Shown piece after piece: positions 1 through 64,000 of a stretch of DNA of 64,000 nt. This DNA comes from Eledone cirrhosa (Eukaryota). The notes under the pieces are model-generated. The model ran no database searches, had not been told where the DNA came from, and saw only the letters and a program-made list of their open reading frames with translations. The stretch covers positions 186,001-250,000 of the forward strand of contig CAXHJY010001105.1 of the NCBI GenBank assembly GCA_964016885.1, given 5' to 3'. The position numbers and the translations under genes were made by a program. Every line of letters begins with the position of its first letter. Position 1 is the first letter of the stretch.

Positions 1-2432
1 TGGTATTATACACAAGTATATATACATGTAGATATGATACATGTGTAGTGTGTATATTGGTATTATACACAAGTATATATACATGCTCACCGACATCCAG
101 AGTTGACATTGCACTCAGTGCTCCTTTGGGAGCCCCTACATGGACACACTAGAAGAGGAAGACCAAGGTTAACATATGTTGATGCCCTAAGGACAGACAC
201 TGGTCTGTTGGAGATGCAGGATATGGCAGCGATAATGAGGGACAGAGACCGCTGGAGAGAACTCGTCCATGGATCTTGGGAATTTTACCCGCCTTAGATA
301 GATAGATATATACATGTAGATATGTTACATGTGTAGTGTGTATATTGGTATTATACGCAAGTATATATACATGTAGATATATTACATGTGTAGTGTGTAT
401 ATTGGTGTTATACACAAGTATATATGATACATGTGTAGTGTGTATATTGATATTATACACAAGTATATATACATATAGATATGATACATGTGTAGTGTGT
501 ATATTGGTATCATACACAAGTATATATACATGTAGATATGTTACATGTGTAGTGTGTATATTGATATTATACACAAGTATATATGCATATAGATATGATA
601 CATGTGTAGTGTGTATATTGATATTATATGCAAGTATATATACATGTAGATATGATACATGTGTAGTGTGTATATTTATATTATACACAAGTATATATAC
701 ATATAGATATGTTACATGTGTAGTGTGTATATTGATATTATACACAAGTATATATACATGTAGATATGATACATCTGTAGTGTGTATATTGATATTATAT
801 GCAAGTATATATACATGTAGATGTGATACATGTGTAGTGTGTATATTGATATTATACGCAAGTATATATACATGTAGATATGATACATGTGTAGTGTGTA
901 TATTGATATATACACAAGTATATATACATGTAGATATGTTACATGTGTAGTGTGTATATTGATATTATACACAAGTATATATACATGTAGATATGTTACA
1001 TGTGTAGTGTGTATATTGATATTATATGCAAGTATATATACATGTAGATGTGATACATGTGTAGTATGTATATTGATATTATACACAAGTATATATACAT
1101 GTAGATATGATACATGTGTAGTGTGTATATTGATATCATACACAAGTATATATACATGTAGATATGTTACATGTGTAGTGTGTATATTGATATTATATGC
1201 AAGTATATATACATGTAGATATGTTACATATGTAGTGTGTATATTGATATTATACACAAGTATATATACATGTAGATATGTTACATGTGTAGTATGTATA
1301 TTGATATTATACACAAGTATATATACATGTAGATATGATACATCTGTAGTGTGTATATTGATATTATATGCAAGTATATATACATGTAGATGTGATACAT
1401 GTGTAGTGTGTATATTGATATTATACGCATGTATATATACATGTAGATATGTTACATGTGTAGTGTGTATATTGATATTATACACAAGTATATATACATG
1501 TAGATGTTACATGTGTAGTGTGTATATTGATATTATACACAAGTATATATACATGTAGATATGTTACATGTGTAGTGTGTATATTGGTATTATACACAAG
1601 TATATATGATACATGTGTAGTGTGTATATTGATATTTTACACAAGTATATATGATACATGTGTAGTGTGTATATTTATATTATACACAAGTATATATGAT
1701 ACATGTGTAGTGTGTATATTGATATTATACACAAGTATATATGATACATGTGTAGTGTGTATACTGATATTATACACAAGTATATATGATACATGTGTAG
1801 TGTGTATATTGATATTATACACAAGTATATATACATGTAGATATGTTACATGTGTAAATTGATATATACACAAGTATATATACTTTTGTATACTGATATT
1901 ATACACAAGTATATATACATGTAGATATGTTACATGTGTAGTGTGTATATTGGTATTATACACAAGTATATATACATGTAAATGTGTTACATGTGTAGTG
2001 TGTATATTGATATATACACAAGTATATATACATGTAGATATGTTACATGTGTATATTGATATCATACACAAGTATATATACATGTAGATATGTTACATGT
2101 GTAGTGTGTATATTGATATCATACACAAGTATATATACATGTAGATATGTTACATATGTAGTGTGTATATTGATATTATACACAAGTATATATACATGTA
2201 GATATGATACATGTGTAGTGTGTATATTGATATTATACACAAGTATATATACATGTAGATATGTTACATGTGTAGTGTGTATATTGATATCATACACAAG
2301 TATATAGCCATGTAGATATGTTACATGTGTAGTGTGTATATTTATATTATACACAAGTATATATAGATGTAGATATGTTACATGTGTAGTGTGTATATTG
2401 ATATTATACACAAGTATATATAGATGTAGATA
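1..2432. repeat. 57-bp minisatellite (with 45-bp deletion variants)
   Basis: Tandem unit catgtgtagtgtgtatattgatattatacacaagtatatatacatgtagatatgtta; 19-aa periodicity in spurious ORFs; 45-bp variants around 1600-1790. Confidence 0.97.
86..305 (+). mobile_element. 5'-truncated LINE 3' end (RTE-like) inserted in the minisatellite
   Basis: Encodes RRGRPRLTYVD...DRDRWRELV, typical of an RTE-type ORF C-terminus; (TAGA)n tail; flanking direct repeat atatatacatg at 75-85 and 306-316 (TSD). Confidence 0.8.
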
Positions 2433-2773
2433 TAATACATCAAATAACATCATAATTGACAATATACACAGAAATTGAAGAGAGACTGTGTTACACTGTC
2501 TTCTGTAATCAGTAAAGTAATCCATGATACATTAAAATAAGACAATATTATATATAAACTGCATTAGGAGAAAATTAGTGATGGAAATATAAACCTTATA
2601 TAACGATGTAAATCTATGGATGTTTATAAGTGATGTAATAAGTGTTATGATATAACGGACACTGACTGGAAGTATTGACATTTGAAAATTTAAAAGAAGT
2701 GAATCTTAAAATAATCAATCATTATATATAAGAATATCTTAAAATCTTCCAATGTAATTCTATATGAGTTAAT

Positions 2774-3111
2774 GGAGGCACATGGCTTAGTGGTTAGAAC
2801 ATTGGCCTTGCAATCGAAAGGTTGTGAGTTCAATTCTCAGACCGGGTGATGTGTTGTTTCCTTGAGCAAGACACTTTATTTCACATTGCTGCAGTTTACT
2901 CAGCTGTAGAAATGAGATGATAGGGACTGGGGTCCATATCATTCCACTGTAAAGTGGACGTGTAGGCGCCACGGCAAAAAAGCACCCAACACTCACTGTA
3001 AATGAGGTTGGTGTTAGGAAGGGCATTCAGCTGTAGAAATCAAGCCAAATCAGTTCCTGTCCCACCCTTGCAAGCAGGGAAAAGTGGACGTAAAATGATG
3101 ATGATGATGAT
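2774..3111 (+). mobile_element. tRNA-derived SINE with CORE-like body and RTE-type 3' tail
   Basis: A-box tggcttagtgg, B-box gagttcaattc, ccttgagcaagacactt CORE-like motif; tail cccacccttgcaagcagggaaaagtggacgtaaaa(tga)n matches the RTE end at ~28620-28660. Confidence 0.85.
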
Positions 3112-3355
3112 TAAGTTACTATCTTAGTAATGAAATAATTTTAATAGATCCCTCAAAATTGTTCATTAATTAATTGAAATATAGTGTTCCTATTTAAATT
3201 AAACTCTCCTAACATAATTTTATATAAGAACCTTATGTTAAGTTGCTATCTTAGTAATGAAATAATTAATTATTTTAATAACTCCTCAAAATTCTTCATT
3301 AATGAATCCAAAGTCAATGTCTTTCATTAGAAATACAGTAAAGAAAGGGTAAAAA
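3112..3355. repeat. Degenerate dispersed repeat related to the 116-bp satellite monomer
   Basis: cataattttatataagaaccttatgttaagtt and tgtctttcattagaaatacagtaaagaaagggtaaaa align to the two halves of the satellite unit at 32836-61611. Confidence 0.7.
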
Positions 3356-3397
3356 TCACTTACCTTTGGTTGGGAAAGTGGTTATTAAAAGACTTAC

Positions 3398-3486
3398 CAT
3401 TCCTGAGGAGAGTACGTAGTAATCATCCATGGACAGCAGAAGTCCTGGGTATGAGGAGAATGTGATCTTCCTTCCTGGAACTGTCT
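3398..3486 (-). CDS. PLBD2: Phospholipase B-like 2 internal exon ((E)TVPGRKITFSSYPGLLLSMDDYYVLSSGM)
   Basis: FSSYPG..S.DD.Y.L.SG motif of the phospholipase B-like family; pyrimidine tract + CAG acceptor ending at 3487, GTAAGT donor at 3397; phase 1 joins the upstream exon to give GAG. Confidence 0.9.
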
Positions 3487-3540
3487 CTGGAGAGAGAGAG
3501 GGTGAGAGATATAGATATATTGATAGATTTATGGATAAAT

Positions 3541-5300
3541 ATATTTCTTTATTAGCCACAAGGGCGCACAAGAAAAGGGGACAATACAAAGACACATGCC
3601 GGTGATTTTAGATACAATTGTGTACAAAATATGAATCAAACAATTATAACAATCGAAATCTCCAATAGGGGGGAGGTGCCACAAATGGGTTGTTTAATAC
3701 CCCGTAGATAGAACAACCCTCAACTTCAGGAGCGTGTTGTGCAAGTGCTCCTTTCTTCCTTTTGCTCTCTTCTTCAACCTACAGGCTTATATACAGAGAA
3801 GGCCCAATCACTCGGGCCATTTTCACTTCATTCACCCACCTTTCAGTAACTTTACTGGGGTGCAGTGCCTCTCTCTCCACCCTGATTCTCATTCTAAAGT
3901 GATATCTAAAGAAGGGAATGAGTTGTTGTCCGGAGAGAAAGGCATCTGTCCTCAGTCCTCTCAATCTCGTCCACCATATAACCTCTTTCCCCATAGCCAC
4001 CGTACAGAGGAAAACCGCCTCTCTTTCGTTTTTGAAAGAAGTTGGCGGTTTGATCCTTACTATGGACTTGGCAGTCAACTGGATTTGTCCCATACGCGAC
4101 AGCAGTTGTTCTGCGTAGTTCCACAGGTTGCTTACGCCCGGGCAGTGTACAATTGCGTACAGGATGGTTTCAATGTCCTGCTCGCATCTTGGACAGGTCC
4201 TCTTGGAAGGATCCCTGCTGGGGCGTCCGTGCCTGTAGATCTTGTCTCGAACTGGTAGAGTTTCTTGGAAGCACTGCCAGGCCAGGGACCTCTGGAAGTT
4301 GTTAATAGGTCCCGGGCGGAAAGTTCTACCGAAAAGACTGGTGAGCTCATCGTCTTTGACGCCTAGAGTCTCCCCGAGCATGTCGTCGCCCTTGTGACAT
4401 ACTAACCCTCTATAGAATGTCGAAGTGGAATCTCCACTGATTGCTGTGCCCACTTGACAGAGGACTGTGAGCGCCTGAGCGCATTCAATGTGCCAGGCAC
4501 CCATCTTCTTCGGTCTCCACTTGACTCAGGACTGCAGCTCCATCAGCGAGACATGTTGCGGTGGTCGGTGAGGAATACCTGGAGATGCTGTAGCCTCAGC
4601 GCATGTTTGCGCATCATTAGCCATGGCATTCCCAGCCCTCCGTTGGAAGAGTGCTGACAGCAGACGGATCTCCTCACCAGTGGAGCCTGCTTCTTCCAAA
4701 GGAACTGGAAGAGCATGTGTTCCATCTTGGTGAGGTATTCACGAGGACAAGGCACAATGGTCAAGCGGTAGGAGATGACGGATGCTATGAAAGTGTTTGC
4801 CACCTCCGCTCGACCTTTCAAGGATAGTTTGCACTCTGCCCACTTCTGGGTGAGCGCAAATACCTTGGCCGTGACCTCATTCCAGTTTTTCTTCACCTGG
4901 AGGTCCGGACCGAACCAGAGCCCGAGCAATTTCACCGGTCCGTCCGTCCAGCGTCCGACGATGTTGTCGGATGGCATCGGTTTGCCTCTCCACGTTCCGA
5001 GTTGCAAACCGACAGACTTATCCGGGTTCAGTTTTGCTCCTGTGAATCTTTTGTATTCCTGCAGTAAGTTGCCGAGATTTCCGACATCAATACTGTCACG
5101 TCGTCGGCATATGCCGATGACGCTTTCCACAATCCAGGTTCCAACGGGATGCCCTGCAGCAGCTCCAACTTCTGCAGTAGTGGCTCCAGAGTCAGCACGT
5201 ACAGAATGGACGAGAGAGGGCATCCCTGTCGGATGGAACGCGTGATTGCGAACGGCTCCGATAGGTAGCCGTTCCCCTTGACCATCGAGCAGATGGGAGA
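3541..5300 (-). mobile_element. 5'-truncated, frameshifted L1/Tx1-type LINE (RT C-terminal half and zinc-finger region)
   Basis: ORF pieces 5318-5028, 5223-4543 and 4504-3779 with IRQGCPLS, YADD and CPRC..ET....C motifs; diverged paralog of 6287-11940; ends in AATAAAGAAA. Confidence 0.92.
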
Positions 5301-5301
5301 T

Positions 5302-5450
5302 ATCATCATCATCATCATCGTTTAATGTCTATCTTCCACGCTAGCATGGGTTAGACGGGTTTTGTCCCATTTAGAGGCAAGTTGGGTCGGGTGACCGTGT
5401 CTTGCTCAGATAGTATGAGCAGCCGGTTTCAACAGAAAGAGGTGAGGGAA
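5302..5450 (-). mobile_element. RTE/SINE 3'-end fragment with (ATG)n tail
   Basis: (atc)n gtttaatgtctatcttccacgctagcatggg resembles the 3' ends at 15035, 19111 and 25228. Confidence 0.7.
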
Positions 5451-5452
5451 TT

Positions 5453-6286
5453 CTGAGGTAAAGCCTTTACTGTGAAAATACAATAGTATATATAGAGTAA
5501 TGTAAATGTTATGAGATATTATGTGAGGTAAAGCCTTTACTGTGACAATACAATAGTATATATAGAGTAATGTAAATGTTATGTGAGATATTATGTGAGG
5601 TAAAGCCTTTACTGTGAAAATACAATAGTATATATAGAGTAATGTAAATGTTATGTGAGATATTATGTGAGGTAAAGCCTTTACTGTGACAATACAATAG
5701 TATATATAGAGTAATGTAAATGTTATGTGAGATATTATGTGAGGTAAAGCCTTTACTGTGAAAATACAATAGTATATATAGAGTAATGTAAATGTTATGT
5801 GAGATATTATGTGAGGTAAAGCCTTTACTGTGAAAATACAATAGTATATATAGAGTAATGTAAATGTTATGTGAGATATTATGTGAGGTAAAGCCTTTAC
5901 TGTGACAATACAATAGTATATATAGAGTAATGTAAATGTTATGTGAGATATTATGTGAGGTAAAGCCTTTACTGTGAAAATACAATAGTATATATAGAGT
6001 AATGTAAATGTTATGTGAGATATTATGTGAGGTAAAGCCTTTACTGTGACAATACAATAGTATATATAGAGTAATGTAAATGTTATGTGAGATATTATGT
6101 GAGGTAAAGCCTTTACTGTGAAAATACAATAGTATATATAGAGTAATGTAAATGTTATGTGAGATATTATGTGAGGTAAAGCCTTTACTGTGAAAATACA
6201 ATAGTATATATAGAGTAATGTAAATGTTATGAGATATTATGTGAGGTAAAGCCTTTACTGTGAAAATACAATAGTATATATAGAGT
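5453..6286. repeat. 72-bp minisatellite, left part
   Basis: Unit tgaggtaaagcctttactgtgaaaatacaatagtatatatagagtaatgtaaatgttatgtgagatattatg; 70-bp variants present. Confidence 0.97.
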
Positions 6287-6523
6287 GGTTTCTTTATTTG
6301 CCACTAGGGCACAAAAGGTAGGGACAGATACAAGGGGGGAAGTTTACATATAATTAACGAGTACAAAAATATAACAATGAAATAACAACAACAAACGAAG
6401 TCCTCAATAGGGAGGGGGCATTAACATGGGTCGCACACACCCCGGAAAAAATGTGTAACCCTTCTCCTCAGGAGCACAAAGAGTAGGTGCCTCCCTCGTC
6501 TCCGCTTTTTCCTCTTCTTTCAC

Positions 6524-9500
6524 CTACAGGCTGATATAGAGAGAAGACCCATTCACTCTGGCCATTCTCCCTACTTTCACCCACCTTTCATAAAACTTGC
6601 TGGGGTAGAGCACCTCTCTCTCCATTCTGATCCTTCTTTTAAAATGGTATTTGAAAAAGGGGACCAGTTGTTGGCCGGAGAGAAAGGTGTCTGACCTCAG
6701 CCCTTTCAGCCTCGTCCACCATACAACTTCTTTAGCCATGGCTACCACACAGAGAAAAACCGCCTCTCCTTCGTTTTTGAAAGGGGGAGGCGGTTTGATC
6801 GTGACAATGGACTCGGTGGTCAACCGGATTGGTCCCACCCTCGACAGTAGTCGTTCCACATAGCCCCACAGGTCAGCAATGCCTGGGCAGTGTACGAATG
6901 CGTGCGCAACGGTTTCGTCATCATGCACGCATCTCGGACAGATCTTATTCAAAGGATCTCTACCCAGGCTCCCATGCCTGTGGAGCTTGTCTCGAACGGG
7001 TAGAGCCCCTCGGTAGCACTGCCAAGCCAGGGACTTTTGGAAGTTGTCCATCGGTCCAGGGCCAAACGTCCTACCGAACAGACTGGCCAGTTCATCTTCC
7101 TCCATGCCTAGAGCTTCTCCGAGAGCATCGTCGCACCTGCTGCGTACCAACCCTCTATAGAATGTCGAGGTGGAGTCTCCACTGATTGCCGGGTCCGCTT
7201 TCCAGAGGGCCGTGAGCGCCTGGGCACATTCAATGTGCCAGTCGCCCACTTTTCTCGGTCTTTGCTTGACCCAGGATTGCAGCTCGGTGAGCGAGACGAG
7301 TCTGGGAAAGGCTCGCCTCACAAACGGGGCCCACACCGGTTGACCGGTGAGGAATACCTGGAGGTGCCGTAGCCTTAATGCGTGTTTACGCATCTGTAGC
7401 CACGGCATCCCCAGCCCTCCTTTCGAAGGGTGTTGACAGCAGATGGATCTCCTCACCAAAGGGGTCCGCTTGTTCCAAAGAAATTGGAACAGCGCGCACT
7501 CCATTTTGGCGAGTCTTTTCACTGGGCAAGGCACGACGGTCAAGCGGTAGTAGATGACGGATGCTATATAAGTATTCGCCACCTCCGCTCGACCTTTCAG
7601 GGATAGTTTGCACTGGGCCCACTTCTGGGTGAGTGCAAACACCCTGGCCGTTACCTCGTTCCAGTTTTTCTCCACCTGGAGGTCTGGTCCGAACCAGACC
7701 CCAAGCAGCTTCACCGGGCCCTCCGTCCAGCGTCCGACGACGTCGTTGGAGGGCATCGGTTTGCCTCTCCATGTTCCGAGTTGCAAACCGACGGACTTGT
7801 CCCGGTTCAGCTTGGCTCCTGTAAACCTTTCATATTCCTCCAGTAAGGTGCCGATCTCACCGATTTGCGAGGTTTTCGACACCATTACTGTCACGTCATC
7901 GGCGTAGGCCGACGCCGCTTTCTGCAATCCCGGTTCCAAAGGGATGCCCTGCAACCGCTCCAACTTCCGCAGTAGTGGCTCAAGAGCCAGCACATACAGT
8001 AGGGAGGAGAGAGGGCATCCCTGTCGGATGGATCGCATGATTTGGAACGGCTCCGAGAGGTGGCCGTTCACCTTGACCCTTGAGCAGACGTTGCTGCTGT
8101 GCATCGCAGCAATCCAACCCCTGAAAACGGGTCCGAAGCCTGCCGCCGCGAGCACCGCATCCAGGTAACGATGGTCAACCCTATCGAAAGCTTTAGATTG
8201 ATCCAAGTTGATCAGGGCCCCACCAAAGCCGGGTTCATTCCCTACCCTCTCTATGATGTATCGCATAAGGTGGAGATTGTCGTGAATGGACCTGGACGGG
8301 ATTGCGCATGTCTGCGCTTCTCCCACCAGGTTTCCAACGACAAGCGCCAACCTCTTCGCTAACACCTTGGCCAAAATCTTTAACTCTGTATTTAGCAGAG
8401 TTATGGGCCTGAAGTTACTTATGTCATCCCCCTTGTTCTCATCCTTCCTCACCAGCGTAACTACGCCCTTGGTCACAGAACTGGGAATTCTCCCGTTCTG
8501 CTGCCAGTTGCAGTAGACCGCTTCGAGGATATCGGAGAACAAGTCCGGCATCGCTACATATAGCTCGTATGGTAGACCATCGAGACCCGGGGATTTGCGT
8601 TTGCCGCATTGGCTCAGCGCCGCCCCTATCTCAGCAGCTGAAATCGTCCTTTCGCAGGACTTCGCCTCCGCGTCCGAGAGGCGCGGCAGACCGTCGAGGT
8701 ATGGATTGAAATCCATAGTCTCACCCGGCGCGCCGCCCCTCTCGAACAGTCGTGCAAAGTGCCGCTGAAAGGCCGCACACATCTGCCCAGGTTCAAGGAT
8801 CACACGCCCATCCTGGTCCTTCAAAGACCGAATCGTGGACTTGTTCCCACTTTTTGCCTCTGTCACTCGGGCCCAGCTTACAGCTTTGGCTCCCTCATTA
8901 CCCAGAGCACGTATTTTACTCCTGACAACGCAGCCTTCATGCTTCACCTCAAAGAACTGGTCTAAGGCCATTCTTGATGCCAGCACGCCGGCTACATTGC
9001 CACTCCTAATCGCCTCTTCTACTCTATCTACTAATTCCCTTTCCGTCTTGTTCCTATCCCTTGCTAATTCCTGACTAAAACCTATCGATTCTATTCTAAT
9101 TGCTCTCTTAAGAGAGCTCCACCACCTGTTGTTGACAATTGCCCCTGTCAAATTCTGCTTAACTAACGTGCTAATCCGTTTACTGTAAGCTTTGCTTCTC
9201 GGTAAGGACAAGTTCAGCTTCCAGTAACCGGGTCCCTGTCTATGGGTTCTATCAAGGTTGGCTATGCAGGTCACTAACTTGTGATCCGAATAGTCAACCA
9301 TGAACATTTTTGGACAGCTAAATGTGTCCCTATCGTTCTCTCTAACTAGGACCCTATCTAGGTACGACCTAGATGTTCCACTGCGATTGGTCCACGTCCA
9401 TAGTGGTACAGTCGGAAAATCTAGTCGATATCTATCGGCCAGGTCAAATCGGCCGATTAACCTTTTGAGGCTTTTACACCCCCCCCCCTCTATTGGCACA

Positions 9501-9965
9501 TGCCCCTACATAGTCCCAACGTGCATCCAGGATACCATTCCAGTCCCCCACTAAAAGCAAGGAGCGGGACGTTCCCAGAAAAGTTTCCAGACGTTGGAAG
9601 TATTCCGGCCGCGCTGCCCAAAAAGGGGCGTACACAGCTATTAGTCTAAGGGCTCCACTTTCACTACTGCCGACGTCTAAAACCACCAGTCGACCCTCCG
9701 GGTCCAGGTGCACCTTCTGTATGGCGAGGCCCAGGTGTTTTCGCAGCAGAACGACAACTCCACCCCCACCCCCCGGTTGACAGAGAGATGCGAAGATCTC
9801 AAAGTCGTCGAAGAGGGGCGCCAGTTGGTGCTCGCTGCTGATCCTGGACTCGCAAATAGCCATTACATCCATTCTATGTGACCTGAGATCGTTTAAAAGT
9901 TTGCCTTGTTTCCAAGACAGTCCCAGGCCACGTACATTCAGAAACCCAACTCTTATATCAGCCAT
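6524..9965 (-). CDS. LINE ORF2: AP endonuclease + reverse transcriptase + C-terminal Zn finger (one frameshift at G10 run 9479-9488)
   Basis: LNVRGL, GDWN and SDH endonuclease motifs; PGLDG, FRPITLLN, KAFDRV, QGCPLS and YADD RT motifs; removing one G fuses ORFs 9965-9474 and 9499-6524 into 1146 aa. Confidence 0.92.
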
Positions 9966-9986
9966 GTTGGTTAAAAGAGGAAGGAC

Positions 9987-11729
9987 CTACCTGTTCGGCT
10001 CCTGAGGAGCAGGTTGCACAATATCCATGGGCGTATTGGAGGGGTTGTTTGGTGGGGTGTTGTTCTGTGGTGGAGTGGGGGTGTTTGGTGAGGTGTGGGT
10101 GGGGAAACGTTTCAAGAGGACGCGGTTATAGGGTCGAGTACATGTTTTCCCCACGTCCTCAGGAAAGTTCTCTCTTAGTTTTGCATAGGTGTCCATTGGG
10201 AGTCTTATCATTTTTAAATGCGGTTTGTTGGCCGCGCTTGCAAAGAATTGCCCTTCAGTTTCCACCAAAGGGTCTTTGTGTATTGTTTTTACTAGTTCTT
10301 TGTTATTTGTGTTAATGTATGTATACTGTTTTATTTGTGTTGTGTTTGTTTGTTGTTCTTGTGTGTGCTTACGTTTTGTTGTATGTGTTATGTTTTGGGG
10401 TGGGGCGGATTTTGTTTGTTCTGTTTGTTTTGTTTTTGTTGGTGGTTGTGTGTTTGTTTCGTTTATGTTCGAGTGGTGCTTTCTTTTTTTCCTTTTTACA
10501 GGTTGGAAGGGTTCCCCCTCTTCGTCACTAGGTGCCGTTTCCGCTGGGTCCTCGTCCGTGCTGTCGGGTAGTGGTGTATTTTGGGGTTTTGTTGTATTTG
10601 TGTGTGTTTTGGGAGTTGTTTTGGGTGGGGCCGTGTCTTGTGTTATTTTTCCCTGTTGTTTTTGTTGTTGTTGTGGTGGTGGTGGTGGAGGTGGTGGTGG
10701 TGGTGGTGGTGGCGGTGGTGGTGTGTGGGGTGTAGGCAAAAGAGCCTTTTTTTTTGTCAATTGAGGACAAGCAGCCCTTAGATGACCCCTGCTTGAACAG
10801 TAGTAACATATGGGCCTCCTACCCTCGGCTGAAATATATATAAATGTTTCTCCATCGAGGGACACCCTCTGTGGTATTCTAGCGATTCGTTCTGGTCTCA
10901 TTTGGACCAGAACCTCCACGCTCAAACCGCCGAAAACGTCTGTGGTGACTTCTCCTACTGAGAGGATTCCGTCCTCGTCTTCTAAAAATCCTGTTAGTAC
11001 CCAGGAAATGCATGCATTTGGCCGGATTCCGGAGACCCTTATCTTCTGCGTTCTTTTCCCTAAATATGTGGGGAAAAATGTATATATCTTGGAAATAATT
11101 GGTGCCACAGAGTATTTCCTGGCCGTCAATTGATCCTTCATTAGGACCGTTATATTCCCATAGAGTGGCCCTTTTTGTATGAACGATATATCACTCCACA
11201 CATTTTTTAGGACCAGCTCAATCTCTTTTTGGGATAATTGAGTTGGTTTCCTTGTTATGTTGGAAATTGTTCTGAAAGATATCGTTCTTAGCGTCGTGTC
11301 TCTTTTGATTTCTTGTGGGGAGGTGATTGTGAAGTCTCCTCCTTCTTTGAAAGTTACATACTGTTTTGCTTCCTTCATCTTTTCTCTCAGAGTTGTAATG
11401 TCCAGTTGCTTGCAGGTTTGTGTTTTCCGGACCGCCTGTGCAAAGGAGGTACCAGTAGTGGGTTCACTTTGTTTGGTGTTATCGTTATTTTTTCCTTGGT
11501 TGGTGTTGTGACTATTGCTGTTATTGTCGTTGATGTTTTTGTCTGCGTTTATGTGACTTTCTGGGTTTTCACCCATTTCTACAAATTTTTCTTTTAATTC
11601 CGTGTTCCATGTTTCTTTTGCAGAAGTGAGGAGGGAAGACTTAGAGCCTTGTGCTTCTAGCTTCTCTGTATCACCTTTCTTAGGGGGCGTGGCTTTCACG
11701 TTAGGATGAGATGTGAAAATTCCGTCCAT
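9987..11729 (-). CDS. LINE ORF1 (gag-like nucleic-acid-binding protein with CCHC knuckle)
   Basis: Open frame from the ATG at 11729 (MDGIF...); CYYCSSRGHLRAAC knuckle, poly-Pro/Gln tract, basic KRKKRK patch; ends 21 nt before ORF2. Confidence 0.88.
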   Translation of the reverse strand: MDGIFTSHPNVKATPPKKGDTEKLEAQGSKSSLLTSAKETWNTELKEKFVEMGENPESHINADKNINDNNSNSHNTNQGKNNDNTKQSEPTTGTSFAQAVRKTQTCKQLDITTLREKMKEAKQYVTFKEGGDFTITSPQEIKRDTTLRTISFRTISNITRKPTQLSQKEIELVLKNVWSDISFIQKGPLYGNITVLMKDQLTARKYSVAPIISKIYTFFPTYLGKRTQKIRVSGIRPNACISWVLTGFLEDEDGILSVGEVTTDVFGGLSVEVLVQMRPERIARIPQRVSLDGETFIYISAEGRRPICYYCSSRGHLRAACPQLTKKKALLPTPHTPPPPPPPPPPPPPPPPQQQQKQQGKITQDTAPPKTTPKTHTNTTKPQNTPLPDSTDEDPAETAPSDEEGEPFQPVKRKKRKHHSNINETNTQPPTKTKQTEQTKSAPPQNITHTTKRKHTQEQQTNTTQIKQYTYINTNNKELVKTIHKDPLVETEGQFFASAANKPHLKMIRLPMDTYAKLRENFPEDVGKTCTRPYNRVLLKRFPTHTSPNTPTPPQNNTPPNNPSNTPMDIVQPAPQEPNR

Positions 11730-11940
11730 TTCTATTAGTTTGCCGTAATAAATTTTTAACTGGAAAATTCGCCCCAAAAAGGGGCGAAAATAAATAAACT
11801 CAAAGTTTGACGACCAAGGCAAGGGGTTAACGTATATTACAGTATAAAAAAATTAATCAAAACTCACTTTTTGAGTAAGTAAATCCGACTCGGTAGCCGA
11901 GCTTGTTCACACACGTCAACACACGTCTCTCGTATACGAG

Positions 11941-13160
11941 ATGTTATGTGAGATATTATGTGAGGTAAAGCCTTTACTGTGACAATACAATAGTATATAT
12001 AGAGTAATGTAAATGTTATGTGAGATATTATGTGAGGTAAAGCCTTTACTGTGAAAATACAATAGTATATATAGAGTAATGTAAATGTTATGTGAGATAT
12101 TATGTGAGGTAAAGCCTTTACTGTGACAATACAATAGTATATATAGAGTAATGTGAATGTTATGTGAGATATTATGTGAGGTAAAGCCTTTACTGTGAAA
12201 ATACAATAGTATATATAGAGTAATGTAAATGTTATGTGAGATATTATGTGAGGTAAAGCCTTTACTGTGAAAATACAATAGTATATATAGAGTAATGTAA
12301 ATGTTATGAGATATTATGTGAGGTAAAGCCTTTACTGTGAAAATACAATAGTATATATAGAGTAATGTAAATGTTATGTGAGATATTATGTGAGGTAAAG
12401 CCTTTACTGTGAAAATACAATAGTATATATAGAGTAATGTAAATGTTATGTGAGATATTATGTGAGGTAAAGCCTTTACTGTGAAAATACAATAGTATAT
12501 ATAGAGTAATGTAAATGTTATGAGATATTATGTGAGGTAAAGCCTTTACTGTGAAAATACAATAGTATATATAGAGTAATGTAAATGTTATGTGAGATAT
12601 TATGTGAGGTAAAGCCTTTACTGTGAAAATACAAAAGTATATATAGAGTAATGTAAATGTTATGTGAGATATTATGTGAGGTAAAGCCTTTACTGTGAAA
12701 ATACAATAGTATATATAGAGTAATGTAAATGTTATGTGAGATATTATGTGAGGTAAAGCCTTTACTGTGAAAATACAATAGTATATATAGAGTAATGTAA
12801 ATGTTATGAGATATTATGTGAGGTAAAGCCTTTACTGTGAAAATACAATAGTATATATAGAGTAATGTAAATGTTATGTGAGATATTATGTGAGGTAAAG
12901 CCTTTACTGTGAAAATACAATAGTATATATAGAGTAATGTAAATGTTATGTGAGATATTATGTGAGGTAAAGCCTTTACTGTGAAAATACAATAGTATAT
13001 ATAGAGTAATGTAAATGTTATGAGATATTATGTGAGGTAAAGCCTTTACTGTGAAAATACAATAGTATATATAGAGTAATGTAAATGTTATGTGAGATAT
13101 TATGTGAGGTAAAGCCTTTACTGTGAAAATACACTAGTATATATAGAGTAATATAAATGC
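11941..13160. repeat. 72-bp minisatellite, right part
   Basis: Same unit as 5453-6286, resuming directly after the LINE 5' end. Confidence 0.97.
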
Positions 13161-13234
13161 TAAATGGTGGAAGAACATCTCAAAAACTTGACAAACCAGT
13201 GTCACTGGTCAGAGGTTGCTGGTCTAATACTCAC

Positions 13235-13461
13235 CCTTGGAGCCTGGCAAGATATGGTAGCCAAAGTCGTAGCTCTTCAATATTCTCAACATACTGCTGT
13301 AGACGTTCCATGTGTCGTGAGCAATATAGATGTCTTCATTGCCTGGCAACACCTTAACCAGGGCCGAGCAGGACCCAGAACCTAACGGAGACTGGTACTG
13401 AGTTGTTGTGATATCTAGGGCCTTCTTGATGTCTTCAAGTTCTGGGAAAAACTGGTCCCAA
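13235..13461 (-). CDS. PLBD2: Phospholipase B-like 2 exon with the catalytic Ntn-hydrolase cysteine ([10 protein letters not shown]...AHDTW...MLRILK)
   Basis: LED...[14 protein letters not shown]...AH.TW motif; CAG acceptor ending at 13462, GTGAGT donor at 13234; phases 2 and 1 fit both neighbouring exons. Confidence 0.93.
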
Positions 13462-14393
13462 CTGTTGTGATGATGGTGATGATGGTGGCAGAGAAAGAGA
13501 AAAAGAAGAAAGTGAGAGATAAAGAATATATATACGGGATAACAGATTATTGTTATAGGTAGTCCACTTAGGTGTAGTCCAGTTAGGGTACTCCGAGTAG
13601 TGGATGATATCAACGCTTGGCTAAGTCTGACTCAACAAGGTGTTTCCATAGTGATGCTGCGAGTACGCGGTGATTTCTATGTTGTAAACAGTTGGAGTAA
13701 TGATAAATCAGGAAAGACGAGTGACACGGTTTGCTATACAAAAAAGGTTTTTAATCTCATTGCTGACAATTGTTTCTCTGAACTGGTAGGTCTAGAGATC
13801 GCTACCCGCTTGTTTTCACGTCATTCGATCACCAATAAATAGTTATAACCAATCAATTCATCAGAGCTAGCGAGAATGAAGGGAATACACAGGCATGGCT
13901 TCTATATATAGTAGTAATGGCATTCAATCAGAACAATAACAACAATACTAACAATGCTAGCAATAAATTATTTGAAATAATCACAACATCAATCTAAGTA
14001 AGACATATAGTATATCTACGACTTTAGCATGTAAAACGAGCTGACATGAGGCAGATGTATGAAATTGACATGTAAAAGCTGTCATGGATGTATTATATAT
14101 AGTGTAGAGATAAGCTGGTGGCTTTAAACAATGTACCATTTCCTTTACCGTAGATCTGGTGACCGTAAGAATTATTTATTATCTGACAAATGAAATGTTT
14201 ATCATTGTCGTGAGGATAGTAATATTTGTGGTGTGAGGTGGATTCAATATTTATGTGGTCTATATTAGATGAAGGGGTTGTTAGTTCGAATAATAGGTTG
14301 TTTATCTTTCACATCATCAATAACATACATGTATAAGATAACATTAACAGAGTAGCAATATAATAGGTAAGTTAATACAGAGGTTAAGGAGGC

Positions 14394-14489
<96 letters not shown>

Positions 14490-14651
14490 AGAAAACATGC
14501 TGACTACAATTATAACAGGAGGAAGGTGATGTTTTACTGTAGTAGTATTCTGAAAATGTACTTGGATTTAGGTTCATTTGTTGAGAGTCAAGGGTGAGGA
14601 AGTTGTGTTGACAGCAGCTGAGTATATATATATATATATATATGTATATAT

Positions 14652-15034
14652 ACTAGCCAAATTACCCGCACCTTGCTACGTTTCACACATTTTTTTATAA
14701 GAAAATGATGATTGATTTTAAATCACTGATATAATTTATGGAGAAAAACTCCATTAGGGTGTCTTAATATTATTGAAATTTGCTGAAATTTTGTAAATAG
14801 GCATCTTATCTTGTTATTTACCTATGGTTTAAATTTCATATAAATCTAAGGGAAAAAATTCTCAGCAGGGGTTCCCAGCGGGGGTTTGTGCCCATTGATT
14901 AAAATGAAATATACTTATCCAAGTACCCTGGGCAATGTAGTTTCAGAATATATATGGTTATGGGGGTCTATCTCCAAAACCATAGGAGGAGTTTGTGAAC
15001 AAACAAACAAACAGACAGGAACTACAACTTTATA
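14652..15034 (+). mobile_element. Probable non-autonomous Helitron/HINE-like element
   Basis: Starts actagcc..acccg..gctacg, has a (caaa)n tract near the 3' end, ends actttatat, and sits in (TA)n; this layout resembles Lep1/HINE-type elements. Confidence 0.5.
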
Positions 15035-15660
15035 TCATCATCATCATCATTTTACGTCCGTTCTTCCACGCTAGCATGGATTAGACGGGTTGTCCTGTTG
15101 TGGGCAGTGTCCGGTCGGCTGACCTTGTCTTGCTTATATGAGAACTGATTCTGGCTTGATTTCTACAGCCGAATCTCCTTCCTAACACCAACTGAGTAAT
15201 TTTTGTTGTGACACCTACACAACCACTTTACAGTGTGGACTGGGTAATTTTTGTAGTGACACCTACATGACCACTTTACAGTGTAGACTGGGTAATTTTT
15301 GTAGTGACACCTACATGACCACTTTACAGTGTGGACTGGGTTCTATTTGTTGTGACACCTACATGACCACTTTACAGTGTGGACTGGGTCCATTTTGTTG
15401 TGACACCTACATGACCACTTTACAGTGTGGACTGGGTACTTTTTGTTGTGACACCTACACAACCACTTTTTGTCATGTCACCTACAGGCGCATGGCTTAG
15501 TGGTTAGAGCATTGGGCTTGCAATCGAAAGGTTGTGAGTTCAATTCTCGGACCGGGTGATGTGTTGTGTCCTTGAGCATGGCGCCAAAGGTCTTGATCCA
15601 GTGTCATTGTCTTAGAGAGGTGTAGGTGAGCAAGGTTCTTTGAGTCACAAATGCTCCCTA
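15035..15660. mobile_element. Composite of RTE/SINE 3' fragment, internal 48-bp tandem (~6x, 15200-15480) and a + strand SINE head (15486-15578)
   Basis: (atc)n tail on minus; repeats of gtgacacctacatgaccactttacagtgtggactggg; head ggcgcatggcttagtggttagagc nearly identical to 2774. Confidence 0.75.
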
Positions 15661-15787
15661 CTTCCCAGATAACTAACAGTGACTACATAACAACAACAAA
15701 GATAAATTCACCTCCCGTCTCCAGGCAAGCTCTCCTCTTTATTTCAGACATGGAAGACCAAGACCAACATAATTTCGTCCTCTACAG

Positions 15788-16955
15788 CCCTCCCTGTGCC
15801 CCCATCTCATCCTTACTCCCACCCTGTGCCCCCATCTCATCCTTACTCCCTCCCTGTGCCCCCATCCCATCCTTACTCCCTCCCTGTGGCCCCCTCCCAT
15901 CCTTACTCCCTCCCTGTGCCCCCTCCCATCCTTACTCCCTCCCTGTGCCCCCCTCCCATCCTTACTCCCTCCCTGTGCCCCCTCCCATCCTTACTCCCTC
16001 CCTGTGCCCCCTCCCATCCTTACTCCCTCCCTGTGGCCCCCTCCCATCCTTACTCCCTCCCTGTGCCCCCTCCCATCCTTACTCCCTCCCTGTGCCCCCT
16101 CCCATCCTTACTCCCTCCCTGTGCCCCCTCCCATCCTTACTCCCTCCCTGTGCCCCCCTCCCATCCTTACTCCCTCCCTGTGCCCCCCTCCCATCCTTAC
16201 TCCCTCCCTGTGCCCCCTCCCATCCTTACTCCCTCCCTGTGCCCCCTCCCATCCTTACTCCCTCCCTGTGGCCCCCTCCCATCCTTACTCCCTCCCTGTG
16301 GCCCCCTCCCATCCTTACTCCCTCCCTGTGCCCCCCTCCCATCCTTACTCCCTCCCTGTTCCCCCTCCCATCCTTACTCCCTCCCTGTGCCCCCCTCCCA
16401 TCCTTACTCCCTCCCTGTGGCCCCCTCCCATCCTTACTCCCTCCCTGTGCCCCCCTCCCATCCTTACTCCCTCCCTGTGGCCCCCTCCCATCCTTACTCC
16501 CTCCCTGTGCCCCCCTCCCATCCTTACTCCCTCCCTGTGGCCCCCTCCCATCCTTACTCCCTCCCTGTGCCCCCCTCCCATCCTTACTCCCTCCCTGTTC
16601 CCCCTCCCATCCTTACTCCCTCCCTGTGCCCCCCTCCCATCCTTACTCCCTCCCTGTGGCCCCCTCCCATCCTTACTCCCTCCCTGTGCCCCCCTCCCAT
16701 CCTTACTCCCTCCCTGTGGCCCCCTCCCATCCTTACTCCCTCCCTGTGCCCCCCTCCCATCCTTACTCCCTCCCTGTGGCCCCCTCCCATCCTTACTCCC
16801 TCCCTGTGCCCCCCTCCCATCCTTACTCCCTCCCTGTGGCCCCCTCCCATCCTTACTCCCTCCCTGTGCCCCCCTCCCATCCTTACTCCCTCCCTGTGGC
16901 CCCCTCCCATCCTTACTCCCTCCCTGTGCCCCCCTCCCATCCTTACTCCCTCCCA
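15788..16955. repeat. 29-30-bp C-rich minisatellite
   Basis: About 39 copies of ccctccctgtgcccccctcccatccttact. Confidence 0.97.
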
Positions 16956-16984
16956 GCAGCATATATTTATCCGGAGTAGTATTA

Positions 16985-17525
16985 TAATAATAATTGTTTC
17001 TACTTTAGGCACAAGGCCAGCAATTACCCCAGTGTATTACTGGTACTTTATTTTATCAACCCTGTAATAACTGTTTCTACTTTAGGCACAAGGCCAGCAA
17101 TTACCCCAGTGTGTTACTGGTACTTTATTTTATAAACCCTGTAATAACTGTTTCTACTTTAGGCACAAGGCCAGCAATTACTCAGTGCATTACTGGTACT
17201 TTATTTTATCAACCCCCGTAAGGATGAAAGGCAAAGTTAACCTCGTCGGGATTTGAACTCAGATCATAAAGGGAGGTAACTCTATGCGTCAAAGCATGGC
17301 GTCCGACCCTCTACCGATACTGCCAATCCACGGCCCTTTATTATTATACTAATGATTGCGCACAAGGCCAGCAATTTTGGGGGAGGGGAAAGTCGATTAA
17401 ATCTACCCCAGTGCGTAACTGGTACTTTATTTTTACCTTTCATCCTTGCGGGGTCGATAAAATAAAGTACCAGTAATGCACTGGAGTAATTGCTGGCTTT
17501 ATGCCAAAAGTAGAAACAATTATTT
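16985..17525. mobile_element. Nested tRNA-derived SINE fragments (Nin/Deu-like domain) with ~72-bp tandem triplication
   Basis: aggatgaaaggcaaagttaacctcg..ggatttgaactc (minus-strand B box), a + strand ctttcatcctt..ggggtcgataaaataaagtacc piece, and 3 copies of tttctactttaggcacaaggccagcaattac. Confidence 0.7.
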
Positions 17526-17574
17526 CATGTGTATATATATATATATATATATATAACGGAGGAAATGTGGTAAG

Positions 17575-17790
17575 GAACCAGGTGGACCATAATGCACCAA
17601 AGTACTCAATACTTAGGGTAGTAGAGTGGGTAATAGGAATGAGTAGGACCCCGACGGCTGAGCTCAAGCCGTTTCGATGGCTAATTCTGGACTAAATTAT
17701 TTCGACGGCTAATTCTGGACAGTTATTTAGTCCAGAATTAGCCGTCGATACGGCTTGAGCTCAGCCGTCGGGGTCCTACTCGTTCCTATA
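17575..17790. mobile_element. Fold-back element, copy 1 (likely Penelope pseudo-LTR derivative)
   Basis: Long inverted repeat with a hammerhead 3' half (GAAACGGC..GCCGTC on minus); near-identical to 18881-19096. Confidence 0.65.
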
Positions 17791-17810
17791 TATATATATA
17801 TTTATATATA

Positions 17811-18106
17811 TCATCATCATCATCATTTTACGTCCGCTTTTCCCTGCTTGCAAGGGTGGGACAATATATATATATACAGTTTACTCAGCTGTAGAAATGA
17901 GATGATAGGGACTGGGGTCTCTATCATTCCACTGCAAAGTGGTCGTGGAGGTGCCACGGCAAAAAAGCACCTAGCACTCACTGTAAATGAGGTTGGTGTT
18001 AGGAAGGGCATCCAGCTGTAGAAATCAAGCCAGAATCAGTTCCCGTCCCACCCTTGCAAGCATGTAAAAAGCGGACGTAAAATGAAATGATGATGATGAT
18101 GATGAT
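17811..18106. mobile_element. SINE 3' half (+) preceded by an inverted tail fragment
   Basis: 17878-18106 matches the 3' part of 2774-3111; 17811-17862 is a reverse-complement tail. Confidence 0.75.
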
Positions 18107-18149
18107 ACTAAAAGTCTAAAGTCTGTTTTAAGCCAGAAGGCTCATTTGG

Positions 18150-18849
18150 CTGTCGCCTATCCCAGTTTCATGGTGTGAAGTGACTGAGAGTACAAGACTC
18201 CCCCCTGGACAAGATGCCAGTCCATCACAGGGTTTATCCTCTAGTTATTACTGGTACTCATTTTCAGCTGAGAATACTGGAGCAATGTGAAATGAAGTGT
18301 TTTGCTCAATAATTGTGCTCATAATTTGGCATCAATAATATATTGGTTGGATGCCCTTCCTAACACTAGCACCACTTTACAGCATGGACTGGGTGGTTTT
18401 ATTGTGCCACTGGCACTAGAGAGGTTGTCTTACTGGACTCAGGGGCCCTCTCCACGCCATACTTTGGCATGGTTCTTAATAGCTGAATGTTACTACCATT
18501 ACCTCCACGTTACAGCATGGACCAGGTGCTTTTATTCGTGCCACCAGCATTAGGGAAGTCGTCTTACTGGACTTAGGGGGCTTTTCCTAAACGTGTGTAT
18601 ATATATATATATATACACATATATATATCAACAAGATCCTAGACATCATTTGCTTAACGAGTTGGGTGGAGCTTGTCAAATTGGTCTTTCCAATTACTAA
18701 TACTCTCTATCGGTCGTAACTCCATGTAGAAGGAGCAACGTGAAATAAAGTGTCTTGCTCAAGGACATAATGCATCGCCCGGTCCTAGAACTGAAATCAC
18801 AACCTCACGATTGCAAATCCAATTCCCTAACCACTCAGCCACACGCCTT

Positions 18850-18850
<1 letters not shown>
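18150..18850 (-). mobile_element. Degenerate SINE fragments
   Basis: cagctgag..ggagcaatgtgaaatgaagtg and gtgtcttgctcaagg are the reverse of the CORE-like body; tRNA-like head near 18780-18848. Confidence 0.6.
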
Positions 18851-18880
<30 letters not shown>

Positions 18881-18881
<1 letters not shown>

Positions 18882-19096
18882 ACGAAGGAAATGCGGTAAG
18901 GAACCAGATGGACCATAACGCACCAAAGTACTCAATACTTAGGGTAGTAGAGTGGGTAATAGGAATGAGTAGGACCCCGACGGCTGAGCTGAAGCCGTTT
19001 CGACGGCTAATTCTGGACTAAAAATGAACTTTTTTAGTCCAGAATTAGCCGTCGAAACGGCTTGAGCTCAGCCGTGGGGGTCCTACTCGTTCCTAT
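18881..19096. mobile_element. Fold-back element, copy 2
   Basis: ~65-bp arms (18959-19024 / 19031-19096) around a 6-nt loop; flanked by (TA)n. Confidence 0.65.
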
Positions 19097-19497
19097 ATAT
19101 ATATATATATATCATCACCGTTTTACGTTCGTTCTTCCACGATAGCATGGGTTAGACGGGTTGTCCTGTTGTGGGCAGTGTCTGGTCGGTTGACCATGCC
19201 TTGCTCATACAGGAAATGATTTTGGCTTGATTTCTACAGCTGGATGCCCTTCCTAACACCAACCTCATTTACAGTGAGTGCTGGGTGCTTTTTTGCCGTG
19301 GCACCTCCACGACCACCTTGCAGTGGGGGGGGGGGGCATATTGTCTATATGCTTCAGCTTGTACCCATGGGAGGTTGGGTACTCTGTATTACTGTGTGAC
19401 GCCAGAGGTCACGGTCGCGTGTCATCGCCTTTGAGAGGTGTAATTGGGTAAGGTCGGCTTTTGTCACCTCATCCCCAAGATGACCTGTATATATATA

Positions 19498-19905
19498 TTA
19501 TCATCATTTCATTTTACGTCCACTTTTCCCTGCTTGCAAGGGTGGGACGGGAACTGATTCTGGCTTGATTTCTACAGCTGGATGCCCTTCCTAACACCAA
19601 CCTCATTTACAGTGAGGGCTGGGTGCTTTTTTGCCGTGGCACCTCCACGACCACTTTACAGTGAGTGCTGGGTGCTTTTTTGCTGTGGCACCTCCACGAC
19701 CACTTTACAGTGTGGGCTGGGTGCTTTTTTGCCGTGGCACCTCCACGACCACTTTGCAGTGGAATGATAGGGACCCCAGTCCCTATCATCTCATTTCTAC
19801 AGCTGAGTAAACTGGAGCAATGTGAAATAAAGTGTCTTGCTCAAGGAAACAACACATCACCCGGTCTGAGAATTGAACTCACAACCTTTTGATTGCAAGG
19901 CCAAA
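19498..19905 (-). mobile_element. tRNA-derived SINE of the 2774 family with internal 49-bp triplication
   Basis: Reverse complement of 2774-3111; tail identical over 41 nt to the RTE end at 28621-28661. Confidence 0.85.
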
Positions 19906-19910
19906 AGGTT

Positions 19911-19967
<57 letters not shown>

Positions 19968-20040
19968 GTGTATATAACGAGAGAAAGAGAGAGAGGGGCG
20001 AGAGAAAGAGAGATAGAGGAAGAAAAAAGTTAATAATTAC

Positions 20041-20126
20041 TAGAGTTCTGGTAGACATCCTTGACATATGTTTTTAGTGTGGTATACAGATATCATGCCA
20101 TCCAGTTGGTATAGATATAGGTTGAC
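20041..20126 (-). CDS. PLBD2: Phospholipase B-like 2 exon (VNLYLYQLDGMISVYHTKNICQGCLPEL)
   Basis: Not in the ORF track. tctctctcaacag acceptor, GTAATT donor; 86 nt in phase 0/2 joins 13461 in frame (TA+T=Tyr); V.L...QL.G pattern matches the segment before the catalytic exon in PLBD2. Confidence 0.8.
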
Positions 20127-20410
20127 CTGTTGAGAGAGAGACAGTTATATACATATATATATATATAGTTTATGTACATTTTTTCTTCTAACTTCTATTT
20201 TGTACCTAATTCCGTGTAGTTAACTATTTGTCTAGTCAATTTCTACAGGGTAGAAGGAATATTAGGTAAATATCAGGGAGCTGTACATCGTGGAAAAGAA
20301 ACTGTATCATTTGTCTATTATTTCTTCATAAGTACATTTTAAACTTATAGCCTCGTTTAAATGATTTATTGTGTGGTTGATTTATACTGATTGGGAGAAG
20401 AAATACTGTA

Positions 20411-20995
20411 TCATCATCATCATCATCATCGTTTAACATCCATCTTCCAGGCTTGCATGGGTTTGGCCGGGAGTTTTCCCACTTGAGGCAAGAGTGGTTG
20501 TCTTGCTCGCATAGGACTGTCTGGCGGGTTTTATACAGCTGGATGCCCTTCCTAACACCAACCACGTTTACAGTGTGGGGCTGGGAGGTTTTTACCGTGT
20601 TGCCTACACAGCCACATTACAGCGTGGACTGTCTGGCGGGTTTTCTACAGCTGGATGCCCTTCCTAACACCAACCACATTTACAGTGTGGAACTGGGAGG
20701 TTTTTACCGTGTTGCCTACATGGCCACATTACAGCGTGGACTGTGTGTTTTTTGTCGTGACACCTACACAATCTCATTTGTTTCGGCCTGGATGTTGTGG
20801 CACCAACATAACTTTACATTGAAAGGGGCGGTGTGGATAGGGTGGGGGTGGTGGGACGGGGGTGTATTTTGTTAGAGATGCCTACTGACTGTAGTAGGTT
20901 TTACTTTGTATTTAGGTAAGGCGGGTCTTCTCTATTACTGAGTACCGCCAAAGGTCTCGGTCCAGTGACATTGTCTTGGAGAGGTGTAAGTGTGT
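20411..20995 (-). mobile_element. 5'-truncated copy of the RTE family at 25228-28270 (3' UTR + ORF end)
   Basis: Near-identical to 25228-25710, with an extra internal duplication. Confidence 0.88.
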
Positions 20996-21346
20996 ATATT
21001 TACTAATGATTCTTTGGACTTACATTTATATATATTGCTTTGATTATTAATTATTTAATTAATTCTTCATTGAGCCACACCGTGAATGGTTACCAAAAAC
21101 ATATATATATATAACTTTGTCTAATTTTTATATATATACCCTTTAAATTTTATATATATACTCCCGTAAGGTTGAGTAAAACTTTAGGCAGTATTCGGCT
21201 GCGCTTTCTAGCAACCAGTCTACTCGCCGACAGGCACCAATCACAAACTTTCTGCCTTGACCACTGGCCACATGATGGTTCTTAGCCATTTTGAATTCAT
21301 TTCTGGCAGGGATCATGGTAGAAAAATCTTAGTCCAGTCTGGGGTA

Positions 21347-21429
21347 TCTCCTGATGAGTTCCAAGCCTCGTGGATTTTTCCAAGACTGGGTATATCCCAA
21401 AAGCGGAACGAAATCACCGGTGGTAGAGA
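21347..21429 (+). ncRNA. Type I hammerhead ribozyme with extended stem II
   Basis: TCTC-CTGATGA-GTTCC...GGAAC-GAAA-TCACCGGTGGT-A-GAGA: intact core, stems I-III pair, GUA cleavage triplet. Confidence 0.8.
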
Positions 21430-21732
21430 CTATGAGAATTTTGGTAAAATTTATGTGCATTTTTTCTTCTAACTTCGATTTTGTACCTAATTCCGTGTAG
21501 TTAACTATTTGTCTAGTCAATTTCTACAGGCTAGAAGAAATAATTAGATAAGTGTCATATGGCTGTACATCGCGGAAAATAATCTGTATCATTTGTCTAT
21601 TATTTCTTCATAAGTACATTTTAAACTTATAGCCTTGTTTGATTTTTTATGTGGTTAATTTATACTGATTGGGAGAGGAAATACTGTATAAATTTATCTA
21701 ATGATTCTTTGGACTTATATTTATATATATAT

Positions 21733-21891
21733 AACGTGGTTGGTGTTAGGAAGGGCATCCAGCCATAGAAAAGCCACCAGACAGTCCTATGCGAGCAAGA
21801 CAACCACTCTTGCCTCAAGTGGGAAAACTCCCCTCCAAACCCATGCGAGCGTGAAATATGGACGTTAAACGTTGATGATGATGATGATGAT
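21733..21891 (+). mobile_element. RTE/SINE 3'-end fragment
   Basis: Reverse complement of 25228-25385-like sequence with a (gat)n tail. Confidence 0.8.
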
Positions 21892-21974
21892 ATGTTATTC
21901 CGGGTTGAATCGGAGGTAACCACAGTAAGTAAGGTACTCAATACATAGCAGAGTATAAAAGTTTTAATATAGAT

Positions 21975-22027
21975 GAGATTCTACAGGACTAGAACTGTTT
22001 CATTCTTTAGAAATCATCAGGAATCTC
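21975..22027 (-). ncRNA. Type I hammerhead ribozyme within a 54-bp perfect inverted repeat
   Basis: Minus strand GAGATTC-CTGATGA-TTTCTAAAGAAT-GAA-ACAG-TTCTAGTC-CTGT-A-GAATCTC; 7-bp stem I, 4-bp stem III. Confidence 0.8.
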
Positions 22028-22716
22028 TGATGATTTCTAAAGAATGAAACAGTTCTAGTCCTGTAGAATCTCATCTATATAAATATATATATATATATAA
22101 CCAAAGATTAATATGGTTCGTTGATTATTCAACGAATACAATTTTACAATAGATTAAAAGCACTCTACTTCATATTTTCCTTTTCCTTTTCTTCGTTTTT
22201 CTTTATTCCCCTCCGTTTTCTCTTTATTCTTCCCACATCTTCCCTTTCTTTGGTTTTTATTCCTCTTTTCTCTTACTTCTTTTTTTCTTCTTTTATTCAT
22301 TTATTCATTTATTTATTTATTTATTCATTTATTTATTGGTTTATTTCTTGCCTTTTCCTCTTCTTTGCATCCCCCTTCTATATTTCTACCTTGCTCTACA
22401 TCCTTTACTTCTTTAAGTTTATCATATTATTTGTGGTATAAAAACGTTGTGATTTGATGAAATAAAGCACTGCCAATACTGGAATTGAATAATCAAAACC
22501 GTAGCGGCATGTCACATATCAAATCATATATTTTATCTGATGAAAACGTACTTAAACACCATTGTACCTTTGAAATATGTATAATAAAATATATATTTTG
22601 ATTATGAGAATATTTTTCATTTATTAACATTTTGAATAATATATATATATATATATATATTTCGTTTCTGAATTTGTTTAGCAAGATTCTTTATCTGAAA
22701 TCGTGTGTTGAAACCG

Positions 22717-23204
22717 ATATTGTTATACTTTGGGAGGGTCATGTTGCCAATAAGAAACACACGCACCAGTTGCTTTCACTTCAATTTATTATATATATTA
22801 TATATATTATATATATATATTATATATATATATATTATATATATATATATATTATATATATAAATAAATAAACAAATAGATAAATGAACATAAACACACA
22901 CAGACACCCGGATGTGGCGCATGCGCAAACTGAGCACACAACACACACACAGAAACAAAATGGCGTAGGACAGAACAAAGGAAAGGCACAGAAACAAAGA
23001 AAGGAATCCCCAGTCACTGAAGAGGTCACAGTGTGTGACGAAAGGACTATGACTATATATAAACAACTATCTGGTTGTGGAACCAACCAACCAACCAGAA
23101 ATTTATAAATTTATAAATTTGTAAATTTATAAATATATAATAAATTGAAGTGAAAGCAACTGGTGCGTGTGTTTCTTATTGGCAACATGACCCTCCCAAA
23201 GTAT

Positions 23205-23212
<8 letters not shown>
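22717..23212. repeat. ~80-bp inverted repeat pair (22717-22796 / 23133-23212)
   Basis: atattgttatactttgggagggtcatgttgcc...caatttattatatat and its reverse complement. Confidence 0.88.
23012..23054 (+). ncRNA. Minimal hammerhead ribozyme (possibly decayed)
   Basis: AGTCA-CTGAAGA-G-GTCAC-AGTGT-GTGAC-GAA-AGGACT-A-TGACT; 5-bp stems I and II, 2-bp stem III. Confidence 0.65.
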
Positions 23213-24480
<1,268 letters not shown>

Positions 24481-24643
24481 AGTATTTACGTATCGACAAA
24501 GAGAAAAAAAAGTGGGGTATAGGTGATACATATAGTTATTTGCCAAGTAGCGTATGCCAAAGGTGCTCGATACTAGTGCCGGCAGTATTATATATTCGAA
24601 GTGTTAATATTTAGTGGGCTAGAGAGTTAGCAGAGCGTAAGCA

Positions 24644-24860
24644 CGTGGGAAAGTGAAAAATCGGAGAATAGACCGTTAAAACATGTTTATTTAAAACAGC
24701 ACCTACGTACGTTTTGCCCAGTTTGGGCTTCTCAAGAGCAATATAAGGAACACTTTTGATTATTTATAACCTTGAGAAGCCCAACTGGGTGAAACGTACG
24801 TAGGTGCTGTTTTAAATAAACATGCTTTAACGGTCTATTCTCCGATTTTTTACTTTCCCA

Positions 24861-24862
<2 letters not shown>
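24644..24862. repeat. ~92-bp inverted repeat (24644-24736 / 24771-24862), likely Penelope pseudo-LTR remnant
   Basis: Arms are reverse complements with few mismatches; each carries a hammerhead-variant core. Confidence 0.8.
24769..24805 (+). ncRNA. Minimal hammerhead variant (U3-A8 core, palindromic stem III)
   Basis: ACC-TTGAGAA-GCCCAACTGGGT-GAA-ACGTACGT-A-GGT. Confidence 0.6.
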
Positions 24863-24863
<1 letters not shown>

Positions 24864-24917
<54 letters not shown>

Positions 24918-24958
24918 ATGTATATATATATATATATATATTTTTATATGTGTGAATG

Positions 24959-24999
<41 letters not shown>

Positions 25000-25008
25000 G
25001 TGTGAATG

Positions 25009-25039
<31 letters not shown>

Positions 25040-25227
25040 TTTTATATGTGTGAATGTATGTATATATATATATATATATATATTTTTATATGTGTGAATG
25101 TATGTATATATATATATATATATATATTTTTATATGTGTATATGTATATATATATATATATTTTTATATGTGTGTATGTATATATATATATATATTTTTA
25201 TATGTGTGTATGTATGTATATATATAT
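24864..25227. repeat. (TA)n-based compound micro/minisatellite
   Basis: Repeats of tttttatatgtgtgaatgtatg(ta)n. Confidence 0.9.
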
Positions 25228-28200
25228 ATCATCATCATCATCATCATCGTTTAACATCCGTGTTCCACGCTAGCATGGGTTTGGATGGGGGTTTTCCCAC
25301 TTGAGGCAAGAGTGGTTGTCTTGCTCGCATAGGACTATCTGGCGGGTTTTCTACAGCTGGATGCCCTTCCTAACACCAACCACATTTACAGTGTGGGGCT
25401 GGGAGGTTTTTACCGTGTTGTCTACACGGCCACATTACAGCGTGGACTATGTGTTTTTTTGTCGTGACACCTACACGACCTCATTTGTTTCGGGCTGGAT
25501 GTTGTGGCACCAACATAACTTTACATTGAAAGGGGCGGTGTGGATGGGGTGGGGGTGGTGGGACGGGGGTGTATTTTGTTAGAGATGCCTACTGACTGTA
25601 GTAGGTTTTACTTTGTATTTAGGTACTTTGTATTTAGGGTCTTCTCTATTACTGAGTACCGCCAAAGGTCTCGGTCCAGTGACATTGTCTTGGAGAGGTG
25701 TAAGTGTGTGAGGTCGGAATTTATCAGCTCGTCCCAGGTTTTTCTGGGTCTGCCTATTCCGTGGCTACCGTCTATCTTTATTGCCCTGCACTTTGTTATA
25801 CAGCTATCGTCCTTCATGCGCATCACGTGACCATACCAACGTAGCCTTCTCTTGAGTAAACAACACCTGATCCCTCTTATTTCTAATTTTTTCCTTAGTT
25901 CGTTTATGCTTTGCCGTTCACGTATATTACTATTACACATCCAGCGGAGCATGCAAGCTTCGTTTCTCTCTAGTCTGCGTATATCCTCTGCACACAATGC
26001 CCAGGTCTCACTGCCATGCAACATTGCTGTTCGTATGCAGGCATCGTACAACCTGCCTTTCATTTTTAGGGAGAACCCTTTAGCGGCTAATAGCGGTATA
26101 AGCTCTCTGAACTTTTTCCATCCAGTTCTGACTCTAGCTACTGTACTTTCAGAGCACCCTCTCCCACTGCTGATTTTGTCACCCAGGTAACGGAAGCTGT
26201 CCACTATTTCTATAGAACCCTCTGCGCAGTTGAAAGAGCTAGTATTTTGTGGGCACTTGCTGCTACTTATTGCCCCAGAGCACCAGCCACATGTAAAATC
26301 TGTGTTCTTAGTTAGCTTACCTGTGATCCCACTACATCTTTTATGCACCCATACTTTGCATTTGGGACACAAAATGGAGTTTCTACCTACGCCTTTCCTA
26401 CACACTGAGCATGGCCACTTCCCGGAGGGGACCGCCGCCTTATTTTCTTTCTTACAAACTAGAACTTTAGTTTTAGCCAGGTTAATTTTAAGGCCTTTTG
26501 ATTCTAGGCCGTGCTTCCATGTTTGGAATTTCTTCTCTAGCTCGGCCATTGATTCAGCTATGAGCGTTAGATCATCTGCGTATAGGAGTTCCCATGGGCA
26601 GCCGGTCTTGAACTCCACTGTTATAGCCTGAAGGGCAATAATAAATAGTAGGGGGCTAAGAACAGAGCCCTGATGAACACCAACTTTTACGCTAAACTCT
26701 TCACTATATTCGTTGTTAATTCTAACCTTGCTGACTGTTTCTTTATACATGGCTTGTATAGCTCTCACAAGCCATTCATCAACACCTAGTTTTCTAAGAG
26801 CCCACCAGATAATGGAACGGGGGACTCTGTCGAAGGCTTTCTTCAAGTCGACGAAAGCTAAGTATAGGGGTTTACTTTTAGCTAGGTACTTCTCCTGTAG
26901 TTGTCGTACAATGAAAAGAGCATCTGTGGTACTTTTGCCTGACACAAACCCGAACTGCATTTCATCTAGATCAATTCTCTCTCTGATTAGTTGCTCTATT
27001 ACTTTTTCCGTGACCTTCATGACCTGGTCGATTAATTTAATGCCTCTATAGTTACTCCTATCTAGGGCATCTCCTTTACCCTTATAACAGTTAACGATGA
27101 TGCTGCTACGCCAGTCCTTCGGAACAATCCCATTCTGTATGACTTGGTTGACTATCCGGGTGACCATGGTGTGTCCCACCGTACCAGATGCCTTCAGCAT
27201 CTCGGCAACTATTTCCGAAGGCCCAGCCGCCTTACCCGTCTTCATATCTTTGATTGCCTAACTTATTATACTACCCTCGACTAACACTGCTGGTCCCCCT
27301 ATTGGGTCAATGTGGGGGAGACTGTCTTTCTCCCATTTATTCTCCTCATTTAGTAGCCTTTCATAGTGACACTTCCAAGCTACCTTCTTATCAGCGTCGG
27401 TGATGGCAAGTACGCCGTCATCATTAAGTACACACTTCTCCCCGACAATATCACGGTTTTCCTTGACACATTGCCTAGCAATCCTGAACACCTCACGTTT
27501 TTGGTCCTCGCGTTGTAGAACATGCTTGAACTTTCTTTCCTCTGCTTCCCTTCTTGCGAAGTACACTTGTCTCCTAGCTTCCCTCCTGGCCACTTGATAG
27601 TCTTCTCTACTTCCCCCATCCCGCCATACTTTCCAAGCCTGCTTTTTGGCCTTAATTGACCCCTCCACCTTACTGTTCTACCACCATGTTACTCTCCTCC
27701 TGCCTACAGGCCTGCTCCAGCCACAGACTTAGTCTGCCGCCATCAGCAGGTTTGCTTTCAGGAATTCCCACTGTTCCTCTACCTTGTACGACTCTAATTG
27801 TTCTTCCTTACTGTCGAAAGCATCAAGTAGTATACTTTTGAATTTATTTCTGGCTGTGGGGTCCTTTAGCTTCCATATTGTTCTCCTGAGGATAGTCCTC
27901 TTCTGTTGTCTAGTACGTCTCGTCCTGACTATTAGGTCGCTAATTATCAGTCTATGTTGGGAGGTGCATTCTTCATGGGGGAGGGATTTAGTGTTTACAA
28001 CAGACACTCTGTCACGTCTTCTGGTAAGGATATAATCTACCTGGCTTGTGTGTTCCCCCGATCTATAGGTGATCAGGTGATTGTCACGTTTTTTGAAGTT
28101 AGTGTTACAGATAGTTAGGTTATTTGCGTCACAGAATTCCAGGATTCTGGAGCCTTCCTCGTTTCTAGTACCAAACCCATAGCCTCCATGGACTTCGTCG

Positions 28201-28270
28201 TAGCCGTCACAATGTTGTCCAACGTGACCATTTAGGTTGCCTGCAATAATTATATAGTCACTGTCGGTTA
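25228..28270 (-). mobile_element. RTE-clade LINE, 5'-truncated inside the endonuclease and disrupted by stops/frameshift
   Basis: APE motifs [14 protein letters not shown] and SQHRL; RT motifs KAFDRV, HQGSVLSP and YADD; PHD finger; GRPRKTW C-terminus; (ATG)n tail; frame broken at 27729, ~27668 and 27258. Confidence 0.95.
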
Positions 28271-29641
<1,371 letters not shown>

Positions 29642-29661
29642 TGTATATATATATATATATA

Positions 29662-29725
<64 letters not shown>

Positions 29726-30064
29726 TGAATGTAAAAGGTAAACAGAAATAACAACACAATCAGTACAGTATATGGAAGGAATATATTAGGTTAATGCTTG
29801 ATATAGCAGATATATATATAGATATGTAAGTATGCATGTATACGTACATACATATATGTATACAGACGTACAGTAGCATGCACATATATATATATATATA
29901 CATATATATATACATATGCATACAGGTACACATACATATATGCACGTATCAGTTTAGCAGCGCTAACGTCGCTTTGTTCGTTTGTAAACAAACTGAACAG
30001 CCTGAATTTATGCCATACGGTGTTAAGGCAACCACGTCACCTTTTTGTTCAACACTGACACAGG

Positions 30065-30109
30065 AACGATGTACTAGTTTCAAGCTTGTTAGCTATCATC
30101 AGCACCGTT
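30065..30109 (-). ncRNA. Minimal type I hammerhead ribozyme, copy 1
   Basis: Minus strand AACGGTG-CTGATGA-T-AGCT-AACA-AGCT-T-GAA-ACTAGT-A-CATCGTT; 7-bp stem I, 4-bp stem II, palindromic stem III. Confidence 0.85.
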
Positions 30110-30182
30110 TACCCATCTGCCAGATAGTTGAACGTTCGAAAGTATATACTTTCCTTATGAAAATTAACGGCTGAGCAGCCTA

Positions 30183-30190
30183 ATTTGCAT
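30183..30190 (-). promoter_or_regulatory. Octamer motif ATGCAAAT (in each complete 466-bp unit)
   Basis: ctaatttgcatatt on +; about 75 nt upstream of the hammerhead on the minus strand; function unproven. Confidence 0.35.
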
Positions 30191-30530
30191 ATTGAGTGAG
30201 TTAAATCGGTCAGGCATACCGAAAACGATAAATTGAAACAAAATGAAAACGAAATTTCATTTCTCACTCTTAGTATGGCACTTACTTAAATGTAAGTATG
30301 CATGTATACGTACATACATATATGTATACAGACGTACAGTAGCATGCACATATATATATATATATACATATATATATACATATGCATACAGGTACACATA
30401 CATATATGCACGTATCAGTTTAGCAGCGCTAACGTCGCTTTGTTCGTTTGTAAACAAACTGAACAGCCTGAATTTATGCCATACGGTGTTAAGGCAACCA
30501 CGTCACCTTTTTGTTCAACACTGACACAGG

Positions 30531-30575
30531 AACGATGTACTAGTTTCAAGCTTGTTAGCTATCATCAGCACCGTT
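30531..30575 (-). ncRNA. Minimal hammerhead ribozyme, copy 2
   Basis: Identical to 30065-30109. Confidence 0.85.
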
Positions 30576-30984
30576 TACCCATCTGCCAGATAGTTGAACG
30601 TTCGAAAGTATATACTTTCCTTATGAAAATTAACGGCTGAGCAGCCTAATTTGCATTTTGAGTGAGTTAAATCGGTCAGGCATACCGAAAACGATAAATT
30701 GAAACAAAATGAAAACGAAATTTCATTTCTCACTCTTAGTATGGCACTTACTTAAATGTAAGTATGCATGTATACGTACATACATATATGTATACAGACG
30801 TACAGTAGCATGCACATATATATATATATATACATATGCATACAGGTACACATACATATATGCACGTATCAGTTTAGCAGCGCTAACGTCGCTTTGTTCG
30901 TTTGTAAACAAACTGAACAGCCTGAATTTATGCCATACGGTGTTAAGGCAACCACGTCACCTTTTTGTTCAACACTGACACAGG

Positions 30985-31029
30985 AACGATGTACTAGTTT
31001 CAAGCTTGTTAGCTATCATCAGCACCGTT
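30985..31029 (-). ncRNA. Minimal hammerhead ribozyme, copy 3
   Basis: Identical to 30065-30109. Confidence 0.85.
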
Positions 31030-31454
31030 TACCCATCTGCCAGATAGTTGAACGTTCGAAAGTATATACTTTCCTTATGAAAATTAACGGCTGAGCAGCC
31101 TAATTTGCATATTGAGTGAGTTAAATCGGTCAGGCATACCGAAAACGATAAATTGAAACAAAATGAAAACGAAATTTCATTTCTCACTCTTAGTATGGCA
31201 CTTACTTAAATGTAAGTATGCATGTATACGTACATACATATATGTATACAGACGTACAGTAGCATGCACATATATATATATATATATATACATATATATA
31301 TACATATGCATACAGGTACACATACATATATGCACGTATCAGTTTAGCAGCGCTAACGTCGCTTTGTTCGTTTGTAAACAAACTGAACAGCCTGAATTTA
31401 TGCCATACGGTGTTAAGGCAACCACGTCACCTTTTTGTTCAACACTGACACAGG

Positions 31455-31499
31455 AACGATGTACTAGTTTCAAGCTTGTTAGCTATCATCAGCACCGTT
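31455..31499 (-). ncRNA. Minimal hammerhead ribozyme, copy 4
   Basis: Identical to 30065-30109. Confidence 0.85.
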
Positions 31500-31920
31500 T
31501 ACCCATCTGCCAGATAGTTGAACGTTCGAAAGTATATACTTTCCTTATGAAAATTAACGGCTGAGCAGCCTAATTTGCATATTGAGTGAGTTAAATCGGT
31601 CAGGCATACCGAAAACGATAAATTGAAACAAAATGAAAACGAAATTTCATTTCTCACTCTTAGTATGGCACTTACTTAAATGTAAGTATGCATGTATACG
31701 TACATACATATATGTATACAGACGTACAGTAGCATGCACATATATATATATATATACATATATATATACATATGCATACAGGTACACATACATATATGCA
31801 CGTATCAGTTTAGCAGCGCTAACGTCGCTTTGTTCGTTTGTAAACAAACTGAACAGCCTGAATTTATGCCATACGGTGTTAAGGCAACCACGTCACCTTT
31901 TTGTTCAACACTGACACAGG

Positions 31921-31965
31921 AACGATGTACTAGTTTCAAGCTTGTTAGCTATCATCAGCACCGTT
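31921..31965 (-). ncRNA. Minimal hammerhead ribozyme, copy 5
   Basis: Identical to 30065-30109. Confidence 0.85.
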
Positions 31966-32386
31966 TACCCATCTGCCAGATAGTTGAACGTTCGAAAGTA
32001 TATACTTTCCTTATGAAAATTAACGGCTGAGCAGCCTAATTTGCATATTGAGTGAGTTAAATCGGTCAGGCATACCGAAAACGATAAATTGAAACAAAAT
32101 GAAAACGAAATTTCATTTCTCACTCTTAGTATGGCACTTACTTAAATGTAAGTATGCATGTATACGTACATACATATATGTATACAGACGTACAGTAGCA
32201 TGCACATATATATATATATATACATATATATATACATATGCATACAGGTACACATACATATATGCACGTATCAGTTTAGCAGAGCTAACGTCGCTTTGTT
32301 CGTTTGTAAACAAACTGAACAGCCTGAATTTATGCCATACGGTGTTAAGGCAACCACGTCACCTTTTTGTTCAACACTGACACAGG

Positions 32387-32431
32387 AACGATGTACTAGT
32401 TTCAAGCTTGTTAGCTATCATCAGCACCGTT
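32387..32431 (-). ncRNA. Minimal hammerhead ribozyme, copy 6
   Basis: Identical to 30065-30109. Confidence 0.85.
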
Positions 32432-32835
32432 TACCCATCTGCCAGATAGTTGAACGTTCGAAAGTATATACTTTCCTTATGAAAATTAACGGCTGAGCAT
32501 ATATAGATAGATAAACATATATATATATATATATGTGTGTGTATATATATATATGTATGTGTGTATATATATATATATATATGTGTGTGTGTTTATCTCA
32601 CATAATGACATGGTGACACTTTAAACAGTCAGAAAGCTGGGAAGGGGGTGATGGTGTAGTACAGGAAAATGTCATGGTCACATGCTTATTCAAACTTTCC
32701 CCACCACACCTCATACACACACACACACATACACATACACACACACACATACATACACACACACACATACACACACCCACCCGCACTTATTTTCTCAGAA
32801 ATAAACCACTCACAGCTCATATGTGTAATGTGATG

Positions 32836-35800
32836 ATATTTATTTAAAAACCTACTCCCCTCATAATTTTATGTAAGAACCTTTGTTAAGTTATGTTCCA
32901 AACACCAACAGTGTCTTTCATTAGAAATATAGAAATGAAAGGCTTAAAGTGTTTATATTTATCTAAAAACCTTCCATCATAGTTTTATGTAAGAACCTTT
33001 GTTAAGTTATGTTCCAAACACCAACAGTGTCTTTCATTAGAAATATGGAAATGAAAGGGTTAAAGTGTTTATATTTATCTAAAACCTTCCATCATAGTTT
33101 TATGTAAGAACCTTTGTTAAGTTAGGTTCCAAACACCAACAATGTCTTTCATTAGAAATATGGAAATGAAAGGGTTAAAGTGTTTATATTTATCTAAAAA
33201 CCTTCCATCATAGTTTTATGTAAGAACCTTTGTTAAGTTATGTTCCAAACACCAACAGTGTCTTTCATTAGAAATATGGAAATGAAAGGGTTAAAGTGTT
33301 TATATTTATCTAAAAACCTTCCATCATAGTTTTATGTAAGAACCTTTGTTAAGTTATGTTCCAAACACCAACAGTGTCTTTCATTAGAAATATGGAAACG
33401 AAAGGGTTAAAGTGTTTATATTTATCTAAAAACCTTCCATCATAGTTTTATGTAAGAACCTTTGTTAAGTTATGTTCCAAACACCAACAGTGTCTTTCAT
33501 TAGAAATATGGAAATGAAAGGGTTAAAGTGTTTATATTTATCTAAAAACCTTCCATCATAGTTTTATGTAAGAACCTTTGTTAAGTTAGGTTCCAAACAC
33601 CAACAGTGTCTTTCATTAGAAATATGGTAATGAAAGGGTTAAAGTGTTTATATTTATCTAAAAACCTTCCATCATAGTTTTATGTAAGAACCTTTGTTAA
33701 GTTATGTTCCAAACACCAACAGTGTCTTTCATTAGAAATATGGAAATGAAAGGGTTAAAGTGTTTATATTTATCTAAAAACTTTCCATCATAGTTTTATG
33801 TAAGAACCTTTGTTAAGTTATGTTCCAAACACCAACAGTGTCTTTCATTAGAAATATGGTAATGAAAGGGTTAAAGTGTTTATATTTATCTAAAAACCTT
33901 CCATCATAATTTTATGTAAGAACCTTTGTTAAGTTATGTTCCAAACACCAACAGTGTCTTTCATTAGAAATATGGTAATGAAAGGGTTAAAGTGTTTATA
34001 TTTATCTAAAAACCTTCCATCATAGTTTTATGTAAGAACCTTTGTTAAGTTATGTTCCAAACACCAACAGTGTCTTTCATTAGAAATATGGTAATGAAAG
34101 GGTTAAAGTGTTTATATTTATCTAAAACCTTCCATCATACTTTTATGTAAGAACCTTTGTTAAGTTATGTTCCAAACACCAACAGTGTCTTTCATTAGAA
34201 ATATGGTAATGAAAGGGTTAAAGTGTTTATATTTATCTAAAAACCTTCCATCATAATTTTATGTAAGAACCTTTGTTAAGTTATGTTCCAAACACCAACA
34301 GTGTCTTTCATTAGAAATATGGTAATGAAAGGGTTAAAGTGTTTATATTTATCTAAAAACCTTCCATCATAGTTTTATGTAAGAACCTTTGTTAAGTTAT
34401 GTTCCAAACACCAACAGTGTCTTTCATTAGAAATATGGTAATGAAAGGGTTAAAGTGTTTATATTTATCTAAAACCTTCCATCATACTTTTATGTAAGAA
34501 CCTTTGTTAAGTTATGTTCCAAACACCAACAGTGTCTTTCATTAGAAATATGGTAATGAAAGGGTTAAAGTGTTTATATTTATCTAAAAACCTTCTATCA
34601 TAATTTTATGTAAGAACCTTTGTTAAGTTATGTTCCAAACACCAACAGTGTCTTTCATTAGAAATATGGTAATGGAAGGGTTAAAGTGTTTATATTTATC
34701 TAAAAACCTTCCATCATAATTTTATGTAAGAACCTTTGTTAAGTTATGTTCCAAACACCAACAGTGTCTTTCATTAGAAATATGGTAATGAAAGGGTTAA
34801 AGTGTTTATATTTATCTAAAAACCTTCCATCATAATTTTATGTAAGAACCTTTCTTAAGTTATGTTCCAAACACCAACAGTGTCTTTCATTAGAAATATG
34901 GTAATGAAAGGGTTAAAGTGTTTATATTTATCTAAAAACCTTCCATCATAATTTTATGTAAGAACCTTTCTTAAGTTATGTTCCAAACACCAACAGTGTC
35001 TTCCATTAGAAATATGGTAATGAAAGGGTTAAAGTGTTTATATTTATCTAAAAACCTTCCATCATAATTTTATGTAAGAACCTTTGTTAAGTTATGTTCC
35101 AAACACCAACAGTGTCTTTCATTAGAAATATGGTAATGAAAGGGTTAAAGTGTTTATATTTATCTAAAAACCTTCCATCATAATTTTATGTAAGAACCTT
35201 TCTTAAGTTATGTTCCAAACACCAACAGTGTCTTTCATTAGAATTATGGAAATGAAAGGGTTAAAGTGTTTATATTTATCTAAAAACCTTCCATCATAAT
35301 TTTATGTAAGAACCTTTGTTAAGTTATGTTCCAAACACCAACAGTGTCTTTCATTAGAAATATGGAAATGAAAGGCTTAAAGTGTTTATATTTATCTAAA
35401 AACCTTCCATCATAGTTTTATGTAAGAACCTTTGTTAAGTTATGTTCCAAACACCAACAGTGTCTTTCATTAGAAATATGGAAATGAAAGGGTTAAAGTG
35501 TTTATATTTATCTAAAAACCTTCCATCATAGTTTTATGTAAGAACCTTTATTAAGTTAGGTTCCAAACACCAACAATGTCTTTCATTAGAAATATGGAAA
35601 TGAAAGGGTTAAAGTGTTTATATTTATCTAAAAACCTTCCATCATAGTTTTATGTAAGAACCTTTGTTAAGTTATGTTCCAAACACCAACAGTGTCTTTC
35701 ATTAGAAATATGGAAATGAAAGGGTTAAAGTGTTTATATTTATCTAAAAACCTTCCATCATAGTTTTATGTAAGAACCTTTGTTAAGTTATGTTCCAAAC

Positions 35801-38800
35801 ACCAACAGTGTCTTTCATTAGAAATATGGAAATGAAAGGGTTAAAGTGTTTATATTTATCTAAAAACCTTCCATCATAGTTTTATGTAAGAACCTTTGTT
35901 AAGTTATGTTCCAAACACCAACAGTGTCTTTCATTAGAAATATGGAAATGAAAGGGTTAAAGTGTTTATATTTATCTAAAAACCTTCCATCATAGTTTTA
36001 TGTAAGAACCTTTGTTAAGTTATGTTCCAAACACCAACAGTGTCTTCCATTAGAAATATGGAAATGAAAGGGTTAAAGTGTTTATATTTATCTAAAAACC
36101 TTCCATCATAGTTTTATGTAAGAACTTTTGTTAAGTTATGTTCCAAACACCAACAGTGTCTTTCATTAGAAATATGGAAATGAAAGGGTTAAAGTGTTTA
36201 TATTTATCTAAAAACTTTCCATCATAGTTTTATGTAAGAACCTTTGTTAAGTTATGTTCCAAACACCAACAGTGTCTTTCATTAGAAATATGGAAATGAA
36301 AGGGTTAAAGTGTTTATATTTATCTAAAAACCTTCCATCATAGTTTTATGTAAGAACCTTTGTTAAGTTATATTCCAAACACCAACAGTGTCTTTCATTA
36401 GAAATATGGAAATGAAAGGGTTAAAGTGTTTATATTTATCTAAAAACCTTCCATCATAGTTTTATGTAAGAACCTTTGTTAAGTTATGTTCCAAACACCA
36501 ACAGTGTCTTTCATTAGAAATATGGTAATGAAAGGGTTAAAGTGTTTATATTTATCTAAAAACCTTCCATCATAGTTTTATGTAAGAACCTTTGTTAAGT
36601 TATGTTCCAAACACCAACAGTGTCTTTCATTAGAAATATGGAAATGAAAGGGTTAAAGTGTTTATATTTATCTAAAAACCTTCCATCATAGTTTTATGTA
36701 AGAACCTTTGTTAAGTTATGTTCCAAACACCAACAGTGTCTTTCATTAGAAATATGGTAATGAAAGGGTTAAAGTGTTTATATTTATCTAAAAACCTTCC
36801 ATCATAATTTTATGTAAGAACCTTTCTTAAGTTATGTTCCAAACACCAACAGTGTCTTCAATTAGAATTATGGAAATGAAATGGTTAAAGTGTTTATATT
36901 TATCTAAAAACCTTCCATCATAATTTTATGTAAGAACCTTTCTTAAGTTATGTTCCAAACACCAACAGTGTCTTTCATTAGAAATATGGTAATGAAAGGG
37001 TTAAAGTGTTTATATTTATCTAAAAACCTTCCATCATAATTTTATGTAAGAACCTTTCTTAAGTTATGTTCCAAACACCAACAGTGTCTTCCATTAGAAA
37101 TATGGTAATGAAAGGGTTAAAGTGTTTATATTTATCTAAAAACCTTCCATCATAATTTTATGTAAGAACCTTTCTTAAGTTATGTTCCAAACACCAACAG
37201 TGTCTTTCATTAGAATTATGGAAATGAAAGGGTTAAAGTGTTTATATTTATCTAAAAACCTTCCATCATAATTTTATGTAAGAACCTTTCTTAAGTTATG
37301 TTCCAAACACCAACAGTGTCTTTCATTAGAAATATGGTAATGAAAGGGTTAAAGTGTTTATATTTATCTAAAAACCTTCCATCATAATTTTATGTAAGAA
37401 CCTTTCTTAAGTTATGTTCCAAACACCAACAGTGTCTTCCATTAGAAATATGGTAATGAAAGGGTTAAAGTGTTTATATTTATCTAAAAACCTTCCATCA
37501 TAATTTTATGTAAGAACCTTTCTTAAGTTATGTTCCAAACACCAACAGTGTCTTTCATTAGAATTATGGAAATGAAAGGGTTAAAGTGTTTATATTTATC
37601 TAAAAACCTTCCATCATAATTTTATGTAAGAACCTTTGTTAAGTTATGTTCCAAACACCAACAGTGTCTTTCATTAGAAATATGGAAATGAAAGGCTTAA
37701 AGTGTTTATATTTATCTAAAAACCTTCCATCATAGTTTTATGTAAGAACCTTTGTTAAGTTATGTTCCAAACACCAACAGTGTCTTTCATTAGAAATATG
37801 GTAATGAAAGGGTTAAAGTGTTTATATTTATCTAAAAACCTTCCATCATAGTTTTATGTAAGAACCTTTGTTAAGTTAGGTTCCAAACACCAACAATGTC
37901 TTTCATTAGAAATATGGAAATGAAAGGGTTAAAGTGTTTATATTTATCTAAAAACCTTCCATCATAATTTTATGTAAGAACCTTTGTTAAGTTATGTTCC
38001 AAACACCAACAGTGTCTTTCATTAGAAATATGGAAATGAAAGGCTTAAAGTGTTTATATTTATCTAAAAACCTTCCATCATAGTTTTATGTAAGAACCTT
38101 TGTTAAGTTATGTTCCAAACACCAACAGTGTCTTTCATTAGAAATATGGTAATGAAAGGGTTAAAGTGTTTATATTTATCTAAAAACCTTCCATCATAGT
38201 TTTATGTAAGAACCTTTGTTAAGTTAGGTTCCAAACACCAACAATGTCTTTCATTAGAAATATGGAAATGAAAGGGTTAAAGTGTTTATATTTATCTAAA
38301 AACCTTCCATCATAATTTTATGTAAGAACCTTTGTTAAGTTATGTTCCAAACACCAACAGTGTCTTTCATTAGAAATATGGAAATGAAAGGCTTAAAGTG
38401 TTTATATTTATCTAAAAACCTTCCATCATAGTTTTATGTAAGAACCTTTGTTAAGTTATGTTCCAAACACCAACAGTGTCTTTCATTAGAAATATGGTAA
38501 TGAAAGGGTTAAAGTGTTTATATTTATCTAAAAACCTTCCATCATAGTTTTATGTAAGAACCTTTGTTAAGTTAGGTTCCAAACACCAACAATGTCTTTC
38601 ATTAGAAATATGGAAATGAAAGGGTTAAAGTGTTTATATTTATCTAAAAACCTTCCATCATAGTTTTATGTAAGAACCTTTGTTAAGTTATGTTCCAAAC
38701 ACCAACAGTGTCTTTCATTAGAAATATGGAAATGAAAGGGTTAAAGTGTTTATATTTATCTAAAAACCTTCCATCATAGTTTTATGTAAGAACCTTTGTT

Positions 38801-41800
38801 AAGTTAGGTTCCAAACACCAACAATGTCTTTCATTAGAAATATGGAAATGAAAGGGTTAAAGTGTTTATATTTATCTAAAAACCTTCCATCATAGTTTTA
38901 TGTAAGAACCTTTGTTAAGTTATGTTCCAAACACCAACAGTGTCTTTCATTAGAAATATGGAAATGAAAGGGTTAAAGTGTTTATATTTATCTAAAAACC
39001 TTCCATCATAGTTTTATGTAAGAACCTTTGTTAAGTTATGTTCCAAACACCAACAGTGTCTTTCATTAGAAATATGGAAATGAAAGGGTTAAAGTGTTTA
39101 TATTTATCTAAAAACCTTCCATCATAGTTTTATGTAAGAACCTTTGTTAAGTTATGTTCCAAACACCAACAGTGTCTTTCATTAGAAATATGGAAATGAA
39201 AGGGTTAAAGTGTTTATATTTATCTAAAAACCTTCCATCATAGTTTTATGTAAGAACCTTTGTTAAGTTATGTTCCAAACACCAACAGTGTCTTCCATTA
39301 GAAATATGGAAATGAAAGGGTTAAAGTGTTTATATTTATCTAAAAACCTTCCATCATAGTTTTATGTAAGAACTTTTGTTAAGTTATGTTCCAAACACCA
39401 ACAGTGTCTTTCATTAGAAATATGGAAATGAAAGGGTTAAAGTGTTTATATTTATCTAAAAACTTTCCATCATACTTTTATGTAAGAACCTTTGTTAAGT
39501 TATGTTCCAAACACCAACAGTGTCTTTCATTAGAAATATGGAAATGAAAGGGTTAAAGTGTTTATATTTATCTAAAAACCTTCCATCATAGTTTTATGTA
39601 AGAACCTTTGTTAAGTTATGTTCCAAACACCAACAGTGTCTTTCATTAGAAATATGGAAATGAAAGGGTTAAAGTGTTTATATTTATCTAAAAACCTTCC
39701 ATCATAGTTTTATGTAAGAACCTTTGTTAAGTTATGTTCCAAACACCAACAGTGTCTTTCATTAGAAATATGGTAATGAAAGGGTTAAAGTGTTTATATT
39801 TATCTAAAAACCTTCCATCATACTTTTATGTAAGAACCTTTGTTAAGTTATGTTCCAAACACCAACAGTGTCTTTCATTAGAAATATGGTAATGAAAGGG
39901 TTAAAGTGTTTATATTTATCTAAAAAGCTTCCATCATAATTTTATGTAAGAACCTTTGTTAAGTTATGTTCCAAACACCAACAGTGTCTTTCATTAGAAA
40001 TATGGTAATGAAAGGGTTAAAGTGTTTATATTTATCTAAAAACCTTCCATCATAGTTTTATGTAAGAACCTTTGTTAAGTTATGTTCCAAACACCAACAG
40101 TGTCTTTCATTAGAAATATGGTAATGAAAGGGTTAAAGTGTTTATATTTATCTAAAACCTTCCATCATACTTTTATGTAAGAACCTTTGTTAAGTTATGT
40201 TCCAAACACCAACAGTGTCTTTCATTAGAAATATGGTAATGAAAGGGTTAAAGTGTTTATATTTATCTAAAAACCTTCCATCATAATTTTATGTAAGAAC
40301 CTTTGTTAAGTTATGTTCCAAACACCAACAGTGTCTTTCATTAGAAATATGGTAATGAAAGGGTTAAAGTGTTTATATTTATCTAAAAACCTTCCATCAT
40401 AGTTTTATGTAAGAACCTTTGTTAAGTTATGTTCCAAACACCAACAGTGTCTTTCATTAGAAATATGGTAATGAAAGGGTTAAAGTGTTTATATTTATCT
40501 AAAAACCTTCCATCATAATTTTATGTAAGAACCTTTCTTAAGTTATGTTCCAAACACCAACAGTGTCATTCATTAGAATTATGGAAATGAAAGGGTTAAA
40601 GTGTTTATATTTATCTAAAAACCTTCCATCATAATTTTATGTAAGAACCTTTCTTAAGTTATGTTCCAAACACCAACAGTGTCTTTCATTAGAAATATGG
40701 TAATGAAAGGGTTAAAGTGTTTATATTTATCTAAAAACCTTCCATCATAATTTTATGTAAGAACCTTTCTTAAGTTATGTTCCAAACACCAACAGTGTCT
40801 TCCATTAGAAATATGGTAATGAAAGGGTTAAAGTGTTTATATTTATCTAAAAACCTTCCATCATAATTTTATGTAAGAACCTTTCTTAAGTTATGTTCCA
40901 AACACCAACAGTGTCTTTCATTAGAAATATGGAAATGAAAGGCTTAAAGTGTTTATATTTATCTAAAAACCTTCCATCATAGTTTTATGTAAGAACCTTT
41001 GTTAAGTTATGTTCCAAACACCAACAGTGTCTTTCATTAGAAATATGGTAATGAAAGGGTTAAAGTGTTTATATTTATCTAAAAACCTTCCATCATAGTT
41101 TTATGTAAGAACCTTTGTTAAGTTATGTTCCAAACACCAACAGTGTCTTTCATTAGAAACATGGAAATGAAAGGGTTAAAGTGTTTATATTTATCTAAAA
41201 ACTTTCCATCATAGTTTTATGTAAGAACATTTGTTAAGTTATGTTCCAAACACCAACAGTGTCTTTCATTAGAAATATGGAAATGAAAGGGTTAAAGTGT
41301 TTATATTTATCTAAAAACCTTCCATCATAGTTTTATGTAAGAACCTTTGTTAAGTTATGTTCCAAACACCAACAGTGTCTTCCATTAGAAATATGGAAAT
41401 GAAAGGGTTAAAGTGTTTATATTTATCTAAAAACCTTCCATCATAGTTTTATGTAAGAACTTTTGTTAAGTTATGTTCCAAACACCAACAGTGTCTTTCA
41501 TTAGAAATATGGAAATGAAAGGGTTAAAGTGTTTATATTTATCTAAAAACTTTCCATCATAGTTTTATGTAAGAACCTTTGTTAAGTTATGTTCCAAACA
41601 CCAACAGTGTCTTTCATTAGAAATATGGAAATGAAAGGGTTAAAGTGTTTATATTTATCTAAAAACCTTCCATCATAGTTTTATGTAAGAACCTTTGTTA
41701 AGTTATGTTCCAAACACCAACAGTGTCTTTCATTAGAAATATGGAAATGAAAGGGTTAAAGTGTTTATATTTATCTAAAAACCTTCCATCATAGTTTTAT

Positions 41801-44800
41801 GTAAGAACCTTTGTTAAGTTATGTTCCAAACACCAACAGTGTCTTTCATTAGAAATATGGTAATGAAAGGGTTAAAGTGTTTATATTTATCTAAAAACCT
41901 TCCATCATACTTTTATGTAAGAACCTTTGTTAAGTTATGTTCCAAACACCAACAGTGTCTTTCATTAGAAATATGGTAATGAAAGGGTTAAAGTGTTTAT
42001 ATTTATCTAAAAACCTTCCATCATAATTTTATGTAAGAACCTTTGTTAAGTTATGTTCTAAACACCAACAGTGTCTTTCATTAGAAATATGGTAATGAAA
42101 GGGTTAAAGTGTTTATATTTATCTAAAACCTTCCATCATACTTTTATGTAAGAACCTTTGTTAAGTTATGTTCCAAACACCAACAGTGTCTTTCATTAGA
42201 AATATGGTAATGAAAGGGTTAAAGTGTTTATATTTATCTAAAAACCTTCCATCATAATTTTATGTAAGAACCTTTGTTAAGTTATGTTCCAAACACCAAC
42301 AGTGTCTTTCATTAGAAATATGGAAATGAAAGGGTTAAAGTGTTTATATTTATCTAAAAACCTTCCATCATAGTTTTATGTAAGAACCTTTGTTAAGTTA
42401 TGTTCCAAACACCAACAGTGTCTTTCATTAGAAATATGGTAATGAAAGGGTTAAAGTGTTTATATTTATCTAAAAACCTTCCATCATAATTTTATGTAAG
42501 AACCTTTGTTAAGTTATGTTCCAAACACCAACAGTGTCTTTCATTAGAAATATGGAAATGAAAGGGTTAAAGTGTTTATATTTATCTAAAAACCTTCCAT
42601 CATAGTTTTATGTAAGAACCTTTGTTAAGTTATGTTCCAAACACCAACAGTGTCTTTCATTAGAAATATGGTAATGAAAGGGTTAAAGTGTTTATATTTA
42701 TCTAAAAACCTTCCATCATACTTTTATGTAAGAACCTTTGTTAAGTTATGTTCCAAACACCAACAGTGTCTTTCATTAGAAATATGGTAATGAAAGGGTT
42801 AAAGTGTTTATATTTATCTAAAAACCTTCCATCATAATTTTATGTAAGAACCTTTGTTAAGTTATGTTCTAAACACCAACAGTGTCTTTCATTAGAAATA
42901 TGGTAATGAAAGGGTTAAAGTGTTTATATTTATCTAAAACCTTCCATCATACTTTTATGTAAGAACCTTTGTTAAGTTATGTTCCAAACACCAACAGTGT
43001 CTTTCATTAGAAATATGGTAATGAAAGGGTTAAAGTGTTTATATTTATCTAAAAACCTTCCATCATAATTTTATGTAAGAACCTTTGTTAAGTTATGTTC
43101 CAAACACCAACAGTGTCTTTCATTAGAAATATGGTAATGAAAGGGTTAAAGTGTTTATATTTATCTAAAAACCTTCCATCATAGTTTTATGTAAGAACCT
43201 TTGTTAAGTTATGTTCCAAACACCAACAGTGTCTTTCATTAGAAATATGGTAATGAAAGGGTTAAAGTGTTTATATTTATCTAAAACCTTCCATCATACT
43301 TTTATGTAAGAACCTTTGTTAAGTTATGTTCCAAACACCAACAGTGTCTTTCATTAGAAATATGGTAATGAAAGGGTTAAAGTGTTTATATTTATCTAAA
43401 AACCTTCCATCATAATTTTATGTAAGAACCTTTGTTAAGTTATGTTCCAAACACCAACAGTGTCTTTCATTAGAAATATGGTAATGGAAGGGTTAAAGTG
43501 TTTATATTTATCTAAAAACCTTCCATCATAATTTTATGTAAGAACCTTTGTTAAGTTATGTTCCAAACACCAACAGTGTCTTTCATTAGAAATATGGTAA
43601 TGAAAGGGTTAAAGTGTTTATATTTATCTAAAAACCTTCCATCATAATTTTATGTAAGAACCTTTCTTAAGTTATGTTCCAAACACCAACAGTGTCTTCC
43701 ATTAGAAATATGGTAATGAAAGGGTTAAAGTGTTTATATTTATCTAAAAACCTTCCATCATAATTTTATGTAAGAACCTTTCTTAAGTTATGTTCCAAAC
43801 ACCAACAGTGTCTTTCATTAGAATTATGGAAATGAAAGGGTTAAAGTGTTTATATTTATCTAAAAACCTTCCATCATAATTTTATGTAAGAACCTTTCTT
43901 AAGTTATGTTCCAAACACCAACAGTGTCTTTCATTAGAATTATGGAAATGAAAGGGTTAAAGTGTTTATATTTATCTAAAAACCTTCCATCATAATTTTA
44001 TATAAGAACCTTTCTTAAGTTATGTTCCAAACACCAACAGTGTCTTTCATTAGAAATATGGTAATGAAAGGGTTAAAGTGTTTATATTTATCTAAAAACC
44101 TTCCATCATAATTTTATGTAAGAACCTTTCTTAAGTTATGTTCCAAACACCAACAGTGTCTTCCATTAGAAATATGGTAATGAAAGGGTTAAAGTGTTTA
44201 TATTTATCTAAAAACCTTCCATCATAATTTTATGTAAGAACCTTTCTTAAGTTATGTTCCAAACACCAACAGTGTCTTTCATTAGAATTATGGAAATGAA
44301 AGGGTTAAAGTGTTTATATTTATCTAAAAACCTTCCATCATTATTTTATGTAAGAACCTTTCTTAAGTTATGTTCCAAACACCAACAGTGTCTTTCATTA
44401 GAAATATGGTAATGAAAGGGTTAAAGTGTTTATATTTATCTAAAAACCTTCCATCATAATTTTATGTAAGAACCTTTCTTAAGTTATGTTCCAAACACCA
44501 ACAGTGTCTTCCATTAGAAATATGGTAATGAAAGGGTTAAAGTGTTTATATTTATCTAAAAACCTTCCATCATAATTTTATGTAAGAACCTTTCTTAAGT
44601 TATGTTCCAAACACCAACAGCGTCTTTCATTAGAATTATGGAAATGAAAGGGTTAAAGTGTTTATATTTATCTAAAAACCTTCCATCATAATTTTATGTA
44701 AGAACCTTTCTTAAGTTATGTTCCAAACACCAACAGTGTCTTTCATTAGAAATATGGTAATGAAAGGGTTAAAGTGTTTATATTTATCTAAAACCTTCCA

Positions 44801-47800
44801 TCATACTTTTATGTAAGAACCTTTGTTAAGTTATGTTCCAAACACCAACAGTGTCTTTCATTAGAAATATGGTAATGAAAGGGTTAAAGTGTTTATATTT
44901 ATCTAAAAACCTTCCATCATAATTTTATGTAAGAACCTTTGTTAAGTTATGTTCCAAACACCAACAGTGTCTTTCATTAGAAATATGGTAATGGAAGGGT
45001 TAAAGTGTTTATATTTATCTAAAAACCTTCCATCATAATTTTATGTAAGAACCTTTCTTAAGTTATGTTCCAAACACCAACAGTGTCTTTCATTAGAAAT
45101 ATGGTAATGAAAGGGTTAAAGTGTTTATATTTATCTAAAAACCTTCCATCATAATTTTATGTAAGAACCTTTGTTAAGTTATGTTCCAAACACCAACAGT
45201 GTCTTTCATTAGAAATATGGTAATGGAAGGGTTAAAGTGTTTATATTTATCTAAAAACCTTTCATCATAATTTTATGTAAGAACCTTTCTTAAGTTATGT
45301 TCCAAACACCAACAGTGTCTTTCATTAGAAATATGGTAATGAAAGGGTTAAAGTGTTTATATTTATCTAAAAACCTTCCATCATAATTTTATGTAAGAAC
45401 CTTTCTTAAGTTATGTTCCAAACACCAACAGTGTCTTTCATTAGAAATATGGTAATGAAAGGGTTAAAGTGTTTATATTTATCTAAAAACCTTCCATCAT
45501 AATTTTATGTAAGAACCTTTCTTAAGTTATGTTCCAAACACCAACAGTGTCTTCCATTAGAAATATGGTAATGAAAGGGTTAAAGTGTTTATATTTATCT
45601 AAAAACCTTCCATCATAATTTTATGTAAGAACCTTTCTTAAGTTATGTTCCAAACACCAACAGTGTCTTTCATTAGAATTATGGAAATGAAAGGGTTAAA
45701 GTGTTTATATTTATCTAAAAACCTTCCATCATTATTTTATGTAAGGACCTTTCTTAAGTTATGTTCCAAACACCAACAGTGTCTTTCATTAGAAATATGG
45801 TAATGAAAGGGTTAAAGTGTTTATATTTATCTAAAAACCTTCCATCATAATTTTATGTAAGAACCTTTCTTAAGTTATGTTCCAAACACCAACAGTGTCT
45901 TCCATTAGAAATATGGTAATGAAAGGGTTAAAGTGTTTATATTTATCTAAAAACCTTCCATCATAATTTTATGTAAGAACCTTTCTTAAGTTATGTTCCA
46001 AACACCAACAGTGTCTTTCATTAGAATTATGGAAATGAAAGGGTTAAAGTGTTTATATTTATCTAAAAACCTTCCATCATAATTTTATGTAAGAACCTTT
46101 CTTAAGTTATGTTCCAAACACCAACAGTGTCTTTCATTAGAAATATGGTAATGAAAGGGTTAAAGTGTTTATATTTATCTAAAACCTTCCATCATACTTT
46201 TATGTAAGAACCTTTGTTAAGTTATGTTCCAAACACCAACAGTGTCTTTCATTAGAAATATGGTAATGAAAGGGTTAAAGTGTTTATATTTATCTAAAAA
46301 CCTTCCATCATAATTTTATGTAAGAACCTTTGTTAAGTTATGTTCCAAACACCAACAGTGTCTTTCATTAGAAATATGGTAATGGAAGGGTTAAAGTGTT
46401 TATATTTATCTAAAAACCTTCCATCATAATTTTATGTAAGAACCTTTCTTAAGTTATGTTCCAAACACCAACAGTGTCTTTCATTAGAATTATGGAAATG
46501 AAAGGGTTAAAGTGTTTATATTTATCTAAAAACCTTCCATCATAATTTTATGTAAGAACCTTTCTTAAGTTATGTTCCAAACACCAACAGTGTCTTTCAT
46601 TAGAAATATGGTAATGAAAGGGTTAAAGTGTTTATATTTATCTAAAACCTTCCATCATACTTTTATGTAAGAACCTTTGTTAAGTTATGTTCCAAACACC
46701 AACAGTGTCTTTCATTAGAAATATGGTAATGAAAGGGTTAAAGTGTTTATATTTATCTAAAAACCTTCCATCATAATTTTATGTAAGAACCTTTGTTAAG
46801 TTATGTTCCAAACACCAACAGTGTCTTTCATTAGAAATATGGTAATGAAAGGGTTAAAATGTTTATATTTATCTAAAAACCTTCCATCATAATTTTATGT
46901 AAGAACCTTTCTTAAGTTATGTTCCAAACACCAACAGTGTCTTTCATTAGAATTATGGAAATGAAAGGGTTAAAGTGTTTATATTTATCTAAAAACCTTC
47001 CATCATAATTTTATGTAAGAACCTTTGTTAAGTTATGTTCCAAACACCAACAGTGTCTTTCATTAGAAATATGGAAATGAAAGGCTTAAAGTGTTTATAT
47101 TTATCTAAAAACCTTCCATCATAGTTTTATGTAAGAACCTTTGTTAAGTTATGTTCCCAACACCAACAGTGTCTTTCATTAGAAATATGGAAATGAAAGG
47201 GTTAAAGTGTTTATATTTATCTAAAAACTTCCATCATAGTTTTATGTAAGAACCTTTGTTAAGTTAGGTTCCAAACACCAACAATGTCTTTCATTAGAAA
47301 TATGGAAATGAAAGGGTTAAAGTGTTTATATTTATCTAAAAACCTTCCATCATAGTTTTATGTAAGAACCTTTGTTAAGTTAGGTTCCAAACACCAACAG
47401 TGTCTTTCATTAGAAATATGGTAATGAAAGGGTTAAAGTGTTTATATTTATCTAAAAACCTTCCATCATAGTTTTATGTAAGAACCTTTGTTAAGTTATG
47501 TTCCAAACACCAACAGTGTCTTTCATTAGAAATATGGAAATGAAAGGGTTAAAGTGTTTATATTTATCTAAAAACTTTCCATCATAGTTTTATGTAAGAA
47601 CCTTTGTTAAGTTATGTTCCAAACACCAACATTGTCTTTCATTAGAAATATGGAAATGAAAGGGTTAAAGTGTTTATATTTATCTAAAAACCTTCCATCA
47701 TAGTTTTATGTAAGAACCTTTGTTAAGTTATGTTCCAAACACCAACAGTGTCTTCCATTAGAAATATGGAAATGAAAGGGTTAAAGTGTTTCTATTTATC

Positions 47801-50800
47801 TAAAAACCTTCCATCATAGTTTTATGTAAGAACTTTTGTTAAGTTATGTTCCAAACACCAACAGTGTCTTTCATTAGAAATATGGAAATGAAAGGGTTAA
47901 AGTGTTTATATTTATCTAAAAACTTTCCATCATAGTTTTATGTAAGAACCTTTGTTAAGTTATGTTCCAAACACCAACAGTGTCTTTCATTAGAAATATG
48001 GAAATGAAAGGGTTAAAGTGTTTATATTTATCTAAAAACCTTCCATCATAGTTTTATGTAAGAACCTTTGTTAAGTTATGTTCCAAACACCAACAGTGTC
48101 TTTCATTAGAAATATGGAAATGAAAGGGTTAAAGTGTTTATATTTATCTAAAAACCTTCCATCATAGTTTTATGGAAGAACCTTTGTTAAGTTATGTTCC
48201 AAACACCAACAGTGTCTTTCATTAGAAATATGGTAATGAAAGGGTTAACGTGTTTATATTTATCTAAAAACCTTCCATCATACTTTTATGTAAGAACCTT
48301 TGTTAAGTTATGTTCCAAACACCAACAGTGTCTTTCATTAGAAATATGGTAATGAAAGGGTTAAAGTGTTTATATTTATCTAAAAACCTTCCATCATAAT
48401 TTTATGTAAGAACCTTTGTTAAGTTATGTTCCAAACACCAACAGTGTCTTTCATTAGAAATATGGTAATGAAAGGGTTAAAGTGTTTATATTTATCTAAA
48501 AACCTTCCATCATAGTTTTATGTAAGAACCTTTGTTAAGTTATGTTCCAAACACCAACAGTGTCTTTCATTAGAAATATGGTAATGAAAGGGTTAAAGTG
48601 TTTATATTTATCTAAAACCTTCCATCATACTTTTATGTAAGAACCTTTGTTAAGTTATGTTCCAAACACCAACAGTGTCTTTCATTAGAAATATGGTAAT
48701 GAAAGGGTTAAAGTGTTTATATTTATCTAAAAACCTTCCATCATAATTTTATGTAAGAACCTTTGTTAAGTTATGTTCCAAACACCAACAGTGTCTTTCA
48801 TTAGAAATATGGTAATGAAAGGGTTAAAGTGTTTATATTTATCTAAAAACCTTCCATCATAGTTTTATGTAAGAACCTTTGTTAAGTTATGTTCCAAACA
48901 CCAACAGTGTCTTTCATTAGAAATATGGTAATGAAAGGGTTAAAGTGTTTATATTTATCTAAAACCTTCCATCATACTTTTATGTAAGAACCTTTGTTAA
49001 GTTATGTTCCAAACACCAACAGTGTCTTTCATTAGAAATATGGTAATGAAAGGGTTAAAGTGTTTATATTTATCTAAAAACCTTCCATCATAATTTTATG
49101 TAAGAACCTTTGTTAAGTTATGTTCCAAACACCAACAGTGTCTTTCATTAGAATTATGGAAATGAAAGGGTTAAAGTGTTTATATTTATCTAAAAACCTT
49201 CCATCATAATTTTATGTAAGAACCTTTCTTAAGTTATGTTCCAAACACCAACAGTGTCTTTCATTAGAAATATGGTAATGAAAGGGTTAAAGTGTTTATA
49301 TTTATCTAAAAACCTTCCATCATAATTTTATGTAAGAACCTTTGTTAAGTTATGTTCCAAACACCAACAGTGTCTTTCATTAGAAATATGGTAATGAAAG
49401 GGTTAAAGTGTTTATATTTATCTAAAAACCTTCCATCATAGTTTTATGTAAGAACCTTTGTTAAGTTATGTTCCAAACACCAACAGTGTCTTTCATTAGA
49501 AATATGGTAATGAAAGGGTTAAAGTGTTTATATTTATCTAAAAACCTTCCATCATACTTTTATGTAAGAACCTTTGTTAAGTTATGTTCCAAACACCAAC
49601 AGTGTCTTTCATTAGAAATATGGTAATGAAAGGGTTAAAGTGTTTATATTTATCTAAAAACCTTCCATCATAATTTTATGTAAGAACCTTTGTTAAGTTA
49701 TGTTCCAAACACCAACAGTGTCTTTCATTAGAAATATGGTAATGAAAGGGTTAAAGTGTTTATATTTATCTAAAACCTTCCATCATACTTTTATGTAAGA
49801 ACCTTTGTTAAGTTATGTTCCAAACACCAACAGTGTCTTTCATTAGAAATATGGAAATGAAAGGGTTAAAGTGTTTATATTTATCTAAAAACCTTCCATG
49901 ATAATTTTATGTAAGAACCTTTGTTAAGTTATGTTCCAAACACCAACAGTGTCTTTCATTAGAATTATGGAAATGAAAGGGTTAAAGTGTTTATATTTAT
50001 CTAAAACCCTTCCATCATAATTTTATGTAAGAACCTTTCTTAAGTTATGTTCCAAACACCAACAGTGTCTTTCATTAGAATTATGGAAATGAAAGGGTTA
50101 AAGTGTTTATATTTATCTAAAACCCTTCCATCATAATTTTATGTAAGAACCTTTCTTAAGTGTTATGTTCCAAACACCAACAGTGTCTTTCATTAGAAAT
50201 ATGGTAATGAAAGGGTTAAAGTGTTTATATTTATCTAAAAACCTTCCATCATAGTTTTATGTAAGAACCTTTGTTAAGTTATGTTCCAAACACCAACAGT
50301 GTCTTTCATTAGAAATATGGTAATGAAAGGGTTAAAGTGTTTATATTTATCTAAAACCTTCCATCATACTTTTATGTAAGAACCTTTGTTAAGTTATGTT
50401 CCAAACACCAACAGTGTCTTTCATTAGAAATATGGTAATGAAAGGGTTAAAGTGTTTATATTTATCTAAAAACCTTCCATGATAATTTTATGTAAGAACC
50501 TTTGTTAAGTTATGTTCCAAACACCAACAGTGTCTTTCATTAGAATTATGGAAATGAAAGGGTTAAAGTGTTTATATTTATCTAAAACCCTTCCATCATA
50601 ATTTTATGTAAGAACCTTTCTTAAGTTATGTTCCAAACACCAACAGTGTCTTTCATTAGAAATATGGTAATGAAAGGGTTAAAGTGTTTATATTTATCTA
50701 AAAACCTTCCATCATAATTTTATGTAAGAACCTTTGTTAAGTTATGTTCCAAACACCAACAGTGTCTTTCATTAGAAATATGGTAATGAAAGGGTTAAAG

Positions 50801-53800
50801 TGTTTATATTTATCTAAAAACCTTCCATCATAGTTTTATGTAAGAACCTTTGTTAAGTTATGTTCCAAACACCAACAGTGTCTTTCATTAGAAATATGGT
50901 AATGAAAGGGTTAAAGTGTTTATATTTATCTAAAACCTTCCATCATACTTTTATGTAAGAACCTTTGTTAAGTTATGTTCCAAACACCAACAGTGTCTTT
51001 CATTAGAAATATGGTAATGAAAGGGTTAAAGTGTTTATATTTATCTAAAAACCTTCCATGATAATTTTATGTAAGAACCTTTGTTAAGTTATGTTCCAAA
51101 CACCAACAGTGTCTTTCATTAGAAATATGGTAATGAAAGGGTTAAAGTGTTTATATTTATCTAAAAACCTTCCATCATAATTTTATGTAAGAACCTTTGT
51201 TAAGTTATGTTCCAAACACCAACAGTGTCTTTCATTAGAAATATGGTAATGAAAGGGTTAAAGTGTTTATATTTATCTAAAAACCTTCCATGATAATTTT
51301 ATGTAAGAACCTTTGTTAAGTTATGTTCCAAACACCAACAGTGTCTTCCATTAGAAATATGGTAATGAAAGGGTTAAAGTGTTTATATTTATCTAAAAAC
51401 CTTCCATCATAATTTTATGTAAGAACCTTTGTTAAGTTATGTTCCAAACACCAACAGTGTCTTTCATTAGAAATATGGTAATGAAAGGGTTAAAGTGTTT
51501 ATATTTATCTAAAAACCTTCCATCATAGTTTTATGTAAGAACCTTTGTTAAGTTATGTTCCAAACACCAACAGTGTCTTTCATTAGAAATATGGTAATGA
51601 AAGGGTTAAAGTGTTTATATTTATCTAAAACCTTCCATCATACTTTTATGTAAGAACCTTTGTTAAGTTATGTTCCAAACACCAACAGTGTCTTTCATTA
51701 GAAATATGGAAATGAAAGGGTTAAAGTGTTTATATTTATCTAAAAACCTTCCATGATAATTTTATGTAAGAACCTTTGTTAAGTTATGTTCCAAACACCA
51801 ACAGTGTCTTTCATTAGAATTATGGAAATGAAAGGGTTAAAGTGTTTATATTTATCTAAAACCCTTCCATCATAATTTTATGTAAGAACCTTTCTTAAGT
51901 TATGTTCCAAACACCAACAGTGTCTTTCATTAGAAATATGGTAATGAAAGGGTTAAAGTGTTTATATTTATCTAAAAACCTTCCATCATAATTTTATGTA
52001 AGAACCTTTGTTAAGTTATGTTCCAAACACCAACAGTGTCTTTCATTAGAAATATGGTAATGAAAGGGTTAAAGTGTTTATATTTATCTAAAAACCTTCC
52101 ATCATAGTTTTATGTAAGAACCTTTGTTAAGTTATGTTCCAAACACCAACAGTGTCTTTCATTAGAAATATGGTAATGAAAGGGTTAAAGTGTTTATATT
52201 TATCTAAAACCTTCCATCATACTTTTATGTAAGAACCTTTGTTAAGTTATGTTCCAAACACCAACAGTGTCTTTCATTAGAAATATGGTAATGAAAGGGT
52301 TAAAGTGTTTATATTTATCTAAAAACCTTCCATGATAATTTTATGTAAGAACCTTTGTTAAGTTATGTTCCAAACACCAACAGTGTCTTTCATTAGAAAT
52401 ATGGTAATGAAAGGGTTAAAGTGTTTATATTTATCTAAAAACCTTCCATCATAATTTTATGTAAGAACCTTTGTTAAGTTATGTTCCAAACACCAACAGT
52501 GTCTTTCATTAGAAATATGGTAATGAAAGGGTTAAAGTGTTTATATTTATCTAAAAACCTTCCATGATAATTTTATGTAAGAACCTTTGTTAAGTTATGT
52601 TCCAAACACCAACAGTGTCTTCCATTAGAAATATGGTAATGAAAGGGTTAAAGTGTTTATATTTATCTAAAAACCTTCCATCATAATTTTATGTAAGAAC
52701 CTTTGTTAAGTTATGTTCCAAACACCAACAGTGTCTTTCATTAGAAATATGGTAATGAAAGGGTTAAAGTGTTTATATTTATCTAAAAACCTTCCATCAT
52801 AATTTTATGTAAGAACCTTTGTTAAGTTATGTTCCAAACACCAACAGTGTCTTTCATTAGAAATATGGTAATGAAAGGGTTAAAGTGTTTATATTTATCT
52901 AAAACCTTCCATCATAATTTTATGTAAGAACCTTTCTTAAGTTATGTTCCAAACACCAACAGTGTCTTTCATTAGAATTATGGAAATGAAAGGGTTAAAG
53001 TGTTTATATTTATCTAAAACCCTTCCATCATAATTTTATGTAAGAACCTTTCTTAAGTTATGTTCCAAACACCAACAGTGTCTTTCATTAGAAATATGGA
53101 AATGAAAGGGTTAAAGTGTTTATATTTATCTAAAAACCTTCCATCATACTTTTATGTAAGAACCTTTCTTAAGTTATGTTCCAAACACCAACAGTGTCTT
53201 TCATTAGAATTATGGAAATGAAAGGGTTAAAGTGTTTATATTTATCTAAAACCCTTCCATCATTATTTTATGTAAGAACCTTTCTTAAGTTATGTTCCAA
53301 ACACCAACAGTGTCTTTCATTAGAAATATGGAAATGAAAGGGTTAAAGTGTTTATATTTATCTAAAAACCTTCCATCATACTTTTATGTAAGAACCTTTC
53401 TTAAGTTATGTTCCAAACACCAACAGTGTCTTTCATTAGAAATATGGTAATGAAAGGGTTAAAGTGTTTATATTTATCTAAAAACCTTCCATCATAGTTT
53501 TATGTAAGAACCTTTGTTAAGTTATGTTCCAAACACCAACAGTGTCTTTCATTAGAAATATGGTAATGAAAGGGTTAAAGTGTTTATATTTATCTAAAAA
53601 CCTTCCATCATACTTTTATGTAAGAACCTTTCTTAAGTTATGTTCCAAACACCAACAGTGTCTTTCATTAGAAATATGGTAATGGAAGGGTTAAAGTGTT
53701 TATATTTATCTAAAAACCTTCCATCATAATTTTATGTAAGAACCTTTGTTAAGTTATGTTCCAAACACCAACAGTGTCTTTCATTAGAAATATGGAAATG

Positions 53801-56800
53801 AAAGGCTTAAAGTGTTTATATTTATCTAAAAACCTTCCATCATAGTTTTATGTAAGAACCTTTGTTAAGTTATGTTCCCAACACCAACAGTGTCTTTCAT
53901 TAGAAATATGGAAATGAAAGGGTTAAAGTGTTTATATTTATCTAAAAACCTTCCATCATAGTTTTATGTAAGAACCTTTGTTAAGTTAGGTTCCAAACAC
54001 CAACAATGTCTTTCATTAGAAATATGGAAATGAAAGGGTTAAAGTGTTTATATTTATCTAAAAACCTTCCATCATAGTTTTATGTAAGAACCTTTGTTAA
54101 GTTAGGTTCCAAACACCAACAGTGTCTTTCATTAGAAATATGGAAATGAAAGGGTTAAAGTGTTTATATTTATCTAAAAACTTTCCATCATAGTTTTATG
54201 TAAGAACCTTTGTTAAGTTATGTTCCAAACACCAACATTGTCTTTCATTAGAAATATGGAAATGAAAGGGTTAAAGTGTTTATATTTATCTAAAAACCTT
54301 CCATCATAGTTTTATGTAAGAACCTTTGTTAAGTTATGTTCCAAACACCAACAGTGTCTTCCATTAGAAATATGGAAATGAAAGGGTTAAAGTGTTTCTA
54401 TTTATCTAAAAACCTTCCATCATAGTTTTATGTAAGAACTTTTGTTAAGTTATGTTCCAAACACCAACAGTGTCTTTCATTAGAAATATGGAAATGAAAG
54501 GGTTAAAGTGTTTATATTTATCTAAAAACTTTCCATCATAGTTTTATGTAAGAACCTTTGTTAAGTTATGTTCCAAACACCAACAGTGTCTTTCATTAGA
54601 AATATGGAAATGAAAGGGTTAAAGTGTTTATATTTATCTAAAAACCTTCCATCATAGTTTTATGTAAGAACCTTTGTTAAGTTATGTTCCAAACACCAAC
54701 AGTGTCTTTCATTAGAAATATGGAAATGAAAGGGTTAAAGTGTTTATATTTATCTAAAAACCTTCCATCATAGTTTTATGGAAGAACCTTTGTTAAGTTA
54801 TGTTCCAAACACCAACAGTGTCTTTCATTAGAAATATGGTAATGAAAGGGTTAACGTGTTTATATTTATCTAAAAACCTTCCATCATACTTTTATGTAAG
54901 AACCTTTGTTAAGTTACGTTCCAAACACCAACAGTGTCTTTCATTAGAAATATGGTAATGAAAGGGTTAAAGTGTTTATATTTATCTAAAAACCTTCCAT
55001 CATAATTTTATGTAAGAACCTTTGTTAAGTTATGTTCCAAACACCAACAGTGTCTTTCATTAGAAATATGGTAATGAAAGGGTTAAAGTGTTTATATTTA
55101 TCTAAAAACCTTCCATCATAGTTTTATGTAAGAACCTTTGTTAAGTTATGTTCCAAACACCAACAGTGTCTTTCATTAGAAATATGGTAATGAAAGGGTT
55201 AAAGTGTTTATATTTATCTAAAACCTTCCATCATACTTTTATGTAAGAACCTTTGTTAAGTTATGTTCCAAACACCAACAGTGTCTTTCATTAGAAATAT
55301 GGTAATGAAAGGGTTAAAGTGTTTATATTTATCTAAAAACCTTCCATCATAATTTTATGTAAGAACCTTTGTTAAGTTATGTTCCAAACACCAACAGTGT
55401 CTTTCATTAGAAATATGGTAATGAAAGGGTTAAAGTGTTTATATTTATCTAAAAACCTTCCATCATAGTTTTATGTAAGAACCTTTGTTAAGTTATGTTC
55501 CAAACACCAACAGTGTCTTTCATTAGAAATATGGTAATGAAAGGGTTAAAGTGTTTATATTTATCTAAAACCTTCCATCATACTTTTATGTAAGAACCTT
55601 TGTTAAGTTATGTTCCAAACAACAACAGTGTCTTTCATTAGAAATATGGTAATGAAAGGGTTAAAGTGTTTATATTTATCTAAAAACCTTCCATCATAAT
55701 ATTATGTAAGAACCTTTGTTAAGTTATGTTCCAAACACCAACAGTGTCTTTCATTAGAATTATGGAAATGAAAGGGTTAAAGTGTTTATATTTATCTAAA
55801 AACATTCCATCATAATTTTATGTAAGAACCTTTCTTAAGTTATGTTCCAAACACCAACAGTGTCTTTCATTAGAATTATGGAAATGAAAGGGTTAAAGTG
55901 TTTATATTTATCTAAAACCTTCCATCATACTTTTATGTAAGAACCTTTGTTAAGTTATGTTCCAAACACCAACAGTGTCTTTCATTAGAAATATGGTAAT
56001 GAAAGGGTTAAAGTGTTTATATTTATCTAAAAACCTTCCATCATAATTTTATGTAAGAACCTTTGTTAAGTTATGTTCCAAACACCAACAGTGTCTTTCA
56101 TTAGAAATATGGTAATGAAAGGGTTAAAGTGTTTATATTTATCTAAAAACCTTCCATCATAGTTTTATGTAAGAACCTTTGTTAAGTTATGTTCCAAACA
56201 CCAACAGTGTCTTTCATTAGAAATATGGTAATGAAAGGGTTAAAGTGTTTATATTTATCTAAAAACCTTCCATGATAATTTTATGTAAGAACCTTTGTTA
56301 AGTTATGTTCCAAACACCAACAGTGTCTTTCATTAGAATTATGGTAATGGAAGGGTTAAAGTGTTTATATTTATCTAAAAACCTTCCATCATAATTTTAT
56401 GTAAGAACCTTTCTTAAGTTATGTTCCAAACACCAACAGTGTCTTTCATTAGAATTATGGAAATGAAAGGGTTAAAGTGTTTATATTTATCTAAAAACCT
56501 TCCATCATAATTTTATTTAAGAACCTTTCTTAAGTTATGTTCCAAACACCAACAGTGTCTTTCATTAGAAATATGGTAATGAAAGGGTTAAAGTGTTTAT
56601 ATTTATCTAAAACCTTCCATCATACTTTTATGTAAGAACCTTTGTTAAGTTATGTTCCAAACACCAACAGTGTCTTTCATTAGAAATATGGTAATGAAAG
56701 GGTTAAAGTGTTTATATTTATCTAAAAACCTTCCATCATAATTTTATGTAAGAACCTTTGTTAAGTTATGTTCCAAACACCAACAGTGTCTTTCATTAGA

Positions 56801-59800
56801 AATATGGTAATGAAAGGGTTAAAATGTTTATATTTATCTAAAAACCTTCCATCATAATTTTATGTAAGAACCTTTCTTAAGTTATGTTCCAAACACCAAC
56901 AGTGTCTTTCATTAGAATTATGGAAATGAAAGGGTTAAAGTGTTTATATTTATCTAAAAACCTTCCATCATAATTTTATGTAAGAACCTTTGTTAAGTTA
57001 TGTTCCAAACACCAACAGTGTCTTTCATTAGAAATATGGAAATGAAAGGCTTAAAGTGTTTATATTTATCTAAAAACCTTCCATCATAGTTTTATGTAAG
57101 AACCTTTGTTAAGTTATGTTCCAAACACCAACAGTGTCTTTCATTAGAAATATGGAAATGAAAGGGTTAAAGTGTTTATATTTATCTAAAAACCTTCCAT
57201 CATAGTTTTATGTACGAACCTTTGTTAAGTTAGGTTCCAAACACCAACAATGTCTTTCATTAGAAATATGGAAATGAAAGGGTTAAAGTGTTTATATTTA
57301 TCTAAAAACCTTCCATCATAGTTTTATGTAAGAACCTTTGTTAAGTTAGGTTCCAAACACCAACAGTGTCTTTCATTAGAAATATGGTAATGAAAGGGTT
57401 AAAGTGTTTATATTTATCTAAAAACCTTCCATCATAGTTTTATGTAAGAACCTTTGTTAAGTTATGTTCCAAACACCAACAGTGTCTTTCATTAGAAATA
57501 TGGTAATGAAAGGGTTAAAGTGTTTATATTTATCTAAAACCTTCCATCATAGTTTTATGTAAGAACCTTTGTTAAGTTATGTTCCAAACACCAACAGTGT
57601 CTTTCATTAGAAATATGGTAATGAAAGGGTTAAAGTGTTTATATTTATCTAAAACCTTCCATCATACTTTTATGTAAGAACCTTTGTTAAGTTATGTTCC
57701 AAACACCAACAGTGTCTTTCATTAGAAATATGGTAATGAAAGGGTTAAAGTGTTTATATTTATCTAAAAACCTTCCATCATAATTTTATGTAAGAACCTT
57801 TGTTAAGTTATGTTCCAAACACCAACAGTGTCTTTCATTAGAATTATGGAAATGAAAGGGTTAAAGTGTTTATATTTATCTAAAAACCTTCCATCATAAT
57901 TTTATGTAAGAACCTTTCTTAAGTTATGTTCCAAACACCAACAGTGTCTTTCATTAGAAATATGGTAATGAAAGGGTTAAAGTGTTTATATTTATCTAAA
58001 AACCTTCCATCATAATTTTATGTAAGAACCTTTGTTAAGTTATGTTCCAAACACCAACAGTGTCTTTCATTAGAAATATGGTAATGAAAGGGTTAAAGTG
58101 TTTATATTTATCTAAAAACCTTCCATCATAGTTTTATGTAAGAACCTTTGTTAAGTTATGTTCCAAACACCAACAGTGTCTTTCATTAGAAATATGGTAA
58201 TGAAAGGGTTAAAGTGTTTATATTTATCTAAAACCTTCCATCATACTTTTATGTAAGAACCTTTGTTAAGTTATGTTCCAAACACCAACAGTGTCTTTCA
58301 TTAGAAATATGGTAATGAAAGGGTTAAAGTGTTTATATTTATCTAAAAACCTTCCATGATAATTTTATGTAAGAACCTTTGTTAAGTTATGTTCCAAACA
58401 CCAACAGTGTCTTTCATTAGAATTATGGAAATGAAAGGGTTAAAGTGTTTATATTTATCTAAAACCCTTCCATCATAATTTTATGTAAGAACCTTTCTTA
58501 AGTTATGTTCCAAACACCAACAGTGTCTTTCATTAGAAATATGGTAATGAAAGGGTTAAAGTGTTTATATTTATCTAAAAACCTTCCATCATAATTTTAT
58601 GTAAGAACCTTTGTTAAGTTATGTTCCAAACACCAACAGTGTCTTTCATTAGAAATATGGTAATGAAAGGGTTAAAGTGTTTATATTTATCTAAAAACCT
58701 TCCATCATAGTTTTATGTAAGAACCTTTGTTAAGTTATGTTCCAAACACCAACAGTGTCTTTCATTAGAAATATGGTAATGAAAGGGTTAAAGTGTTTAT
58801 ATTTATCTAAAACCTTCCATCATACTTTTATGTAAGAACCTTTGTTAAGTTATGTTCCAAACACCAACAGTGTCTTTCATTAGAAATATGGTAATGAAAG
58901 GGTTAAAGTGTTTATATTTATCTAAAAACCTTCCATGATAATTTTATGTAAGAACCTTTGTTAAGTTATGTTCCAAACACCAACAGTGTCTTTCATTAGA
59001 AATATGGTAATGAAAGGGTTAAAGTGTTTATATTTATCTAAAAACCTTCCATCATAATTTTATGTAAGAACCTTTGTTAAGTTATGTTCCAAACACCAAC
59101 AGTGTCTTTCATTAGAAATATGGTAATGAAAGGGTTAAAGTGTTTATATTTATCTAAAAACCTTCCATGATAATTTTATGTAAGAACCTTTGTTAAGTTA
59201 TGTTCCAAACACCAACAGTGTCTTCCATTAGAAATATGGTAATGAAAGGGTTAAAGTGTTTATATTTATCTAAAAACCTTCCATCATAATTTTATGTAAG
59301 AACCTTTGTTAAGTTATGTTCCAAACACCAACAGTGTCTTTCATTAGAAATATGGTAATGAAAGGGTTAAAGTGTTTATATTTATCTAAAAACCTTCCAT
59401 CATAGTTTTATGTAAGAACCTTTGTTAAGTTATGTTCCAAACACCAACAGTGTCTTTCATTAGAAATATGGTAATGAAAGGGTTAAAGTGTTTATATTTA
59501 TCTAAAACCTTCCATCATACTTTTATGTAAGAACCTTTGTTAAGTTATGTTCCAAACACCAACAGTGTCTTTCATTAGAAATATGGAAATGAAAGGGTTA
59601 AAGTGTTTATATTTATCTAAAAACCTTCCATGATAATTTTATGTAAGAACCTTTGTTAAGTTATGTTCCAAACACCAACAGTGTCTTTCATTAGAATTAT
59701 GGAAATGAAAGGGTTAAAGTGTTTATATTTATCTAAAACCCTTCCATCATAATTTTATGTAAGAACCTTTCTTAAGTTATGTTCCAAACACCAACAGTGT

Positions 59801-61611
59801 CTTTCATTAGAAATATGGTAATGAAAGGGTTAAAGTGTTTATATTTATCTAAAAACCTTCCATCATAATTTTATGTAAGAACCTTTGTTAAGTTATGTTC
59901 CAAACACCAACAGTGTCTTTCATTAGAAATATGGTAATGAAAGGGTTAAAGTGTTTATATTTATCTAAAAACCTTCCATCATAGTTTTATGTAAGAACCT
60001 TTGTTAAGTTATGTTCCAAACACCAACAGTGTCTTTCATTAGAAATATGGTAATGAAAGGGTTAAAGTGTTTATATTTATCTAAAACCTTCCATCATACT
60101 TTTATGTAAGAACCTTTGTTAAGTTATGTTCCAAACACCAACAGTGTCTTTCATTAGAAATATGGTAATGAAAGGGTTAAAGTGTTTATATTTATCTAAA
60201 AACCTTCCATGATAATTTTATGTAAGAACCTTTGTTAAGTTATGTTCCAAACACCAACAGTGTCTTTCATTAGAAATATGGTAATGAAAGGGTTAAAGTG
60301 TTTATATTTATCTAAAAACCTTCCATCATAATTTTATGTAAGAACCTTTGTTAAGTTATGTTCCAAACACCAACAGTGTCTTTCATTAGAAATATGGTAA
60401 TGAAAGGGTTAAAGTGTTTATATTTATCTAAAAACCTTCCATGATAATTTTATGTAAGAACCTTTGTTAAGTTATGTTCCAAACACCAACAGTGTCTTCC
60501 ATTAGAAATATGGTAATGAAAGGGTTAAAGTGTTTATATTTATCTAAAAACCTTCCATCATAATTTTATGTAAGAACCTTTGTTAAGTTATGTTCCAAAC
60601 ACCAACAGTGTCTTTCATTAGAAATATGGTAATGAAAGGGTTAAAGTGTTTATATTTATCTAAAAACCTTCCATCATAATTTTATGTAAGAACCTTTGTT
60701 AAGTTATGTTCCAAACACCAACAGTGTCTTTCATTAGAAATATGGTAATGAAAGGGTTAAAGTGTTTATATTTATCTAAAACCTTCCATCATAATTTTAT
60801 GTAAGAACCTTTCTTAAGTTATGTTCCAAACACCAACAGTGTCTTTCATTAGAATTATGGAAATGAAAGGGTTAAAGTGTTTATATTTATCTAAAACCCT
60901 TCCATCATAATTTTATGTAAGAACCTTTCTTAAGTTATGTTCCAAACACCAACAGTGTCTTTCATTAGAAATATGGAAATGAAAGGGTTAAAGTGTTTAT
61001 ATTTATCTAAAAACCTTCCATCATACTTTTATGTAAGAACCTTTCTTAAGTTATGTTCCAAACACCAACAGTGTCTTTCATTAGAATTATGGAAATGAAA
61101 GGGTTAAAGTGTTTATATTTATCTAAAACCCTTCCATCATTATTTTATGTAAGAACCTTTCTTAAGTTATGTTCCAAACACCAACAGTGTCTTTCATTAG
61201 AAATATGGAAATGAAAGGGTTAAAGTGTTTATATTTATCTAAAAACCTTCCATCATACTTTTATGTAAGAACCTTTCTTAAGTTATGTTCCAAACACCAA
61301 CAGTGTCTTTCATTAGAAATATGGTAATGAAAGGGTTAAAGTGTTTATATTTATCTAAAAACCTTCCATCATAGTTTTATGTAAGAACCTTTGTTAAGTT
61401 ATGTTCCAAACACCAACAGTGTCTTTCATTAGAAATATGGTAATGAAAGGGTTAAAGTGTTTATATTTATCTAAAAACCTTCCATCATACTTTTATGTAA
61501 GAACCTTTCTTAAGTTATGTTCCAAACACCAACAGTGTCTTTCATTAGAAATATGGTAATGGAAGGGTTAAAGTGTTTATATTTATCTAAAAACCTTCCA
61601 TCATAGTTTTA
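32836..61611. repeat. 116-bp AT-rich satellite, ~248 copies, with higher-order structure
   Basis: Unit gtgtctttcattagaaatatgg(a/t)aatgaaagggttaaagtgtttatatttatctaaaaaccttccatcata(g/a/c)ttttatgtaagaacctttgttaagttatgttccaaacaccaaca; period 116 (32911 to 33027), 115 in 4-A variants. Confidence 0.98.
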
Positions 61612-61742
61612 TCGACCCCGTAAGGATGAAAGGCAAAGTTAACCTCGCCGAGATTTGAACTCAGATCATACAGGGAGGTAACTCTATGCTGGAAAGCATG
61701 GCGTCCGACCCTCTACCGATACTGCCATTCCACCGCCTTAAC
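61607..61742 (-). mobile_element. tRNA-derived SINE 5' part (same family as ~17205-17340)
   Basis: ttatcgaccccgtaaggatgaaaggcaaagttaacctcgccgagatttgaactcag matches 17206-17340. Confidence 0.8.
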
Positions 61743-61759
61743 AATAATTGTTCCAAAGT

Positions 61760-63080
61760 GGAACATGTGGAGAGTATATATTCATGGGGATGCTTGGGGT
61801 ATGCCACTGTCACCTTGGGGTATGTCACTGTGGTTGGGGTGTGCTGTTCTATATGTTTGGGGTATTTGACTGAACGACGGTGGACTTCGTGTCAATCGGT
61901 CCCGGCATAGGCAATGTACCTGCCCATTGTTGCGTGCTCGGTCCGGTGTGCACCTTGGTTTATTTAGGTTTGCCACACGGGGCGTATAATGTCATCAGGG
62001 TGTGGTGTCAGGTCCCTTAATCCTGTTGGGCCGCTCGGGTCTGTGTGTACTCCGTCTCATGCCCCTGGCCCGTGCTACCCGGAGGATTCCATGCTGCAAA
62101 TGTGCATCTTGTCTGGTGTCTGCAGGTCATGACTATCTCCATGGCCTCGTGTAGGCATAATCGGCACTTTCTACTTCCAGCCGAATATGCCCTCGCGTGC
62201 CGAACGATACTCCATTCCAGGGCACACGGAGAGCCTTGGTCTTTCAGGTCCCACACCAGGTCCGCTAACCTAGTGGAGTGCCATTTTGCTACGGTCCCTA
62301 AAGGAATTTGTGTGATTATACATTCGCGATTTAAAGGTCGTGGATGTTGCGCCGATGTAGGTGCGATGAGCATTTTGGGTTCTAACCACACATTTGTATA
62401 TCAGGTCCTTCGTCAGGCATTTTCCCTGTAGGGGGCACTGGGTGCCGCTCTGCAGTTACAAGTTCTGTTGTCAGTTCTTTTGCATCTGATGTCTGGGCCT
62501 CGCTCTGTTATGGCCCTCTCAAGGTTCCCAGGGTGTTGTTCCGCCGACACGGTCGTCTCCCCTATGCCACTTGTTCCCTCACGCCGTTGGACCACATCAC
62601 CTTCTGCGGGCGTTTCGGCCGCCTCGGAGGCCTGAGTTGTCATTTGAGGGCCGGTCCCCAGGTCGACCCCCTCGCTCCGATAGACCGTCATTCTGTCGCC
62701 GCGGTTGACGGCCAATGCTCGCCGTCTTCACCGCGTTAGTTTTAGCCATGTAGTCGGCCATGTTAGATGCTGTGGAGAAGGAAAACTTCACCGTGTGGCG
62801 TTTGAAGATTTTGTTGTACTTGTTCGTCGGCGGAAAGCACTCATCCAACGCTCAGAAAAAAGGTCCTGGCACGTTGGTGCGTCCATGTTTGGAGTAAGGC
62901 GCATTAAACCAAGTAACGGCCTTAGATCTGTTCCTTCGCGTGCGTCGAGTCCTGTTGGTGTGTCCTGGATCTGATGTCCGTCCCGTGCTCTGCCCAGCCA
63001 CAATTACATCTCCTGTGTTGTCTCTATGTGCCCGCTGTGGGTATCGGGGGTTATGCCCTTCAGTTATTAAGTTATGTCGT
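61760..63080 (-). mobile_element. Decayed Penelope-like element (Naiad-type): RT thumb, Cys linker, GIY-YIG endonuclease
   Basis: Across frameshifts: WFNAPYS, CFPPTNKYNKIFKRHTVKFSFS, CNC-x5-CPLQGKCL, DLIY...TYIG...FKSRMYNH, WSIV...CRLCLHE. Confidence 0.85.
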
Positions 63081-63085
63081 TCTAT

Positions 63086-64000
63086 GTTGTCAGATATACA
63101 TCTAGTCCCCTTATGTCTATGTGATGCTGTTGTCAGCTATACATCTAGTCCCCTTATGTCTATGTGATGCTGCTGTCGGCTATACATCTAGTCCCCTTAT
63201 GTCTGTGATGCTGTTGTCTGCTATACATCTAGTCCCCTTATGTCTATGTGATGCTGTTGTCAGCTATACATCTAGTCCCCTTATATCTATGTGATGCTGT
63301 TGTCAGCTATACATCTAGTCCCCTTATGTCTATGTGATGCTGCTGTCGGCTATACATCTAGTCCCCTTATGTCTATGTGATGCTGTTGTCAGCTATACAT
63401 CTAGTCCCCTTATGTCTATGTGATGCTGTTGTCAGCTATACATCTAGTCCCCTTATGTCTATGTGATGCTGCTGTCAGCTATACATCTAGTCCCCTTATG
63501 TCTATGTGATGCTGCTGTCAGCTATACATCTAGTCCCCTTATGTCTATGTGATGCTGTTGTCAGCTATACATCTAGTCCCCTTATGTCTATGTGATGCTG
63601 CTGTCAGCTATACATCTAGTCCCCTTATGTCTATGTGATGCTGTTGTCAGCTATACATCTAGTCCCCTTATGTCTATGTGATGCTGCTGTCAGCTATACA
63701 TCTAGTCCCCTTATGTCTATGTGATGCTGCTGTCAGCTATACATCTAGTCCCCTTATGTCTATGTGATGCTGCTGTCAGCTATACATCTAGTCCCCTTAT
63801 GTCTATGTGATGCTGCTGTCGGCTATACATCTAGTCCCCTTATGTCTATGTGATGCTGCTGTCGGCTATACATCTAGTCCCCTTATGTCTATGTGATGCT
63901 GCTGTCGGCTATACATCTAGTCCCCTTATGTCTATGTGATGCTGCTGTCAGCTATACATCTAGTCCCCTTATGTCTATGTGATGCTGCTGTCGGCTATAC
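63086..64000. repeat. 43-bp minisatellite running off the window end
   Basis: Unit ctatacatctagtccccttatgtctatgtgatgctg(t/c)tgtc(a/g)g. Confidence 0.97.

Follow-up and report, generated by a model that had tools for sequence, protein, structure and literature searches.

Retrozymes of animals, including a mollusc, have already been described (PMC7229834, PMC7761336, and bioRxiv 10.64898/2026.07.22.740005). Those of coral, mussel, and axolotl (Cervera and de la Pena 2020, PMC7229834) consist of short, tandem, noncoding, low-GC units with a self-paired fold; each unit carries one canonical type I hammerhead ribozyme, and the copies number in the thousands. Cleavage and circular RNAs were demonstrated for these elements, cleavage of the amphibian forms was shown to depend on dimers, and RtcB ligated the mussel and axolotl RNAs in vitro, while the helper was only proposed (PMC7229834). 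Vertebrate retrozymes (Li, Clavereau, and Pollet, bioRxiv 10.64898/2026.07.22.740005) co-occur with Penelope-like elements (PLEs) as dispersed monomers, dimers, and multimers, and PLE enzymes are proposed to copy them; 24 of 57 families in Xenopus match Repbase elements, nearly all of which are PLEs matched at their pseudo-LTR (pLTR) ends. On the basis of co-occurrence and pLTR similarity, PLEs have been called "strong" or "likely" candidates for mobilizing retrozymes (PMC7229834 and bioRxiv 10.64898/2026.07.22.740005).

EN+ PLEs (Neptune/Nematis type, e.g., PAc of Anolis; PMC11167929 and PMC8557442) have two internal 3' ends, partial tandems, microsatellite targets, and a minimal type I hammerhead. 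Their insertions contain an inverted, 5'-truncated copy and a 30- to 40-bp tail, usually at one end only (Craig et al., PMC8557442); the tail corresponds to the segment that separates two internal start sites of the reverse transcriptase (RT), and both target strands are cut and extended (Frangieh et al., PMC11167929). The nonautonomous elements of Chlamys, such as MRC1 (PMC8557442), are noncoding, are mobilized by PLEs, and form multicopy head-to-tail insertions.

The window (i.e., the whole 64-kb stretch of Eledone cirrhosa DNA that was analyzed) sits on contig C1132 of the 3.0-Gb genome G000 and contains a tandem array that resembles the coral, mussel, and axolotl retrozymes in unit organization, composition, fold, hammerhead type, and copy number. 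Two further resemblances are the basal U.U of helix II, also present in the axolotl HHR_Amex2, and a weak palindromic helix III like that of the amphibian forms (PMC7229834). The Eledone units are larger (420 to 540 nt versus approximately 170 to 400 nt), and the main text of PMC7229834 contains no cephalopod host; cleavage and circles are demonstrated there and the helper is only proposed, whereas for the Eledone element cleavage and circles are predicted and the insertion footprints were read. The vertebrate sample, as described in the text of the preprint, includes no mollusc; local tandem amplification is discussed there, whereas the Eledone tandems appear to arise at insertion, and the Eledone unit lacks the pLTR homology of the Xenopus families (see below for the PLEs sampled). 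With EN+ PLEs the element has in common the paired internal ends, one-end tail, inverted 5'-truncated arm, partial tandems, microsatellite targets, and hammerhead, but it has no open reading frame (ORF), its tail is approximately 59 nt long instead of 30 to 40, and its hammerhead is canonical, with conserved loops, where theirs is minimal. Unlike the Eledone unit, MRC1-type elements have 3' sequence in common with an autonomous Chlamys family, and hammerheads are mostly undetected in Chlamys (PMC8557442).

The element is almost certainly of the retrozyme type, a reading that was put forward in the earlier note and is borne out by the tandem noncoding units, the canonical type I hammerhead under structural selection, and the dispersed high-copy family described below. 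The full explanation, i.e., that the array is one recent insertion of an animal non-LTR retrozyme copied via Penelope-like enzymes, is likely.

An array of six hammerhead motifs

The array occupies positions 29824..32499 of the window on the minus strand (2,676 bp; G+C content of the unit, 0.36) and is bordered by AT-rich repeats on both sides. TRF assigned it a period of 466, 5.8 copies, and 98% matches, in agreement with the near-identical units of approximately 466 bp reported in the earlier note. It is a single-arm insertion composed of a 106-nt 5'-truncated unit, five full monomers measured from cut to cut, and a 248-nt 3' partial unit. Six identical hammerhead motifs (proximal stem I, core, and stems II and III), one per unit and all on the minus strand, were found where the earlier note had placed them: 30065..30109 (predicted cut, 30072/30071; CUGAUGA start, 30102), 30531..30575 (30538/30537; 30568), 30985..31029 (30992/30991; 31022), 31455..31499 (31462/31461; 31492), 31921..31965 (31928/31927; 31958), and 32387..32431 (32394/32393; 32424). 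Recomputation reproduced the first cut (30072/30071) and the monomer lengths of 466, 454, 470, 466, and 466 nt; the monomers differ only in the length of an (AT)n hairpin and by two point changes. The units were said to lack a credible ORF, and only short frames were seen, the two longest stop-to-stop frames tested (114 and 81 aa) having no Pfam match.

A dedicated descriptor search confirmed the intact hammerhead core: it returned exactly six matches in the 64-kb window, all within the array, and none in 20,000 dinucleotide-shuffled units. The motif has the canonical type I features (core CUGANGA, GAAA, an NUH site, and stems I to III). The only hammerhead family among the Rfam matches listed was Hammerhead_HH9 (RF02275), at 18.5 bits against a gathering score of 52 (E value, 1.3 with 9 kb searched and 0.016 with 111 nt searched), and this subthreshold score counts against the retrozyme explanation. 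The other Rfam matches over the 9 kb were of (AT)n to microRNA models, all below threshold, and were set aside. For stem II, the U.U base given in the earlier note stood, but in place of its 4 bp with a 4-nt loop, comparison with a sister family (see below) favors U.U followed by 3 bp, with the conserved UAAYAA as a 6-nt closing loop.

The core and stems are conserved in other genomic copies. Among the first 100 of 22,214 genome matches, inspected by eye, variation recurred at N7, in loop II, at one stem I pair (G.U, U.G, or A-U), and in the distal stem, the first three each varying in tens of rows, and no core change recurred in more than three. In 20 chosen variants of the family (family 1), 97% of cells were paired, and both sides were changed in only 2 of 22 pairs, a small number that counts against the full explanation; when 8 family 1 and 4 sister sequences were compared, 6 of 16 pairs, including three of the four stem II pairs, were changed on both sides with pairing restored, while the core, the two sides of loop 1 (GGUA and UUCC), and loop 2 (UAAYAA) were invariant across both families. 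As the rows in these comparisons are mutually related, the shuffle controls are not probabilities. Judged from sequence comparison, the hammerhead fold is under structural selection, and the ribozyme is quite probably active. Within a monomer, stem III comprises just 2 bp around a 2-nt loop, a structure that the energy model disallows, whereas two copies can form a 6-bp self-complementary duplex (-4.8 kcal/mol); cleavage would therefore occur in dimers.

The reference 466-nt monomer (30072..30537, minus strand) is highly self-paired (z, -8.9), a value to which the (AT)n hairpin contributes; this long hairpin of variable length spans 30302..30415 (minus strand; monomer positions ~123 to 236). 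The fold is conserved across subfamilies, with double changes in 9 of 118 consensus pairs of the whole monomer (16 monomers, one row being out of register).

Several other features were observed in the window. A LINE-like element at 6527-11852 (minus strand) has frames of 621, 170, and 993 aa and is interrupted on both sides by 72-bp tandem arrays. A short inverted pair of another hammerhead-like family lies at 21960-22090 (22027 on the plus strand and 22020 on the minus strand) and was also seen at loci L024, L049, L109, and L110. Beyond the array, a 116-bp AT-rich satellite fills 32836-61612 (248 copies, 97% matches).

Genomic copies and their insertion ends

The dispersed tandem copies for which the earlier note proposed a search were found in the genome. 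The hammerhead core pattern had 25,443 matches (control, 0), and 22,214 matches were obtained when only the hammerhead flanks were fixed. Dispersed copies range from monomers to multimers and, in identity, from 100% (on other chromosomes) down to approximately 75%, a spread that indicates an old family with recent activity. At 25,000 copies of approximately 450 bp, it would make up roughly 11 Mb of the genome. A 470-nt contig in X2, one of four contig sets of unspecified kind, would be expected equally from a tandem or a circle.

A pattern with the same stem III and a different stem II gave 6,057 further matches (control, 254). These mostly belong to a sister retrozyme family, which accounted for 91 of the first 100 listed; this search had been aimed at an autonomous parent, and its matches were the sister retrozyme, not a PLE. 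The sister family (loci L248-L258 of G000, e.g., C1:53175 and C1:30831844-30840564) has several thousand copies of 466- to 468-nt units, a GUU cleavage site, and a G-C pair at the base of stem II, with loops and two 3' ends as in family 1.

Arrays of family 1 end at two fixed internal sites, at monomer positions ~251 and ~310, which are 59 nt apart, and their 5' sides are truncated at variable positions. At 7,527 places in the genome, the unit stops at ~310 and is followed by TATATAT. In 82 loci of 2 to 10 kb, we classified 106 ends as short (45) or long (61), the classifier allowing two classes only and the printed junctions agreeing within a few bases with few exceptions; 104 of the 106 were followed by a TA-type repeat. 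Head-to-head pairs (n = 34) combined a short with a long end in 32 cases and two long ends in 2, and none combined two short ends, an excess of mixed pairs with a probability of about 2e-8 under independence (calculated by hand); the remaining 38 ends were unpaired or had a partner outside the locus. The sister retrozyme has an identical two-end layout, and autonomous PLEs in the genome likewise have two ends, inversion, and (TA)n.

The retrozyme insertions thus carry the Penelope "tail" signature, and the element has very likely been spread by Penelope-type machinery. In the inverted insertions, each of the two arms is multimeric and stops at one of the fixed sites; tandems therefore appear to have been present at integration. 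The window array is a one-arm, short-ended insertion, and this unidirectional structure counts against the full explanation. Its 3' end (29824..29830, minus strand) coincides with the short end of the family (monomer positions ~248 to 251), where reverse transcription would have started, and the tail of approximately 59 nt between the two ends (monomer positions ~252 to 310) is present in every full unit, e.g., at 30228..30286 (minus strand). A possible 10-bp target-site duplication at the window locus (29814..29823 and 32499..32508, plus strand, the right copy being followed by (TA)n) lies in low-complexity DNA and may be due to chance; animal non-LTR retrozymes have duplications of more than 4 bp where they have them, but none were evident at the other single-arm loci viewed.

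The neighborhood of the array also brings to mind a SINE-like element mobilized by the abundant RTE-type LINE that flanks it. Fragments of RTE-like LINEs containing RT and PHD-finger domains lie at 25608-28271 and 28624-29640 (minus strand), the latter cut by the (TA)n that adjoins the array, and such RT/PHD fragments also occur near other copies. No 3' resemblance to the LINE was apparent in passing, and a tail confined to one arm, together with two fixed internal ends, is a PLE feature; we regard a LINE-driven origin as extremely improbable.

The copying template

In the retrozyme life cycle that we propose, read-through transcription of the minus strand would yield an RNA that cleaves itself as a dimer after GUA, giving monomers of approximately 466 nt, which a host ligase would join into circles. 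The RT and endonuclease of an autonomous PLE would then return the sequence to the genome at (TA)n microsatellites, where nicks would prime reverse transcription at two internal sites of the RNA (twin priming), and repeated copying round one circle would generate the tandem units.

Most arrays are uniform internally and differ between loci, down to the length of (AT)n. Both inverted arms of L035 have a 468-nt unit, one variant is present in all 14 full units of L037, and arrays reach at least 14 full units with locus-specific variants in common. Such uniformity fits repeated copying of one monomer, as expected from a circle, and also a uniform linear multimer. Four loci (L229, L126, L046, and L039) have period-2 or period-3 arrays or, in one case, an array of mixed subfamilies, and these speak against a monomer-only model. 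L229 (G000:C1:19314200-19317700) is a strict ABAB array, with two stem I changes at every second junction; this is the pattern that a dimer circle would give, and it may equally have arisen by later duplication. A damaged hammerhead junction, considered as a general feature of periodic arrays, was seen in L229 and perhaps L046 but not in L126 or L039. A single monomer circle does not account for the periodic and mixed arrays, which would require circles of two or three units, switching of template, linear multimeric RNA, or subsequent duplication.

The same element and a Penelope-type helper could also work from a linear template, i.e., an uncut read-through multimer or template-jumped monomers, circles being absent or a by-product. 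All predicted helices are as compatible with a multimer as with a circle, and the periodic and mixed arrays are in keeping with this route. Two published results favor it and count against our full explanation: 8 of 9 Xenopus retrozyme dimers were uncleaved in vitro (bioRxiv 10.64898/2026.07.22.740005), and PAc inserts in vitro without hammerhead cleavage, which is dispensable there (PMC11167929). Arrays of at least 14 near-identical units (6 to 9 kb), however, would need long uncut RNAs with many intact hammerheads, and the conservation of core and loops across families, together with the circles demonstrated for coral, mussel, and axolotl retrozymes (PMC7229834), also weighs against a linear route. 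We consider the linear route improbable and lean toward a circular template.

PLEs of the genome as possible helpers

About five PLE families of the genome were sampled. Among the matches listed, the retrozyme unit had no overall pLTR homology in 60 PLE loci plus five pLTR pieces; it matched neither the pLTR of the abundant PLE of L106, nor 30 GIY-YIG loci, nor the five pLTR pieces. An ORF with RT and GIY-YIG between pseudo-LTRs was absent from the array, and none adjoined the unit in the 20 ten-kb loci scanned; adjacency to PLE ORFs was among the checks proposed in the earlier note. That note had offered tandem Penelope pseudo-LTRs as the alternative to a retrozyme. The two are not exclusive: identity with a pLTR found no match among the sampled elements, while the link to Penelope stands through the PLE-type footprints.

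In a related model (bioRxiv 10.64898/2026.07.22.740005), the unit would descend from a truncated Penelope insertion whose orphan pseudo-LTR was multiplied in place, as a minisatellite, through unequal crossover. Xenopus retrozymes resemble pLTRs (same preprint), local duplication is compatible with the periodic arrays, and a parent may have been missed with about five families sampled. Against this stand the lack of pLTR homology and of unit-adjacent PLE ORFs in the loci given above, the hammerheads of the genome's PLEs, which are minimal and different from that of the retrozyme, and the inverted insertions, whose arms are both multimeric with ends at the two fixed sites. An orphan pseudo-LTR is thus very unlikely, and we return to a retrozyme copied by PLE enzymes.

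Among named homologues of one PLE protein of the genome, the best is from Octopus vulgaris (69%), which makes an octopod host likely. One PLE family (L159/L222) has intact 775-aa RT-GIY-YIG frames and a CxxxxCxxC linker of the Neptune/Nematis type, this Zn-finger linker being the sole basis for the label "Neptune-type." Its copies are 5 to 11 changes apart over 2,325 nt and are as young as the youngest retrozymes. The short end of this PLE resembles the long end of the retrozyme over approximately 30 T-rich nt (anchored shuffles, P = 0.0015 to 0.005, post hoc and best of 35 and 32 comparisons), so that the geometry of the motif is reversed between the two. The corresponding resemblance of the sister family was not significant (P = 0.09 to 0.14), and the resemblance between the retrozyme and this PLE went undetected in a local test without anchoring. 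The L159/L222 PLE is accordingly a helper candidate and a weakly supported lead only. A young retrozyme lying head to head with a young copy of the same PLE family (L218/L227) was considered as one event and rejected; because approximately 150 bp of AT repeat lies between them and both ends are long, we read it as two insertions into one microsatellite.

A more specific reading, speculative and rather unlikely, is that the retrozyme RNA circle is a mimic and not a pseudo-LTR remnant: it would recruit one specific, currently active Neptune-type PLE protein, that of the L159/L222 family, through a ~30-nt copy of the priming site of that PLE, be primed at a pair of sites, each on a different target strand, and be copied round and round. 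If true, the enzyme, cis signal, and mechanism behind animal retrozyme mobility would all be identified.

Three further observations concern the PLEs themselves. A very young PLE (L221-L226, e.g., G000:C1:399392500-399400500) has a 409-aa upstream frame that overlaps a 775-aa RT-GIY-YIG frame in another phase, possibly through a frameshift or as two ORFs. The pLTRs of several Neptune-type families (L142-L169 and L171-L220) contain minimal hammerhead-like motifs in which U3-A8 replaces the core C3-G8; these have a palindromic stem III and a GUA site, are missed by CUGANGA descriptors, and in one case have a retrozyme-like U.U at the base of stem II. In the window, a solo pLTR of the abundant L106 PLE lies at 22700-23208 (plus strand) between an inverted piece, which precedes it, and (TA)n, which follows; its minimal hammerhead has CUGAAGA at 23017.

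A full-text literature search found no report of a cephalopod retrozyme, although supplements or Repbase could list octopus repeats, and, with most subscription papers lying outside it, found no PLE tails read from retrozyme insertion sites. What the Eledone element adds is insertion anatomy: the retrozyme is likely copied by Penelope-type enzymes, a link that has so far been mostly proposed. The published in vitro assay for PLEs could test both the helper and the rolling-circle step, since the genome supplies intact candidate proteins, young subfamilies of the retrozyme, and defined sites at which copying starts.
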